Source: a virus (Duplodnaviria; Heunggongvirae; Uroviricota; Caudoviricetes). Taken from it: a DNA stretch of 64,000 bases. The notes beneath the pieces are model-generated. The model was not told where the DNA came from. It did not search any database and was given only the letters and a program-made list of their open reading frames with translations. The stretch lies in IMG/VR virus record IMGVR_UViG_3300035182_001709. One strand, written 5' to 3'. Of the stretch, positions 1 to 64,000 are shown one piece after another (position 1 is the stretch's first letter; every line of letters starts with the position of its first letter). The translations under genes were made by a program, and so were the position numbers.

Positions 1-227
1 GTCAAGAACGCGGTGCCGGTATCCCACAGAAGTTGACCACGAAAGTTGTCGGGAAAGGTGATGTAGGCAGCGTAAATCCCGGGCGCCGTCTGGTAGACGC
101 CTGTCGTTGTCCGTGGCATGACCGCAGAACCAGAGATGTCCAACAGGGTGTAACCCACGCCCGAAGAACCCGTGGCGTCGGCCTTCAATCGTCCGAAGTT
201 AGCATTTCGTAGCTGCTGCAGCGGCAT
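1..227 (-). CDS. Hypothetical protein, likely virion-associated; runs off the window edge
   Basis: Manual translation MPLQQLRNANFGRLKADATGSSGVGYTLLDISGS...; GAGGTG SD just upstream of ATG at 227; no stop before position 1. Confidence 0.7.
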   Translation of the reverse strand, partial: MPLQQLRNANFGRLKADATGSSGVGYTLLDISGSAVMPRTTTGVYQTAPGIYAAYITFPDNFRGQLLWDTGTAFL

Positions 228-233
228 GTCACC

Positions 234-1103
234 TCAATGGTACATCACCGCTCGATCAGCAAAGGCATAGCCCTTGTCGATCAAGCCTGACACAATTTCG
301 GGTGAAAACGTCAGTGAATCTTGGACCAACGGCGCGTCAGGCATCACGACCCTCACCGTCACCTTGCGGTACTGTGGATCGATGACCGAGAGATCGTTCT
401 TTAGGCCACACATCTCAATGTCATTCTTAATGATCTGGTCAGACATGAGGTCGACGGCGCGAGTCACTGCGTCAGGAACCGCGCGCTTCGATGTTGAATC
501 CCATCGAGTCATCTCCTCGATGTTGGTACACATGATGACGTCAATCTCAGTTGCTCCGAGCCTAATTGCCTCGCCCAAAGGAGTCACGTTCTTGATGCCG
601 CCGTCTGACCACAACTGGCCTTCGATCTCAATGGGCTGCAAGAAAACTGGAAAAGATGCCGAGGCTAGAACCCACTTCGTAAAATTGGGATCACTCTCGC
701 GGGTAAACCTGTGTTCTCCAGTGTCCAACGAGACAGCTCCGACCGCCAGCATGCGACCGTTGGAGGCAACCTTCTCGAGATGTAGATTATCGCTGACAAG
801 CTTGATCAGAGGAGACGAATCATAAACTGACTTCTCCCACAGTGAGTGCAAGCGTCCAAACGGGAACCAGCGCTTGTAGATGTTCTTCTGATTGACCTGC
901 GTCCGCCAGAAGTTTTCCAACCAGGCAACCGCCTCCTTCGGCGAACCCTTGGGCGTCATGCCGATGCCAGCAGTGTTCAAGGCGCCGACTGAAACACCAC
1001 AGATGATGTCATAATCGATGCCTTGTTCGCCCATCCACTTCTTCAGGACGCCCACCTGAAAGGCACCCTTGACGCCTCCACCACTCAGAACAAGTGCTCG
1101 CAT
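234..1103 (-). CDS. Patatin-like phospholipase
   Basis: GGGVKG oxyanion loop, GVSVG nucleophile elbow (GxSxG) and DGG catalytic Asp. Start placed at 1103 (MRALVLSGGG) because GAAGGAG SD precedes it; the ORF track starts at 1121. Confidence 0.92.
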   Translation of the reverse strand: MRALVLSGGGVKGAFQVGVLKKWMGEQGIDYDIICGVSVGALNTAGIGMTPKGSPKEAVAWLENFWRTQVNQKNIYKRWFPFGRLHSLWEKSVYDSSPLIKLVSDNLHLEKVASNGRMLAVGAVSLDTGEHRFTRESDPNFTKWVLASASFPVFLQPIEIEGQLWSDGGIKNVTPLGEAIRLGATEIDVIMCTNIEEMTRWDSTSKRAVPDAVTRAVDLMSDQIIKNDIEMCGLKNDLSVIDPQYRKVTVRVVMPDAPLVQDSLTFSPEIVSGLIDKGYAFADRAVMYH

Positions 1104-1133
1104 GGTGCCCAACTCCTTCATGGCTAAGTATCT

Positions 1134-2453
1134 TCAGGCATCAGACTTAGTGACGCTGTAAAGGGCAATGGTGACCGTGCTACCAACGAATGGTCGATCA
1201 TGACGTAGTTTGATCCTGATCTCGGCGCCGGCTGACGAGAGCAAATCGCGAGTCGTCTCATAATTGAATGGAAGTCCTTGAACTGGCGCCTGAGTGCCCC
1301 TCGACTTCTGGCGAAATTCCTCAAGAGACAACGTGAGGTCTGCGGAATTGGCGCCCAAAGCAGTGACCGGTGGATAAGCGCCTTGGGCTTCAGCAACGAT
1401 CTGACCCATGCGCTTGTAGACTATCTGATCAATCATGATCTTCGTGCCAGAAGGAACGAATCCACCAGCGACCAACTGAGGCGCCACCACATCAACCAAT
1501 GCATAGATGTTGTACTCGACGGTGTCAGTCATGACGCTGTCGGTAGACACGTCGACCTCGGCCTTGATGATTCGCAGCAAATTGCCAGGATCTGGTTGAA
1601 CGTAGAACGTTGATCCATTCTGATAGGAGTAACTGACGACTGGTGGGCTTACGGGAGGCGAAAAGAACCTGACGCTGCCCGAGGCATACAACACCTCGTA
1701 ATCTCCTCCTGACGTCTCGAGAGGTTCACGCATTGTCTTGAGCGAACCACTGACCTTAACGACCACACCGTAGCCGTGTGGATCGCCAGGATTTGCAGCC
1801 TGTTGCTTAGCAATCCACTTGTCCTCGTTGTGCATCCGCCCGGATGTCATGTCAATCCAGAACGGGTGAGCCGAATTGAACGTCAATCCATCGCCGGAAT
1901 CGACCAACGTCTCGTCATTGACTCGAACGGAATCGCCGAACCAGGTGCAGGGGTCGCACAGATTGTGTGACACAACGACAAGTTCAGATCCGACGGTCGG
2001 CGCCAAGGCGACCATGGGAGTGCCGTCGGTCTGCATCTGCGCAATGGTCATCAAAGGTGATCCAGAGGCAGTCTTGGGAGGCACCTGGGCAGCGATCCAC
2101 GCGGGACTGACAGAAGACGTGATCCAACTCGACCCGTCGTACTGCATGCCGACGAATGGAGACGTAGGTACAGCTTCGACCTCGAGCTGTGCTTCGGAAA
2201 ACATCGATTGGAGCGTGCTTTGGACGTCCTCCGTCGAGGTTCCGGCCGGGAACAGACCTGAGGTGAAAGGCTTCTCGATGACGAGCCCGCGGCGCAGAAG
2301 CAGATCCTCATCGCCCGTGATCCCGTGGACTGCGCTCTCAAACTTGGGCAGCGGGACGATGTTGCTCGTGGGCGCTGTCAACCAAAAGACGCCGGCGACA
2401 GAGAATGAACCATCGTTCTGACTGTTGACGTTGAGGACTGTGATCTGTGCCAT
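1134..2453 (-). CDS. Hypothetical virion-associated protein
   Basis: 439-aa ORF, beta-rich and Ser/Thr/Gly-rich, inside the structural cluster; no family recognised. Confidence 0.6.
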   Translation of the reverse strand: MAQITVLNVNSQNDGSFSVAGVFWLTAPTSNIVPLPKFESAVHGITGDEDLLLRRGLVIEKPFTSGLFPAGTSTEDVQSTLQSMFSEAQLEVEAVPTSPFVGMQYDGSSWITSSVSPAWIAAQVPPKTASGSPLMTIAQMQTDGTPMVALAPTVGSELVVVSHNLCDPCTWFGDSVRVNDETLVDSGDGLTFNSAHPFWIDMTSGRMHNEDKWIAKQQAANPGDPHGYGVVVKVSGSLKTMREPLETSGGDYEVLYASGSVRFFSPPVSPPVVSYSYQNGSTFYVQPDPGNLLRIIKAEVDVSTDSVMTDTVEYNIYALVDVVAPQLVAGGFVPSGTKIMIDQIVYKRMGQIVAEAQGAYPPVTALGANSADLTLSLEEFRQKSRGTQAPVQGLPFNYETTRDLLSSAGAEIRIKLRHDRPFVGSTVTIALYSVTKSDA

Positions 2454-2464
2454 GGTGATCTTAC

Positions 2465-3127
2465 CTATTTGTTGAACATCGGCAATCGACGAGCTACGTA
2501 AGCCGGGCGCGCCACTATGCTGCCAAATTGCAGGACCGGTGATCCAGTTGGCGTCCAGACGCGACCATTGCCTGATCGATCAGTGTAAATGTCGTCATCA
2601 AACGGCGACCACACGATCAATCCTTCGGTGTTGACTGGGGCCGGTGACAAGTATTCCGCCTGGACGTTGAGGGCATTCAGTTCACGAGTCCAGATCCTCA
2701 GATCTCTGATGTTTCCATTGAAGTAATGTGTCGTGGGAAGAGACTGCAGGTTGCCGACGACGAGGCCTGTGTATGCTACGAACGTTGTCGTGTCTGCCAC
2801 ATCAACGACCTGCTTGCCGTTGACGTATCCTTTGATCTGTCGGCTAGTCGTCGACGCATTTCTGATCGTCATGACGATGTGATACCACGTTGACACTGCC
2901 AGCAGCGGACCGTTGTGGTCCGCAGACGTGGTACCGAAGTCAATCGTCAGACCGTCAGTCGCCGTCTCGAGTTCAATATTGGGAGAAATGCCAACGATGA
3001 CTCGATAGTTGGCCGTCACCACAGGCGGAATCCAGATCCAACAAGCAATCGTCAAATCCTGTGTTGCAGCGCCAGTCCACGCCGCGTTGAGCCGTGACGA
3101 AGCTGTGTTCGGAATGAATACAGACAT
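2465..3127 (-). CDS. LamG/concanavalin A-like lectin domain protein (tail or receptor-binding type)
   Basis: LTIACWI...TWYHIVMT...YVNGKQ...FNGNIRDLRIWTRELN pattern typical of the Laminin_G_3 fold. Confidence 0.8.
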   Translation of the reverse strand: MSVFIPNTASSRLNAAWTGAATQDLTIACWIWIPPVVTANYRVIVGISPNIELETATDGLTIDFGTTSADHNGPLLAVSTWYHIVMTIRNASTTSRQIKGYVNGKQVVDVADTTTFVAYTGLVVGNLQSLPTTHYFNGNIRDLRIWTRELNALNVQAEYLSPAPVNTEGLIVWSPFDDDIYTDRSGNGRVWTPTGSPVLQFGSIVARPAYVARRLPMFNK

Positions 3128-4977
3128 CAGGTCAGCTGGCCGTTCACGCCCTGGTAGGTGACGCCGTAGCTACCCGTGGCGTTCAAGGCAGCGCCAGACT
3201 GATTGACGATGACAATGCCCCACTTAGCAGGCAAGCGATCGACGCCGTAGTTGCGACAGAATGAAATGGGTCCCGCAGTGTAGGTCTTCAGGTTAGCGTT
3301 AGCAGTGAGCTGCGCCAACAAGACTAGATTAGGAGGTGTTGACAAGGTCGCCGCGCCGTCGACACCAGACAGGCCTTCAGGATAAGTGACACCATCGACA
3401 GTGCCATAGCCGTAGACGTTGACGTATCCTGTGGTAGAAACTGCTGTCGTCGCGGTGGTGAACTTGATGAATAGCAGCACGTCCTCATAGAGGCTGACAG
3501 TGTTATCGACTGCAGCGCTCTGGCGGGCTGCTGACGAGCCCAAGCTCGACAGAGTGATGGGCAGCACTACACCAGATGGGCCATACTGCGGCACATATCT
3601 GCCCGCAATGGGCTGAGGGACCATGCTGCCAGATGCAACGCCTGTCAACCTAACGAATAGAGGTTCGCCTGGAAAACTATTGGCGACCTCGATTCGATTG
3701 AGGTCATTCACCCACATCGCATTAGACGTCAAGACCGCTGAGGCACCCACAACCGCGGCGTTCTCAACCTGAAATGAGACATTCAACGGAACGTAGTTAT
3801 CCGGGATCGCATTGGTGTGCTGTGCAACCGTGACACCGTTGATCGACAACGTGACTGTAGCGCCTGTCGTGGTGATCAGGTACTGGTTTATTGCTGTTGT
3901 CAACGCAGAACCAGGTAGGGTGACCGTGGTGCTCTGCGTAACGTTGTTACCGGCAGCGGTGCGAAAGACAACCTGCGTGTTTCCCAACGTCGGATCAAAA
4001 ATAACGACCGCGCGTTGACCGGATGCCGACAAAGGCACGTCAACGATCTCAACAAGACCAAACCACGGTGTCTGGTTCGGCACACGAGAAGTACATGCTA
4101 CACGAGTATTGATGACCAGCGGCCCGTAGTCGACGAATCGATTAGCTGCGACAATGGCGCCATTGCCCAAACTGTTGGACAATGTCATGTTTGAGTTGAC
4201 ATTGGCAATGCTACCGCCCGAAGACGACATCAACATCCATTGTGAGTAAATGCCACCATTGCCAGTGGTGCCCGGATACGGCGAGACCAGTTCTAGTTGA
4301 GTATCGTTGCTGATTGATCTGACCAATGTCCAAGCAGAATCAGGATCAACAGTCCTCTTAATGTACTGCTGCGTGTCAAGTTGACGCGCGAACAGTGATC
4401 CGATGCCATTGACGTAAGTTGAACCCGACGTGAACGTGACAGTGCCACTAAGTGGCAACGTCAACGAGCTGATGAAGTTGTCGCGGAAGGATCCTTCATC
4501 CGTTAGTATCGGACCACGTGTCCGAAGTGATCCACCCGAGTCAACCAGAAGAGGTGCTGGAACTCTTATGTCAAGATTCTTTGGGTCTGGATAGCTACCG
4601 CCTTCAGCATCGGCCTGAGAGACGCCGGCGTCCTTTGAGAACACAACCAGGTTAACGCCACCGAACGAAGGCGAAGATCCCGCGACTGTCCAGCTGACGA
4701 GCACCGTCGGAGTGATCGACAACAACAGTGTCACAGCCCCCGACGTGCCCGTCGCGGTGATCTCGGCAGACGCGACCACTTTATCAATGACGGTTGTCTC
4801 ATTTGACGGATCGATTTCAGACAACGTGAATTGAAGGATGGGCGCAGTACCAGTCACAGCACCGGTGATGTTGTAGACAAGGACGACCTCACCCGCCGGT
4901 CCGGCGCGGAAGACGTACGATCCATTGGAGGTGATCGTACTGTTAAGCAGTACCTGTTCAACCTTCACGGTGCTCAT
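3127..4977 (-). CDS. Modular tail fibre/spike-like virion protein
   Basis: 616 aa, Ser/Thr/Val/Gly-rich beta modules; GTVTFTSGSTYVNGIGSLF fibre-like segment; overlaps both neighbours. Confidence 0.55.
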   Translation of the reverse strand: MSTVKVEQVLLNSTITSNGSYVFRAGPAGEVVLVYNITGAVTGTAPILQFTLSEIDPSNETTVIDKVVASAEITATGTSGAVTLLLSITPTVLVSWTVAGSSPSFGGVNLVVFSKDAGVSQADAEGGSYPDPKNLDIRVPAPLLVDSGGSLRTRGPILTDEGSFRDNFISSLTLPLSGTVTFTSGSTYVNGIGSLFARQLDTQQYIKRTVDPDSAWTLVRSISNDTQLELVSPYPGTTGNGGIYSQWMLMSSSGGSIANVNSNMTLSNSLGNGAIVAANRFVDYGPLVINTRVACTSRVPNQTPWFGLVEIVDVPLSASGQRAVVIFDPTLGNTQVVFRTAAGNNVTQSTTVTLPGSALTTAINQYLITTTGATVTLSINGVTVAQHTNAIPDNYVPLNVSFQVENAAVVGASAVLTSNAMWVNDLNRIEVANSFPGEPLFVRLTGVASGSMVPQPIAGRYVPQYGPSGVVLPITLSSLGSSAARQSAAVDNTVSLYEDVLLFIKFTTATTAVSTTGYVNVYGYGTVDGVTYPEGLSGVDGAATLSTPPNLVLLAQLTANANLKTYTAGPISFCRNYGVDRLPAKWGIVIVNQSGAALNATGSYGVTYQGVNGQLT

Positions 4978-6284
4978 CTGATCTCCAACCAGGTCATGTC
5001 AGCCTTGACCTGCGTCTTGCCCGCGCCCAAGTTCGAGGCCACAACTGTCAAGATGTCGTTGGCGTTTACTCCTATGCCCAAGAAACCTGCGTTGCGCATG
5101 ATTCGACCGTACACTTGGAAGAACTTCTGCATGTCAATTGTCACCACGCCAAGGTCAGAATTGACGACGCCGCGGTACAAGACCTCGCCACCGGTGAATC
5201 CAGTGGCAGCAACATCGTAATCCACCAAACTGGTATTGCCCGAAGAGTTGAATGAAGCGCCCGTCAACACGGGATTAGCGATGATGCGGAAGGCAATCGG
5301 ATAACCTTGTGTGCTGATTGACAACGACTTGGGTTGAATGATGCTGCGATTGGTGATGCCGTTGTACGTTGACTTGGGCCTGATCGAGAGGACAGGGGCT
5401 TCAACCTGAGTGATCAACACCGAATTTGTGTTGCCCACGCCATAGACCCAGTGTGCAGGTTCAACAGTCTGAGCCTGTGCCGCCACACGAGCGCAGATCA
5501 GATCGAGATAACCAGCAGACGACGACACAAGATTCGTCACCTTGGCCTGCACTGGCAACTTAGCCGTACGCATGTATGGCAGCGTCAGGGTGTTGGCGTG
5601 CTTCGACTCGTGGACCAAGATGTCATCAATGAAATAACGTGTGGTGCCGACGCCGAACCACTGCACCTCGATCTCGTATAGGTTGCCCTTCGAGACATTG
5701 AGGTTAAGACCACTGGCGCCAAAGCCATTGACCGGGTCCTTGCTGAAGGCACTCTGCGAGATGACGGTCTCGACGACTACACCCGTCGCGTCAGACCTCT
5801 CGACGATGTTGAAGGACGTACCATTGAGACGAAAGAACAATCCGTTGTTGTCATCTACGTAGCCCCAGTCCCTGAGCTGGCCTGCCTGGCCGGTGTCAGA
5901 ATTGATAACTGACATTCCGATCAGCTGAGTGTAACCTGCCTGGTACTTGTAGTACGTGTTGGTCCTCAACGTTGCAGATGAACCAGAGGTGCCGACGACA
6001 GCTACACGAAGTGCTGACTCTGCGGGAACGTGAGTCACAGAACCCGCAGACGCCGTCAGCACGTCCCAGAGGCGAGTGTCGAGCTCATACTTGTTGGTGA
6101 GGTCCGCAAGCAGGTATAGGCCTGCAACGCGGAGCTCATCTGCAACAGTGGCGCGGATGTTGCTGCCGAATGAGTCGGCCAGCGTAGACTTGAACGAACC
6201 CGTGACCTGCGCCGAGACGGGGTTCGTCGAGGTGCCGATTGGGTTGCCGTTGATGTCTGTCTGTACCGGGCTCTGTAGCGGCAT
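4974..6284 (-). CDS. Putative virion beta-sandwich protein
   Basis: 436-aa ORF with lectin-like beta content; N-terminal DINGNPIGTSTNP motif shared with the 6316 gene. Confidence 0.55.
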   Translation of the reverse strand: MPLQSPVQTDINGNPIGTSTNPVSAQVTGSFKSTLADSFGSNIRATVADELRVAGLYLLADLTNKYELDTRLWDVLTASAGSVTHVPAESALRVAVVGTSGSSATLRTNTYYKYQAGYTQLIGMSVINSDTGQAGQLRDWGYVDDNNGLFFRLNGTSFNIVERSDATGVVVETVISQSAFSKDPVNGFGASGLNLNVSKGNLYEIEVQWFGVGTTRYFIDDILVHESKHANTLTLPYMRTAKLPVQAKVTNLVSSSAGYLDLICARVAAQAQTVEPAHWVYGVGNTNSVLITQVEAPVLSIRPKSTYNGITNRSIIQPKSLSISTQGYPIAFRIIANPVLTGASFNSSGNTSLVDYDVAATGFTGGEVLYRGVVNSDLGVVTIDMQKFFQVYGRIMRNAGFLGIGVNANDILTVVASNLGAGKTQVKADMTWLEIR

Positions 6285-6315
6285 CGTTCACTTTCTGAGC
6301 AATGTCAACTCATCA

Positions 6316-7293
6316 TCACGTCAATTCGGTGACTCGAGCAGCACCGTTGGTGCTGTTCCAAAGACCATCGATCTGGCCCACGTAGCCAAACGGAATCTCG
6401 TAGTAGCCTCGGGCCGTGAGCTGCACCGTGTAGCTGGTGTTCGAGGCAGTGGCTCCCAACTTGACGTACAACGTCTGGTTGCTGTCATTGAAAATCGTCG
6501 CACCGATGCGGTTGACGTTGGCAGCCAACAGCGTGACGTTGGTCGTGGAGGACGCAACGCTCAAAGTAGTTGATGTGTTTGCCACCGGATCAGATGCCAA
6601 GTAGCCAGCCGGCGTGGTGCGCAAGGTCCTGACGACACCGAGCGGGTCGACGCCGCCGATGATGACCGGCGCTGCGTTATTAGCAGTTGAACCCGACAGG
6701 ACGGGACCAACGACGACCTGGCGACCGGAAGCATCCGTCAATAGACCACGAACGATGCCGCCGGAGTCAGCACCCGCAATGAGGACCGGATTACCCGTAG
6801 CAGTCGAGCCTGACTGGTTCTGACCAACGACGGTGACAGTGCCGGAGACCTGCTGGGCACCCTGCGTGAAGACTGAAACTCCACCAGTGATGCTGACAGA
6901 GCCTGAGACCTGCTGAGCGCCTTGGGTATAGACAGCGACGGAGCCAGTGACCTGCTGAGCTCCCTGAGTGAAGACAGAGACGCCGCCAGAGACGCCGACA
7001 GTTCCTGAAACGCCCTGAATGCCTTGTGTGTAGACTGAAAGACCTTGGGCAGTGACGAACAACTTGCCTGAGGTGTCAGTCAAGAAACCGCGAAGGATGC
7101 CGCCGGAGTCAGCGCCACCGACCAACTGCGGGAATCCTGTAGTGGTTGAGCCAGACTGAACCGGACCGACAGCAGAAATGTTGCCAGAGATTGAAACAGA
7201 TCCCGAGGTCTGGACGGCCAATGGATTTGTTGGGACGCCGATCGGGTTGCCGTTGACATCGTACAGAATTGCTAGCGGATTGGTGACTCCCAT
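6316..7293 (-). CDS. Repeat-rich virion protein (fibre-like)
   Basis: Four V(F/Y)TQG.Q.V(S/T)G repeats and three G.x.xSGST...G(G/A)D..G..R modules. Confidence 0.6.
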   Translation of the reverse strand: MGVTNPLAILYDVNGNPIGVPTNPLAVQTSGSVSISGNISAVGPVQSGSTTTGFPQLVGGADSGGILRGFLTDTSGKLFVTAQGLSVYTQGIQGVSGTVGVSGGVSVFTQGAQQVTGSVAVYTQGAQQVSGSVSITGGVSVFTQGAQQVSGTVTVVGQNQSGSTATGNPVLIAGADSGGIVRGLLTDASGRQVVVGPVLSGSTANNAAPVIIGGVDPLGVVRTLRTTPAGYLASDPVANTSTTLSVASSTTNVTLLAANVNRIGATIFNDSNQTLYVKLGATASNTSYTVQLTARGYYEIPFGYVGQIDGLWNSTNGAARVTELT

Positions 7294-7305
7294 ATCGTTG
7301 GCCTC

Positions 7306-7992
7306 TTAGGTGATGACTCTTGTTCGAGAAGTCTCAAAGATCCCAGAGTAAGTAATCGTGTCAGTCGCTGTTGCCAACAGCGTGATGCCGTCAGGTGCAT
7401 AGACCTTCCACTGCACTGTTGAGAAGGTCTTGTTGGCGTTGTATGACACGATTTGTTCTGTGATCTTCTTCGTCCGGCCCACGTCAGCATACCAAATAGA
7501 TGACGTTGGGAATGGTTGTGGTCCGGTATCACAATAAGTAGTTCCGAACGTCTCATATGGGCCACCGCCTCCATCAGCGAGGTGAATCAGCTGCCTGATC
7601 GCCGCGTGTGAAGCAGAGTTATACGCAACGTTCTGACTGAAGATGTACTGCCCGCCAGGACCCGTATCAGTGACGTCGATGCCTGCAGAGCCCGTCAACT
7701 TACGAGCATTCGGCAAAGAACCCGTCAACGTGATCAGCGCGTAGGCAGCATTAGGATCGCCTCCTCCATGCATTGATGACGAGACAGGCGTCCAGTACGA
7801 ATTTGTGTCGTCTCGGCGATAGAGGATGTTGTTCGCGGTATTCCAGAAGATTTCTCCGGGCTGCGAGACAACCGGAAAAGATGATCCTGAAGGAATGATC
7901 AGCACGCCACCCAGGGTCCGATCGAACTCCCAGATCCCAGTGATCGTCTTATTCGACGAGTCGTCAATGACGACCTGGACTACATGCATCAT
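7306..7992 (-). CDS. Putative virion protein
   Basis: 228 aa; TAATG overlap with the upstream gene; C-terminal beta-hairpin repeats (Y.PDG...TY...RTRV). Confidence 0.55.
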   Translation of the reverse strand: MMHVVQVVIDDSSNKTITGIWEFDRTLGGVLIIPSGSSFPVVSQPGEIFWNTANNILYRRDDTNSYWTPVSSSMHGGGDPNAAYALITLTGSLPNARKLTGSAGIDVTDTGPGGQYIFSQNVAYNSASHAAIRQLIHLADGGGGPYETFGTTYCDTGPQPFPTSSIWYADVGRTKKITEQIVSYNANKTFSTVQWKVYAPDGITLLATATDTITYSGIFETSRTRVIT

Positions 7993-8480
7993 TAGAGCAC
8001 CCGCGTCCGCGTCACAGTGATAATGCGACGGCGGCTGTCGTAGGTAGGTACTTCAATGACCTGGGCCTTCAACGAACCGTCAGGATTGTAAGCGCTGCTG
8101 GTCATAGCATTGATAAACCTGTAGTTCGGGCCATAGACTACTGTGTAGTCCTGCAGCTTTTGGGTCTTAGCGATGTCCGTCCAAATGGTGAGGTTGGTCA
8201 GACCGATGGTGTTGTACTGCAGCTCCTCATAACCATTCGCTGCATTATCATGCGCCAGAGAATTCAACGCCTCGTGGGTCGGCTCATCGAGTCCCAACCT
8301 GCGAATGACGCCTTCCTCGTGAAAGAAGAAGCCGCTGCCAGAGACTGATCCGGAAACGTAATAGATCTCGCCGTCAGTCGACGGCAATGAGGCAGAAACG
8401 AGCAGCAGCTGGATCGATTCATCGATCCGCTCACCAGGAAAGTCGTCAGGTGTGCGACCGCCGCCGAAGATTCCGCCCAT
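7992..8480 (-). CDS. Putative virion protein with a C-terminus paralogous to the 7306 gene
   Basis: Ends YNPDGSLK...PTYDSRRRIITVTRTRVL, similar to YAPDGITL...ITYSGIFETSRTRVIT. Confidence 0.55.
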   Translation of the reverse strand: MGGIFGGGRTPDDFPGERIDESIQLLLVSASLPSTDGEIYYVSGSVSGSGFFFHEEGVIRRLGLDEPTHEALNSLAHDNAANGYEELQYNTIGLTNLTIWTDIAKTQKLQDYTVVYGPNYRFINAMTSSAYNPDGSLKAQVIEVPTYDSRRRIITVTRTRVL

Positions 8481-8495
8481 TCCGCAGCATAACTA

Positions 8496-9014
8496 TCACT
8501 TCTGGGGTCTGGTCTTCCGTTGCTTCTTGCTGGGGGCCGCTTGTTCTTCTTCGACACGTTCAGCTTCAAGCGGATGATCTTCAGGCAGGTAACCCACGGG
8601 TCGCTCTTTCAGGTTCTGCGGCACCTGCGATTCATACTGGGCGACTTCCGCGAGCTTAGCTCGTTCAGAGTCCCAAACCGCCTTCGCATCAGCAACAGCT
8701 TTCTTCATTGCCTCTGCCGCTCCATGAGACGCCAGCCTACGGGCCTCAGTGTCGGTGAACAACTGCTTCACCAGTTCAATGCACGCAGAGACGTACGACA
8801 AGGCGTGTTCGCCTTCCTTGAGGGGCAGCTTGCCCGTGGTGACGTCTTCCTTGATCTTGCCTCTGTACTCCTCGAGACGGGCCCCCGCCATCCCGAAGGC
8901 TGTCTTCATGGCGTTGAACTGCTTGACTTCTTCTTCGTAGACTTCCTTGGCATTTTCCAGCCGGCTGCCCATCGAAAACGTCGCAGCGACCCTACCCTCG
9001 TGAAAATCACTCAT
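8496..9014 (-). CDS. Hypothetical alpha-helical protein with basic C-terminus
   Basis: 172-aa helical ORF; ATG lies inside a 13-bp hairpin and 6 nt below a TACAAT box. Confidence 0.65.
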   Translation of the reverse strand: MSDFHEGRVAATFSMGSRLENAKEVYEEEVKQFNAMKTAFGMAGARLEEYRGKIKEDVTTGKLPLKEGEHALSYVSACIELVKQLFTDTEARRLASHGAAEAMKKAVADAKAVWDSERAKLAEVAQYESQVPQNLKERPVGYLPEDHPLEAERVEEEQAAPSKKQRKTRPQK

Positions 9015-9039
9015 GCCCGGATTGTACCGAGCATGAGTG
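9008..9039 (-). promoter_or_regulatory. Hairpin with -10 box in the loop, sequestering the start codon of the 8496-9014 gene
   Basis: Minus strand CACTCATGCTCGG-TACAAT-CCGGGCATGAGTG: 13-bp stem with one G-U pair; ATG in the 3' arm. Confidence 0.6.
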
Positions 9040-9061
9040 TCACGTTAACTGTGAGAGATCA

Positions 9062-10690
9062 TCACCCGCCGGTGAAGACCTCCATGGTGATGACCGAGCC
9101 ACTTCTGATCTTCATCGGGAACTTGAGGTCGCCCGTAGCCGCAGAAGTGCCCGGGTAGACGTCGTTGGCATTGCCTGCCGAGGTGCCTGGGACCAACAGA
9201 ATACCATTCAGGTAGATGTTGAGATCCTTGGCAAAGTCCCTGCCCACGTAGCTGAGCAACGGCGCGTCCAGGTTCGTCGGATAGGTCACGTTGACGTTCG
9301 GGTTGATGAACTGAGCACCTGTGGTGCCAGCCTGCGCCCGCTTGCGGTGTAGTGCACCCGAGACTGCCGTGTAGATCGAGCTCGACAGGGCATCAAACGC
9401 GCCGAGAATCGAAGTTCCCGCGCCGAAGAGTGCACCAAACTGATCCCACTCCGCAATGCTGTTCGAGAAGTTGATGCTCGATGACAGCGCACCGGTGCCG
9501 TACTGGTCATTGAACTGCAGGTTACCGCCTGGGTTCAGTGACAAGTTGACGCTGGGCTGCAGGAACAGGCTCAGGGCGCTGCTGATGACGCCTGGGTTCG
9601 AGGCACCGATGTCGATCGGGTTGTTAGAACCCGTGCCAACAGTGATGCCGCTCTTGAAGCTGACAGCGTCATTGACAAACGTTGCCAAAGTGGCGCTGAC
9701 GATCATCTCTGTATACGTCGGACCTGCGAAGAGCGACCACATCTGCTGCGTGCCGCTCAAAAAGGTCCAGGACGTGCCTGCCGCCAGCTGAATGTTGGTG
9801 CCCGTGGTGTCGACGACAACAGTCGCACCCTGGTTGTCGATCGCCCTCTGCAGGGTGATGTCTGCCAGGGTGACCACAGAACCACCCGTAATTGGTTGCG
9901 GAATGTCGATGAAGATGTTGTTGGAGAGGTACGCATCCTCAGGCAGGTCCTTGAGGTCCGTCCTGCTGATGTAGGCGTAGTTGATCGTCCGACCGCCGAT
10001 GTCAGAGGCAGGGACCGGTGCCAGCGACGAGGTGCCGTTGATCATCTTCTCGTAGATGAACGAGATCTGAGTACGGTTGCTGACATCATCGAACGTGTTG
10101 CCTGTGGCAACGCCCGGTTCAGCCTGCATCAGGCCGAAGATCTCCTGCCCGCCGCCCAAGGAGGTGGTCAAGGTAGAGTGCGTCCAAGCGTCGCGGACGA
10201 TAACCAGGTTCTTGGGAGTGATTGCCGACGAGCCAGAGACCTGTTCGATGCTAAATGCACCGTAGGTTCCTGCGAGGGCAACCAACGTACCCGTGGCATA
10301 TGGCTCCAGGCCGACGACTGCCGGGCTGGCGGGTGCCGTTCCTAGGGACACTGACAGCAATGCAAAGTTTGAACCCGTCGCAATGTTGACCTGCGTGAGG
10401 TTCTGGCGGCGGAACAGGAAGCGGTGCTGTTCAAGATCGGCAAGATCGCTGCCCAACGTGTTGACGCCTCGGGCAGGCACGATGCCGTAACCGCCCGACA
10501 CCTGCGTCACCATGTCGTACCAGCTGCCTGTCATGCCGGCCCACAACAGCTGCCTGATCTGAGTCCTCAACGCATTGAGGTCATCCTCAAGGCTGAGAGA
10601 ACCGGTCTGCAGGCCGTCGCCAACCAACAACGCGTCATTGTACGTGTCTGAATTGAAGATCTGGGTTGGCTGATCGACAAACGTCCTCAT
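9062..10690 (-). CDS. Putative virion structural protein
   Basis: 542 aa, Gly/Ser/Thr-rich; C-terminal LNIYLNGILL...DVY...DL.F pattern; ATATTTAG late-type motif upstream. Confidence 0.6.
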   Translation of the reverse strand: MRTFVDQPTQIFNSDTYNDALLVGDGLQTGSLSLEDDLNALRTQIRQLLWAGMTGSWYDMVTQVSGGYGIVPARGVNTLGSDLADLEQHRFLFRRQNLTQVNIATGSNFALLSVSLGTAPASPAVVGLEPYATGTLVALAGTYGAFSIEQVSGSSAITPKNLVIVRDAWTHSTLTTSLGGGQEIFGLMQAEPGVATGNTFDDVSNRTQISFIYEKMINGTSSLAPVPASDIGGRTINYAYISRTDLKDLPEDAYLSNNIFIDIPQPITGGSVVTLADITLQRAIDNQGATVVVDTTGTNIQLAAGTSWTFLSGTQQMWSLFAGPTYTEMIVSATLATFVNDAVSFKSGITVGTGSNNPIDIGASNPGVISSALSLFLQPSVNLSLNPGGNLQFNDQYGTGALSSSINFSNSIAEWDQFGALFGAGTSILGAFDALSSSIYTAVSGALHRKRAQAGTTGAQFINPNVNVTYPTNLDAPLLSYVGRDFAKDLNIYLNGILLVPGTSAGNANDVYPGTSAATGDLKFPMKIRSGSVITMEVFTGG

Positions 10691-10751
10691 CGGTTGCGTC
10701 TCCTATGACCTAAGGTCGAGACTAAATATCGATGAGGAAGAATCAGAACGT

Positions 10752-11210
10752 TCAGTACGGATACGTCGCTCGAAAATTGCTACCCGACCTGTAAGGATGT
10801 AGCATGTGAACGATTGACCCAGAGACCAACACGTAGTCGGAATCAGACCCTTGTTCCTGTAGGATGCCGTTGTAGAAGAACATCAAGGCTGAACCAGGAG
10901 TCGGAGCAAATGATAGCGCAAAATCTCGATTGACGCCGTCGTTGAGGCCGACCGGTCGCTCCATCCACATCGTGGTGGACCCGGTCAACATTCCGGTGGC
11001 AGAGATGACCAGGTCGCCGCCCGGTCCCCCGTCCGTGATTGTCACGCCCGGGCCCTGAACCAGCCTGCGAGCGCTCGGGGGCTGCGTTCCAGCAACGCCT
11101 GAGACAATGACCCATGGTGTCGTATTGACGACCTGATCGAGCTGATCGTGAGTAAGTGTCCCTACACCTCCTAGCTCGCTGTGGTCATCTACTACCCGAT
11201 ATGCCGTCAT
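10752..11210 (-). CDS. Putative virion protein
   Basis: C-terminal P.G.NDG.N..F.L...P...S..FFYNGILQ..G.D.DY beta module, related to the C-terminus of the 9062 gene. Confidence 0.55.
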   Translation of the reverse strand: MTAYRVVDDHSELGGVGTLTHDQLDQVVNTTPWVIVSGVAGTQPPSARRLVQGPGVTITDGGPGGDLVISATGMLTGSTTMWMERPVGLNDGVNRDFALSFAPTPGSALMFFYNGILQEQGSDSDYVLVSGSIVHMLHPYRSGSNFRATYPY

Positions 11211-11271
11211 CCTTCACAGTCCCTGCTAACGTGAAAATATACCCTGTCGTGAACGACCGGGGCCGACGGAC

Positions 11272-11493
11272 TCACCGCGGGACTGTCAGAAATGATTTGA
11301 TGACGATCCAACGTAGTAACCGCGAAATTCTGACCTGCTCAGTCAGATTGTCTGAGTCACTCAGCAGTTCTTCGCTGTCATCTACGTCCTCAGCGCCTGA
11401 CTTCATCATGCCTGTCCTCGATGGACCAGGTTGATATGAAAAGACGCCTTCTGGCAACCTCACTTGCTTTTTCTTGTTTTTTCCGTGGGTCAT
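11272..11493 (-). CDS. Hypothetical protein
   Basis: 73 aa; GAGG SD upstream; fits operon packing. Confidence 0.5.
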   Translation of the reverse strand: MTHGKNKKKQVRLPEGVFSYQPGPSRTGMMKSGAEDVDDSEELLSDSDNLTEQVRISRLLRWIVIKSFLTVPR

Positions 11494-11559
11494 CTGGTTA
11501 CCTCACGGCAGCAACTCAAGGTTTCTATCTTGTTGCAGCACGTTCATGCTGCATAACTA

Positions 11560-12165
11560 TCACAGACCCAAAGCGCCAGACACTTCCGCGGGCGTCAGTT
11601 CATCTTCTGGCAGCGGCTCAGTCCCCTCGAAAGCACCTGTCAGGTCGACGGGTTCAACATCACCATGGCCGTCCATCCACCGACGGCTGCACTTGACGAT
11701 GCGCTTGCCTGCTTCACGGAGATCCTCATTTGTGACATTGACGAAGAGAATGCACTTGTCAGCTGCACGAGCTTGGGACTCAGCCATCAGATTGCCGCAC
11801 AACTCTGACTGCACCTTCTGAAGGTGCGCAATGTCGGCTAGCTCGTCGAGCACGGCCCGTGTCAGGTGCATATCCTCACGAATTTCGCGGAATGATTCAC
11901 CCGACTTCACCTGCCAATCCTTTATGCTCTTGAAAGAGGAATCGATGTGCATCCGCGGGTCGTTGAAAGCGCAGTCTTTGGTGACCTCAGCCAGCATCTT
12001 GTCATCATAGACCAGATGTGCCGCGATATCGTCGGTTCCCTTCAATGAAGTTCCGACGCCGGCGTTCTTCCGACGCGCATAGTCAACGATTTCGTCGTTT
12101 CTTTCAGCCGCCATAATCGCGAGGGTCTCTTCTAGCGCAGCGCGGTCCAACTTAAAATCACTCAT
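11560..12165 (-). CDS. Hypothetical protein
   Basis: 201 aa; GAGGAG SD; ATATTTAG motif 37 nt upstream. Confidence 0.65.
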   Translation of the reverse strand: MSDFKLDRAALEETLAIMAAERNDEIVDYARRKNAGVGTSLKGTDDIAAHLVYDDKMLAEVTKDCAFNDPRMHIDSSFKSIKDWQVKSGESFREIREDMHLTRAVLDELADIAHLQKVQSELCGNLMAESQARAADKCILFVNVTNEDLREAGKRIVKCSRRWMDGHGDVEPVDLTGAFEGTEPLPEDELTPAEVSGALGL

Positions 12166-12202
12166 GTTATCTCCTCAAAAGCGCGGCAGCGCTCCACTGG
12201 AG

Positions 12203-12805
12203 CTAAATATTGACTCGAGTGAGCAGGATGGGTTCGCCGGCCAGCGGACGGGCCGTCTTCCACTCGGGATACGCAGCAAGGAACTCATCGACGGCAGGCT
12301 TGACGCCGTGCTTCTCCGTCTCGATCTTGGCAGTCGCGTCCTTGACGTCCTTGTAATCAGGCCGCTCAGCATACCAGAGGTCCTTGTCAGACCACCGACC
12401 CTCGTAATCGTCAATGATGACCAGAGAGTGTGGATGACACAGGTCCTCGAGGTGCAGCAGCTCCTGTTGAACAGTGTGGAAGTTGTGATCGCCGTCCAAC
12501 AGCACTAGATCGAACTTCATGCCTTGCGCGACCAACTTGGGCAAGACATCGAGGCTGTTGCCCTGAATGAGGAACAGTTGCTGGTTTGGGCTCAAGTCTA
12601 GGTTCCTCGACATGATGGTGACCTGCTCTTGGACCAGAATATCCACACCGACCATGACGAACTGTTCCTTGGCCCGCGCCATGAAGGCTGCCAAAGGAAA
12701 CAACGAGACGCCACGATCGACACCGATCTCGATGACAAACGGAGGATGAGGCAACCGATGAATGAAGTTCTTCATCATCGGCAGATACCCGTGATATGCC
12801 ATCAC
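12203..12805 (-). CDS. Class I SAM-dependent methyltransferase (Methyltransf_24-like)
   Basis: VIEIGVDRGVS motif I, MVGVD, FDLVLLDGDHNF, VIIDDY. Confidence 0.85.
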   Translation of the reverse strand: MMAYHGYLPMMKNFIHRLPHPPFVIEIGVDRGVSLFPLAAFMARAKEQFVMVGVDILVQEQVTIMSRNLDLSPNQQLFLIQGNSLDVLPKLVAQGMKFDLVLLDGDHNFHTVQQELLHLEDLCHPHSLVIIDDYEGRWSDKDLWYAERPDYKDVKDATAKIETEKHGVKPAVDEFLAAYPEWKTARPLAGEPILLTRVNI

Positions 12806-13092
12806 GCCACCCGCCTCAGATACGTTGGCCTAATGTCATTGGGATCGAACCAAACGCATTGGTGCTTCTCACGGCGTTTGACAGGCACATAGCGTCCATG
12901 AATGATCATGCGTTGCAGGGTGACGAGGATGCCGGGAGGCCTGTCAGAATCTCCAGGCTTATCAGGCACACACTCACGCGTATAGATCCGTGTGGCACGC
13001 ACGTACGTGCCATTTTCTTTCTTAATGAACCCAGTGATCACCAATGGTGACATCTGGACCCGCTTCGCCTTCTTGTCGTTGTGACCCATCAC
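12802..13092 (-). CDS. Hypothetical protein
   Basis: 96 aa; overlaps both neighbours by 4 nt. Confidence 0.55.
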   Translation of the reverse strand: MMGHNDKKAKRVQMSPLVITGFIKKENGTYVRATRIYTRECVPDKPGDSDRPPGILVTLQRMIIHGRYVPVKRREKHQCVWFDPNDIRPTYLRRVA

Positions 13093-13313
13093 TGCCCCGC
13101 GATCAGCGCCTGGACTGCGGTCTCTACGCGGCGACGTAGCTCTTCCGGCAGCGCAGACAACAAAACGTAGGTCTCAGCTTTGACCGATGAGACGAGTGGA
13201 CCACCGACGGTGTGAACGTCAGCGGGTTGAACGCCGACGCGCAAGGCGATGGGTGGCGGGCCCTTACGGGCCGCCATGATCGGTGCATAGAGGTCGATCT
13301 TCTGGACTTCCAT
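13089..13313 (-). CDS. Hypothetical protein
   Basis: 74 aa, operon-packed. Confidence 0.55.
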   Translation of the reverse strand: MEVQKIDLYAPIMAARKGPPPIALRVGVQPADVHTVGGPLVSSVKAETYVLLSALPEELRRRVETAVQALIAGQ

Positions 13314-13316
13314 GGT

Positions 13317-13496
13317 TCAACCCTTCAGGACGCCCTTACCTTCGTTGAGTGCCTGATTTGCCCGAGCGAGCTCCTTCAACAGAAGGTTTCGCTGTTCCTT
13401 GAGGGCCACCACGTTTTCTCCGCGGTTGGTCTTTTCGTTGATCTGGGTCTCAAGGTCCCTGATCTGCTCGGCTAGCAGTTCTGACGTTGCTGACAT
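13317..13496 (-). CDS. Small coiled-coil hypothetical protein (59 aa, absent from ORF track)
   Basis: MSATSELLAEQIRDLETQINEK...KGVLKG; AGGAGAGG SD; stop lies 3 nt before the next start. Confidence 0.65.
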   Translation of the reverse strand: MSATSELLAEQIRDLETQINEKTNRGENVVALKEQRNLLLKELARANQALNEGKGVLKG

Positions 13497-13519
13497 GGAC
13501 TTTCCTCTCCTTGGTTGTC

Positions 13520-13740
13520 TTACACCATTCGTGCGCGGAGGGACTGGGATCTATACCTTCTCGTCATTGTTCCATCGACAACATCGACGAGAACGTCTCC
13601 TTCCACGGACGATTTCCCGAGACCAGCGGGCACATGGTCCAACGTGGACACACGGAGCTTGAATCCTGCTGATTTTACCTTGACGTATGCAAATGCCAGT
13701 GCCTGGCCGCGCCAATCCCAACAACTGGTCTGTTTGGCAT
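13520..13740 (-). pseudogene. Probable frameshifted small gene
   Basis: ATG at 13740 (MPNRPVVG) joins DWRGQALAFAYVKVKSAGFKLRV...VDVVDGTMTR...MV if one G is added to the GGG at 13717-13719; span is 221 nt (3n+2). Confidence 0.35.
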
Positions 13741-13771
13741 TTGTTGTCTTTCAGTTTGTAACTGTGATTCT

Positions 13772-14511
13772 CTAGTAGGACTTAACGACCTTTCCCGTCG
13801 TTCTGTCCCACGCCGCCATCGTGGCATCGATGAACTTGACCTGCTCGTCAAGCTCTAGTTCTTGATTGTTGACTCGAATTAGAAGGATGCCGCGTTTCAC
13901 TGCCTCACGTTCCTCAAGTCAATCTCTGAATTGCATCGTCTCGAAATCATGACCTGCGTGCACCTGTCTGAAGTGCCATTCACCGTCAGATTCGACCCAA
14001 ACTTTACCGTCGTCAGACACAATGTCAACATCGAACATTACACCGTCGATGGACACCTGCTTGTGTCTCTTGAATCCTCGAGACCTCAGCAGTTCTGCCA
14101 AGGCGCGTTCTGCTTTTAAGGAAGAATGACGATTATCAACTCTCGATAAAAGAAATCGATGCCGTAGCTCAACGTCTTGAGCAAGACGTTGTTTCATTGA
14201 GTTACTTTTCTTCTCACTTGATTCTTGCGTGAACTTACGACGAGCTGCACACGCCTTGGAACATGTTTTCTTGACGTACACTTTTCGTTCCGGTGAAAAC
14301 AACACCTGAAAAGTAGTGCCACACTCACACGTGCGCTCTTCGGTCACGAGCGTCTTTTCACCGCACCTCTTTGCAGTGGAGGCGCGAGCGTTCTCTTTGA
14401 TCTTTTCAAGGCCTTCTTTGAATACGCTTGGGGCTTATGTTGCCACCTCACGTGGTTAGCTTTAGCTTGAAAAGTCTCAAAGAGAAGTTCACATTCATCA
14501 CATCGTCACAT
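13772..14511 (-). pseudogene. Decayed free-standing endonuclease (zinc fingers plus Vsr/DUF559-like PD-(D/E)xK domain)
   Basis: ATG-TGA-RCDEC..NHVRWQH zinc finger; 1-nt frameshift near 14434; CECG..CSKAC; FDVDIV..VWVESDGEWHFRQ; in-frame TGA at 13919-13921 followed by LEEREAVKRGILLIRV... to TAG at 13772. Confidence 0.75.
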
Positions 14512-14557
14512 GACAATAACTACACGTCATTTCCGTGGAGGTGATCAAAATAGAACA

Positions 14558-14929
14558 TGGTGGAGGCGCCCGGAATCGAACCGGGGTCCGTAACAGATCC
14601 TCTGAGGACCTCATCCACAGGCTTGGTCCGTCTTGTTGCTCAACCTCCGGACGGGTCTAGCGACGCGAAATTTAGCGAGCTGGTCACCAACTCGACACTA
14701 CGTTTTACGTCCAGTGCTTTGACGTGTTCCGCTTAACGTCCGGTTCCCCGACGTTTTCCCTGGCTTTCTGTTTCTAGGCGCCAGGACCCCATTCCTCAGG
14801 CCGCGAGGGCGAGAGGAGCAACACCATTGTCGTTGGCGTTTATACGTCACATGGGTTTTGAACTGGTCCCTCGTGCACCAGTGCCTGCAGTCTACAGTCT
14901 CAATGCCACGTCGAAGCCTAGTCGCCCCC
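14558..14929 (-). ncRNA. ssrA: tmRNA (372 nt)
   Basis: 5' GGGGGCG pairs with 3' CGCCTCC-ACCA giving the G3-U70 Ala identity pair; 5' GGCTTCGAC motif; T arm CCCGG-TTCGATT-CCGGG; encoded CCA; internal tag ORF. Confidence 0.95.
14796..14837 (-). other. tmRNA tag peptide reading frame ANDNGVAPLALAA*
   Basis: GCC AAC GAC AAT GGT GTT GCT CCT CTC GCC CTC GCG GCC TGA preceded by ATAAAC; AND...LAA is the canonical tag pattern. Confidence 0.9.
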
Positions 14930-14991
14930 GTGCATTTGACCGAACAGCTCAGTTGTCAAAGATCGATGGCCGTAATTATGGCCTCACAGCG

Positions 14992-15369
14992 TCACTTCTT
15001 ACCGCGAGGTTTTCCACCGGGCGGTTTGGGGTGCCCGCCCTTGCGCGGGTAAGTTCCCGCCTCAAGGTCGTCATCGTCCAACGTCAAGAAGTTCTCGGGC
15101 CGGGCCATCTGCCGCAGGTCCTCGTTCTTCTTCTCCAGCTCTGTAATCTTCTCCTTCTGGACCTTTTCCCAGCTATCGAAAAGTTCATCGTCTGTTGGGC
15201 CAGCGCCTGATCTCGTCAGCGAGGAGATGATGTAGGCCCGTAGACGATTGTGAATCTCACGCAAGGCTGCTTCATCTGAGCCTACCGCCACCGACAATTC
15301 GCTCTCAAGTGCCCGGACCAGTAAGTTGTACAAGGCCAGGAACTCTTTCGGGTGAATATTCAACTTCAT
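14992..15369 (-). CDS. Hypothetical protein
   Basis: 125 aa, helical with a basic Pro/Gly/Lys tail. Confidence 0.65.
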   Translation of the reverse strand: MKLNIHPKEFLALYNLLVRALESELSVAVGSDEAALREIHNRLRAYIISSLTRSGAGPTDDELFDSWEKVQKEKITELEKKNEDLRQMARPENFLTLDDDDLEAGTYPRKGGHPKPPGGKPRGKK

Positions 15370-15372
15370 TAA

Positions 15373-15972
15373 TCAGCTCCGGCCCTGGAGCCTGTATGTC
15401 GTGTCGACAGTCAGGAGCTTCGTCCACTGCTTCGGGAACTTGGGAACGTTGACTGTGATCCAGTCGTGATTAACGTAGAGATCAATCGATCTCCCATGAC
15501 GTCGAACGAAGCCCACGTCCTCGTACTCGGTGTAACCGTCGAGCACTACATCGACCTGGTCGCCTTCCACGTGTTCAAATTCGAGTGACTGAGAGTTGTC
15601 GGTCTTGACGACCGGCAGTGCATGCAGCACGGATGCCGAGATCGTCTCTTCCACGTTAGGCAGGGAACTATCATCTTCCGCCTCTTTGGCGACGTCTTCG
15701 TAGACCTCGTCCTCATCCTCATCGTCCATGATGAGGCTGCCATTTGGCTTGGACTTCAGGCGCACGCGCTCTTCGGAAACGTGACAATCATCGCTGCACT
15801 CGTGGTCGCACTCGTCAACATCATCTTCAACATCAAGGATAAAGTCGTTGAGCCGACCACGAAGATTGCGAACACGCTCGGTAATCGTTGACGATTCAAC
15901 CAGCGACCGTGTCTGTTCGTAGTGAAACAGTACCTTCGCCAAAAAGAGCGCCTCTACCTTAGTCAGTCTCAT
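15373..15972 (-). CDS. Acidic hypothetical protein
   Basis: 199 aa with Asp/Glu-rich centre; GAGAGG SD. Confidence 0.65.
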   Translation of the reverse strand: MRLTKVEALFLAKVLFHYEQTRSLVESSTITERVRNLRGRLNDFILDVEDDVDECDHECSDDCHVSEERVRLKSKPNGSLIMDDEDEDEVYEDVAKEAEDDSSLPNVEETISASVLHALPVVKTDNSQSLEFEHVEGDQVDVVLDGYTEYEDVGFVRRHGRSIDLYVNHDWITVNVPKFPKQWTKLLTVDTTYRLQGRS

Positions 15973-15986
15973 GTTTGCCTCTCAAC

Positions 15987-16044
15987 GCCGCAAGGCCGGG
16001 AACCCGTAGGCACCCGGCCGCAGCAATGCACTTCCCTTACGGGA
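15987..16044 (-). promoter_or_regulatory. Paired tetraloop hairpins in an intergenic region
   Basis: UCCC-GUAA-GGGA (GNRA loop) and GGCCGGGUGCC-UACG-GGUUCCCGGCC (cUACGg loop) with a further GCUGC/GCGGC extension. Confidence 0.45.
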
Positions 16045-16302
16045 TTAGCGCGACTTGTTGGTCGCGCTGTAGTGCTTGTGCAGGAGGCGGTACATGGTGC
16101 GCGCCTCGGCACCCGTCAACCGCAGCGCACCTTCCGGGAAGTCGATGAAGACCGACGTCGCGTTCGTGCGAGGGTTGGTCGACGCCGCGAACAACATTGC
16201 ACCTTCGTCACGAAGGACGGTCTCGGTCCGGATGTTGCCCTTGCGGTCCTCACGGCTGTTGATGCGTGCGTTGCGGTTCGTCGAGATGTTGGATCGGCTC
16301 AT
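16045..16302 (-). CDS. Hypothetical protein (probably early)
   Basis: 85 aa; AAGGAG SD; TGTACA-N17-TAATGT upstream. Confidence 0.7.
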   Translation of the reverse strand: MSRSNISTNRNARINSREDRKGNIRTETVLRDEGAMLFAASTNPRTNATSVFIDFPEGALRLTGAEARTMYRLLHKHYSATNKSR

Positions 16303-16345
16303 GGGATAATCTCCTTAGGCAGGTTGATTCCGTGCCCGTAGTAGA

Positions 16346-16374
16346 ACATTACCCGCCCAAGTGGATCATGTACA
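16346..16374 (-). promoter_or_regulatory. Sigma70-like early/middle promoter TGTACA-N17-TAATGT
   Basis: Exact 17-nt spacer; the same -35 variant recurs before other genes. Confidence 0.6.
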
Positions 16375-16410
16375 CGTCACAAAATCATTTCAGATCTTTG
16401 GATCATTTAT

Positions 16411-16833
16411 TCACACATCTCGGCCAGGGTTAGACACCGTCCGATTATCAGAAGATTTTTCTAGGGGCCTTCTAATAAAGCCATAGAGGTACTTGGCGGC
16501 CTCGTCGAGCTGCAACTGGAAGAGTTGCCACCAGACGTTTCCGAGAATGTCGGCACGTTCCTTGCCCAAGGTTTCCTTGACTTCAGCCTTGAAGTTTGTG
16601 TAGTCGATTTCGAGAGCACACTCTGCAACGACTCGGGACCACTCCTCGCGCCACACGGCGACGCGGTACTTGTAGTCCGTGCCGCAGTCCTCCTCAATCG
16701 GAGATGAATTGACCTCGTAGGTCTCAATGAGACGCACCAAATCTTCTCGCACTCGTGTGCGAACCCAGATGATGCGCTCGTCCTTTTTGTCCTGAACGGC
16801 ACTGTAAAAACCGTCCAACGTGAATAGCCACAT
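16411..16833 (-). CDS. Hypothetical phage protein
   Basis: MWLFTLDGFYSAV...WVRTRVREDL...TDYKYRVAV...IDYTNFK; start set at ATG 16833 (ORF track starts at 16878). Confidence 0.65.
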   Translation of the reverse strand: MWLFTLDGFYSAVQDKKDERIIWVRTRVREDLVRLIETYEVNSSPIEEDCGTDYKYRVAVWREEWSRVVAECALEIDYTNFKAEVKETLGKERADILGNVWWQLFQLQLDEAAKYLYGFIRRPLEKSSDNRTVSNPGRDV

Positions 16834-16896
16834 ACAGTTCAATCGTATTCCAGCGTCCTGAGCAATTGCACTGTACACAATCGTTAGTGCTTAAAC

Positions 16897-16930
16897 AGGC
16901 GAAGGCCCGCGTTTGCGGGCCCTCAAGCCT
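16897..16930 (-). terminator. Probable intrinsic terminator after the major capsid gene
   Basis: AGGC..GGCCCGC-AAAC-GCGGGCC..GCCT followed by GTTT, 20 nt after the stop. Confidence 0.6.
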
Positions 16931-16950
16931 TAGGATTTCCCTAGTGAACG

Positions 16951-18852
16951 TCAGATGACGTTCATGTCCAACACTGTGACGGTCCCGTAGAAGTCCGTGC
17001 GGACCATCTTCTTGCCGTATCGGGTCATGACACCCTTGCGCGGCGTGAAGTCTTCCGGCGCAAAAATCGTCGGGGTGACGATCAGTGGCACGTACGGGGC
17101 GTACACGTAACCCGTCTCGAGATAGCTGCCGCCCTTGTAGCCGATCAGGATCTTGTTGCGGGGGAAGTACGGGTCCTTGTAGACCGTGAAGCGGTTGGAC
17201 ACCGTGCCGATCGCTTCCGCACCAATGGTAAACGGAGAGCCAACCTGTCCCTCGCCATCGATCGAGAACTTCGGCTTGTACAGCGTGGAAGCCTCGAGGA
17301 TGGTGCAGACGTCCGGGCCGGTGACCATAAAGTTGGCCGAGCCGCGAAGGGTCTTACGGTGAATGGTGTTCGCCACGTCGATGATCGTCTCGATCAACGT
17401 CTCGTACCACTCGCGGACCGTGCCCGTGAATTGCGGGCCGATACTCAAGGAGCTCGCCAGCTGCTGACGGTCACCCGTCAGCTTGTTCACGAAGCGGCCC
17501 GGCGAACGCGACCAGAAGAAGTTCGCGCCGTTGGCCTGAGAGACGAGATCATTCAAGATCTCGCGGTCGATCTCGAGAGCGATCTGCTCCGAAAGGATGC
17601 TCGTCAGCTCGACCTCAGCGTCCATCGAGTGGTACGCGTTGAGGTCCTGTGCGAGTTCAGGCGACCAGCGAGCGCGGAGCCTGCGGGTTGTCGCGGTGAT
17701 TGCGATCGACTCGATCTTGATATCGATCTCGGGGATGGCCGGAGCCGGGGTCACCGAGAAGTCCGTCTCGAAGGAGGGAACAGTCAAGGTCGCGCCCGAG
17801 CCACCATCGACCATGAGGGCGTCGGCGATCGCCATCGAAACCTTCTGCGTCGCCGTGTTCAGCGTTGGAACCGAGCCGCCGTTCGACAGCTTCAGCACGA
17901 ACTGAATGTGCGAACCATTCAGCGGGTTCGGCGTGAAGACCGAGCCGTTCCAGTCACCGCGCTTGTTCAGACGACGGAGGTTCAGCAGGCCCTTGCCCGA
18001 CTGGTAGGAGTCACCCCACTCAACGGCGCCGTTGTTCGCCTGGAAGCCGAAGAGAGCGATCTGCTCCGGAGCAAGGAAGTCACCCTTCGGGATCTGGGCT
18101 GCGATTGCCGCGACCGAGAGGTGGACGAAGGTTACATCCAGGAGGTTGCTGCCCAGGTCGACCTCAACCTGCGGATCGAACTGCAACATGCGGGCGTTGG
18201 TGCCCGAGAAGTCCGTGCTCGAGGCCACGATGCCGCCGGCGGCCCAAGCGTTGTTGGCACCGGTCCATGCGCCAAGGTCGAGGTTCGAACCCGAGACACC
18301 CAGCGAGGCCGAGTGCACCTTCGAGTAACCGACATTCACCAGGTCGTACATACCACCCGTGGCGAGTGATCCAGACTGGATGCCCTTGCCGGTCGGGTTG
18401 TTGTAGATCGACTGGCCACGCTGGTAAGTCTCGTAGGCCGAGGAGTTACTAAGCTGCGAGCCAGCATCACCACCAACGTTCGAGCCGTAGGTGTAATCGA
18501 GATAGAAGATCAGACCAGACGGTAGGCTCATCGGCTGAATCGAGACAAGCTCGTTTGCAACGAGGCCACCGAAGACGCGGCGGACGATCGGGAAGGCGAT
18601 GTTCGAGAAGCCCTGGATCTGACCCGAGGAAGCGACAGCGCCGCCGCCAGTGGACAGGGAGTTCGACTCCTTCAGGACCTGGGCAGCCTGGTTCTCCAGG
18701 AGCTGCGCCATCGTCTCGCGCTTGAAACCGTCGAGACCGCGGAGCAAGCCAGTACGGCTCCACTTCTCAACAAGACGGGCACGCTCAGCACCGACGTGCT
18801 TCTCGCGGATGCCCTGGGCCAGCTGGTCCAGTGTAAAAAACTTTGAAGACAT
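16951..18852 (-). CDS. Major capsid protein, T4 gp23-like
   Basis: FPIVRRVFGGLVANELVSIQPMSLPSGLIFYLDY; TRRLRARWSPELAQDL; EIDREIL; YAPYVPL; FTPRKGVMTRYG. Confidence 0.95.
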   Translation of the reverse strand: MSSKFFTLDQLAQGIREKHVGAERARLVEKWSRTGLLRGLDGFKRETMAQLLENQAAQVLKESNSLSTGGGAVASSGQIQGFSNIAFPIVRRVFGGLVANELVSIQPMSLPSGLIFYLDYTYGSNVGGDAGSQLSNSSAYETYQRGQSIYNNPTGKGIQSGSLATGGMYDLVNVGYSKVHSASLGVSGSNLDLGAWTGANNAWAAGGIVASSTDFSGTNARMLQFDPQVEVDLGSNLLDVTFVHLSVAAIAAQIPKGDFLAPEQIALFGFQANNGAVEWGDSYQSGKGLLNLRRLNKRGDWNGSVFTPNPLNGSHIQFVLKLSNGGSVPTLNTATQKVSMAIADALMVDGGSGATLTVPSFETDFSVTPAPAIPEIDIKIESIAITATTRRLRARWSPELAQDLNAYHSMDAEVELTSILSEQIALEIDREILNDLVSQANGANFFWSRSPGRFVNKLTGDRQQLASSLSIGPQFTGTVREWYETLIETIIDVANTIHRKTLRGSANFMVTGPDVCTILEASTLYKPKFSIDGEGQVGSPFTIGAEAIGTVSNRFTVYKDPYFPRNKILIGYKGGSYLETGYVYAPYVPLIVTPTIFAPEDFTPRKGVMTRYGKKMVRTDFYGTVTVLDMNVI

Positions 18853-18902
18853 TGTCTTTTTCTCCGTGACTTTCAGTTGATCAGATATCGTTCATGCACC
18901 AA

Positions 18903-20906
18903 TCACTTGATGCCAGCGAGGCGTGCCCATCGATCCGTCTCGTAGCCCTCATCGAGCTTAGTCGAGGCGGGGCGAGTTGCCCGTGAGGCCGAACCGATGA
19001 CCTTGCGGCCGGCGGACTCTACCAGAGGACGGGAAGTGCCTGCCAAAGTCTTGGTCAGGCTCTCGTAGATGAGCTTGGCCTCACGGAGGCTCTTCGCCTC
19101 ATCGAGCCGCTCGATGATCTCAGCCTTCTGCTTGCGCGAGAGTGCCTCGTTCTGGAGCAACTTGTTCGTGAAGACCAGCTTCGCGTTGAACAGATTCGTT
19201 TCTGCCAACTTGTTGCGGAGGTTTGCGTCGGCCTTTCCTTCCGCGGGCCGGATCGGGCTGCCATTCAGGCGAGCACCATTGCGAGACGCGACTTCCGCCA
19301 GCGTCTTCGTCATCTTCTTGACACGCATCACCGACTCGGTGAAGCGGCCGTGCAGGGCAGCGTGCTCCTTCTTTAGGGCAGCAACCTTACGTGAATCCTT
19401 CTTTGCCGTCGCACGAGTGGCTTCCTTCTTCAAGGCAGCAGCGCGGGTCTTAATCCTCTCCTGCAGGCGCTTCTCGAAGCCGACGCGACGCTTCAGCGCC
19501 TCCATCGTTGCACCTGGCTCGCGCGATTCCTTGCCAGACTCAGCGCCCGGACCCATCGAAGCCGGAGCGACATTGCCGCCCGCCTCACGAGAATCCTCGG
19601 CCTGATCCATTCCGAAGTCCGTCTCATCAAGCTGGTCATCGTCCTGGTCGTCGTCGCCTTCATCCATCGTCAGTTCGCCATCGATCTCGTCGAGCTGGTC
19701 GTCATCCTCGTCACCCTCATCGGACTCCGTGGTGACCTCACCGTCGAGCCAGGGATCGCCTTCCGACTTGCCGCCGCCGAACTGATCAATGACTGCGTCA
19801 ACGCCGGCGCCCTTGGTGGACGGGACCGCATCCTCGCGGAGGGACTTCATCCGAGCAATCTCACGGCGGAGCATGCTCTCGTCAATTTCGACAATCGTGT
19901 CGTCGCTGAGCCGGCGTGACTCCATCTGGTCATCCTGACCCTGGTCCTCACCGCCCATGTCGAGGTCGCCAAGATCCATGTCCTCGCCACCCTCTTCATC
20001 GCCTTCTTCGCCGCCTTCTTCGCCGGCGCCGAGGTCAAGATCTTCACCGCCCTCGCCGTCTTCGTCTTCGCCAGTGATCAAGTCAACACCGACCGAATCA
20101 AGGTCAATCTCATCGGGCAGGCCAGTGAGCTTCAGCGTCACATCGCCTTCATTCATCAAATCTTTGAGGCTCTTCTTCGACATCTTCTGCTCCTGGAGCT
20201 TGCTGAGTTCTTTGAAGTACGTTTCGAGTTTCGCTTCGTATGAACTCTTCCGTGCGGGATCCGTTACCGCCTCCTGCACGTAGTCATACATATTCTCCAC
20301 TCGTGAAATCATATGAGTGATTTGCTCTGAGTAACCACGAGACTCCTTGACCACCTTATGGGCGGCCTTGAATGCTTGCAGTTGCTCACCGAGCCGGTAG
20401 AGACCGGCTTCGAGTTCCTTGATGATTCCTGACTTGGTTGCCTTGGCGACCGGCGTCAAGGCTTCCACGGATTCAAGGCTAAGCTCGTATTCATCTCCAT
20501 CGACTGACGTAGGCTGCCCAAAGACAGGTGCAGGGACGGCTGCACCGATGGGGTCTGTCGCCAACGCATCAAGGTCGAGCGTGACCTTTCCTTCTGCATC
20601 AGGGACTGAGATGGCAGCCGCCGCCGTGCCACCATCGCCGGCTGCAGGAACCGCGCCGACGGGAGCAGTGTCAGTGACCAAGTCGCCCGGCTTGTCCGGG
20701 GTGCCCGGAGCACCTGAAACGATTTCAACGACTTCGACATCATCGTCATCATCGAAATCACCGTGCTCCTTGAGGAGCTCCTTCTCGATCAGATCCCGAA
20801 TCCTCGGGGTCACTGCCTCGATCAGGGTACGCCTAGCATTATCCTCAGCGACTTCCTTCAATCGCTTGGCATCTGCTAGAGCCTCTTCGTACAGCTGCTT
20901 TGACAT
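18903..20906 (-). CDS. Prohead core/scaffold protein (gp22-like position)
   Basis: Very acidic and coiled-coil; C-terminal LAETNLFNAKLVFTNKLL...IIERLDEAKSLREAKLIYESL; immediately upstream of the capsid gene. Confidence 0.8.
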   Translation of the reverse strand: MSKQLYEEALADAKRLKEVAEDNARRTLIEAVTPRIRDLIEKELLKEHGDFDDDDDVEVVEIVSGAPGTPDKPGDLVTDTAPVGAVPAAGDGGTAAAAISVPDAEGKVTLDLDALATDPIGAAVPAPVFGQPTSVDGDEYELSLESVEALTPVAKATKSGIIKELEAGLYRLGEQLQAFKAAHKVVKESRGYSEQITHMISRVENMYDYVQEAVTDPARKSSYEAKLETYFKELSKLQEQKMSKKSLKDLMNEGDVTLKLTGLPDEIDLDSVGVDLITGEDEDGEGGEDLDLGAGEEGGEEGDEEGGEDMDLGDLDMGGEDQGQDDQMESRRLSDDTIVEIDESMLRREIARMKSLREDAVPSTKGAGVDAVIDQFGGGKSEGDPWLDGEVTTESDEGDEDDDQLDEIDGELTMDEGDDDQDDDQLDETDFGMDQAEDSREAGGNVAPASMGPGAESGKESREPGATMEALKRRVGFEKRLQERIKTRAAALKKEATRATAKKDSRKVAALKKEHAALHGRFTESVMRVKKMTKTLAEVASRNGARLNGSPIRPAEGKADANLRNKLAETNLFNAKLVFTNKLLQNEALSRKQKAEIIERLDEAKSLREAKLIYESLTKTLAGTSRPLVESAGRKVIGSASRATRPASTKLDEGYETDRWARLAGIK

Positions 20907-20956
20907 GCTACCGTTTCCCTGCTGCAGTAAGTATCATCCCGTGATGCAGTTTCACA

Positions 20957-21520
20957 TCACTTGAACTGTTCCAGACCCGACTTGGGATCTGGCATAGATG
21001 TGATGGTGCCTGCGTCGCCCAGGGTATTCGCATCATGGACCTTGCCACTCGTGGCCGTCGGGGAACGAGTTCCCGTGTTCGGTCCGCCGGGCACGTAGGT
21101 GGGCTTAACATCAGAAGACTTGATCTTCGGATTTGCCGACTTGTCGACGCCGTCTGTCTTGCCCGGCCCAGGAGATGATAGGTCAGGAACGTAGGAGTTC
21201 GCAGGATCTCCTGCGTTGACCCAAGCGTCATCAGCACCCTTCGATGTGTCAGGAGCCTGAATCGATGCCTTGGCGCCACCGTAGGTGAAATCAACACCAT
21301 CCGGGAAGTGCTGCGCATCGCCAGCCTGAATGCCTGAAGTAGCGGCAGCACGGAGGATGTCGTTACCCTCCTTGGCCGCGTACTTGTAGGCGTCGGCCTG
21401 GTCCACGCCGTAGAACGGTGGCGACGTCGTCGAGTCCCCCTTGAAGAGGTTCTCAAAAAACGTCCTCCGCGGTGACTTCGGCGGAACGTATGTCGTGTAC
21501 TTTCCCTTACCAGCAGGCAT
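20957..21520 (-). CDS. Hypothetical head-associated protein
   Basis: 187 aa, Pro/Gly/Asp-rich, in the head operon. Confidence 0.6.
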   Translation of the reverse strand: MPAGKGKYTTYVPPKSPRRTFFENLFKGDSTTSPPFYGVDQADAYKYAAKEGNDILRAAATSGIQAGDAQHFPDGVDFTYGGAKASIQAPDTSKGADDAWVNAGDPANSYVPDLSSPGPGKTDGVDKSANPKIKSSDVKPTYVPGGPNTGTRSPTATSGKVHDANTLGDAGTITSMPDPKSGLEQFK

Positions 21521-21535
21521 CTTCGTTCTCCTTGA

Positions 21536-21787
21536 TCAGACGCCCTTACGGATCGACTTCATAACCCGGGCCCTGGTCTCGACGATCTTGTTGAGACGAG
21601 CGCGAAGGCGCAACTCTTCGACCTTCAACGCCTTGGCGTAGTCGATCTTCTTCTCAAGAGCGTCAGCATACTCGTCCGCATCCACCTCGTCGGTGTCCTT
21701 GGCGCGCTTCTCCGGGTCTTCCATGTCCCCGAACTTACCGACTTCTTCTTCAATGATCTTCTTGAGTAGCTTTGACGTGAGCTTCAT
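21536..21787 (-). CDS. Small putative internal head protein
   Basis: N-terminal LLKKIIEEE motif; AGGAG SD; CTATTTAG upstream. Confidence 0.6.
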   Translation of the reverse strand: MKLTSKLLKKIIEEEVGKFGDMEDPEKRAKDTDEVDADEYADALEKKIDYAKALKVEELRLRARLNKIVETRARVMKSIRKGV

Positions 21788-21841
21788 CTATGCACCCTCT
21801 CCTGCGTTTAGTGCTACGTCTAAATAGGCATCACCCCGCGA

Positions 21842-22315
21842 TTACGCGGTTTTCTTGGCCGGTGCATCCATGAAAGCCAGGTTGGCCCACTTTGACGCCG
21901 CCTCTTCACCAAAAACCTCTTCAGGTGAGCCAACGAACTTTTCTTCCTGCACGACGCGGGACTGGGTGCCTTCAGACGGACGAGCCGCTGAGTCTCCGGC
22001 GCCCAACATCTTGGGCAAGGTCGTCATGGCGGTGTCTGCCAGAATGTCTGCCATCAGCGCGTTGCCGCGTGCCTCAGCTTTGATGGCCTGAGCCAGTGCC
22101 TCAGTCGGGCGTCGCCCGTTGGGCAATGTCTGCATGTCAAGCGGCGACTTTCCTCGAGCGACCGGACGCTGAGGAGCGCGAGATTCAGTGACGGGCAGCG
22201 TCATTCCCATCGAAGCGCCAGCACCCGATCCCAGGCCTTCCTGCAAGATCTCAACGAGGCACTCTTTGACGATTGCCTTCAGTTGCTGACGTGACATTTT
22301 GCCTGTTCCAGACAT
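21842..22315 (-). CDS. Putative internal head protein
   Basis: N-terminal LKAIVKECLVEILQE; located in the head operon. Confidence 0.6.
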   Translation of the reverse strand: MSGTGKMSRQQLKAIVKECLVEILQEGLGSGAGASMGMTLPVTESRAPQRPVARGKSPLDMQTLPNGRRPTEALAQAIKAEARGNALMADILADTAMTTLPKMLGAGDSAARPSEGTQSRVVQEEKFVGSPEEVFGEEAASKWANLAFMDAPAKKTA

Positions 22316-22317
22316 GA

Positions 22318-22821
22318 TTACCCCATCGCCTTTTTCGAAAGATTTTTGTGGGCCATCCTGCGCTCCATTGGGGAGGCACGATCGAGCATCAAGACACCAT
22401 TTAGGTGGTCGACCTCGTGCTGCACAATTCGCGCCAAGAAACCGTTGAGGAAGGCGTGTTGAGTCTGCCCGGAGACGTCCTGGTACTCGATTTCAATCTC
22501 CGTCGAACGAGCAACATTGACAGCAACTCCAGGAATCGACAGGCAACCCTCTGGCCCGAACTCGACTTCCTTGGAAGACCAGACAATCACGGGATTGACC
22601 ATGAAGATCATCTCACAAGCTTGTTCACCTGCTGACGGATCGACAACAATCAAACGTTGATTGATGCCAACCTGTGGAGCGGCTAGGCCAACGCCGCGTG
22701 AGGCGTACATGGTCTCGGCCATCTTCTCGAGTTGGATCTTGAGCTCGGGCCCAAAGTCATCGACACGGTCGCAGGTCGCCTGCAAGCCCTGGTCGGGGAA
22801 GAGAACGACCTGCATGATCAA
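22318..22821 (-). CDS. def: Peptide deformylase
   Basis: All three PDF motifs present: GVGLAAPQVG, EGCLSIP, QHEVDHLNG. Confidence 0.95.
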   Translation of the reverse strand: MIMQVVLFPDQGLQATCDRVDDFGPELKIQLEKMAETMYASRGVGLAAPQVGINQRLIVVDPSAGEQACEMIFMVNPVIVWSSKEVEFGPEGCLSIPGVAVNVARSTEIEIEYQDVSGQTQHAFLNGFLARIVQHEVDHLNGVLMLDRASPMERRMAHKNLSKKAMG

Positions 22822-23222
22822 CCGACTCCCTGCCAGCCCGCCGAGCCGTCACCCAGAGTGCCACTCAACTGCGGCATTTCGACAGCATCGATATTTGTCA
22901 GGCCACCACAGAACGCAAAGGCTGGCGAGCTGGAGTCGCCAGCAAAATAGACTGCTGTCACTCGAAGTTCCAGCGTCACCGTCGCATTGGGGCCCACCAG
23001 GTAGTAGTTGCTACCCAGGATACCGTTACGAGTGAAACCGACGCGGAGCTTGTTGGTGCCGTCCAGGTTTGAAACTGTCAGCGTCCTGCTGATCTTGGGC
23101 AGGTCAATCCTCAAACAACCCGAAGTTGCCTGAGGTGCGACAGACGACGTGACAAAAGGCAGCGCAGAAGACTGAAACTCTCCTGCGTAACCAATGCCAC
23201 CTTTGGGGTTGTTGAGACTCAT
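22818..23222 (-). CDS. Hypothetical beta-sandwich protein
   Basis: 134 aa; 4-nt overlap with def. Confidence 0.65.
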   Translation of the reverse strand: MSLNNPKGGIGYAGEFQSSALPFVTSSVAPQATSGCLRIDLPKISRTLTVSNLDGTNKLRVGFTRNGILGSNYYLVGPNATVTLELRVTAVYFAGDSSSPAFAFCGGLTNIDAVEMPQLSGTLGDGSAGWQGVG

Positions 23223-23228
23223 CTTGCA

Positions 23229-23876
23229 TTACCTCTTGTACGACAGGATGTCGTTTAGAACCCGGTCAATCCGGTCGCTGCGGTTGAAGATCCGCTTCAG
23301 CTCGCCATCGCTTAGCTGGCGACCTTCTGGAATCATGAAGGCACCAGGCGTTGAAGGCTCAGAAACGTAGTCCCAACAGATCAACTGAAAGTCATCCTGA
23401 ACCACGTAGTAGTCGCCATCCTTCCGAGTTGACCCCACGCCCCGCGAGGAGATACCCAACTTGACGTTGCTCTCGGCCAACGACTGCAGGATCTGACCCG
23501 AGGGGGTATTCAGGATCTCGACGGTTCCCATCACTGTTCCGTTCTCGAGGTAGGCCTCACGGACAATGTGGGAAACGTTCTTCAGGTTGATGACCGAGGA
23601 ATCAGGGTGATCGAGCTCACCAAGAGCACGATTCTCAATGATGAACTTCTGGTAGTTCCTGACCTCGCGCTCCAACACACGGAGCGGATAGATTCGGCCG
23701 TTCTGGTTTAGGGTGTCTGCCTTCTGCAGGATTCCCTTCATCAGGATCTTCTTGACAGCGGGCACCTTGACAGCGTTGCCCTGAGAATCTTCAGTAATGG
23801 TCTCAGGCTTGACGACCTCGGTGACCAGCTTGTAGTCAAAGATGTCGTAGGTATTCAGTAGCCTCTGGTTGCTCAT
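23229..23876 (-). CDS. Prohead maturation protease, T4 gp21-like
   Basis: KADTLNQNGRIYP, RALGELDHP, LGISSRGVGS, WDYVSEPSTPGA; start at ATG 23876 (ORF track starts at 23891). Confidence 0.93.
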   Translation of the reverse strand: MSNQRLLNTYDIFDYKLVTEVVKPETITEDSQGNAVKVPAVKKILMKGILQKADTLNQNGRIYPLRVLEREVRNYQKFIIENRALGELDHPDSSVINLKNVSHIVREAYLENGTVMGTVEILNTPSGQILQSLAESNVKLGISSRGVGSTRKDGDYYVVQDDFQLICWDYVSEPSTPGAFMIPEGRQLSDGELKRIFNRSDRIDRVLNDILSYKR

Positions 23877-23880
23877 GACA

Positions 23881-24735
23881 TCACTCCTCACCGTTTAGTT
23901 CGGTACTCAACTTGGTGTAAAGCATGAAGCGAGTCACTGTCTCATCATTGACCACATCGAGGGTCTCGGAGATCAGGCGCTCTCGGGCCTCGTTCAGCTT
24001 TTCATTGACGTACTTGTTAGCGTTTGCTGCAGTGTACTCGTCCATTCGTTGCAACAGGTCAGACTTGATCTCTGCCAGTTTCTTGTGAATGACGGTCGGA
24101 TCATCGTGAGCGGCCGAAAAGACATACGCCTTGACGAGTGACTTCTGATCATCGTTCAGGACACCAGCGTACTTCTCGTTCAACTTCTTTGTCATGACCT
24201 TCATCAACAGGCGAGCAGTTCCGTTAGACTCTTCACTGATGACATGATCATCAGCCTCTGGTCGTTCAGACACCAACCACTGGACCAACTGGTCCTCGTA
24301 GGTCGCCATCCTCGACAAGTCCTTGTCGGTCGATCGCCAATCATTGAGCAGCGTCTGCACGGTGGCATACATCCTGTACTCATTGATCTGTTGATCATAG
24401 AAGTTGTCATCTTTGATCGAGTAGTTGATGTGCTTGATGAGCAGCGACTTCTCGCGGTCCAGAGTCTGGATGTCGTGAGATCGGGCCGCCGAGCGCGCCT
24501 CGTTCAGGATGTTAGCAGCGACTGCCTCTGACGTCACCTTCGTCTTAATCAACGAATTGACGAGCCTAAACTCTCGGTACAGCTCAGAACCAGGCTTGAA
24601 GTGCTTTCGGAGGATCTTCAACGCCACGGCAGACTTCTTCTGGTTGCCCTCGACGAGGGCGGTCGAAATGGTGCGGACAAGGAACTCGTAGAGTAGTCCA
24701 GCATTACGCTTCTTGTTGTGGCCCTTGCTGCTCAT
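23881..24735 (-). CDS. Hypothetical head-module protein between portal and protease
   Basis: 284 aa helical, HNKKRNAGLLYEFL; 4-nt overlap with the portal gene. Confidence 0.7.
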   Translation of the reverse strand: MSSKGHNKKRNAGLLYEFLVRTISTALVEGNQKKSAVALKILRKHFKPGSELYREFRLVNSLIKTKVTSEAVAANILNEARSAARSHDIQTLDREKSLLIKHINYSIKDDNFYDQQINEYRMYATVQTLLNDWRSTDKDLSRMATYEDQLVQWLVSERPEADDHVISEESNGTARLLMKVMTKKLNEKYAGVLNDDQKSLVKAYVFSAAHDDPTVIHKKLAEIKSDLLQRMDEYTAANANKYVNEKLNEARERLISETLDVVNDETVTRFMLYTKLSTELNGEE

Positions 24736-27700
24736 GACTCGTCATCCTCGTTGTCATCATCGATGATAAGTACATCGCCTTCGTTAATGGCGCTGCCTGT
24801 CAGACCCGGTTCGATCGACTCATCAATCTCGATGTTGATCTCTTGGTCCTCTTTTATCAAACCATTCTTCGATCCGCGCTCACCAGGGAACTTCTTTTCC
24901 CAACTTAGCAACGCAGCGACCACGTCGCCAGGAAGCCGCTGCTGACGTGCGACGCTTTCGCCGAATGGGTCGCTGACGACAGACTTCAAGAAGTCGGTAT
25001 CGTAAGGATCCTCCATCGCTCGATTGTCAGTCGAAGTCATCTTCCTGAAGTCAGGCATGTGCGTCTTAGACGGTCCGTGCGTCAAGTGACGGCTACGGTT
25101 GTAGAGCACGCGGTCAAGCTGCTTCTGAGCCTTGACTGGAATCTCGACGTCCTTCATGGCGCCGACGCGGAGCCCAAATGTCTCATCGTCATCATTGTCG
25201 TCAGCTGACGTCAGGAGCTGAACACCAGGCGTGGTCTCCTCTTCTGGTTCCTCACCTGCGTTTTCCTCGGGAGGCGTCTCTTCTCCGCCTGCGGGTTCCT
25301 CACCGCCTCCACCTTCATCGCCGCCGCCAAAGAGGTCTTCGCCTCCCCCGCCGCCATCCCCTCCAGCACCCGCGCCGGACTCGATGGCTGCGTCAACGAC
25401 CTTATCTTTCATGCGATTCTTGTCGATCTGCTTGCACTCCTGATCGTTGAGGCCCCAGATCTCCTTGCGGACAAAGTCCTTATCAATGAAGCCTTCAGGG
25501 GCCGAGCCGCCGATCTCAAACTTGGCACGCCACAGTTCTAGCTTCTGTTGCTGTGCGACAGTCGACGGGTTGGACAGATGCAACGTAAAGTTCTGCAGAT
25601 CATCACCGTCATACCCGTGTGCATAGAGGTGGATGATCGCCAGCTTGTTGAGCTCGGCAAGGATCGTCTTCTGAATGACAGCAATGGTACGCGAGAACCT
25701 GATGTCCTCCTGCGCCAACGTGGCCTTGCTGCTAAGCATCTCATCGTAACCCAAGTAGGCGCGTGGGATCTTCAGAGCAGCAAACAGCTTCTTCTGAATG
25801 TAGGCCACGTCCTCGACGGCGGCAGTGTTCTGGCCTCCCGCGAGGGTTTCAATGCGAGTTCCAGACTCTTGGCCACGAACTGGGATGAAGTAGTCCTCAT
25901 CGACGCTCTGAAACGCAAATATTAGTCCTACACCACCACCACCACCATGAGGTGATTGTGCACCTTTCGCAGCATTTTCACCACCCACGGCAAGATTGTG
26001 CCATCGATCAACGGTAACACTGTACACATCTTCAGTTGTATCGATGAGCTCAACAGAAATGACGACGTGGTTGTTCGCACCGTCAGAAGCAACAACGCCG
26101 GTGTCAACGTTGTTGACGTACTGACGACCCAAGGCCGCAGGATGGTGCGCAGCCCAAACTGCCTTCCAGTTAAGGTAATCGGCGATGATGAACTTACCGA
26201 CGACGTTTTTATGCAGCGATTTCGCGAGATCGTGAGCCAGATGAGCGTTCGTTGCTGCGTAGAGCTTCATGAACGTTACGTCGGACTTCAACCGTCTCAG
26301 GAACGCATCGAGCCCCTCGAACCTACGAAGCGATCTGATGACGTTGATAACGTAGACCTGGCACTCAGGCGACCAAACATAGCGCATGTTCTGTCGGGCA
26401 CGCTCCCTTCGTTCAGGGTCAGCCCACATCGTAGACATCGCTTCAGAACGTTTGACGTAATGCTCAGCGTTCGTTATCAACTGCAGGTTGCCAGTTGAGT
26501 TGTTGAGCTTGTCAAAGTTGACGTGATGAATTGTCTTTCCCTGCTGTGAGATGTGCCCGTTCCGATAGACCTCGAGCCCGAACGCATGAGCCGCGATCAA
26601 CTCGTGGGTAAAGATGCGTGTTCCGAACGATGGATCGAGCACCTTTTCGTAACAGTGCTTGTCAACTTCAGAAACTTCAGCGCCTGACATCGGTGCATAT
26701 GTAACGTGCAACGGCATCAAGCTGTCGCCCGAACGTAGATCCTTCGCTTTAACGTGAGAACCATCACGAAGCATCATCCTATGTTCAGGTGTGACATTGA
26801 TGACGCCGCCGTCGTCCAGCGTCACCCTGACAAACTGTTTCGTAGTACCTGACTTCCCGGCCCAGATCACCTTGCCGGGTACCAACCTACCCCCCGCTTC
26901 GAGATCAAGGGAATAAGTCTCATGGTCTCGGCGCCCTTCATTCCACTCCTTGACTAGCTCATCGATCCGCAGCATCCTACCATCCAACAATGGTATCTGA
27001 ACGTTCGCTGCGAAGCACAGTGGATTGTACCTGAGGTCCACACGACCAGAAGAGCGATCAATGACCTGATTCGTCCTGAGGTTCTTCCTCTGCTCTTCAA
27101 CATAAAGAGGCACGTCCTGCGCTGGAACGTTGGCAACGTCGATGTAGAAGACGCGGCGTTCAGGTGCCCTGACGACGCGGTACACCAACATTGCATCTTC
27201 GATGAGGATCAACTGACGCCAAATGCGGCGGGCAGGCTCAATGATCGATGACCCGTAAGGCAAGAACATGTCGTTGCCCAAGAGCCGAAAGTGAGTGATC
27301 TCCCAGTTCTCGAGGACTCGATTACCTAGGGTGACCCAGCGATACCTGACCGCAAACGGATCGTCACGATCGTAGTTCTCTTCGCGCTCGATCTCGTTGA
27401 CAGGGATCGGGAACGCTGAGACGACTCCGTACGTTGGAGAAACGTCATTATAGAGGAAGAAGTCGCCGTACTTAACAAGATTGCGCGCCCAGGATCGCAG
27501 GTTGAACTCGGTGTTCAACGTATTGTAGAAAAGGTCCTCGAGCACCTCGCGAATCTTCTCATTGTCCGAGTAAATGTGGAGGACGCGGCCTTTCTCATCC
27601 TGTGCACACGTTTCGTCGGCATAGATGTCAAGAGCAGCCGCGATCTCAGGAGTATTGTGCGAGATCACACTATCGGTGGCAAAGTTCTTGTACCCGTCAA

Positions 27701-29243
27701 CGGTGAGGTCGTAGAGAGGGATCTCACCGACATACTCAACGGAAACTACCTTACAGTTGTTGTAAGTCTCCTGAAAGTCACTAAACTTCTTGAAGCCATT
27801 CTGCGACAACCTGGAGATAATCGTGTTCTTGTTGGCGCCAAGCTTTTCGGCGAGACGAGGCAACGTCACGCTGGGTGTATATGCATCACAGATCTGTTGG
27901 AACGTCAGTGAATTACCGTTCGAACCTCGTGGACGACCGCCCTTTCGGACGCTCTTAATCTGATTGACGGTCACTTCCTCGTCGTGATACCCCATTGTTG
28001 AACGCAACTCTGTCCACGACATCCGGGCGCGGCGGGCCAAAAACTTGTCAAGTACGTTGACAGTGCAACCGAGCTTAATGCACAAAGAACGCTTCGTGTC
28101 ACCAGCAGTCATCGAAGACTTCAATAGCTCGAGGCTCAAGTCCCGTGTCAGTAGACCGGGTCGGTTGTTGATCATAGAATCAGCTTGACCGCCAGCATAT
28201 GCCGCAACAAATTTATTGAACGTTGAGAATCCGTGGGTCGCCAATCGTTCATAGATCAGGTTCCATGTGACATCAAGAGCATTTGCAATCGCCGGCATGC
28301 TGAAACCAACACGTTCAGCAGTCTCTAGGATTCGAGCAAAAGTCACATCCCTGCGAGCGCCAGGAGCATTGTCACGCATCCGAGCTGCATGGTTCTTCTT
28401 GAACTCTTCGATCCACTCACGGTTTTCGGGTGCCCACTTCACCCCGTTGTTGATCGCGGCGTGGTAACTGTCATGGGCAGACTTCGTCATGATCCTGAGA
28501 TTTTCAGGACGATTATCAGTCTTAATGAAGTTGATGTGGTGGACAACCTCATCTTCGTTGAGCTGACGACCGGCAACCCACTCAGCGATCAGTTGGTGCT
28601 CTTTGGTCCAACCGCGGAACCTATCGTCCATCGTGTAGATCCACGAGTAGCCAAGGGTGCCTTCTTTGGCATCAGCAAAGATGTCTTTGCGGTAGAAGGG
28701 CATCATTGCATCGCCGGGTTTCAGGTCCTCAACACGACGGTATGTACCGTCACGAAGCATCAGTCGATGTTCCGGTGATGCAACAATCTCTTTTCCATTA
28801 TCAAATTTGATCTTCCAGGCACTATCGACACAGGTCTGACGAGCCTGTTTACCGAACGCCGGAACGATGCGCTTCAAATTGTGATCGTACGAATAGACAA
28901 TGAAGATGTGATCCGGATTTTTCTCACACTCTTGCGCTAGCTCACCTATAGTCTTGAAACCATCTGAGGTTGCGATCTTAGTGTCAATCGCAAGTGAATA
29001 CTCCATTTCTTGAAAGTCCTGATAGCGCATCAAGCGCTCGCTCAGGTTGTAGGCATTTGCCGTGATGGTCGCGTAGGTCGGCGCCAGCGACTTCTGAAAG
29101 AGCAACGTGCCTGACGACTTAGTCTTGTCAGCGACCGCGATCGTCGTGTCGGCGGTGCGGATCTTCTTCTTGATGACAGGACCACTTCGAAACAGTCGCG
29201 TCAGTCGTCGGAAAAGGCTTTGAGGTGCTTCTTTTTTTGCCAT
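24732..29243 (-). CDS. Portal protein, T4 gp20-like, interrupted by two inteins (about 685 aa spliced)
   Basis: Exteins join as QEMEY|TPEIAAALDIYADE and LRYNPL|SVDEDYFIPVRG; also LIEDAMLVYRVVRAPERRVFYIDV and KKLFAALKIPRAYL. Confidence 0.93.
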   Translation of the reverse strand: MAKKEAPQSLFRRLTRLFRSGPVIKKKIRTADTTIAVADKTKSSGTLLFQKSLAPTYATITANAYNLSERLMRYQDFQEMEYSLAIDTKIATSDGFKTIGELAQECEKNPDHIFIVYSYDHNLKRIVPAFGKQARQTCVDSAWKIKFDNGKEIVASPEHRLMLRDGTYRRVEDLKPGDAMMPFYRKDIFADAKEGTLGYSWIYTMDDRFRGWTKEHQLIAEWVAGRQLNEDEVVHHINFIKTDNRPENLRIMTKSAHDSYHAAINNGVKWAPENREWIEEFKKNHAARMRDNAPGARRDVTFARILETAERVGFSMPAIANALDVTWNLIYERLATHGFSTFNKFVAAYAGGQADSMINNRPGLLTRDLSLELLKSSMTAGDTKRSLCIKLGCTVNVLDKFLARRARMSWTELRSTMGYHDEEVTVNQIKSVRKGGRPRGSNGNSLTFQQICDAYTPSVTLPRLAEKLGANKNTIISRLSQNGFKKFSDFQETYNNCKVVSVEYVGEIPLYDLTVDGYKNFATDSVISHNTPEIAAALDIYADETCAQDEKGRVLHIYSDNEKIREVLEDLFYNTLNTEFNLRSWARNLVKYGDFFLYNDVSPTYGVVSAFPIPVNEIEREENYDRDDPFAVRYRWVTLGNRVLENWEITHFRLLGNDMFLPYGSSIIEPARRIWRQLILIEDAMLVYRVVRAPERRVFYIDVANVPAQDVPLYVEEQRKNLRTNQVIDRSSGRVDLRYNPLCFAANVQIPLLDGRMLRIDELVKEWNEGRRDHETYSLDLEAGGRLVPGKVIWAGKSGTTKQFVRVTLDDGGVINVTPEHRMMLRDGSHVKAKDLRSGDSLMPLHVTYAPMSGAEVSEVDKHCYEKVLDPSFGTRIFTHELIAAHAFGLEVYRNGHISQQGKTIHHVNFDKLNNSTGNLQLITNAEHYVKRSEAMSTMWADPERRERARQNMRYVWSPECQVYVINVIRSLRRFEGLDAFLRRLKSDVTFMKLYAATNAHLAHDLAKSLHKNVVGKFIIADYLNWKAVWAAHHPAALGRQYVNNVDTGVVASDGANNHVVISVELIDTTEDVYSVTVDRWHNLAVGGENAAKGAQSPHGGGGGVGLIFAFQSVDEDYFIPVRGQESGTRIETLAGGQNTAAVEDVAYIQKKLFAALKIPRAYLGYDEMLSSKATLAQEDIRFSRTIAVIQKTILAELNKLAIIHLYAHGYDGDDLQNFTLHLSNPSTVAQQQKLELWRAKFEIGGSAPEGFIDKDFVRKEIWGLNDQECKQIDKNRMKDKVVDAAIESGAGAGGDGGGGGEDLFGGGDEGGGGEEPAGGEETPPEENAGEEPEEETTPGVQLLTSADDNDDDETFGLRVGAMKDVEIPVKAQKQLDRVLYNRSRHLTHGPSKTHMPDFRKMTSTDNRAMEDPYDTDFLKSVVSDPFGESVARQQRLPGDVVAALLSWEKKFPGERGSKNGLIKEDQEINIEIDESIEPGLTGSAINEGDVLIIDDDNEDDES
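25908..27017 (-). mobile_element. Intein 2 in portal (370 aa; Cys1, non-canonical Phe-Gln end, Ser+1) with HNH endonuclease
   Basis: Begins CFAANVQIPLLDG; block B TPEHRMML; HHVNFDKLNNSTGNL; ends VYSVTVDRWHNLAV...GLIFAFQ|S. Confidence 0.88.
27654..28997 (-). mobile_element. Intein 1 in portal (448 aa; Ser1, His-Asn end, Thr+1) with HNH endonuclease
   Basis: Begins SLAIDTKIAT; block B SPEHRLML; HHINFIKTDNRPENL HNH motif; ends YDLTVDGYKNFATDSVISHN|T. Confidence 0.92.
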
Positions 29244-29320
29244 GATGTTCGCCCGACTATTTCAGTCGCGGCTCAGGGTTAATAGTAAGGTTCACTGCTG
29301 CAGCGTATACGGTAGCGTGA

Positions 29321-29632
29321 TCAAACGTCCCCTTCACCCTTCACGGGCTTCAAAGAAACCTTCTTTGGTTCGACCTTCTTCTTCTCGACGTAGGATCCAG
29401 GCGTACTTACCATGTCCTCGAGAATCTTTTCCATCTGTGCAAGATGAGGCGTCAGCGCATTGATCATCGGCCCGTTGGCTGACTTCTGAAATACCTCGAC
29501 CGCCGCCAACAGCTTGGAGGCGCCATTGACGACTTCACGAATTGATGCATGGTCGACGGCCTCGTTGACCGAGGAAGACAGTTCCTCAGCAATGATCTTC
29601 CGAAGACGTGGTAGGGTAATCTTGTTGCTCAT
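29321..29632 (-). CDS. Small putative internal head protein
   Basis: N-terminal LRKIIAEEL; ATACTTAC motif 20 nt upstream. Confidence 0.6.
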   Translation of the reverse strand: MSNKITLPRLRKIIAEELSSSVNEAVDHASIREVVNGASKLLAAVEVFQKSANGPMINALTPHLAQMEKILEDMVSTPGSYVEKKKVEPKKVSLKPVKGEGDV

Positions 29633-29672
29633 CGCGAGACCTTCTCTGCAGTGTAAGTATTGGTGACCAGCG

Positions 29673-31301
29673 TCACCGTAGCAACCAGCTAAAATCGCTC
29701 ACGTCAGCATTCTTGATCTGCGATGGATCGCGGGGCTTGTGAACGTTGTAAGGATTAACGCCCCTGATGTTAGGATTGATCAGCGGCTGTGCTGACTGAA
29801 TGTCACCTGGCATCTGCGCTGAGTCCCTGCGCGCGACCTGCGTGGCCTTCAACATGGCCATCGCCATCTCATGAGCCTGTTCATTGACTCCTGAACCGCC
29901 GTTGGTCAGCCAAATGCCAATCGCTAGACTCATAATCAAGTCGTCATGACTGTCACGGGTGGCCTGAGCCTTGGACCCCTGCCAGATGAAGGCCTGCATC
30001 TGATCGTAGAAGCGTTGCGAGTAGATTTTGACAATCTTGTTGCGGATGATCTCCTCGAGCTTCGCCAGGATCTGCGGACGAGTGTTACCTTGCGTCTCAA
30101 AGCCAGGAATTGCCTCTGGGTCGCTCGAGATGTACTCGAACATGTCGCCTGTCATATTGCGATAATACAGACGCTTGTAGCCGATGTCTCTGAGTCTGAC
30201 AGCCGTCATGTAGCCAAAATTGTTACGCTCTGGGCACAGCAAGGCAGTGTTATACTTCTTGCCGTAGTCAGCTAGAAGGTCGGCCAACTTGTCAGGCGGA
30301 ATCTTGCCCATGTATTCTGCGACGACTTCACAATCATTTACGTCAATGACGTGCATCGTCGAATAGTCGGCAGCGTCTCCACGGGCCACGTCAGATGAAA
30401 TAACATACTTCTTGCCCGGCTCAGGATCAGACCAGATCCAGACAGCATTCTGCGGTCCTTCTTTGCGAATCGGACTGTCGATCATGCTCCTGAGATAGTC
30501 CATCTCCGTGGGTTGCAGGAATGTGTCACCTGACGAGATGAAGTCGCAAAGGAACTCCTGGGCAACTTTTCGCTTTGGCAGGTTCTTGGTTTCCTTGTCA
30601 AACCATGCCTGATCGTGCTCGGGATGAACGTGCCATGGAAGATTGATAGTGTTGAACTCATTGACCTGTGCTATTGCGTCGGTCCACAACTTGTAGTACA
30701 TGCCGCCGACGCCGTTAGGCGTGGAAATAATGATCGCAGAACCGCCCGTGGAGATAGTCGGATAGAGACCGGTCCAGATCTCTTCAAAGTCTCTGATGAA
30801 TGCGGCCTCATCGACGATGAGAAGTGACAAGGCCTCCGAACGACCAGCGTCTGGTGAGGTCGGTACGGCCGCGATGACTGACCCATTGGCAAACGTGATC
30901 TGTTGCTTGGTCGATTCGAACTTGGTGAGGAGCAACCACTTGGGCAGGCCGTCAAGGATTGTCTTCACCTTCTTGATGAAGTTCATGGCGGTCTGCAACT
31001 TGGTAGCGATGACCAGGACGTTCTTGTCCTTCTTGAAGATCGCGTACCAGACGGCGTAGGCCGCGGTGACGGTTGACAGGCCCAGCTGACGTGACTTCAG
31101 GACGATGTTGAAGCGATTCTCTTCAAATGCCTTGATGCAGTCATCCTGAAAGTAGTAGGTGTCGAACGGGATCAGGCCCCTCTTGGGGTGCTGGATCTTC
31201 GCATAGTTCTTCATGAAGTAGACGGCGTTTTTGCCGCACTTCAGAATCTCGCGGACCTGTTCTTCTCTACCGAGCGGACCGTTGGACGTGGCAATTGACA
31301 T
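29673..31301 (-). CDS. Terminase large subunit, T4 gp17-like
   Basis: IVLKSRQLGLST (Walker A), LLIVDEAAFI (Walker B), IIISTPNG, nuclease DVARGDAADYS and HDDLIMSL; no intein. Confidence 0.95.
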   Translation of the reverse strand: MSIATSNGPLGREEQVREILKCGKNAVYFMKNYAKIQHPKRGLIPFDTYYFQDDCIKAFEENRFNIVLKSRQLGLSTVTAAYAVWYAIFKKDKNVLVIATKLQTAMNFIKKVKTILDGLPKWLLLTKFESTKQQITFANGSVIAAVPTSPDAGRSEALSLLIVDEAAFIRDFEEIWTGLYPTISTGGSAIIISTPNGVGGMYYKLWTDAIAQVNEFNTINLPWHVHPEHDQAWFDKETKNLPKRKVAQEFLCDFISSGDTFLQPTEMDYLRSMIDSPIRKEGPQNAVWIWSDPEPGKKYVISSDVARGDAADYSTMHVIDVNDCEVVAEYMGKIPPDKLADLLADYGKKYNTALLCPERNNFGYMTAVRLRDIGYKRLYYRNMTGDMFEYISSDPEAIPGFETQGNTRPQILAKLEEIIRNKIVKIYSQRFYDQMQAFIWQGSKAQATRDSHDDLIMSLAIGIWLTNGGSGVNEQAHEMAMAMLKATQVARRDSAQMPGDIQSAQPLINPNIRGVNPYNVHKPRDPSQIKNADVSDFSWLLR

Positions 31302-31684
31302 CAGCTGAGCTCAAACACTGTCTTGCGGCGGTAATAAGCAGTGCGCTTTGGATTGTGAATGCCGAAGTTGATGACCTCGACTGAATCATCGGAGGCTCCC
31401 TCAGAAGTCTTCAGGGCCTTGCCAGCGAGTTCCTTGTACGTGGCCTTCACCTTCTTCATGACGGCGCTGATGATGGCTTGCGACTCCTCAGAGTAACGCC
31501 TCTTCATCAGGATCATTTCCTTCTCCGTGCCAAAGTTGACAACTGCGGCGTAAGAGGCGATGATGCGATTACCGTGCAGGGTAAACTTCACAGAGTAACC
31601 TGCCGTATTGGGCGTTGATGAACGGCCCCATGAGGTGTCGATTGCCTGACCCAAGGCATTGAAGTCGATTTTCACGTCTGCCAT
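31301..31684 (-). CDS. Hypothetical protein
   Basis: 127 aa; GGAG SD; ATACTTAG upstream; 1-nt overlap with terminase. Confidence 0.7.
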   Translation of the reverse strand: MADVKIDFNALGQAIDTSWGRSSTPNTAGYSVKFTLHGNRIIASYAAVVNFGTEKEMILMKRRYSEESQAIISAVMKKVKATYKELAGKALKTSEGASDDSVEVINFGIHNPKRTAYYRRKTVFELS

Positions 31685-31716
31685 GTCCCGTTGCTCCTGG
31701 CCTAAGTATAGGGCGC

Positions 31717-32019
31717 TCAGTCGATCTCGAGGTCGACGACCAACGGAGGCCTACCTGCGACCTCAGCATCCAACGCGGCGCGTTCGGGTCGCCAGCCAGC
31801 AGCCCATTCCTTGCGCCTCGGGGCAGCCCAAGCCAAGGCGCAACGATTGCAGCAGGCAAATTCATGCCACGCTGCCTCATCGTCTTGCGTTCTCATCACC
31901 GTCCCACAGACAGCACAGGACAGCGGCACGCTCGGGGAGGCCTCACACGGAACGATAACGCAGTAACCGCCCGGTCTCCGAGAGATCAGACGGTCACGTA
32001 GGTACGGTTGACGATCCAC
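31717..32019 (-). CDS. Small zinc-binding hypothetical protein
   Basis: CAVC and CCNRC cysteine pairs. Confidence 0.55.
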   Translation of the reverse strand: MDRQPYLRDRLISRRPGGYCVIVPCEASPSVPLSCAVCGTVMRTQDDEAAWHEFACCNRCALAWAAPRRKEWAAGWRPERAALDAEVAGRPPLVVDLEID

Positions 32020-32033
32020 CGAGCGATCTTACA

Positions 32034-34619
32034 TCACTCGTAGACTACCTTGGTGTCCTTTTCATTCTTGGTGATCTCAAGAACGGTGTCGGCAGAATCC
32101 TTGACGCCATCAACGTGAGTGATAATCATGACCGTTCTGAAGTGGCGCTTCAACGAAGACAACAAACGATTGCAAGCCTCGACGCCAGCGTCGTCCAGTG
32201 CACCAAAGCCCTCATCCAGGATGAACATGTCAGTCTTGGGCAGCGACGAGACGTTGATCAGCGCCACACGGATGGCGATCGAGCTGATCATCTTCTCCAT
32301 GCCTGAACCCAACTCAACGATTCGCCGTGAGTCGCCGTAGTTGATGTAGACGTCCATCCAGTCAGACTCTGGGTCAACCTCGAGTTCTACCGTGAAGTCA
32401 ACAATGCCAGTCAAGATCTTGGCGATCTCTGCGTTGATGACCGGCAACTGCGATGTCACGATTACGCTCGGGATTCCCTTTCGTGAAAAGGCGTTGGCAA
32501 CGAGCTCATAGACCTTCATGCCCTGCAAGAGGGTCTCGCGGTTCTTCTTCTCATTCAATGCTTTTTCTGCGTCCGAAATAAGCTTACCTTTGTCGGCGGC
32601 GGCTGTCATCTTCTCCCCGTCGAGCCTCGCAATGACCGCCGTGAGTTCATCAATTTCAGTGCGGAGGGAAACCACCTCTGCATTTTCGTCATTTTTCAGA
32701 GCCTCTTCTAGTTCATCCAGCTTGGCCTTAGAAATCTCAAGACTGGAGATCTGGGTCTCTTGCTGCGTCTCGAGCTTCACCAGTTCGATTTGCTTGTTTG
32801 ATAGCTCGACCTTCAACCGCGAGTGAAGCTCATGCAACTTCTGAATCTTCTCGACTTTGTCTCGAATGTTTTCCGTCTTCAGTTCGTCCAACGAGACGGC
32901 GGCTCGGTCAAGCTTCTCCAAGGCGCGACCAGTCTTGTCACGTTGCGATTCGATCTTGCCTTTGACAAAGTGTGCATCCTTGATGAACTTGCAGGTTGGG
33001 AACTTGTCGCCACACGGGACGTCATCAAGGATCTTCAGGGAACGCTCCTGTTGCTTCAACAGAGCGGCTTCCTTCTCGTGAGAGTGCTTCAACGATACGA
33101 CAGTCGACTCAAGGGCGTTGAACGCCTTCAGGCGCTTCTTCAACTCTTCGATGTCGTGTTCTTCCTTGAGGGTGTCGATCGTCGACACCTTGCCTTCAAT
33201 CTTGCCGATCTCCACGCGGAGGTCGACGATCTTGGCGGCAACAGACGCCACCTGACGCTCCAGAGTGATGACCTTGTTACGTTGCGATTCGACCTGCGAC
33301 TTGCTAACTGGTGTGAAGTCACTGTGACGAGCGAGCTGAGCACGAACCTCAGCTAGACGCTCTGCGGCCTCCTGCTCCTTGTACGTCTTGTCGTCGATGG
33401 CTGCCGACAACTTTTCGAGCTTTGACTTCAGGTCAGTGGCAACCTGATTCCAATCCTTGTCGGGATAGGCACGCAGCTGTGCCTTAGCGTTGTTGACATC
33501 CTTGTTGGCTAGGTCGTACATCCTGTCAAAGACGTCGAGGTCGAGGAACCGCGACAAGATCTGCCGGCGGCGCGAGGAACCCTGCTGAATGAACTGATTG
33601 ATCTCACCTTGTGCCGAAAGCGAGGTCAACAAGAAGTCGTCTTGGCTGCCGATGAGGTTTCTGATGACCTTTTCGGTGTCATTTCGCTGTTCACCCGCTA
33701 GGTCGATAACGTCGCCAGATTCTGTGACACGGTACGCATTCAATGAAGTGACTGCGTGAACAATGCCTCTCCGAGCATTCTCGTGTTTGACAGTCTGACG
33801 CTCGAAGACGTAATCGGTGCCTCCAACGTTGACGATGGCACGAGTGTAGCAGTAGGGCTTGCGAGCGTTGATGACGTGCAGGTTCTTGATCGAACCGCGG
33901 TCAGTACTGTTGAACAGCGAGTACATGATCGAGCCGACGATTGACGACTTGCCGGCGCGGTTCTGACCGAAGATGCCAACGATGCCCTCGAGCCCGTCAA
34001 AGTTGATGTGATTGCCCTCGCCGTAGGCAAAGACATTGTCAAACTTCAAGTCACGGAGAGACCACTTCGTGTTCCGCGGAGCCTCCTCCATGCCAGTAAC
34101 AGCGGCGAGGTATGTCTTGACCTGCTCACCGACGCGGGTCCAGACTTCATCCGGGTAGTTTGAGTCTACGTGGTAGTTGCGAATCAGGCCCATCAGGATG
34201 TCAGGATTGCGTAGGTCCGCTCGGGCCAGCGTCTGAGTGCCAGCCGTTAGCGTTTCCTTGTTGATGTGCTGGTCAACTTTGAAGGTGACTTCCGTCGCAT
34301 TCATCGTCTGCTTCAGCATCGATGTCAACGACTGGACTTCTTGTTGCGCGACGTGCGTGCGACTCTTGATCCTAAACCGTGAACCATGAGGATATGTGCT
34401 AGCAACCTCGAACGTCTTCTTGACGTCACCTTCCCAGTCGACGGTAACAAAAGGCTTCGGGTTGGGCAGCTGCCTGAAATCCACGCTAAAGCTGTTACGA
34501 TCCTTGATCGACCAGCTCAAGTACCCGTGTACCAGGTCTTCCGCGTAGTTCTGCTGGACTGTCGAACCCGGGTATGCAATCCAACCCTGGTTAACCTTGA
34601 TACGAACTTTCTTGCTCAT
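32034..34619 (-). CDS. sbcC: SbcC/Rad50 (gp46-like) ATPase carrying the C-terminal part of the SbcD nuclease at its N-terminus
   Basis: GQNRAGKSS Walker A, CGDKFPTC zinc hook, GSGMEK signature, ILDEGFGALD Walker B, IITH; N-terminal IAYPGSTVQQNYAE is an SbcD-type motif. Confidence 0.92.
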   Translation of the reverse strand: MSKKVRIKVNQGWIAYPGSTVQQNYAEDLVHGYLSWSIKDRNSFSVDFRQLPNPKPFVTVDWEGDVKKTFEVASTYPHGSRFRIKSRTHVAQQEVQSLTSMLKQTMNATEVTFKVDQHINKETLTAGTQTLARADLRNPDILMGLIRNYHVDSNYPDEVWTRVGEQVKTYLAAVTGMEEAPRNTKWSLRDLKFDNVFAYGEGNHINFDGLEGIVGIFGQNRAGKSSIVGSIMYSLFNSTDRGSIKNLHVINARKPYCYTRAIVNVGGTDYVFERQTVKHENARRGIVHAVTSLNAYRVTESGDVIDLAGEQRNDTEKVIRNLIGSQDDFLLTSLSAQGEINQFIQQGSSRRRQILSRFLDLDVFDRMYDLANKDVNNAKAQLRAYPDKDWNQVATDLKSKLEKLSAAIDDKTYKEQEAAERLAEVRAQLARHSDFTPVSKSQVESQRNKVITLERQVASVAAKIVDLRVEIGKIEGKVSTIDTLKEEHDIEELKKRLKAFNALESTVVSLKHSHEKEAALLKQQERSLKILDDVPCGDKFPTCKFIKDAHFVKGKIESQRDKTGRALEKLDRAAVSLDELKTENIRDKVEKIQKLHELHSRLKVELSNKQIELVKLETQQETQISSLEISKAKLDELEEALKNDENAEVVSLRTEIDELTAVIARLDGEKMTAAADKGKLISDAEKALNEKKNRETLLQGMKVYELVANAFSRKGIPSVIVTSQLPVINAEIAKILTGIVDFTVELEVDPESDWMDVYINYGDSRRIVELGSGMEKMISSIAIRVALINVSSLPKTDMFILDEGFGALDDAGVEACNRLLSSLKRHFRTVMIITHVDGVKDSADTVLEITKNEKDTKVVYE

Positions 34620-35269
34620 GCGTCTCCGAGGACGGTGGCGCCTGGGTATTTGTCGAGGTCGCCTTCATCGATCACAAGTTCAACTTCACGAGAGCGAAGG
34701 AACTGCAACTTATGGATGTCGCCCAGGAGGGCAAAATCATAATCTTTGAAAAAGTCAAGATTGAGACCTTCCTCGATCAACCAATCGGTCTCCGTCCGCG
34801 CACCGTACACCGGTCCGTGATAACACGCAATGTTGATCTTACCGGGTAGCGGTTTGACTGCTGCCCAACCTTCAACATCAAAGAGGCTGTAGATGCACCA
34901 AACGTAACCCGGTGAGAACTCATAGCAACCGCTCTGCTTGTAGAGATGAATCATCGGGTCCTTCAATGCCTCGACGATGGGAGTGACAGCATCCTGTCGC
35001 GAGAGGTTGACAAGGTTCCCGTCATGATTTCCGAGCGTCAAGTGAACCTCGGCGACCGATGACATTGACTTGAGCCACCTCGTCAACTCATCGATGTACT
35101 CTGGGCTAAGGCCCGTCGTCTTGGTATGGAAGATGTCGCCACCGACAAAGATGTGCTCGATCCCCTGATCCTTGACGTCCTTGACAAAGGCATCAAAGAC
35201 CTCACGGTACTCATCGTGCCGCGAAAGGCCTCGCCAGTGCACGTCTGCAATATGTGCTATCTTGAGCAT
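34616..35269 (-). CDS. sbcD: SbcD/Mre11 (gp47-like) metallophosphoesterase, N-terminal part
   Basis: IADVHW, GGDIFH, LGNHD, YHGP and LGDIH motifs; stops before the YPGS motif. Confidence 0.9.
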   Translation of the reverse strand: MLKIAHIADVHWRGLSRHDEYREVFDAFVKDVKDQGIEHIFVGGDIFHTKTTGLSPEYIDELTRWLKSMSSVAEVHLTLGNHDGNLVNLSRQDAVTPIVEALKDPMIHLYKQSGCYEFSPGYVWCIYSLFDVEGWAAVKPLPGKINIACYHGPVYGARTETDWLIEEGLNLDFFKDYDFALLGDIHKLQFLRSREVELVIDEGDLDKYPGATVLGDA

Positions 35270-35282
35270 GTGCCCTATCCAG

Positions 35283-35311
35283 AGGGTATAATTGAGCGCC
35301 CTGCCTGTACA
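35283..35311 (-). promoter_or_regulatory. Promoter TGTACA-N17-TACCCT upstream of sbcD
   Basis: Exact 17-nt spacer in a short intergenic gap. Confidence 0.55.
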
Positions 35312-35329
35312 AATACAATGGCGCTAACA

Positions 35330-36328
35330 TCACATTCTGATACGTAGGGGCACATTGGTCGCTCGTGACAGGCGATCGAAGAATGAACTCGACCAGGTCG
35401 GTTCCTTCGCAGCCTCGACGGCAGCCTTGAACTGTTGCTTCGTCATCTTGCCTGGGTCGCCCCACTCACGGACATCGACCAGTGCCACGTCAACTGCGTA
35501 TTCTTGCAACTTCTTGGCGATCCTGGGCGCCTTCGTCGCCCACATGTCACCGTCCAACGCTAGGGCAATGGGCGTACAATTAGCGATGATCTGAGAAAAC
35601 AATCGTGACTCTTCGTTGAGGTCTGAGCCCAACAAAGGCACTGCGTTCTCACCACACTTCATCAGATCGAATGGCCCCTCGCAGATCACCAGACGACGCT
35701 TCCAGTCAATGTTGATCTCGTTGAATACGATGGATAGCTTGTCGTCCTCGGGATTGTCGTACTTCGGGCGCTTGTCCCACTCATCGACGCTACGACCCAC
35801 GTAGAAGTTCAACTTGCCTTCCCAATCAAATGAAGGCATGATGACGCGGCGGCGCCAACGATGTTCACCTGAGACGCCAAGCTTGAAGTACCACGCGTCT
35901 CTACGAGTGACGTTCCTTTTCTTTAGGTAGGTCCAGGCCGCGAGGACGTCTGGATCTGATAGCGACGCCAACGTCAGCAGCCTGAAGTCCTTGGGCAGCT
36001 CGAGAGGCTTTTTGTCGTTGTCGACGTCAATGTACCTGAGACGAGCGCGAACATCCTCAGGCATGAACTCATCGCGGTAGCGATTGAGTTGCGCCTGCGT
36101 TCCGTACTTCTTGATCAGGGGTGCCAGCGTGTGGGCCTTCCATCCGCACGACCAGCAGTGATTCACGTCATCTTCTACACGGATGACCAGCTTGCGCTTA
36201 CTCGAATCCTTGTGCGAGTGACACGTGGGAATCGGACAGCGCACCCCGAAGTTCTTGCCGTTTGCAGCAAGGTGTCCCTTCCCAAATACGCTCTCGTAGA
36301 ACTTACATTTCTCAGAGAGGCTCTGCAC
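35330..36328 (-). CDS. DNA primase (zinc finger plus TOPRIM)
   Basis: CPIPTC...HCWSC zinc ribbon; ICEGPFD, LDGD, DPG TOPRIM motifs. Confidence 0.88.
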   Translation of the reverse strand: MQSLSEKCKFYESVFGKGHLAANGKNFGVRCPIPTCHSHKDSSKRKLVIRVEDDVNHCWSCGWKAHTLAPLIKKYGTQAQLNRYRDEFMPEDVRARLRYIDVDNDKKPLELPKDFRLLTLASLSDPDVLAAWTYLKKRNVTRRDAWYFKLGVSGEHRWRRRVIMPSFDWEGKLNFYVGRSVDEWDKRPKYDNPEDDKLSIVFNEINIDWKRRLVICEGPFDLMKCGENAVPLLGSDLNEESRLFSQIIANCTPIALALDGDMWATKAPRIAKKLQEYAVDVALVDVREWGDPGKMTKQQFKAAVEAAKEPTWSSSFFDRLSRATNVPLRIRM

Positions 36329-36352
36329 GCTTACATTGTCCCGCTCAGGACC

Positions 36353-36931
36353 TCATATGTTCATGAGACAGGCAGCACGGGCAATAACGTACGCATCGGT
36401 TGCATCACGCGACCAATCGACGGAGGTACCGTTCTTCTTGGTCGGCCACTTCACATGTGACAAATCGTGCTGTGCCATGTGATCGAAGACCTGCTCCTTC
36501 TGGCTCTTGCCTGCTACCGAAGGCTTCTGCAGCTTCAAGCCACACTGCTTGCGGGCCGTGGGTGCAGAGATGTAATTGGGCTCTACGTTGAAGGTGTTCC
36601 GTGAGATATACGAGACGATCCCGTTGAACCTCAGCAACGAGGCAATGGTCGTGGCAGACGACATCCCCTGTCGAAAGCCCAGTAGAGGTTCTTCAATTGC
36701 GACGGCAATCTCGGCATTAGCGTGATTGACGTGCAATCCGTTTAGGTAGTGAGCCACCACGTCGGCCTTGTCCCACAGCGTCTTACACTTCTTGAACTCG
36801 ATATGATCGAGGTGGACAATGTGATTGCCAGTCCCGTCGGGGACCACGTCACGGTCGATCAAACAGACGCCCGTAATCGACGTAGAAACATCGAGTCCCA
36901 ACACGTAACGGCGTTTCATCTTCAGTGGCAT
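36353..36931 (-). CDS. RuvC-like Holliday junction resolvase
   Basis: VLGLDVSTSITG, AIEE, DATDAYVIA acidic catalytic pattern. Confidence 0.82.
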   Translation of the reverse strand: MPLKMKRRYVLGLDVSTSITGVCLIDRDVVPDGTGNHIVHLDHIEFKKCKTLWDKADVVAHYLNGLHVNHANAEIAVAIEEPLLGFRQGMSSATTIASLLRFNGIVSYISRNTFNVEPNYISAPTARKQCGLKLQKPSVAGKSQKEQVFDHMAQHDLSHVKWPTKKNGTSVDWSRDATDAYVIARAACLMNI

Positions 36932-36971
36932 GTCATAACTGTGGACCCTCGCGGCCTCTCGTAAAATCGAG

Positions 36972-37388
36972 TTACAATAGACCTAGGCCCTTCAATTCAC
37001 GCTCTGTGATTACTCGGAGGGCCACGCCGTGATCACGGCACCATATTCCAGCGGCCTCTAGCTTCTTGACAACCGTCGGACGGGTCAACCGCTTGGAAGG
37101 CTTGATTTCGACCACCTCGATGCGACCATCATCATACTCGATCTTGAAGTCTGGGATATAACGGCGAACGCGGCCCGTCTTTTTGTTACTGATGTAGTCG
37201 ATGGTAAATGCCTCGTACCACCAGGTCTTCACTGAAGCCTCACCGTCGAGGTACTCCATGAACTTGAGCTCCCATCCAGAGCGATACTTACACGCCGCGC
37301 CCGTCTTCGTCGAGGTGTATGTCCCCGTGATGTAGTGACCCTTGCGCTTCCGGCGCTTACGCTTGACGGGTGCTTTCTTGGCGGCCAT
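36972..37388 (-). CDS. Head completion nuclease, T4 gp4/TnsA-N-like
   Basis: YRSGWELKFMEYLD, RRYIPDFKIEY, VEIKP PD-(D/E)xK pattern. Confidence 0.82.
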   Translation of the reverse strand: MAAKKAPVKRKRRKRKGHYITGTYTSTKTGAACKYRSGWELKFMEYLDGEASVKTWWYEAFTIDYISNKKTGRVRRYIPDFKIEYDDGRIEVVEIKPSKRLTRPTVVKKLEAAGIWCRDHGVALRVITERELKGLGLL

Positions 37389-37424
37389 CTGTGGATTGTA
37401 TTGCGTCCCACCAGATGAGCAACA

Positions 37425-39932
37425 TCAAAAGTCGATCCCGACTTTGAAAAGAATCCGATCCCCGTGGCGCTTGACGATGGGCTGAGCGAGTTGGGTCTTC
37501 GCCACCACGTTCAAGTTCTCGTCATGAAAATTGAGGCCAGTGATGTAGACGTAATTGGGATCGTTGTCAGTCTTGAAGCCCGAGGCAGGTAGCAGCTTGA
37601 AGTTCGGGTTGGAACTTGAGTTGAGCTGATTTTGGGCCGCAATCACCTCTAGCTTTAGCGAGTGAATCGACTGGACACCTCTAAACGAGACCTCGAAGTG
37701 ATCCTTTCCGTAGAAGTAGAGGTGCGGGTTCTTGATGACAATGATTCCCTCGTCGTAGAAGACGTTGCCCACAGAGTTCCATGTGGATGCTGAGGTGAAG
37801 GTGTCGGCGCGATAGATGTTACCGTTGCCGTCGTCCTTCAGGGTCATCGGCACACGGCCATTTGAGCCAGTCATGCCGCTCTCGTAGAGCTCAAGGGTGC
37901 CAGGCATAATTCTTTGGCCATAGTACAGATTACTGACGTCAAAGAATGTCACCTGGTTGGATGAGGGATCACGAGTACGTTGGTAGATCGTCAGCGGGGC
38001 ATTGTTTTCAACGCCCGGAATGTAAGTGCCCGATGCCACTGATTGAGTTAGCTTACGCATGAACCCAACGTAGGCTCGGCCAGGCTGATTACCCGGTTGC
38101 TCTGGCGTGAACCCGATCAACTCGTCAATGAACCTATCGGCATCTGCGGCCGCCACACCCTCCACGTCTTCAAAGGCGCTGCCAAACAAGATGGAGGCAG
38201 TAGACAGCATGTTGCCTAGGTGAACGTAGCTCAGTTCTTCGACCCCGTCGTCACCGACCATGATGGTCCTAAGGCTCTCGCTCGCCAACAGTTCATAGGC
38301 AGGGATAAAGTTGCCATCGTCGCACGGCAGGATCAGCAAGTTCCTAGCACGGACCTTGGGATCATCGTACAGAAAATCGTTGGCGGCTCGAGCCTCTGTG
38401 GTGTAGTCAATGACCGACGCCGACAGATCGTGAGCCCGAGGGAAGACGTCGCTCGCAAAGTCACGCAGGTAATTTTCAATGTTGATGTAGTGACCATTGA
38501 CGCCGAACGACATGGCCACGTTGAACGGTGACTGCGTGGTGCCGTCGACCTCAAAGAAGGGCGTCTGCATGATGCCACCGTGAGTGCCGACGAACTGCCT
38601 GAAGGGCGATTCCTGAATGAAGAACGGAGGCAAATAGAAGGCGACCAGGTTCCAGTCGAGCAACTTGGGCCCCTGAGACGCAGAAAACACGATGTCATCG
38701 TTGCTCATGTAGAAGCGCTTGAGCGCCACGTCATGAAGTTCAGCATTCAACGGGTGATTGAAGGCTACCGCAGCTGAGATTGGCGCGTCGATTCCAACCG
38801 TGCCATTGAGTTGCGTCAGACCCTCACGGAGGGCCGGATCTGCCGCAAAGAACAATGATTGCTCATTGTTGCCTTTGTTGGTCCCCTCCCAATAGTTGCC
38901 AACGCACAGAACCGATGGCATGCCCTGGGCAGGGTCGCCAAACAACAAGGGCGCCACTGTGCCGCTTGGAATGACGAACAACCCCTTGTCAACGCCGTCA
39001 ATGTTGAAGCTGCCAGTTCCTTGGTTGATGAGACTCGTGCCCCAGCGAACCACCACGTGGTGCCAGCGATTCCACTGCAACGAGTTATCGTCAGACAAGA
39101 ACACAAGATCGTTCGGATAATTTCCTGGCAATGCCTCTGACGGCCGCGTGTCTGCGCTATGGCTCAACTGGAGCAATAGACGATAGCCAAGAGGCCGACC
39201 ATTTTGGTCCTTCGCTGAGCCAGTGACCAACGACAAGGCATAGCACGATGAAACGTGCATGATGGTGCCAGCCTTGAACTGGCCATTGGGCTCCTCTGTC
39301 TGGTAACGTGGATTGATGTAGAAATCGAACGAGAATGAACCACTCAATGAGTAATTGAGCGCCACGTAACCCTCGTGAGCCTGGTCGCTCATAGAGACAT
39401 CGTAGTTCGGATACAACAGCACTGAACTCGTCGGAACAGAAGATGCGGTGAAGAAGTTCAGGGAGTTGTAGTTGGAGTAGGCCCAGTGCGCCGACGGGTA
39501 CGACGTCCTGTAGTATTTCATCAAGATGTCCTTGACGATCAACTTCCTCGTGGTGTTTGAGCTGAAGTTGACGGAAGGCGTGAACCTGATGATGTCGAGA
39601 ATCTTCTGCTTACGCGCTGAGATCGCCTGGCTGTCGACCTTGGACAAGTAGTCATCCAGCATCCCAGGAAACTTCTCTGCGATGGTACTGACGTACTTAG
39701 CCAGACGCCCCAGCATCGTCAACTGACCGATGGTTGCGTTGAGGTCAGAATCGTCTTTCGTCGCATCAACGAACCCGGGTAGGGAGGTGACGTCTTTTTC
39801 GATCGACGACCGTCGAGCAAAAACGTGAACTGACCCAGTCACGCCCATCGACGACGAGGAATATTGCCTAATCGGATTGGCGATGACGCTGAACGACTCT
39901 AGGTCGTTCTGGCTAACGGGGGTGAGTGACAT
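37425..39932 (-). CDS. Large virion (baseplate/tail) protein with LamG-like domain
   Basis: FSFDFYINP...WNRWHHVVVRW...FNIDG LamG segment; C-terminal VAKTQLAQPIVK...FKVGIDF paralogous to the 40170 gene. Confidence 0.7.
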   Translation of the reverse strand: MSLTPVSQNDLESFSVIANPIRQYSSSSMGVTGSVHVFARRSSIEKDVTSLPGFVDATKDDSDLNATIGQLTMLGRLAKYVSTIAEKFPGMLDDYLSKVDSQAISARKQKILDIIRFTPSVNFSSNTTRKLIVKDILMKYYRTSYPSAHWAYSNYNSLNFFTASSVPTSSVLLYPNYDVSMSDQAHEGYVALNYSLSGSFSFDFYINPRYQTEEPNGQFKAGTIMHVSSCYALSLVTGSAKDQNGRPLGYRLLLQLSHSADTRPSEALPGNYPNDLVFLSDDNSLQWNRWHHVVVRWGTSLINQGTGSFNIDGVDKGLFVIPSGTVAPLLFGDPAQGMPSVLCVGNYWEGTNKGNNEQSLFFAADPALREGLTQLNGTVGIDAPISAAVAFNHPLNAELHDVALKRFYMSNDDIVFSASQGPKLLDWNLVAFYLPPFFIQESPFRQFVGTHGGIMQTPFFEVDGTTQSPFNVAMSFGVNGHYINIENYLRDFASDVFPRAHDLSASVIDYTTEARAANDFLYDDPKVRARNLLILPCDDGNFIPAYELLASESLRTIMVGDDGVEELSYVHLGNMLSTASILFGSAFEDVEGVAAADADRFIDELIGFTPEQPGNQPGRAYVGFMRKLTQSVASGTYIPGVENNAPLTIYQRTRDPSSNQVTFFDVSNLYYGQRIMPGTLELYESGMTGSNGRVPMTLKDDGNGNIYRADTFTSASTWNSVGNVFYDEGIIVIKNPHLYFYGKDHFEVSFRGVQSIHSLKLEVIAAQNQLNSSSNPNFKLLPASGFKTDNDPNYVYITGLNFHDENLNVVAKTQLAQPIVKRHGDRILFKVGIDF

Positions 39933-39982
39933 TCCTGCTCCTCATCATAACTATACCCCGTTGCATCGGGGGCCTCAGTCCG

Positions 39983-40120
39983 TCAGATGTTGCAGATGAC
40001 ACACTGGTTGGTCACCTGGCCATGTCGTGCCGTGGAACATTTGACTGAACAGAACTTCTTGTCCTTCTTGTAAGACTCGAAGGGCTTTAAACACGTTTGG
40101 CATGTGTATTGATAACGCAT
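39983..40120 (-). pseudogene. 45-aa zinc-finger remnant, probably a truncated homing endonuclease N-terminus
   Basis: MRYQYTCQTCLKPF...KKFCSVKC...CVICNI*; stops just after a second CxxC; not in the ORF track. Confidence 0.6.
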
Positions 40121-40169
40121 GCCAAATCGTACAACTTTCTGTTTGACTGCTTACCAGTCGAGAATCATC

Positions 40170-41438
40170 CTAGAAGTCAAGTCTGACACGGAGCGTGAGA
40201 TCCCTCTCAGGCGACTTCTCCACCGGCCTCGACAGCTTAGCCACCGCCAACAGGTTATCGTTGGCATCGTAGAGACCAACTGAAGTGATGAAGGTGAACG
40301 TCTGCTGCGTGTCTTCCTGACCCGGGTCAATGACGACGATTCGATTGTCAGCGTCAGTGAACGTCGGGTTGGACGAGTAGTTGAACTCGTCGGCGCCGGC
40401 GCGGCAGAAGATCAAAGTGCTGTTGATATTCGTCACGTTTTGGAACGTGATTGCTGACTGTGAGCCAGAACCAAATCGACACGCGGCGATGTGGTCGACG
40501 ATGTTATCGATCGACGCAGAGACGACAAAGTCAGGAATGAACTTCTCGGCAAAGTTGGCCTGCCGGCCCGTCTCGGTGTGCGGGTCACCCAGTGTGATCC
40601 TACCCAACGGGTGCATTGCGTCGATGACGCCCGACATGAACTGTGAGCCAGACGTGATCTTGGCCATGTCAAGGACCATGATGCCACGGTCGTAGAACAT
40701 CAGGCCGACTGACCGATTGGTGTTTGCAGAATCGACAATATTACCGACCTGACCGCCAAACGCCGTCAACTTGTTGGTCGACGCACCGATGTCGGTGTAA
40801 ATCGCTGACCCTGAGGTCGAGGTGACATTGAGATTAGTGACGCCCGGATTATCGCCGTAGCCATTGAGCTGCGGTGGCACGTCAATGCTGGAGCCATTAG
40901 GACCGACCGCGACGAACGAGGCCGACTGATAGAACCGCATCGCCATCGTCTCACGTTTGATCTGATCGCGTGCAAACAAACGCTTGAAGGCGATGAACAA
41001 CGCCACGTCCATCGAGTCCGACACGCCAGTCGAATCAAAGGGCGCCTTGAACGTCTGTGTCGAATCACCCAACAAAGCTTGCGAGAACTGACGATAGACG
41101 TCCAACTTTTCACGCATCATCAGTGAAGATGATGGGAACAGTTCCTTACCCGCTGCGTCGGTGCCCAACTGGCTCGACCGTGCCGTGGTGCCGCCAGGCA
41201 AGATTCCCAGCGTCATGTCGAAGATCGGGTTCGCTGTCTGCAGACTGAAGTCCTGATCATAGACGGTCTGAAACAGCGAGCTGGTCACGCCAGGACCAAT
41301 GCCGCCAGTGACGAAGACCTGGTACTTGCGCCGCGAAACTGAACCGCTGATGTCCTCCTGAAGGACGTCGATGAGCTGGTTCAGAAATGAGCGTGCCGTC
41401 TTGATGTCGCTCGGAAGGATTTCCTTGAAAATTGCCAT
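40170..41438 (-). CDS. Virion structural (baseplate/tail) protein
   Basis: FNYSSNPTF...ITSVGLYDANDNLLAVAKLSRPVEK...RVRLDF C-terminal module. Confidence 0.7.
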   Translation of the reverse strand: MAIFKEILPSDIKTARSFLNQLIDVLQEDISGSVSRRKYQVFVTGGIGPGVTSSLFQTVYDQDFSLQTANPIFDMTLGILPGGTTARSSQLGTDAAGKELFPSSSLMMREKLDVYRQFSQALLGDSTQTFKAPFDSTGVSDSMDVALFIAFKRLFARDQIKRETMAMRFYQSASFVAVGPNGSSIDVPPQLNGYGDNPGVTNLNVTSTSGSAIYTDIGASTNKLTAFGGQVGNIVDSANTNRSVGLMFYDRGIMVLDMAKITSGSQFMSGVIDAMHPLGRITLGDPHTETGRQANFAEKFIPDFVVSASIDNIVDHIAACRFGSGSQSAITFQNVTNINSTLIFCRAGADEFNYSSNPTFTDADNRIVVIDPGQEDTQQTFTFITSVGLYDANDNLLAVAKLSRPVEKSPERDLTLRVRLDF

Positions 41439-41455
41439 GGGTCAGTGGGCTCCGA

Positions 41456-42172
41456 TCACAGATTCTTGTCGATGATGACGGTGATGTCCTTGACGGCACC
41501 TGACTGGACGCCTGTGATCTTGATGTAGGTCTTGATCTTCGACTTGTTGGCCGTGCTGCCGTAGACCGAGAACAAGGCGTCGGTCAGTGACTTGACCGAG
41601 AGGGTGAACTGGACGCTCGACCCGCCATATGCGTTCTCAGTCGGTGAACGGGTGAGGATGTAGGTCGCACGCTGCTGGCCGTCGACATTTTCAGGCGTGT
41701 TGCGGAGGACCTGGCAGAAGAGGTTCGGCACCTCAATGATGAACGTTTGGTCGCGGAGTTCAACGTCGATCGAAGTCTCGTTCTTGATGACCTGTTCCAA
41801 CGTCATGGTCGACGTCTTCTGCTGATTACGACCCAGGGTCACCACAGCATTCAGACCGTCAACGTTAGCATCGCCAGACAGGCTCAACGCAGGCAGCCTC
41901 AACAGGTTGGGGTTTGAGACGCTGATCAACTTGAACTTCTGCGAGTGTTGCTGATTAGTCAACGCCTCGAAGATCGGCGTGTTCTTCTCGATCTTTTCAC
42001 GGCCAACGGTACGACCATACTTCGAGATGATCCCATAGTTTACCTCATCGTCACCAAGAGCAAACTTGTGTAGTGAAAAGCTGCCGTCATTGCGGGCCAG
42101 GAACTGGCGCCCTACGTCAGTTAGCACAGCGTCGAGGATGATATTGTTAGTTGAATGATCAAGGAACCCCAT
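41456..42172 (-). CDS. Virion structural protein
   Basis: MGFLDHSTNNIILDAVLTDVGRQFLA...KFALGDDEVNY; N-terminus paralogous to the 50851 gene. Confidence 0.7.
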   Translation of the reverse strand: MGFLDHSTNNIILDAVLTDVGRQFLARNDGSFSLHKFALGDDEVNYGIISKYGRTVGREKIEKNTPIFEALTNQQHSQKFKLISVSNPNLLRLPALSLSGDANVDGLNAVVTLGRNQQKTSTMTLEQVIKNETSIDVELRDQTFIIEVPNLFCQVLRNTPENVDGQQRATYILTRSPTENAYGGSSVQFTLSVKSLTDALFSVYGSTANKSKIKTYIKITGVQSGAVKDITVIIDKNL

Positions 42173-42175
42173 GCG

Positions 42176-42361
42176 TCACCGTGCCTCTTTTTGTTCTTCT
42201 GCGTAACGCCAGAAATAGCCAGCGTGTGATTCTCGTATACCTCGGCAACAATCACCAGTGCGATCCTTGTGACCGTTAACGGCTTGTGCAGCTTCTTTCA
42301 TTGAAGCGTAAGTAGTTAGCGCAGTCCCGTTCAGAACATTGCGAACCTCATACACGATCAT
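42176..42361 (-). CDS. Stand-alone NUMOD1-like DNA-binding domain (homing endonuclease remnant)
   Basis: TYASMKEAAQAV...DCCRGIRESHAGYFWRY matches the NUMOD1/IENR1 pattern. Confidence 0.7.
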   Translation of the reverse strand: MIVYEVRNVLNGTALTTYASMKEAAQAVNGHKDRTGDCCRGIRESHAGYFWRYAEEQKEAR

Positions 42362-42448
42362 GGTGATCTAGCCTTTACGTATTGCTCTATGGCGAGAAAC
42401 TGCCCATCGACATCTGAATCCTACTTTTCACAGTGCGTCCGTAAACGA

Positions 42449-44356
42449 TCATCCCTTGACTTGCTTAGGCACGTTGAAGACGAACTTGGGGAACGTCAGT
42501 TTGGGCTGCGCCGCCCTAACGCGGTCATCGATGGCGACAGTCAGTTTTTGACTCTTCTGATTGTCAGCATTGATGAATTGAAAGACGTATGATCCATGTG
42601 TCTGCTTGGTCGACAAGATCCGATGTGCACGTTCCTGATCATCCTCAAGGATGTAGTACTCAGGGTTGAAGAACAAACGCAGTGTTTTAGAGTGAGGACC
42701 TGAAACACGAGCCACGTTGACAAAGCCTTCTCCTTCCAGATAGAGGTTCGGATAAGGCTTGGGAGCACCAGCGTGAGAAATCAGCGACTTCACCAACTGG
42801 TTTTTGAAGACATCGAACGACAGCTGAAACTGTGCTCCATAGCACGAGGTTAGACCGTGAGCGTCAATGCAACAGACGGTGTAGATGTACTTCGAAGACT
42901 TAGTGAAGTCATCGTCAACATAGAACCTACACGGTGAAGTCAGGTGTTCAACGAGGTGTGGCTCAGGTCGCTCGTGATCGTCAGCCCTGACTGCAGAATC
43001 ATCGAAGTCGTATTCCTTCAACAACTCAAAGGGTTGATCTGTCGTCACACGGCGGAAAACTTGAAACCTCTTGACGTCACGCTGCGAATTGGGTGGGAAT
43101 GCCCAGTGCATCATCAACTTCTCGGTCTCATAGTTCCAGACGAAGTTGATGTCAGACGGTGGCGGTGGTGCTGTGTCATCAACGATCTTGATGTCAACCT
43201 TGTTAGAAGGCTTCGACGACACCAGTACTTGAATCGTGGCAATATCACCCGTATCATGATCAATGGCCGGAAGGTGGAACAGCGCAATCGTCCTGATCGT
43301 GTACGAGTACTGCTGATTGTACTTGACGGCCACGTCCAGCGCCCTGTGCACCTCGGGGTGCTCAACGATGATGGGTTGAAGTTGCTTGACTGACCCGTCG
43401 TCAGCAATCTCGTACTTGTCAATAATGAAGCCTACCAGTTCAGCGTTCATGCGCTGCACGTGGTGCGACGTTGGGTCGACACGAAGGTTAACGTACGGGA
43501 CGATGACCTTGAACTCCTCGTCATTGATCGTCAAGTTAAGGCGCTTCTTGACAGAGTTGCCGAGCTTGCGACTGACAAAGTGCAACGATCCTGCATCCAA
43601 TGGGAAAGGTGAGTGTGGGTCCTTGATGACGCGGTTGGTTACGTCATGGAACAACTTCGAATTGATCTGCGAGTGCAGGTAGACGTGCTTCAGACGATTG
43701 AAGTACTGCCGATAGAGAACCTGAGCACCTGGAATAGTATGCATTGTGACGCCGCCAGCGGCGTCATAGTGTCGGGCTCCGAACGCACTGTGCGGCTGGA
43801 TCATGGCCCGTGAGATGAAGTGAGGATTGATCCTGCTGGGCACTTGACGTTGTAGGGCCAACGAGGCCTTGTGAACGCTGAGGCCAGGGTCCTTCGGCGT
43901 CTCGAGAGTCAACTGTTCATAGCTGCCCGAGACAAAGTTGTAGACCTTGTCGTCAATCGAACCATCGTGAAACGTGACAGCCAGATAGTTGTATGACGAG
44001 AAGTGATCCTCGTCAACGATTTTGTCAAGATTGTCAGCAATCAGCCTGGGCAGCGTCGGCGGGCGCTGACTGTGTTTTCGGACATCACTCTCGATAAGTT
44101 GTCCGCCAGGCGCCTGAAGCCTCGGCTTGTTCCAACTGAATGCCACGTATCGCGGGACCCGCGTCGTCAAGTATTGTGAATTGAATGCGTCCACGCTGTC
44201 ATCTGCAATGCGCTGCAATTCAAGCTGTGGAATGCCACTACTCTCCTTGACCTGCTCGTCAGGAGTGAAGAAATTGTAGTGAAACGTTGCCTTGAAGTTT
44301 TTGACCTCAGGAACGTCAACTGTGTAGATTTCCTTTGAAGGCAACGAAACTGACAT
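42449..44356 (-). CDS. Putative virion protein with Fn3/Ig-like C-terminal repeats
   Basis: 635 aa; PPPPSDINF.WNY...WAFP...FQVFRR...YIYTV pattern. Confidence 0.6.
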   Translation of the reverse strand: MSVSLPSKEIYTVDVPEVKNFKATFHYNFFTPDEQVKESSGIPQLELQRIADDSVDAFNSQYLTTRVPRYVAFSWNKPRLQAPGGQLIESDVRKHSQRPPTLPRLIADNLDKIVDEDHFSSYNYLAVTFHDGSIDDKVYNFVSGSYEQLTLETPKDPGLSVHKASLALQRQVPSRINPHFISRAMIQPHSAFGARHYDAAGGVTMHTIPGAQVLYRQYFNRLKHVYLHSQINSKLFHDVTNRVIKDPHSPFPLDAGSLHFVSRKLGNSVKKRLNLTINDEEFKVIVPYVNLRVDPTSHHVQRMNAELVGFIIDKYEIADDGSVKQLQPIIVEHPEVHRALDVAVKYNQQYSYTIRTIALFHLPAIDHDTGDIATIQVLVSSKPSNKVDIKIVDDTAPPPPSDINFVWNYETEKLMMHWAFPPNSQRDVKRFQVFRRVTTDQPFELLKEYDFDDSAVRADDHERPEPHLVEHLTSPCRFYVDDDFTKSSKYIYTVCCIDAHGLTSCYGAQFQLSFDVFKNQLVKSLISHAGAPKPYPNLYLEGEGFVNVARVSGPHSKTLRLFFNPEYYILEDDQERAHRILSTKQTHGSYVFQFINADNQKSQKLTVAIDDRVRAAQPKLTFPKFVFNVPKQVKG

Positions 44357-47300
44357 CAGGCCTGGTCCTCTCCAACTGTCTCGACAGAGACAATGTACTT
44401 CTCGAAGATCAAGTCGCCCTCTGCGTTATCGCGGCGCCGCTGGACATACGTCAGTTCCGGTCTGAGGCTGGCGTTTCCCAACCTGAGACTAGTCATAGAA
44501 GCCGTGGGCTCAATTTCGCCTTGCTTGATCATCAGTTCCAGCGCCTGCTTCCCATGGGGTGTGGCCTGCGTCTTTGACACGTCAATCTCGAACGAATAAG
44601 GATCGACCAAGAGGTTGAACACTCGATCGAACTGTTTCGGATTGATGATGCGCTGCGAAATTGCCAGAGGGTCTGCAAGAGGCGTGGTCATCCGCGAAAA
44701 CTCATTCAGAACACCGAAAGAGTTCACCAGCAGCGGAGCGTCAGACTCCGGCAGGCCCGCCAGCACCGTGTCTGTCGACGACAACAACGTGTTTTCAGAT
44801 GACCTCACGTTGGGCGTCAAGTCAGAAAATCCTGACAATGCGACAGTAGTAGACAGCCCGGCAATTCCCGCAGAATTTGCTAGGTACCTCTGTGTGCCTC
44901 CTCCCGCAGCCCGAGACACGAACCCGCCTTTGGCAGAACCCTTCGATGCACCCTGGGTCGAGCCGAAAAAGATTCCACTGCGGTTGATTCCATCGAGTCC
45001 CTGTTGTTTGATCGCTGAAACGTGATTGACGTAGTGGTTGAGCAACAGGTTGACGAAGTCGGACTCCACCTGCGGCGGTGGATCGACCATGTCGAAGTGA
45101 TAATCAGCGGTCGAAATGCCAGTCATTGTCCGCAGGTAAACCTCCAACAAATAACTGAACACGTGATTGACGTAGAGTTGATCCTTCTCTTGGCGCGTCA
45201 AGAAGTCATAGTCTTCGCCGTCCAACGCCTCAACCTCGTTGTCAGAACTACGAATGTACTGCACACTGCCGCCCGATGAAAATGCCTGGCTGGCGTCTCG
45301 TGTCGGGAATCTTGAGACAATGTCGAACTTGGACACTCCCGGACTGTCTTTGACATAGACATCATTCCTGACAGGAAACCGTGACAGCTCAAACATGAAC
45401 CGCTGCGGTTTATAGACAATGTCGGGATTCTGCATGTCGACCTTGTAGACGGCGATATTCACCACGTCGTTCTGGCGGACATCAAACGAGGTCTTCTTCA
45501 ACTTCTTGATGTCGACCTTCTGCTGCAGGTGTCTGGAGAAGCCTAGTGGGATTCCGACAGTCAAGATCTTTCTCGAGGCTGCTGATGCCTGCGTGAACTC
45601 ATCAGTCGACAACATGTCGTCGATCGCCCGTCTGATCTTGGGAGTGATCTCAGCATCATCGAGGGCGATCAATTCATCGTCTGAGTCAAATTCACCGTCA
45701 CCGTTGATGTCGCCAGGTTCGTTGCCCGTCCTCGAGTGACCCGCCAACGCAGACCTAAGGTCAGCAACGTTACTCGACAGCAACCTGATCTGTTGCTCGC
45801 TCAGCAACATATGCAACATGCTGGGGTCACTAAGTAGCCCAGTGACCTTCTGCAATTCCGCCAGCGACTCAGGACCGTTCAGATAGTTGATGACATTGTT
45901 AACAGAATTAATCAACTTCGTCAAGCTATTCATGACGGTGAAGCTGCACGTCTCTGACAACATGATCTCGCGACCCAAGCGTTGATCGACCTCCAGGACT
46001 GAGTTCGTGTGACTCACGTGACGTGCATCAATGATCAATTGCGTCTGGCCTTGGTCAATGTGCTGACCCACCACGTGACGATCGCCATAGAGGTCGATGA
46101 ATGACGTGAAGATGTCAACGATCGACATAAAGATGACGGTATCAGGGTGACCGCCGTACCTCGTGACCGAACCATTGAAGACTGCATTGTTCCTCTTGAA
46201 CGTTGCCAACAGGCGACCCATCATCGAGATCACGGCAGCCAAGAAGTGGCCACTGCCCGTCTTCAACGCAGTCCTGACGGTCTCAATGTTGACAGTACGC
46301 TGATCCTTTCCCGACGTGGGCTTGCGGGCGGCGTGGCTCTGATTCGTTGTTCCCAACAAGGTCGTAGACGTCTGCTTGGTTGCAGAGATGAGCTGCTTCA
46401 CGATCAGATCGACCAAGGCATCAGATGTGGGAGTGTTGTCCTGATCAAGCGCCGCATCGAAGAACTCTACGTTGTGAAGGTAAGCTTTCGACATCTTGGT
46501 GACCACGTAGAGCAACAGCAGTGAACGTAGTCGAGTGTCTGACTGAGCGACTGTAAACAATGGTAGCAGTGGATCATTTGCGATTTCAGGCGTCAAGCCC
46601 ACCGCATCCGACGTCATCATCTCAGCGCGAATCTCATCAAACAACGAACGAGGATTTGCGATCAGCGACGCAAACTTGCCTGCGCTGTTGGAGTACTGAT
46701 CGACGTACTCAGACTGCAGTAGATCAAGACCGTCGACGATGACATTGAAGTTCGTCAGTGCGTTCTGCAGTACATCACGAAACTCAATCAACCTAGTCAC
46801 ATCATAGCGATTCCCATGTGTAAGCAATACAGAATCGACATAGTAGCTGCTGCCCGGGGTCAACGTGCCGGTGTCACCTTCCACGTACCGCGACTCAAAA
46901 GGCAACACCGCCACATTTTGTGCAACTTGTTGCTGCGCAAGAGAGGCTAGCGTCTTGGACTGAAGTGCCGGAAAGTCTGTGATGTTGCTACCAAACTGTC
47001 CGACCACCCGATCGAACATCTGCAGATTGCCTTGCGGGCTGACCTGATAACCGTAGTAGCTCTGCAATGATTTCTGAACCTCGGGCTTCGACAGACCCAA
47101 AGAATACCTGTGCTCCCGCGACAGGGCATTGATCAAGCATGCCAGTTGCATCTCACGGTGCTTGAACGACACGCCTTGATAAATTGTGTTGTAGCTCGAA
47201 ATTAGAGAGTTGACGTACTGCGGGATCTGCGGCGGCTGCATCTGCGTGATTGAGTCGAGGCTTGGCAGCGTTGGGAGGACCGCGGTGTAGTCGAAGCGCT

Positions 47301-48390
47301 TGATTGACGGCGTCTGAGTGATAGCAACGGGTGATGAATCATTCCGCTGCGGTGCAGGATCGATGTCCAGCATGTTCAAGGAGTGCGTCTGCAGGACGTG
47401 CTTGTACTCCAGCATCAACTGCATCCACAGTTTGCTCGAGGTATACGTGTGCTTAGCGTTTTCCTCAGTGTAGCCGTACAATGTCAGAGCATGAGGCACA
47501 TCATACTGTGGCGGGAAGTATGTTGTCAGTGCTGGGGTCAAGAAGTTCAATAGGCTCAAGGCTCGTACTGAACTAAAGGTGCTGAGATGAAGCCTCAACG
47601 TCTCGTGTGGATCGACAATGTGAACGTCATCACGGAGATCTAGTTGTTGCTTCAACTTCTCTAGCGTCCGCATGACTGTCCAGAGGTACAGAGAAAGCGA
47701 CTCGAGTTCACTCAAAGCCTGTGACATTGCCGAAGATCGATCAGCGGTCTGCGCACGTAGGTACATGTAACGACGCTTGACCTGAGTCAACAAATGTTTG
47801 ACCTGATGCACGCGGAGGCTACGAACGTCAACTTGCGTATTGAAGAACTCTCCAGCGTCTGTAGTCTGCGGACGCTGGCCGGCCAACGTGTACCGCAAGA
47901 TGCTGTTGTTGGCAGTCGAGATCGTCTTTTTGTAAAGCGGCAGGAAGTTCGTCATCATGACGACCTCGGGCCGTTCCTGTGAAATGCCTGTCTGCAGCTC
48001 GTAAGGCTCGAACTTCTTGGTCGTCACCGCCAGAGCGTCTGACGAGGATGGCAGGACCACGGACGGGTCAATATCGATGTGAAAACTTGGGATAAGCTTT
48101 GATGCTCCGCCGCCGATGGTGGGCAGAATAAAGTTCTTAGCTGTGATCGAGCTGGCCAACGATGATAGCGTCGGGTTGACGATTGACTTGAGCGACGTGG
48201 TCTGACTCGAGGCCGCGGGCGCAGCAATGACCGCTGAGACGCCGGCAAGAGGAACTTGATTCGGAGGCGGCTTCGTGTTGTTGGTCGACGTGCCGCTATT
48301 GCTGTTGGCACGAGCGGGCTGAGCGGGCTGAATTTGAACCAATCCCGTCTTGATCGCCGTGTCATTCGCTACCTTAAAAGTCTTGATCAT
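44356..48390 (-). CDS. Large putative virion protein (1344 aa)
   Basis: Long ORF overlapping both neighbours in the structural operon; no family recognised. Confidence 0.6.
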   Translation of the reverse strand: MIKTFKVANDTAIKTGLVQIQPAQPARANSNSGTSTNNTKPPPNQVPLAGVSAVIAAPAASSQTTSLKSIVNPTLSSLASSITAKNFILPTIGGGASKLIPSFHIDIDPSVVLPSSSDALAVTTKKFEPYELQTGISQERPEVVMMTNFLPLYKKTISTANNSILRYTLAGQRPQTTDAGEFFNTQVDVRSLRVHQVKHLLTQVKRRYMYLRAQTADRSSAMSQALSELESLSLYLWTVMRTLEKLKQQLDLRDDVHIVDPHETLRLHLSTFSSVRALSLLNFLTPALTTYFPPQYDVPHALTLYGYTEENAKHTYTSSKLWMQLMLEYKHVLQTHSLNMLDIDPAPQRNDSSPVAITQTPSIKRFDYTAVLPTLPSLDSITQMQPPQIPQYVNSLISSYNTIYQGVSFKHREMQLACLINALSREHRYSLGLSKPEVQKSLQSYYGYQVSPQGNLQMFDRVVGQFGSNITDFPALQSKTLASLAQQQVAQNVAVLPFESRYVEGDTGTLTPGSSYYVDSVLLTHGNRYDVTRLIEFRDVLQNALTNFNVIVDGLDLLQSEYVDQYSNSAGKFASLIANPRSLFDEIRAEMMTSDAVGLTPEIANDPLLPLFTVAQSDTRLRSLLLLYVVTKMSKAYLHNVEFFDAALDQDNTPTSDALVDLIVKQLISATKQTSTTLLGTTNQSHAARKPTSGKDQRTVNIETVRTALKTGSGHFLAAVISMMGRLLATFKRNNAVFNGSVTRYGGHPDTVIFMSIVDIFTSFIDLYGDRHVVGQHIDQGQTQLIIDARHVSHTNSVLEVDQRLGREIMLSETCSFTVMNSLTKLINSVNNVINYLNGPESLAELQKVTGLLSDPSMLHMLLSEQQIRLLSSNVADLRSALAGHSRTGNEPGDINGDGEFDSDDELIALDDAEITPKIRRAIDDMLSTDEFTQASAASRKILTVGIPLGFSRHLQQKVDIKKLKKTSFDVRQNDVVNIAVYKVDMQNPDIVYKPQRFMFELSRFPVRNDVYVKDSPGVSKFDIVSRFPTRDASQAFSSGGSVQYIRSSDNEVEALDGEDYDFLTRQEKDQLYVNHVFSYLLEVYLRTMTGISTADYHFDMVDPPPQVESDFVNLLLNHYVNHVSAIKQQGLDGINRSGIFFGSTQGASKGSAKGGFVSRAAGGGTQRYLANSAGIAGLSTTVALSGFSDLTPNVRSSENTLLSSTDTVLAGLPESDAPLLVNSFGVLNEFSRMTTPLADPLAISQRIINPKQFDRVFNLLVDPYSFEIDVSKTQATPHGKQALELMIKQGEIEPTASMTSLRLGNASLRPELTYVQRRRDNAEGDLIFEKYIVSVETVGEDQA

Positions 48391-50846
48391 GTATCCTCAA
48401 CAAGTAGCGAGTTGGTAGTAATCGACGAACCGTACTTGTACGTGCTCAACATGGGCACGATCACGTAGTTGAACTCTCCACGATCGTGAGAAGACAATTT
48501 GTGCAGCCACTGGCATACGCCTCCTTGAAAGGTGGTGTGCGCCGTCCCAAGCACAGTCCGAAGACCGTGAACTTCCTTCATGATGATGAAGTGATCGATC
48601 ATCTCCATGGGTCCCTCGACCCGCCAGTTGACAATTGCTAGTTCTTTGTTGAATCTGACGACAGATCCGTCGATGATCCTGGGCTCTGTCTCATCGAGAG
48701 AGACGTCGACGATAGTCGTTGACCCCAAGACGCCGTGTTCGAACGTGGTCTTCGAGTACTTTGTTTTCAAACCCGCAGGTGAAACAATGATCCCGCGCCG
48801 CAGTGTCAGTGGATGCAGAAATTTGGACGGCATGAAGCTGTATGGCTTCTTCGTCACTGTATCAACTGCATTCTTCTCAAGCTTCTCGAGCACCGTCTCA
48901 GCGCTTCGAGCGACCGCGGTGATGACGTAGCGATACTTGTGGCCGTATTGCAACGACTGTGTGGCAAACTTCTTACGCACCTCAGAATCATCAAAGTCAG
49001 GCTGCGTGATGACGCCTAGGTCCTCCCGTTCGCCCGTCATCAAATTGATCCTGTGGATCGAGTAGGCGAGCAGAGCCTTGAGCTCATCACGTTGCTTCGC
49101 AATGTCTCCATCAAAGTACGACTTGATGCCCTGTTGCTCCAGCAAGGCCTTGACGGCGTCAATGTTTGAATCGACGATGTCAAGAGACACGCTAAACGTC
49201 ACGTTGGGTTCAGTATCGTGAGAAACGTTGATACCGCTGACCTTGATGTCGACCTTGCCTGGCGTGGCTAGAATGTACTCCAAAAGTTCTCCAGTGATTG
49301 TTTCCTGCGTGCCGCTGCGGAAGAACATTTTGGCCGCAAACTCATAGACGTTGTTGTCAAGCACATTCTGAGTGACGACTGCAACGTGGTCTGCCTGCCT
49401 GACGGCATCGTCGATCAACTGTGGGTCAGAGATGGGAGAAAATTCATCCTCAAATGTCGTCTTGTTGCGCTGTAGGAATTGCAGCGCGATTACGTCAGGT
49501 GGAATGCGTCGAGCCTCGACTGAGACTCCATTCTCAATGATCGACGTGGTCAATGCCAATGCCCTGACAGGGCGGTACTTCTTGGGAGGAATGACGACGT
49601 TGGTGTACGTGAAGCCGACGATGCCCGAGTATGCTGGGACCACACGGTAGATTGCAGCATCATACGTTGGAGAATCAACCTGAACAATCGTCTTGTGACC
49701 TGAGCTCAGTTGCTGCACGTCGATCAAGACGTAGTCATCGTCATTGACCACTGCGGTGTTGATCGACTTCTTAAAGATGTGAACCTCGTTCGCACGAGGG
49801 TCTACCTGCACGATCTCTAGGTTAGCTCTTGACGAAATGTCTGACCTGACGCGTTGAACGTTGGGCTGTAGGAACGGGACCTTGAAGATGCGGACGTGCG
49901 TCGGAACATCGAGCGTCCGCGTGACAGTGTCGATGGCATGGTTGGTCGTGGTATCCAACAGTTCAAACTTAACGAACACGTCGGATGAGTCCCTCGAGCC
50001 CACCTTCTTAGACGGCGGCTTGAACTTGACGCGGACGGGCACCTCAACGTTGTCGACGGGTTCAGTTGTCACGATGTTGACGAGACGATTTTCTTCGACC
50101 TGGTCAATCGTCTTGACGGGATCTAGCAGGCCCGGGTGAATCGTCAACTGGTTGCGCAACCGTGCCAATGTTCCATGCTCGGGTTCATAGCGTTGGATTG
50201 GTTCGTTGGTTCCTTGAAAGGCTCGCTGCGAGTAGATGTTGGAAGATGGCAGTTCAGAAACAGCCGATGGGTCGATCCCACGTTGCAGAATCAAGCGGTG
50301 AGCCAGGCGTTGCGTGTCTTCGCTGACCGACGAAGAGACCACACCGTGAATGTCGTTGACCTGTAGCTTAGTGACGTCAATGATGGGCTTCTTGTCGTTG
50401 GCGCTGATGAGTTCTCCTGCTGGGACCGCCTTGACGTATGCCTCGTGCAGCGCCTGAATTGCTGCCGGTCGCGTTCCCCTGAGGAACAGCGGGACCGCCT
50501 CGTTGTCGACCTTCGACGATGCGTCGCTCTTCTTGGAAACCAGAACGTGGTCCTCGCGGCTCTTGATGGCGCTCTTGGCGGCGGGCATGTCGGTGATGAC
50601 GTTCTGAATCACTTCTTTGGCGTCGATCTTACCGAGACGTCCTCGGCCGACAATGGGCCGCTTCTTGACTGTCTTGGTGAAGACGCTGACGTTGACGGTC
50701 ACGGTTCCCTGCTTCACCAGGTCGCTCTGCGCCGCTGTGTAGCGAAATTCAAAGTCTAGTGTGCCGTCCTGAAGAATGTCCTTCAGCGTTGCATACGCAT
50801 CGGAGACCTGCAGAACGTTGTAGCGTCGGTTTACTCGATAGTACAT
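48387..50846 (-). CDS. Putative virion protein with Ig/Fn3-like repeats
   Basis: Repeated beta-sandwich segments ending Y.Y.I/V; start placed at ATG 50846 to avoid overlap (ORF track starts at 50882). Confidence 0.6.
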   Translation of the reverse strand: MYYRVNRRYNVLQVSDAYATLKDILQDGTLDFEFRYTAAQSDLVKQGTVTVNVSVFTKTVKKRPIVGRGRLGKIDAKEVIQNVITDMPAAKSAIKSREDHVLVSKKSDASSKVDNEAVPLFLRGTRPAAIQALHEAYVKAVPAGELISANDKKPIIDVTKLQVNDIHGVVSSSVSEDTQRLAHRLILQRGIDPSAVSELPSSNIYSQRAFQGTNEPIQRYEPEHGTLARLRNQLTIHPGLLDPVKTIDQVEENRLVNIVTTEPVDNVEVPVRVKFKPPSKKVGSRDSSDVFVKFELLDTTTNHAIDTVTRTLDVPTHVRIFKVPFLQPNVQRVRSDISSRANLEIVQVDPRANEVHIFKKSINTAVVNDDDYVLIDVQQLSSGHKTIVQVDSPTYDAAIYRVVPAYSGIVGFTYTNVVIPPKKYRPVRALALTTSIIENGVSVEARRIPPDVIALQFLQRNKTTFEDEFSPISDPQLIDDAVRQADHVAVVTQNVLDNNVYEFAAKMFFRSGTQETITGELLEYILATPGKVDIKVSGINVSHDTEPNVTFSVSLDIVDSNIDAVKALLEQQGIKSYFDGDIAKQRDELKALLAYSIHRINLMTGEREDLGVITQPDFDDSEVRKKFATQSLQYGHKYRYVITAVARSAETVLEKLEKNAVDTVTKKPYSFMPSKFLHPLTLRRGIIVSPAGLKTKYSKTTFEHGVLGSTTIVDVSLDETEPRIIDGSVVRFNKELAIVNWRVEGPMEMIDHFIIMKEVHGLRTVLGTAHTTFQGGVCQWLHKLSSHDRGEFNYVIVPMLSTYKYGSSITTNSLLVEDT

Positions 50847-50850
50847 GTGA

Positions 50851-51891
50851 TCATCCGAAGAACAACGTAAACAGGTGAACAAAGGCGTGCGTTTGAGTGT
50901 CCGGCTTGGTCACCAGCTTGCCAACGAAGAAGATCTGACACACTGGTCCTGGGTCATTCGGATCTGTCAACGCGGAATTTTTCACCATTGGCGTGTTCCA
51001 GGTACCAAAATCAATGATGTCCAGCTTGAACATCGTGTCATTGGTCACCTCAAATGCCTGGATGAACAGGTTGTTGGCCCGAGATGTTGGATCAATGTTG
51101 ATCTTTTTGGAATAGCCCATCGAGCCGAAATGCATCAGCTCACGGTGCAGGTCAACGTGATTGAACTTGAACACATGTGACCGGCCCCAGGGGTGATAGT
51201 CGCCCAATGCAAATGCTTTGACGACGCGGTGATCAGACTTGTCAACGTTATCATGTTCAACCTTGTTGATCGGCGGCAGGAACTTGAAGTTCGGCAGATG
51301 ACTCAACCGAGGATCAGCAAACACATCTTCGAGGTGATTGATGTTAGTTGAGTAACCCGATTGCGCCGGAATGGGCCTGTCATTGTGAATGACGAACTCG
51401 ATCTCATTGTTTCCGAGTGCAAAGCCCTCATCGTCAAAGATCGGATCCCTAGAACCGATCAACATCTGTTTAGCGAAGTTGTCGATGGCACCCGTCAGGA
51501 TCCCATGGGCCGCTTCGTTCATGACGTCTCCACGCAAGGTAGTTCCTTGCAGCGCCGAGCCCGTCAATGTCAACGTTGAGGGTGCAACAAATGAGTAGTC
51601 AATGATCTGACCGGACCTGACGACCTGATCACCCGAGGCATCAAATGGCAGCACTCGACCCAAATCGTCGGCCTGAAAGGTCACCTGATCCTGTGGCAGG
51701 TGACACGATTCGAGGTAAAGCCTGGCTGTCGCATCAGTTGAACCCGAGACCAGGTCGGCGGCGTAGAACGTCGCGCCGTCCGTGAAAGACACGTACTTGA
51801 TGTTGATGCCACCATTGGCCAGTTGCTTGCGGCCTTCCAACGTTACGATGGTATCGAGAATGCGTGTCTTGCTGTCGAGTATTCCCGCCAT
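50851..51891 (-). CDS. Virion structural protein
   Basis: MAGILDSKTRILDTIVTLEGRKQLANG, paralogous to the 41456 gene; start at ATG 51891 (ORF track starts at 51969). Confidence 0.65.
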   Translation of the reverse strand: MAGILDSKTRILDTIVTLEGRKQLANGGINIKYVSFTDGATFYAADLVSGSTDATARLYLESCHLPQDQVTFQADDLGRVLPFDASGDQVVRSGQIIDYSFVAPSTLTLTGSALQGTTLRGDVMNEAAHGILTGAIDNFAKQMLIGSRDPIFDDEGFALGNNEIEFVIHNDRPIPAQSGYSTNINHLEDVFADPRLSHLPNFKFLPPINKVEHDNVDKSDHRVVKAFALGDYHPWGRSHVFKFNHVDLHRELMHFGSMGYSKKINIDPTSRANNLFIQAFEVTNDTMFKLDIIDFGTWNTPMVKNSALTDPNDPGPVCQIFFVGKLVTKPDTQTHAFVHLFTLFFG

Positions 51892-51978
51892 GTCAACAGC
51901 AAATATACGGCAGCCGTGAATCAGCGGCCACCGGACATGCGAGTCGGGCCGGTTTCCCGGCCCGATCATCAGAAGATC

Positions 51979-53364
51979 TCAGAGGATCTTGGAAGCGAGT
52001 GTCGCCAATTCGCTGCGCTCGCCCTTCAACATCGTCACGTGACCTGCAATCGGGTACTCCTTGAAACGCTCGACGGCGTACGTCAGGCCATTGGAATACG
52101 CGTCAACATGAACATTGTCGATCTGTTCAATGTCGCCCGTCAGGACGATCTTGGTCCCGTCGCCAACACGAGTGATGATGGTTTTCAACTCATGCATCGA
52201 CAGGTTCTGTGCCTCGTCGATGATGATGAAGGCATTCGGAATTGATCGACCACGAATGAACGTGATCGCCTCGATCTCGATGAGGCCTCTGTCCTGCATT
52301 AGCGACAGATAGTACTCCTCCCGGTCAGACCCCTTGCGGCCCCTCGATGACTTCCGTGAACCCATCAAGAAATTGAGATTATCGCGGATTGGAGCAATCC
52401 ACGGTTCCATCTTTTCTTCTAGGGTGCCCGGCAAGAAGCCGATGTCATGGCCCAACGGTTGGACTGGACGGGTGACAATCAACTTTTCATACTTCGCCTT
52501 GCTCGGGTCGCCGACACCCTTCAACTGTTCGAGGGCAGCCGCAATTGCCAGCAACGTCTTGCCGGTGCCCGAGGGTCCGACCAACGTCAACAACTTGATG
52601 TTCTCATCGAACAGTAGGTCCAACGAGAAGCTCTGCTCCTTGTTACGAGGCTTCAGCTTGAACGCCTGGTCGATCTTTGCAACAGGGATTAGTGGCTTAT
52701 CATGAGAGATGCACTTGGTGATGGCAGACTTTGTCGTCTTGCCGTCCTGAGTGTTCTTGATGATGACGATCTGGTTCGGGTAGAGGCGATGTTCAGCCTT
52801 GACTTCAAGAGGAAGCTCGAGGTTACCTTCCATGTAGAACTTGTCGACCAAGGTCTCCGGGACCTCGATCACGTCGACGCCGCGATAGAACTGCTTGGGA
52901 TCGTTCGTCACCCGCATCTTGAGGTAATCCTCGCAGCGAATGTTCAACGAATCGCACTTCAGACGAACATTGATGTCCTTCGACACCAGGATCGCCGCGT
53001 CCTCATCGCTGTTCTTGAACTGCATCATGAAGGCGATGATCATGTTGTCGACCTTAGGATTCGGCGAGCGCAGCTCGAACGGCAGATCCTTAGCCTTGTC
53101 AGCCTGGATCGTTGCCACACGAAGCTTGCCACCCTGTGCGAGAGTCACTCCCTCAAAGAGGCTGCCTTTCACTCGCATGTCGTCAAGCGACCTACTGACG
53201 GTACGGGCATTCCTGCCGACCTCGTCCTGCCTGCTCTTGTGGTGATCGAGTTCCTCGAGAACCACCATTGGAACGACCACGTCATTTTCCTCAAACGAAA
53301 AGATCGAGTTGGGGTCGCTCAGCAAGACATTGGTGTCAAGAACGTACGTCTTCTTTTTACTCAC
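51979..53364 (-). CDS. phoH: PIN-PhoH fusion (PhoH2-like) ATPase
   Basis: PIN domain YVLDTNVLL...VLEELD...SKDINVR; GPSGTGKT, FLPG, RGRS, IDEAQN, GDIEQID. Confidence 0.92.
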   Translation of the reverse strand: MSKKKTYVLDTNVLLSDPNSIFSFEENDVVVPMVVLEELDHHKSRQDEVGRNARTVSRSLDDMRVKGSLFEGVTLAQGGKLRVATIQADKAKDLPFELRSPNPKVDNMIIAFMMQFKNSDEDAAILVSKDINVRLKCDSLNIRCEDYLKMRVTNDPKQFYRGVDVIEVPETLVDKFYMEGNLELPLEVKAEHRLYPNQIVIIKNTQDGKTTKSAITKCISHDKPLIPVAKIDQAFKLKPRNKEQSFSLDLLFDENIKLLTLVGPSGTGKTLLAIAAALEQLKGVGDPSKAKYEKLIVTRPVQPLGHDIGFLPGTLEEKMEPWIAPIRDNLNFLMGSRKSSRGRKGSDREEYYLSLMQDRGLIEIEAITFIRGRSIPNAFIIIDEAQNLSMHELKTIITRVGDGTKIVLTGDIEQIDNVHVDAYSNGLTYAVERFKEYPIAGHVTMLKGERSELATLASKIL

Positions 53365-53438
53365 AGTGTGTATCTCCGGGGCTCTCTTCCTGTCGTCACC
53401 GTTACCACTACCTCAGTAGTACGATCGGATCGGATTCT

Positions 53439-53467
53439 TGTACAAGAATGCCTCCTCACGTTACTGT
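53439..53467 (+). promoter_or_regulatory. Promoter TGTACA-N17-TACTGT upstream of the sigma-region-4 gene
   Basis: Exact 17-nt spacer, followed by GAGGAG SD. Confidence 0.6.
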
Positions 53468-53486
53468 ATACCACAAGAGGAGATAT

Positions 53487-53771
53487 GTGGTGATGCAGAA
53501 TGGAAAGAGGCGCCTCAACGTTGTCCAAGAAGGAACCATCGTCGAAGGCGCCACGTGTTTTTCAGTACTCTCAAGACACGACATTGATTGTCAACGGAAG
53601 CGGTGTCCGCACTGGATCTCATATCCTGATGGTCACAATTGTGTCATGATCGCAGCGTCTGAAGGTCCTCATACATTGCAAGAGATCGGAAAGATCTACG
53701 GCCTGACAAGGATGAGGATTTGTCAGATTGAAAAGGGAATCTACGAGAAAATCCGCCGAGCCAGCCGTTAG
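53487..53771 (+). CDS. Small Cys-rich protein with sigma70 region-4-like HTH
   Basis: GAGGAG SD then GTG/ATG; four Cys, then HTLQEIGKIYGLTRMRICQIEKG matching the region 4.2 pattern T..EIG....SRERVRQIE. Confidence 0.75.
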   Translation: MVMQNGKRRLNVVQEGTIVEGATCFSVLSRHDIDCQRKRCPHWISYPDGHNCVMIAASEGPHTLQEIGKIYGLTRMRICQIEKGIYEKIRRASR

Positions 53772-54133
53772 GCCTTTTCCGCAGCCTTCTTGCCACCGCG
53801 CTTCTTGGCCGTCTCTTCGGTCTCGGCATGTTCCGCGACCTTCTCGACGGTCTTTTCTTCGACAACAGCCGCCTTTGTCTCTTCAACCGGCGCCTTTACC
53901 TCGACCGCCTTGGGCGGTTCAGGGGCGGGCAGTGGTGGAGGCGAAGGCGTTGCTGCTTCGACCTTCTTCGGTTCAGGCTTTGGTTCCGGCTTCTTATGTT
54001 CCTCGACCTTGACGACAGGCTGATGACCAGCGGGCTTAGCCAGACGGCCAGTCCCGTGAATGGTGGTGTGTGCGACCGTTGGATCAAGCTTAAAGTCAGT
54101 GATGTCGGCGAGTACTGCTCGAGGTGAAGGCAT
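53768..54133 (-). CDS. Low-complexity Pro/Glu/Lys-rich protein
   Basis: KPEPKPEPKK and EEK repeats; GGAG SD; GTATTTAG upstream. Confidence 0.65.
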   Translation of the reverse strand: MPSPRAVLADITDFKLDPTVAHTTIHGTGRLAKPAGHQPVVKVEEHKKPEPKPEPKKVEAATPSPPPLPAPEPPKAVEVKAPVEETKAAVVEEKTVEKVAEHAETEETAKKRGGKKAAEKA

Positions 54134-54174
54134 GTTTTCTCCTGTGATGCTAAATACAACCTCAGAAACGAGAA

Positions 54175-54196
54175 TGCCCCGGCGATGACCGGGGCA
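54175..54196 (-). terminator. Probable intrinsic terminator after the Hc1-like gene
   Basis: TGCCCCGG-TCATCG-CCGGGGCA followed by TTCTCGTTT. Confidence 0.55.
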
Positions 54197-54226
54197 ACCT
54201 CTGACACACTGCTGCGCAGTTGATGA

Positions 54227-54478
54227 TCAGGACTTCTTGGGCGCCTTGCCGGGAGCCTTCGAGGCCTTTGCCGACTTCTCAGTCTTCTTGACCTTGTCGA
54301 GTTCGACCGTCAGCTTGACGAGCTCCGTCGCCTTGATCTTCAGAGTCCGCAGACCCTTCCGGGCACGCACGCCGGCCGCTGCGGTGCCGCGGGCGTTCTT
54401 CGCCACATCAAGCTCGATCGACGACATGACTTCCTTGATCTCATTCCACTTAGCAAGCACCTGATTGTCGGTATCCAT
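54227..54478 (-). CDS. Histone H1-like Hc1-family nucleoid protein
   Basis: Helical hairpin with GTAAAGVRARKGL motif and a Lys/Ala-rich tail. Confidence 0.7.
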   Translation of the reverse strand: MDTDNQVLAKWNEIKEVMSSIELDVAKNARGTAAAGVRARKGLRTLKIKATELVKLTVELDKVKKTEKSAKASKAPGKAPKKS

Positions 54479-54556
54479 TCTTAGTGTCCTCCTAGAATAG
54501 GTATACGCCTCACAGGCAACCAGTAAAGGAAAGGTGATGTGGGTGTGCGTAGAGCA

Positions 54557-56218
54557 CTATGACAACGCCTTTGAAAACTCTTCAGGGAACATACGCCCGT
54601 TCATCCTGTAGAACCTTTCCCAGTCTGCGTCGAGAATGTACGAGACAGCGTGGTCAGTCTCATTGCGAACTGATCGACCCATCGCCTGGATGATCGACTT
54701 GACCGTCTGATACGTGTACCATGCCTTGTTCTTGGCCATTCGCTTCTTGATGACTGCGTCGCCGAGGTACGGAAACGGGACCTTACACAAGATCTGGAAC
54801 CTGCTCGCTTCATCAGCGAGGTCAACGCCTTCCATCATCGACGGCGACAGCAACACCGTTGGGTCGGTACCCTCGAGGTGCTGATGCAACACTGCATCGC
54901 GGTTGGTCGAATCGTGGTTCAACAACCTGTTTGACTTAACGTGGTCCTTGACATACTGAGCGATACGATAGTTGACGCAGTGAATGATGCCCTTCTCATT
55001 CGGGTGTTGGTCGATCAACATCTTGACAGCCTCTGCAAGAGCGGGCAGTGTCTTTTCGATGTTGTCCATCGACATTGACCCAGCTGGGATGTAGTGCACT
55101 GGCCTATTCTCGGGTGGGAAAGGCGACGGAATGCTGAGGAACGCCACGTCGACCGGATCGAGGCCAATCGACTTGCAAAAGACGTCCTTGTCAACAACTG
55201 TCGCTGACATCATCAACGTCCGCCCGCCCATCCTGAACAGCGAATCGTAACTGAACTCTGAGACATCGATGGTTTTGAACTCGAACTTTCGCATGCCTCG
55301 AGCCCCAGCGGGCGGCCGCACCACGTTCATCACCCAGTTGTCGGGCTTGTATGCCGTTAAGAAGCGATTGACCTTGCAAATGTGCTTGTCGAGCATCTCG
55401 TACTGCTTGCTGAGGTCGTCAAAGCCTGACCCAGAAGAGTCGAACTTTGACTGCAACTCCTTCTCAACGTTGCGGATATACTTACCCAAGGCCGTCTTAT
55501 ACGTCTTTGAGATCCACTCGTAGACGGCCTCCTGAGTGTTCAGGACTGGCACGCGGCACTTCAGCACCTGCTTAGCAAACTTCTCAGAGAAGGTGACCTC
55601 GATGAACTTGCCGAGCTCTTGCTCGGTATTGTGACACTCGTCGACGATCAACAATGCCCTGGGCTTCAGTTGCTTGCCGTACGTCGTCTCAGAGAGGAAG
55701 TACGAGAAGTTGGTGATGGAGATGGGCGACTCCAGAAAGTCAGCCTTGTCTTTGGCGTACCTACAGCAGCCGCCCTTGCCACAGTGCTTCTGAAACTCGG
55801 TCCCGAAGATTCGCTTTCCGAGCTGCTTCAGCACACGTCGGGATTCAGCACACGTCTGGTCTTGATAGAACCCGCACTGGTAGTTGGTCGACGACTTGAT
55901 GCTGCGCATCAGGTTACGAGCTGGGCCAACGCCTGGGCCAAAGTCATCGAGATACTGCTGCTGCAACACCTTCTGCGTCGTCAGGATGTAAGCACCCGAC
56001 AGAGGCATGTTTTCCTCATCGAGTGTCACCTCACCGTGTGCTTCAAGGTAACGAGCGATACAGACGCCGGTCGCGGACTTGCCACAACCCGTGCCCATCT
56101 CGAGGATGACATAGCGCTTGCCGGACTCGTAGGCATCGAGTGCAAACTCAATTGCCTTCCGTTGTTCATCACGGATATTAGAGAACGGAAAATACCGCAC
56201 GTAGTCATGCTTAGGCAT
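54557..56218 (-). CDS. DinG/YoaA/XPD-like SF2 helicase
   Basis: GTGCGKS, Fe-S-type Cys cluster, VDECH, MSAT, MMEGVD, KVPFP, QAMGRSVR...SYILD. Confidence 0.88.
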   Translation of the reverse strand: MPKHDYVRYFPFSNIRDEQRKAIEFALDAYESGKRYVILEMGTGCGKSATGVCIARYLEAHGEVTLDEENMPLSGAYILTTQKVLQQQYLDDFGPGVGPARNLMRSIKSSTNYQCGFYQDQTCAESRRVLKQLGKRIFGTEFQKHCGKGGCCRYAKDKADFLESPISITNFSYFLSETTYGKQLKPRALLIVDECHNTEQELGKFIEVTFSEKFAKQVLKCRVPVLNTQEAVYEWISKTYKTALGKYIRNVEKELQSKFDSSGSGFDDLSKQYEMLDKHICKVNRFLTAYKPDNWVMNVVRPPAGARGMRKFEFKTIDVSEFSYDSLFRMGGRTLMMSATVVDKDVFCKSIGLDPVDVAFLSIPSPFPPENRPVHYIPAGSMSMDNIEKTLPALAEAVKMLIDQHPNEKGIIHCVNYRIAQYVKDHVKSNRLLNHDSTNRDAVLHQHLEGTDPTVLLSPSMMEGVDLADEASRFQILCKVPFPYLGDAVIKKRMAKNKAWYTYQTVKSIIQAMGRSVRNETDHAVSYILDADWERFYRMNGRMFPEEFSKALS

Positions 56219-56227
56219 TTGGGTTTC

Positions 56228-56256
56228 ATCGTACCCAACGCCTTGAGCGGTCTACA
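56228..56256 (-). promoter_or_regulatory. Promoter TGTAGA-N17-TACGAT upstream of the helicase
   Basis: Exact 17-nt spacer. Confidence 0.55.
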
Positions 56257-56261
56257 CGGTC

Positions 56262-56900
56262 TCAGTCGCTGTCACCGACAATTTTGTCAACGATTCCGAG
56301 CTTGATGGCCTCGTCTGGGGTCAAATAACAGTCGTGCCCGACCTTCATGATCTCCTGCACCTTCTTCTTGGAGATCTTCGTCTCCTTGACCAAGGCGTCC
56401 ATCATCAACTCCTGCAGTCGAGCGTGTTCCTTGGCCTCATTCATCACGTCAAAGACGGTGCCGATGGCTCCACCTGAAATGGGATGAATCATGATACGCG
56501 CGGAGCGGCCAATCATGCGCTTGCCTTTGACACCGCTCGCGAGCAGGAGCACGCCTGCGGACATTACCTTGCCCAAGGCGATGGTGTGGACCGGGCACGG
56601 CAGGAACTTGATAGTATCGTAGAGGCTAAACATCTCATCGACGGAACCGCCGTACGTGGAGATGACCAGGTGAATGGGCTTGTGATTCTGGTTCGCCAGG
56701 TCCAACAGTTGGACGATGACAGCAGAGATGGTGTGCTCTGTCACGTCACCGTGCAGCACCACGATTCTTGCTGACGATTGCTGCTGGAATGCGAGCGATT
56801 GCAACAGCATCTCTTCCGGCGACGCCGTGGGTGCAGTGCTGACTGCGGTGGGCACGTTCTTTCTCTCACCGATCGATCGACCCATCTGGTTCCTCTCCAT
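56262..56900 (-). CDS. clpP: ClpP-family protease subunit
   Basis: STYGGSV, VMSAGVLLL (Ser), RIMIHP (His), HDCYLTPDEA (Asp); start may be 56885. Confidence 0.92.
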   Translation of the reverse strand: MERNQMGRSIGERKNVPTAVSTAPTASPEEMLLQSLAFQQQSSARIVVLHGDVTEHTISAVIVQLLDLANQNHKPIHLVISTYGGSVDEMFSLYDTIKFLPCPVHTIALGKVMSAGVLLLASGVKGKRMIGRSARIMIHPISGGAIGTVFDVMNEAKEHARLQELMMDALVKETKISKKKVQEIMKVGHDCYLTPDEAIKLGIVDKIVGDSD

Positions 56901-57117
56901 CAGAAAGGAAGACGTCCTTTCCGCAACGTTCTTTGATGATACTCGTGAAGGCCTTGAGGTTCTCCACGTTCTCTAGCTCCATAGCAAGAAGATACATGAT
57001 GAGCACTCGCTGACGCTCATTGACGCCGAAGTTACCAATCTCGCTGACGATCTGACGAGCGACTTGGTTTTCTTCCGCACGGCGGTCCGACTCAGACTTT
57101 CCGTACAGCTGATTCAC
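56866..57117 (-). CDS. Hypothetical protein
   Basis: 83 aa helical; overlaps neighbours. Confidence 0.6.
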   Translation of the reverse strand: MNQLYGKSESDRRAEENQVARQIVSEIGNFGVNERQRVLIMYLLAMELENVENLKAFTSIIKERCGKDVFLSDGEEPDGSIDR

Positions 57118-57602
57118 CTTGCGTACTCCTCGCGTGAGAATGCATTGACCTTGAAAAGATTCTCTCCCAAGATCTGAACGTATTTGCCTTGGCGCGTGCC
57201 TTCTTCAACGTCGGTGGCCAACACCACAAACTCGCCCCAGCGCTTGTTCTCATAGATAAATTGTGCTGCCTCCCAGGTTGGCAGGTCGGCGCCATTGACG
57301 TCCAGGATGTTGGCTAGGTTTGCTGGCAGTGATGCCTTGACATCATCGATCGTCATGACAGAGCTGAAGGCCTCACGGCCAGTGACCTCTGACTTACAGA
57401 CGTCAATGACCTTGTGAATGCGTCCGCAGTTATTGCACTGCGCATATTTCACGATCAACTTGTCGTCATCGCCCATGATCGAAAAGACGACGAACTGATG
57501 CGGCGGCGGCTCCGGCAAGTTCTTGAACTGCGGCATCACGCACCGGCAACGGATGAGGTGTTTCAGACCTGATGGCATGTCACCCGACCCTAAACCTGAC
57601 AT
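57114..57602 (-). CDS. Hypothetical zinc-binding protein
   Basis: CRC and CNNCG motifs. Confidence 0.6.
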   Translation of the reverse strand: MSGLGSGDMPSGLKHLIRCRCVMPQFKNLPEPPPHQFVVFSIMGDDDKLIVKYAQCNNCGRIHKVIDVCKSEVTGREAFSSVMTIDDVKASLPANLANILDVNGADLPTWEAAQFIYENKRWGEFVVLATDVEEGTRQGKYVQILGENLFKVNAFSREEYAR

Positions 57603-57626
57603 CCTTGATGAATTTGGACCACCAGC

Positions 57627-57881
57627 TCACTTTTTTTTCGTAGTTGGGCGGTGATCCTTTGCGGCTTCCCCCAACGCTGCATCAACTTCCTTGTCAAAGA
57701 CGCTGAAACCTTTGTGATAACCAGCTTCGATTGAGGCAGAAATGAGGTTCAACAGCTGCTGAGCTGTCGCTGCCTCAACCTTGCCGTCACGGATTGCATC
57801 GGCGACGTCCTTGACCACTGAGTCCCTCATGGCCTGCATCTGATTCCAGGCCGCCTTGCCGATCTTGTCTTTGGGTTGCAT
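57627..57881 (-). CDS. Hypothetical protein
   Basis: 84 aa helical. Confidence 0.55.
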   Translation of the reverse strand: MQPKDKIGKAAWNQMQAMRDSVVKDVADAIRDGKVEAATAQQLLNLISASIEAGYHKGFSVFDKEVDAALGEAAKDHRPTTKKK

Positions 57882-57945
57882 GAATGTGGATCCTATGATG
57901 AAGGTAACACACCTACTTACCTAGTAAAAGGTGAGGAACAATAAA

Positions 57946-59004
57946 ATGGCCATTACGCTCAAAGAGAAGTACGAGGCTCGCAGGTTGCAGCGCCTTCAGG
58001 AAAAAGTCTCACGGATCAATGCTGAATTGCTCGAAGAGCACCGCGTAGCCCGCTTGATCGTTGAGGCGATGGACGAAGAGGAGCTCAACAAGGCATCCGC
58101 CGTCCTCGACAAGCTCGAAAATCTCGTGTCAAAGCTGCCCAACGCCAAGTCCTTGAAGGCCGCAGTCGACGCAGCAACCAACGACATCAACAAATACACG
58201 GGCGGTGGAAGCATCGGTCGAGCCTGGCAGAAGATGAAGTCGAAGCTGTCAGGCGGCGAAAATCCGATTGTCAAGGCGATGGCTCTTGCGAGCGCACTGG
58301 AACGTGGGTTTCAGCTGCTGCCAAAGATTGTCAAGAATTTGAAGATCGAAAAGGCAGAAGGCGACAGCCTCAAGGACCGCCTTGGCGGCGACAACGTTGC
58401 CGCTGGCACGCCGGGAGCAAATGACAAAATTCAAGCTGCTCAAGGCATGCTGATAAAGGCATTCACGCCTGGTGGCCTCTTTGGAGCCTTCAAGAAACTG
58501 CCTTACGCAGACGTTCAAGGTCTCGTCAACGACATCATGACGTCGCCCATCGCGGCCTTGACGCAGGCGCAGCAGACGATCGAGGCCGGTCCCAAGACCG
58601 CTGACATTGCACCAGAACTGAAAGACGATTTGAAAAAGGGTGCCAACGTCAGTGGAGAGAAAAAATCTGGCGAGAGCAAGTCAGGCGAGGCTCCCAGCGG
58701 AGCAAAGACCGCATCACCGACGACCTCAGGCGAAACTCCTGCCGCCAAGAGCAACGAGAAGCCCGCTGAGGCACCCAAGGCCGGTGGTGAGGGCCTAAAC
58801 GACGATCAAGTCAAGGACCTCGCTGGTCGATTGGCGGCCCGTTTGCCCAACAAGATCAAAGCTGACGATGCGGCTAGGGTCATTGCTGCCATCCGCGACC
58901 TGGGCAAGAAGATGGGCTACAGTATTCGCAAAGAAGGGTTGAACCTCTACGATGTGGAGCGTGTGCTCGCTGAAATCAAAAAGTCAGACAAGCAGCGCAC
59001 CTAG
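57946..59004 (+). CDS. Hypothetical late protein, possibly internal head protein
   Basis: GAGGA SD before ATG 57946; CTACTTAC late-type motif; LKE/LEE/IVE motifs near the N-terminus (ORF track starts at 57931). Confidence 0.7.
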   Translation: MAITLKEKYEARRLQRLQEKVSRINAELLEEHRVARLIVEAMDEEELNKASAVLDKLENLVSKLPNAKSLKAAVDAATNDINKYTGGGSIGRAWQKMKSKLSGGENPIVKAMALASALERGFQLLPKIVKNLKIEKAEGDSLKDRLGGDNVAAGTPGANDKIQAAQGMLIKAFTPGGLFGAFKKLPYADVQGLVNDIMTSPIAALTQAQQTIEAGPKTADIAPELKDDLKKGANVSGEKKSGESKSGEAPSGAKTASPTTSGETPAAKSNEKPAEAPKAGGEGLNDDQVKDLAGRLAARLPNKIKADDAARVIAAIRDLGKKMGYSIRKEGLNLYDVERVLAEIKKSDKQRT

Positions 59005-60234
59005 CGAGGCCAAGGTCTCGTAGCACTTCTGCGCATGCACCGCGGCCGCCACCCTGGCGGCCGTCGGCATTTCGGCTGTCACACCATGATCGACCAATGA
59101 TTTGATGGTTCTCAGCGCCACGTCAATCGACTGTGAGACTCTGACAAAGTCTTTGTTGTCTGGCAGGCGCATCACCACGTGACTCGGTGATAGAGAGCGG
59201 ATTCGTTTGTCATAGAGCTTGCCAACGTCTTCGATCACGTTCGACTTGCTGCGTTTATCACGAAGAAATGCCACGTGTTCTGCAACACGAGCTCGAGTGG
59301 CTGAGTGCTGCAACACCACCTTGTTGGGATAGACGAGGGCAGCCTCGATCCGTGGTGCTGACTCGAACTTGATGGCAGAGATGAGGTCACCCTTATTGCT
59401 GGAAATGAGGTCACAGCCCGTGACGATCGCTAGATCGTTGACAGAGTTAATTCCCTCGAGGTCGAACTTGACGATGATTGGAACGACCTTCAAAGAACCT
59501 CTGTCGAAGTTGACCTTCAGAGTGTGAAGTACCTCCTGTGACAGGCCTCTGACGAACATGATGATGGGTTCTTTGGCCTCATTGGCCGCCTCGAGGAGGT
59601 GATGAATCTCTGAGACCTGTTCGATGTAACCATCGATAACGAGAGCCCTGGGTTGCTCGAGACGAGCTGTCAGCTGCCAGGCAGCCACCGTGTCAAACGA
59701 ATATCCACGCGATAGTTCGACAGACGGCATCAATGCATGCGTCTTCTCTACGATGATACGCCCGCCGAAACCCGCAAGTTCCAACGCATCTGTCAACATG
59801 TCGCCGGCGACCTTGTCGACCTTCTTAACACGATCAATGACACACCTTCGAATATCGTCTGCGGTCGCCGGCCTCGAGATGACATTCTGATTTATTTGAA
59901 AATCAAGTGGCGTAATACCCTTCAAGAACAGTTCGATGATTTCTAGCAGCCTCTCGAGAGTCATGTCGAAGGCACCGGGTCCCATCTTCTCAGCCGCTAC
60001 CGCATGGCCGATGATGATTTCTAGTAGCCTGGCCTCGAGTGGATCAGCCAAACGCAGGTTGAACAACATCTGGAACCGGGTATGGATAAGGCTACGATCA
60101 TCCCTAGAGACTAGAACATCATCCTGAACTTTCTGCGTTAGTAGCCGCAGACGTCCAACGAGGCGGTGCAATGCCGCTCTAACGTCGTCCTGGAGGTAGA
60201 CTTGGGTCCCAGAGTTCACGGGACCATAGTACAC
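58984..60234 (-). CDS. Divergent, truncated GroEL/Cpn60-like chaperonin
   Basis: Apical-domain patterns IIVEK...VELSRGYSFD, PRALVIDGYI, EPIIMFVRGLSQEVLHTLKVN, NDLAIVTGC; GDGTTT and PGGG absent. Confidence 0.78.
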   Translation of the reverse strand: MYYGPVNSGTQVYLQDDVRAALHRLVGRLRLLTQKVQDDVLVSRDDRSLIHTRFQMLFNLRLADPLEARLLEIIIGHAVAAEKMGPGAFDMTLERLLEIIELFLKGITPLDFQINQNVISRPATADDIRRCVIDRVKKVDKVAGDMLTDALELAGFGGRIIVEKTHALMPSVELSRGYSFDTVAAWQLTARLEQPRALVIDGYIEQVSEIHHLLEAANEAKEPIIMFVRGLSQEVLHTLKVNFDRGSLKVVPIIVKFDLEGINSVNDLAIVTGCDLISSNKGDLISAIKFESAPRIEAALVYPNKVVLQHSATRARVAEHVAFLRDKRSKSNVIEDVGKLYDKRIRSLSPSHVVMRLPDNKDFVRVSQSIDVALRTIKSLVDHGVTAEMPTAARVAAAVHAQKCYETLASLGALLV

Positions 60235-60237
60235 CGC

Positions 60238-60774
60238 TCACTTCCAGTGTGTCGTCAATACATCATACAGGATCTTGAAAAGCAAAGTGACAGCGCCACC
60301 GCCGAATCCCATACCGATCCATGCACCGACCTTTGAAACTGTGGCCTTCCACTGTGTCAATTGCTCGATGACTTTCTGCTGCTCTTCGACTTTCTTGACC
60401 AGAGCTTCATCTGACGTTTTGTCTTCCTGGGCTGACTTCTCGGTCTGTGCCTTCCAGGTGTTTAGCTCGATCAACTGCTTCTCAAGTTCGCCATTTTCTT
60501 TGGACGCTGTGGCTTGCACGGTGTTGATCCTGGAGAAGAGGCCCGTGTCAGGTTCATAGATCGCCGCGTGGATCTTGTCGACAGTCGAGACGATTTTGCC
60601 CTGCGACTCTTCGATCTTGTCAACCTTGTACAGAAGGGTGTCGAACCCGCCGTTGAGTGCCGGAGAGGAGTTCACCTTCTGTTGAATCTCTGCAAGGACT
60701 CGGGTCGTGTCTAGGTCTGTTCCAATCAAACGAGCTGCAGATCCTCGTGCACTTCCTGGCTTTTTGGTGGGCAT
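60238..60774 (-). CDS. Coiled-coil protein with a single C-terminal transmembrane helix
   Basis: Heptad region followed by VGAWIGMGFGGGAVTLLFKILYDVL. Confidence 0.65.
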   Translation of the reverse strand: MPTKKPGSARGSAARLIGTDLDTTRVLAEIQQKVNSSPALNGGFDTLLYKVDKIEESQGKIVSTVDKIHAAIYEPDTGLFSRINTVQATASKENGELEKQLIELNTWKAQTEKSAQEDKTSDEALVKKVEEQQKVIEQLTQWKATVSKVGAWIGMGFGGGAVTLLFKILYDVLTTHWK

Positions 60775-60818
60775 CAGTTGGTCCTTCTCGCGTCGACGAA
60801 TCGCGGGTATACGCCCGA

Positions 60819-60983
60819 TTAAGACTTAAGATTAAGAGCTATTAAGCAGTCTTAAGCTAGACGTTAAATTTAAGAGCAGTCCACAGTTCGATTAAGAGTT
60901 CTTAAGCAGATCTAAACTAGATGTTGAAATTTAAGAGCAGTCCACAGTTCGATTAAGAGCTAAGGAGCAGTTCCGCAATTAAG
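60819..60983. repeat. AT-rich TTAAG array with two 33-bp perfect direct repeats; candidate origin or regulatory site
   Basis: 11 TTAAG copies; AAATTTAAGAGCAGTCCACAGTTCGATTAAGAG at 60866-60898 and 60927-60959. Confidence 0.85.
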
Positions 60984-61068
60984 TAATACGTCGCGCGCAT
61001 CATTCACGGGTTCGAAGACTTGAACACTGGGACACACCATGGGGTAGAGTCTCGCAAAGAGGCACACA

Positions 61069-62976
61069 GTGTTCGACGAACAGATCTTCAAATCCCCAGT
61101 CGCTCGCATCGCAGATGACGCAAAGGTCGTCTTTGTCTCAGACATGTTCGTCGAAGACTACGTCGGAGGTGCGGAACTCACATCGCAGGCACTCATCGAT
61201 TCCAGTCCCGTCAAGGTGCAGAAGTTGCACACTCGTGACCTGACGCTGCAGACCCTTGAACAGGGAGCTGACAAGTTCTGGATCTTCGGCAACTTCGCTG
61301 ACATTAATCCCCAGTTGATCCCCAGCATCGTTGCCAACCTGAAGTACACGGTCCTCGAGTACGACTACAAGTACTGTCGCTTCCGTTCTCCAGAGAAGCA
61401 CTTTGACGCCACGAAGACTCCTTGTGACTGTCACAACCAGAACAACGGCAAGCTGGTCTCCGCGTTCTACTATGGTTCCTTGGGGCTCTGGTGGATGTCA
61501 GAGAAGCAGAAGGAACGCTACCACGCAGTATTCCCATTCTTGGCAGAAAAGGACAACGTCGTCCTCTCTAGCGTCTTTTCACCTGAAACCTTGGGCCTCA
61601 TCGAGAAACTGCGTGCCAACGCACCTGCGGAACGCAAGGGGTGGATTGTCCTGGGTTCGAACTCTTGGGTCAAGGGTGCCGGTGCTGCTGAGAAGTGGTG
61701 CATGGACAACGGCAAGGACTACCACGTGGTCTGGAACGTTCCCTACCACGAGCTACTCGAGCAACTCTCGAAGGCAGAAGGCTTTGTCTACCTGCCGAAT
61801 GGGGCAGACACCTGCCCTCGCATGGTCATTGAAGCCAAGCTATTGGGTTGCAAGCTACACCTCAACGACCACGTCCAACACAAGGACGAGGAATGGTTCA
61901 ACACCGATGATCTCGAAAGCATCAAGGATTATCTGTTTGCAGCCCGCGCCATGTTTTGGAATGGTGTCAAGCACATGATGGACTACAAGCCCACCATCTC
62001 GGGCTACATGACCGTCTACAACTGCGTCACCCAAAAGTACCCGTGGAAGGAGGCTATCTTGTCGATGGCAGAGTTCTGCGACGAGATTTGCGTAGTCGAC
62101 GGTGGTAGCACTGACGGTACCTGGCAAGCGTTGCAGTTCTTGGCTTCGACTGATCCGATCCTCAAAGTCAAGCAGGTTCCGCGAGATTGGTCTCATCCAC
62201 GTCACGCGGTCTTTGACGGCATGCAAAAGGCCGAAGCCCGAGCAATGTGCACCAGTGAGTACTGCTGGCAGATGGACTCCGACGAGATCGTTCACGAGGA
62301 CGACGCAGCAAAGGTGATCGACTTGTGCCGTAAGATTCCCCGCGAGGCAGACGTGTTGTCACTGCCCGTCATCGAGTATTGGGGCGGACCCGAAAAGGTT
62401 CGCGTTGACATTCAGCCGTGGAAGTGGCGGCTGTCGCGTAACAAGCCCAACATCACTCACGGGATTCCCCGTGAACTACGAACCACTGATGCAGACGGGC
62501 ACCCGATGGCGCTGCCTGGCACTGATGGTTGCGACATGATCGACAAAGAGACTGGCGAGCGTCTGCCTCACGTGTCGTTCTACACACCTGACGTGGAACG
62601 CGTCAGACAATTTGCGATCATGGGCGACAACAACGCCCTCCTCCAGTATCAGTTGTGGTTCAACGCTGCAGTGAACCGACTGCCTTGCGTCTTCCACTAC
62701 TCATGGTACGATCTTCCTCGTAAGATCCGCCTCTACCGTGACTACTGGCAGAACCACTGGAACGGCCTGTGGGGCAGGGACACTTCCGACGTTGCAGAGA
62801 ATAACATGATGTTCGATGTCCCGTGGTCACAGGTCACCGACGAGATGATCGAAGCTCGTGCAAAGGAGCTCAAGGACAAGCTCGGTGGCTGGATCTGGCA
62901 CCGCAAATGGGACGGCAAGGTCAAGATTCCTCACATCTCTGTCGCCCGTACGCAACCCAAGGTGATGTTGAAGTGA
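61069..62976 (+). CDS. Two-domain glycosyltransferase (GT-B/GT4-like plus GT-A/GT2-like)
   Basis: FVYLPNGADTCPRMVIEAKLLGC; then ISGYMTVYN...VVDGGSTDGT...QMDSDE (DxD). Confidence 0.85.
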   Translation: MFDEQIFKSPVARIADDAKVVFVSDMFVEDYVGGAELTSQALIDSSPVKVQKLHTRDLTLQTLEQGADKFWIFGNFADINPQLIPSIVANLKYTVLEYDYKYCRFRSPEKHFDATKTPCDCHNQNNGKLVSAFYYGSLGLWWMSEKQKERYHAVFPFLAEKDNVVLSSVFSPETLGLIEKLRANAPAERKGWIVLGSNSWVKGAGAAEKWCMDNGKDYHVVWNVPYHELLEQLSKAEGFVYLPNGADTCPRMVIEAKLLGCKLHLNDHVQHKDEEWFNTDDLESIKDYLFAARAMFWNGVKHMMDYKPTISGYMTVYNCVTQKYPWKEAILSMAEFCDEICVVDGGSTDGTWQALQFLASTDPILKVKQVPRDWSHPRHAVFDGMQKAEARAMCTSEYCWQMDSDEIVHEDDAAKVIDLCRKIPREADVLSLPVIEYWGGPEKVRVDIQPWKWRLSRNKPNITHGIPRELRTTDADGHPMALPGTDGCDMIDKETGERLPHVSFYTPDVERVRQFAIMGDNNALLQYQLWFNAAVNRLPCVFHYSWYDLPRKIRLYRDYWQNHWNGLWGRDTSDVAENNMMFDVPWSQVTDEMIEARAKELKDKLGGWIWHRKWDGKVKIPHISVARTQPKVMLK

Positions 62977-63335
62977 GAAAGCCTTTTCCCAAGATGATCC
63001 GCGTCATCATCGAGTCGCCCTATGCTGGCGACATTGACAAGAACATGCGGTACGTCAGGGCCTGCATGCGTGACTGTCTAGCGAGAGGTGAGAGTCCATA
63101 CGCGAGCCACGCACTGTACACTCAGGAAGGCGTCCTCCGCGATGACGTCACTGACGAGCGAATGCACGGCATCGCCGCTGGCTTTGCATGGCGTGAGGCC
63201 TCAGATAAGACTGTCGTGTACACTGACCTCGGCATGAGTAAGGGCATGGAGTACGGCATCGCTCATGCCCAGGAGCTCGGTCACCCGATCGAGTATCGCA
63301 AGTTGGAAGGCGAGTGGTCGAATGGCAGCGCCTAA
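62973..63335 (+). CDS. Small Rossmann-like phage protein (DUF4406/deoxyribosyltransferase-like fold)
   Basis: VIIESPYAGD...PYASH...SKGMEYGI..A...G.PIEYR; start is GTG 62973 or ATG 62994. Confidence 0.65.
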   Translation: MRKPFPKMIRVIIESPYAGDIDKNMRYVRACMRDCLARGESPYASHALYTQEGVLRDDVTDERMHGIAAGFAWREASDKTVVYTDLGMSKGMEYGIAHAQELGHPIEYRKLEGEWSNGSA

Positions 63336-63417
63336 AGACAGTCGTGGCAGTTGCTGCTATGATGTTGATGACTGCCAGTGTTGACCCACCAAGATTGAGA
63401 TTCCGAGGAAACCAAAG

Positions 63418-64000
63418 ATGAAGAAGATCACGATCCAGCAAAAGCTCGAATCACTCGGAGTCGATCCGGGGTCAGTGGTGATGGGCGACTTCGACTACAT
63501 CGGTCGATTCACTGCTGAACGTCAGCGTGGTCTGGATGACCCCAACTACAAGAAGTACGGCGCGTTCTACCGTTCAAACTATGAGCGTGGCATCCTGATC
63601 TATCATCTCATCCGATCATTGGGCATCACGTCAATGCTCGAGATCGGATTTGGCCGCGGCTACGGAACCTTCTGTGCGGCTCGGGCCTTCTCAGATGCAG
63701 GCGTCGAAGGCAAGATCATCACCATCGATCCTGCCCTCAATGAGGACTACATCAAGATGCTAAGCCAGGTCTTTCCTCATGATTGGTTCAAGCACGTGCA
63801 GTTCATGAAGGGAACCTCGGGAGACCTCATTCCGAAGCTCGAGGGTTCCTTCGACTTCGTCTACATCGATGGCGACCACTCGTATGCCGGCACGCGGCTG
63901 GACTGGGAGCTGACCAAGGATCGCTGGAACAAATGCCTTCTCTTTGACGACTATCATCTGCCGTCGAAGAACGACCCAGGCATCCAGTGCCGCGACCTGA
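63418..64000 (+). CDS. Class I SAM methyltransferase (Methyltransf_24-like); runs off the window edge
   Basis: Manual translation MKKITIQQKL...MLEIGFGRGYG...IITID...FDFVYIDGDHSY...LLFDDY. Confidence 0.85.
   Translation, partial: MKKITIQQKLESLGVDPGSVVMGDFDYIGRFTAERQRGLDDPNYKKYGAFYRSNYERGILIYHLIRSLGITSMLEIGFGRGYGTFCAARAFSDAGVEGKIITIDPALNEDYIKMLSQVFPHDWFKHVQFMKGTSGDLIPKLEGSFDFVYIDGDHSYAGTRLDWELTKDRWNKCLLFDDYHLPSKNDPGIQCRDL

Follow-up and report, generated by a model that had tools for sequence, protein, structure and literature searches.

The T4-like portal gene of an uncultivated phage carries an intein that ends in Phe-Gln. This element, referred to here as intein 2, is most probably a class-1 intein that is active, includes an HNH homing endonuclease and belongs to an old Gln-ended lineage; it would cleave its C-terminal junction by cyclisation of Gln without a penultimate His. 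Intein 2 is defined by firm boundaries, a confidently predicted fold, conserved residues and a well-supported clade; judged from the sequence comparisons, its Phe-Gln end is of ancient origin and shared throughout a lineage of portal inteins in phages, and it reflects neither an error nor a defunct intein. The gene lies in the window, that is, the whole stretch of 64,000 nucleotides that was analysed, and the source record comprises 309,433 bases with a completeness of 91% according to CheckV; it is the assembly of an uncultivated phage, whose viability is assumed.

Portal gene, intein boundaries and predicted fold

As shown in Table 1, two inteins lie inside the portal gene, whose reading frame is matched by the Pfam families Portal_T4 (E 1.5e-61), Intein_splicing (E 1.5e-13; 51.2 bits against a cut-off of 35.8) and HNH_3 (for intein 2, 26.8 bits against a curated cut-off of 24.8). 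The exteins are colinear with the intein-free portals of Microcystis phage Mel-JY01 and Flavobacterium phage immuto, a comparison in which two large insertions are evident, and they also align with the T4 gp20 structures 3ja7 and 6uzc. At portal residues ~1300–1503 (24732–25300, minus strand) there is a Gly/Glu/Asp-rich low-complexity stretch with an acidic C-terminal tail, roughly 150 aa, and both are absent from the Mel-JY01 and immuto portals. Intein 1 has canonical ends and a long helical region and shows no close kinship to intein 2. Meanwhile, portals of related uncultivated phages (P0035, P0036, P0038, P0040, and P0048; 2296–2930 aa) contain three to four inteins per gene, at conserved sites that lie before EMEY, in DIYADE, before CKYGD, at NPL/S (the slash marks a splice junction), and before SKATLAQED.

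Table 1. Positions of the portal gene, its inteins and their motifs in the window, together with the intein of the phage ribonucleotide reductase (RNR)
Feature	Position	Strand	Basis or remark
T4-like (gp20) portal gene, 1503 codons, two inteins inside	24732..29243	minus	ORF and Pfam Portal_T4
Intein 1, aa 83–530, Ser1 ... His-Asn / Thr+1, HNH domain	27654..28997	minus	Intein-free P0047 reads MEY/TPEI
Middle extein, aa 531–742, final RYNPL	27018..27653	minus	Aligns with T4 gp20 residues 261–322 (6uzc numbering)
Intein 2, 370 aa, Cys1 ... Phe369-Gln370	25908..27017	minus	Portal residues 743–1112
Cys1 codon, block A nucleophile	27015..27017	minus	Cys in 14/14 members of the Gln clade
Block B Thr76-Pro-Glu-His79 (TxxH)	26781..26792	minus	Pro77 nearly invariant and His79 invariant, 50 aligned inteins
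HNH homing-endonuclease core, intein residues 153–186	26460..26561	minus	Pfam HNH_3, E 4e-6
Block F DVYSVTVDRWHNLAV: Ser333 (F:4), block-F His340, Asn341, Leu342	25986..26030	minus	Intein alignment
Gly-rich 20-aa segment, tip of the block F/G hairpin	25926..25985	minus	AlphaFold and alignment
Trinucleotide repeat, (CAC)5.7 on the plus strand = (GGT)5 coding, encodes the Gly5 run	25931..25947		Repeat search
Block G LIFAFQ: Phe369 (G:6), Gln370 (G:7, CAG 25908–25910)	25908..25925	minus	Sequence and alignment
C-extein, Ser+1 (AGC, 25905–25907) then VDEDYFIP	24732..25907	minus	Ser = Ser329 of T4 gp20 (6uzc numbering)
RNR locus with its intein, L011:1–2757	G000:C1 ~109,290–112,050, outside the window	minus	Pfam and sequence

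A sequence-only reading of this DNA had proposed a portal intein that lacks the penultimate His and ends in Phe-Gln before Ser, and each of these points is borne out by the present analysis: the intein by the ORF, the Pfam matches and intein-free alleles, the missing His by Phe369 at G:6, and the junction by the alleles described here. At the N-terminal junction, Cys743 of the ORF follows directly after RYNPL; at the C-terminal junction, GLIFAFQ is followed by SVDEDYFIP, with CAG (25910–25908) as the final intein codon and AGC as the +1 codon. The intein-free portals P0014, P0047, P0148, and P0181 read through the same site as RYNPL/S[VI]DEDYFIP, with flanks near-identical to those of intein 2, and the boundaries are therefore exact. 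The spacing from the conserved Asn to the Glu-Asp of the extein matches that of the intein-free portals only if intein 2 runs from Cys to Gln, and the +1 residue, Ser1113, is conserved both in the intein-free portals and in T4 gp20 (Ser329). A 3C-like protease site (Gln/Ser) was also considered and dropped, as no such site is found at the N-terminal junction and the exteins need ligation.

The structure prediction that had been suggested as a check gave a confident intein fold, with a pLDDT of 88.7 for the AlphaFold model built on a 50-sequence alignment. All of the top Foldseek matches of this model in the PDB are inteins, and VIA-align superposes it on the splicing domain of the Mtu RecA intein with a Z score of 19.8 and an rmsd of 1.7 Å over 138/139 residues. 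The superposition covers model residues 1–370 and the whole mini-intein chain from the first to the last residue; because the model superposes end to end on mini-inteins, Cys1 and Gln370 sit where the terminal residues of an intein are normally found. When the last 57 residues of intein 2 were searched against the sequences of the PDB, the only match was a low-complexity chance one. In the intein alignment, block B His79 is invariant among the 50 sequences, and the HNH residues His164 and His165 are nearly invariant.

Intein 2 has the features of class 1, namely the HINT fold, a Cys1 nucleophile, a block B Thr-x-x-His motif, Ser+1, and an in-frame insertion at a conserved host site for which relatives carry intein-free alleles; the typical His at G:6 and Asn at G:7 are absent, their places being taken by Phe369 and Gln370. 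Class 3 inteins (WCT) carry Cys at F:4 and have no N-terminal nucleophile, and intein 2 departs from them with its Cys1 and its Ser at F:4. The same position holds Asn in 12/13 aligned clade members and Cys or Thr in Asn-ended sister inteins.

The sequence-only reading had further noted a poly-Gly insert between blocks F and G. A Gly-rich segment is indeed present, but it has no special link to the unusual chemistry and stands out by its extra length alone, for it lies in a loop that varies in most inteins of the family whatever their end, His-Asn and Lys-Asn enders included. In the AlphaFold model, strands 341–350 and 363–369 form a hairpin, and residues 351–362 are a low-confidence loop (pLDDT ~54 for residues 351–360), which, judging by the HINT topology, probably sits far from the catalytic strand ends. 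Loop lengths are 0 in the P0070 type, 10–12 in most of the Gln clade, 16 in P0002, 20 in intein 2, which has the longest loop in its clade, and >30 in P0038. The Gly5 run can change length by slippage with the frame kept, because it is encoded by a perfect trinucleotide repeat, and the segment is best read as a slippage-prone and tolerated lengthening of a variable hairpin tip.

Gln-ended inteins at the portal site and elsewhere

Portal relatives were gathered with a word-based search and with phmmer run exhaustively (3595 matches, E up to 0.001), and the RYNPL / S-x-DEDYF site of T4-like portals proved to be an intein hot spot in uncultivated phages. Fourteen inteins at the intein 2 site end in Phe-Gln or Trp-Gln followed by Ser, and all of them start with Cys (P0001–P0011, P0013, P0037, and P0058; about 45–55% identical to intein 2). 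When maximum-likelihood trees are built with the last eight residues left out, the [Phe or Trp]-Gln inteins form one clade with SH-aLRT support of 100 (11 members) or 99 (14 members). Paths between clade members amount to ~1 substitution per site, and the terminal Gln has nevertheless been retained across the clade, which argues that it is kept under selection; with Gln in 14/14 members, the end is conserved among relatives and is not a single mutation. Cys1, the block B His, the terminal Gln and Ser+1 are invariant in the 14 diverged relatives, and the block B Thr is nearly so, being replaced by Ser in P0011, so that all 14 contain (Thr/Ser)-x-x-His in block B. The block-F His is missing at its usual position in five members (P0002, P0011, P0013, P0037, and P0058), which makes its role in the third step of splicing doubtful, and by this comparison it may be dispensable in the Gln lineage. 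Sister inteins at the same site end in Lys-Asn, His-Asn, Arg-Asn, and similar pairs. A locus search of viral contigs yielded only two relatives, both distant (33% identity), and a second word-based protein search over the region from block F to the extein yielded only 7 proteins.

About half of the inteins at the intein 2 site start with Pro, have APEH (Ala for Thr) in block B and Cys at F:4 (VYCMTV), and most of these end in Lys-Asn; examples are P0015, P0019, P0041–P0044, P0053, P0055, P0064, P0069, P0076, and P0077, among others. They have no N-terminal nucleophile and a class-3-like look, although the Trp and Thr that canonically complete the WCT triplet are missing.

Gln ends also occur outside the clade. 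Pro1-type inteins ending in Gln are found at the intein 2 site in P0038, P0042, and P0099, separate from the Gln clade; a second portal site, with RYxDF before an initial Cys and a terminal Gln before [S/C]EMEY, carries Gln-ended inteins in P0004, P0048, P0064, P0166, and P0178; and ribonucleotide reductases carry them in P0029 and in the RNR of the present phage itself. The second-site inteins (RYxDF/ ... /[S/C]EMEYTPE, in the N-terminal region of the portal) are of a related HNH type and end in Thr-Gln, Arg-Gln, Lys-Gln, or Phe-Gln, while P0088, a close relative of theirs, has a Lys-Asn end and Phe after the block-F His-Asn. In the RNR of the present phage (Ribonuc_red_lgC, E 6.6e-70), the intein lies at the active-site motif, starts as STNP/CITGETL and ends as IIASEQ/CGEITL, that is, with Glu-Gln before Cys+1; its F:4 residue is Asn and its block-F His-Thr is followed by Leu, features that recall the portal Gln clade. 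On the same contig as this RNR, at G000:C1 76,400–79,150 (L007, L009, and L012–L014; outside the window), there are short ORFs of 164–233 aa with partial intein matches, to an N-terminal-only or a C-terminal-only splicing domain, one of which starts ...HVYDIEVRNHHNFVANDVVVHN/C; they may represent split inteins or the pieces of a fractured gene.

The tree requires 5–6 changes between Asn and Gln, and Gln arose at least 4–6 times within the sampled inteins; a shared Gln is therefore no proof of kinship. Several positions separate the Gln clade from all Asn-ended relatives, among them F:4 (Asn/Ser versus Cys/Thr), Leu342 (versus Phe) and Glu33 (versus Trp), in addition to Ser56-Gly57 and Gly364. 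Across 65 inteins, the residue after the block-F His-Asn is Leu or Val in 23/24 that end in Gln and Phe in 41/41 that end in Asn, and the joint change to Gln and non-Phe is seen repeatedly: at each of the two portal sites, among Pro1-type inteins and in RNR. These sequences suggest that a terminal Gln co-varies with the replacement of Phe by Leu/Val, but as there are only 4–6 independent phylogenetic contrasts (sign test p 0.125–0.25), it is a lead and not a result. The Asn-ended Mtu RecA intein also has Leu after the block-F His-Asn.

Proposed splicing route and alternatives

By the route proposed here, Cys1 would form the thioester with the aid of Thr76 and His79 of block B in the first step, and the N-extein would be transferred to Ser+1 in the second. 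In the third step, Gln370 would cyclise to a glutarimide and cut the intein–extein bond without a penultimate His, probably helped by the block-F His340 and by a pocket that has come to accommodate the longer side chain (Ser/Asn at F:4 and Leu342 for Phe); an O-to-N shift would then give the intact portal. A more far-reaching version of this route is unlikely. It proposes that the [Phe/Trp]-Gln portal inteins cleave their C-terminus with neither of the usual histidines needed, G:6 being always aromatic and F:13 missing in 5/14, by means of a co-adapted pocket that places the Gln, with Asn or Ser at F:4 and Leu or Val replacing Phe after the block-F His-Asn as the named pocket residues. Seen in RNR as well as at two portal sites, such a pocket would amount to a distinct solution reached more than once, and the pace of portal maturation might depend on it.

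It has been reported that native Gln slows splicing in both the Pab and the Mma PolII inteins and that changing Gln to Asn in Pab PolII makes C-terminal cleavage 20-fold faster, whereas in the Chilo iridescent virus (CIV) RNR intein Gln is optimal and splicing is better with it than with Asn (PMC4031507), so that a Gln end does not imply slowness. These reports bear on an unlikely explanation, which takes up the suggestion of the sequence-only reading that conditional chemistry could gate head assembly: the intein would be active as proposed, but its Gln end and its lack of the His would make the third step slow or conditional, and splicing would thereby time or gate the maturation of the portal and the assembly of the head. 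The conservation of the Gln trait in a structural protein needed early in assembly would fit such gating, but it is equally explained by a Gln-adapted pocket; other inteins at the same portal site end in His-Asn, Lys-Asn, and Arg-Asn, which indicates that the site demands no special end, and nothing regulatory was found.

It is very improbable that intein 2 is a decayed element that no longer splices, with either a dead portal gene or a portal that works with a 370-aa insertion. What speaks for decay is the absence of the canonical His and Asn at G:6 and G:7, together with the Ser at F:4 and the extra Gly-rich loop; against it stand the catalytic residues held across the 14 diverged relatives, an open frame, an intact HNH motif, a confidently predicted fold, and the place of the insertion in the conserved portal core, adjoining Ser329 of T4 gp20.

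An assembly or frameshift error masking a true His-Asn end, or a junction that lies elsewhere, both of which the sequence-only reading had itself raised, has next to no probability: a shifted frame in the loop does read Val-His-Asn (25955–25963) and the loop repeat is prone to length errors, but a period-3 repeat cannot shift the frame, relatives without the present loop sequence still end in [Phe/Trp]-Gln, as 13 other diverged inteins do, the intein-free alleles fix the junction, and 5 contigs are recorded as encoding the identical portal protein, a count on which the case for independent assemblies rests. The Val-His-Asn frame was rejected as a hidden end because it continues with His, runs into a stop at 25928–25930 and cannot rejoin the extein. 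An exact-DNA scan of metagenome and viral contigs for the 42-nt junction, from which the phage's own or near-identical records may be excluded, gave 0 matches.

Relation to known inteins

Gln-terminal inteins have been found to splice experimentally in Pab PolII, Mma PolII and CIV RNR; Gln, Asp, and Glu ends are regarded as accepted variants of the same mechanism, with Gln cyclisation by the standard route, and ~5% of functional inteins, such as Ssp DnaE and Ceu ClpP, have no His at G:6 (PMC4031507). The G:6 His is typical rather than obligatory in class-1 inteins. Gln ends and a non-His G:6 are both already documented, and the biological surprise of intein 2 is modest. A literature search found no description of T4-like portal inteins ending in Gln, and the new elements are the co-variation of Gln with Leu/Val, the Gln-ended inteins at a second portal site and a second Gln-ended intein in the RNR of the phage. 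In this essential phage gene, the unusual splice junction is an inherited and selected trait, and portals of this kind should not be marked as broken during automated annotation. In addition, natural Gln-terminal inteins without a penultimate His in mesophilic-looking phages, together with their Asn-ended sisters at the same site, provide a comparative series for the efficiency of Gln cyclisation, which is of interest for intein engineering, as the known PolII examples with Gln are slow and thermophilic.

The closest parallels are the Gln-terminal inteins of PolII from Pyrococcus abyssi and P. horikoshii (PDB 2LCJ and 5BKH), of Methanoculleus marisnigri PolII and of CIV RNR, which share Cys1 and a C-terminal Gln that is presumed to cyclise to a glutarimide. 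The model of intein 2 superposes on the Pab PolII intein with a VIA-align Z score of 15.1, and the same intein (2lcj) is its best sequence match in the PDB, although the match is weak and N-terminal only (E 0.024). Pab PolII has Ser at F:4 (PMC8175363), as does intein 2, and the block-F His is present in both; however, in Pab PolII the penultimate His is retained and the +1 residue is Cys, whereas intein 2 has a penultimate Phe (Phe or Trp in its clade) and Ser+1. The hosts differ as well, a phage portal with an HNH endonuclease in the intein on the one side and a polymerase or RNR on the other, and in sequence intein 2 is only weakly akin to this group. In the inteins without His at G:6, such as Ssp DnaE and Ceu ClpP, this residue is likewise replaced, and by analogy splicing is expected, but those inteins end in Asn; intein 2 combines the loss of the G:6 His with Gln, and some members of its clade also have no block-F His. 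The HNH inteins that further uncultivated phages carry at this portal site (P0015–P0176) share the site, the HNH architecture and the variable F/G loop with intein 2 at 28–39% identity, but their ends are Lys-Asn, His-Asn, or Arg-Asn, their block-F His-Asn is followed by Phe, and many of them are class-3-like, with a Pro start and Cys at F:4.
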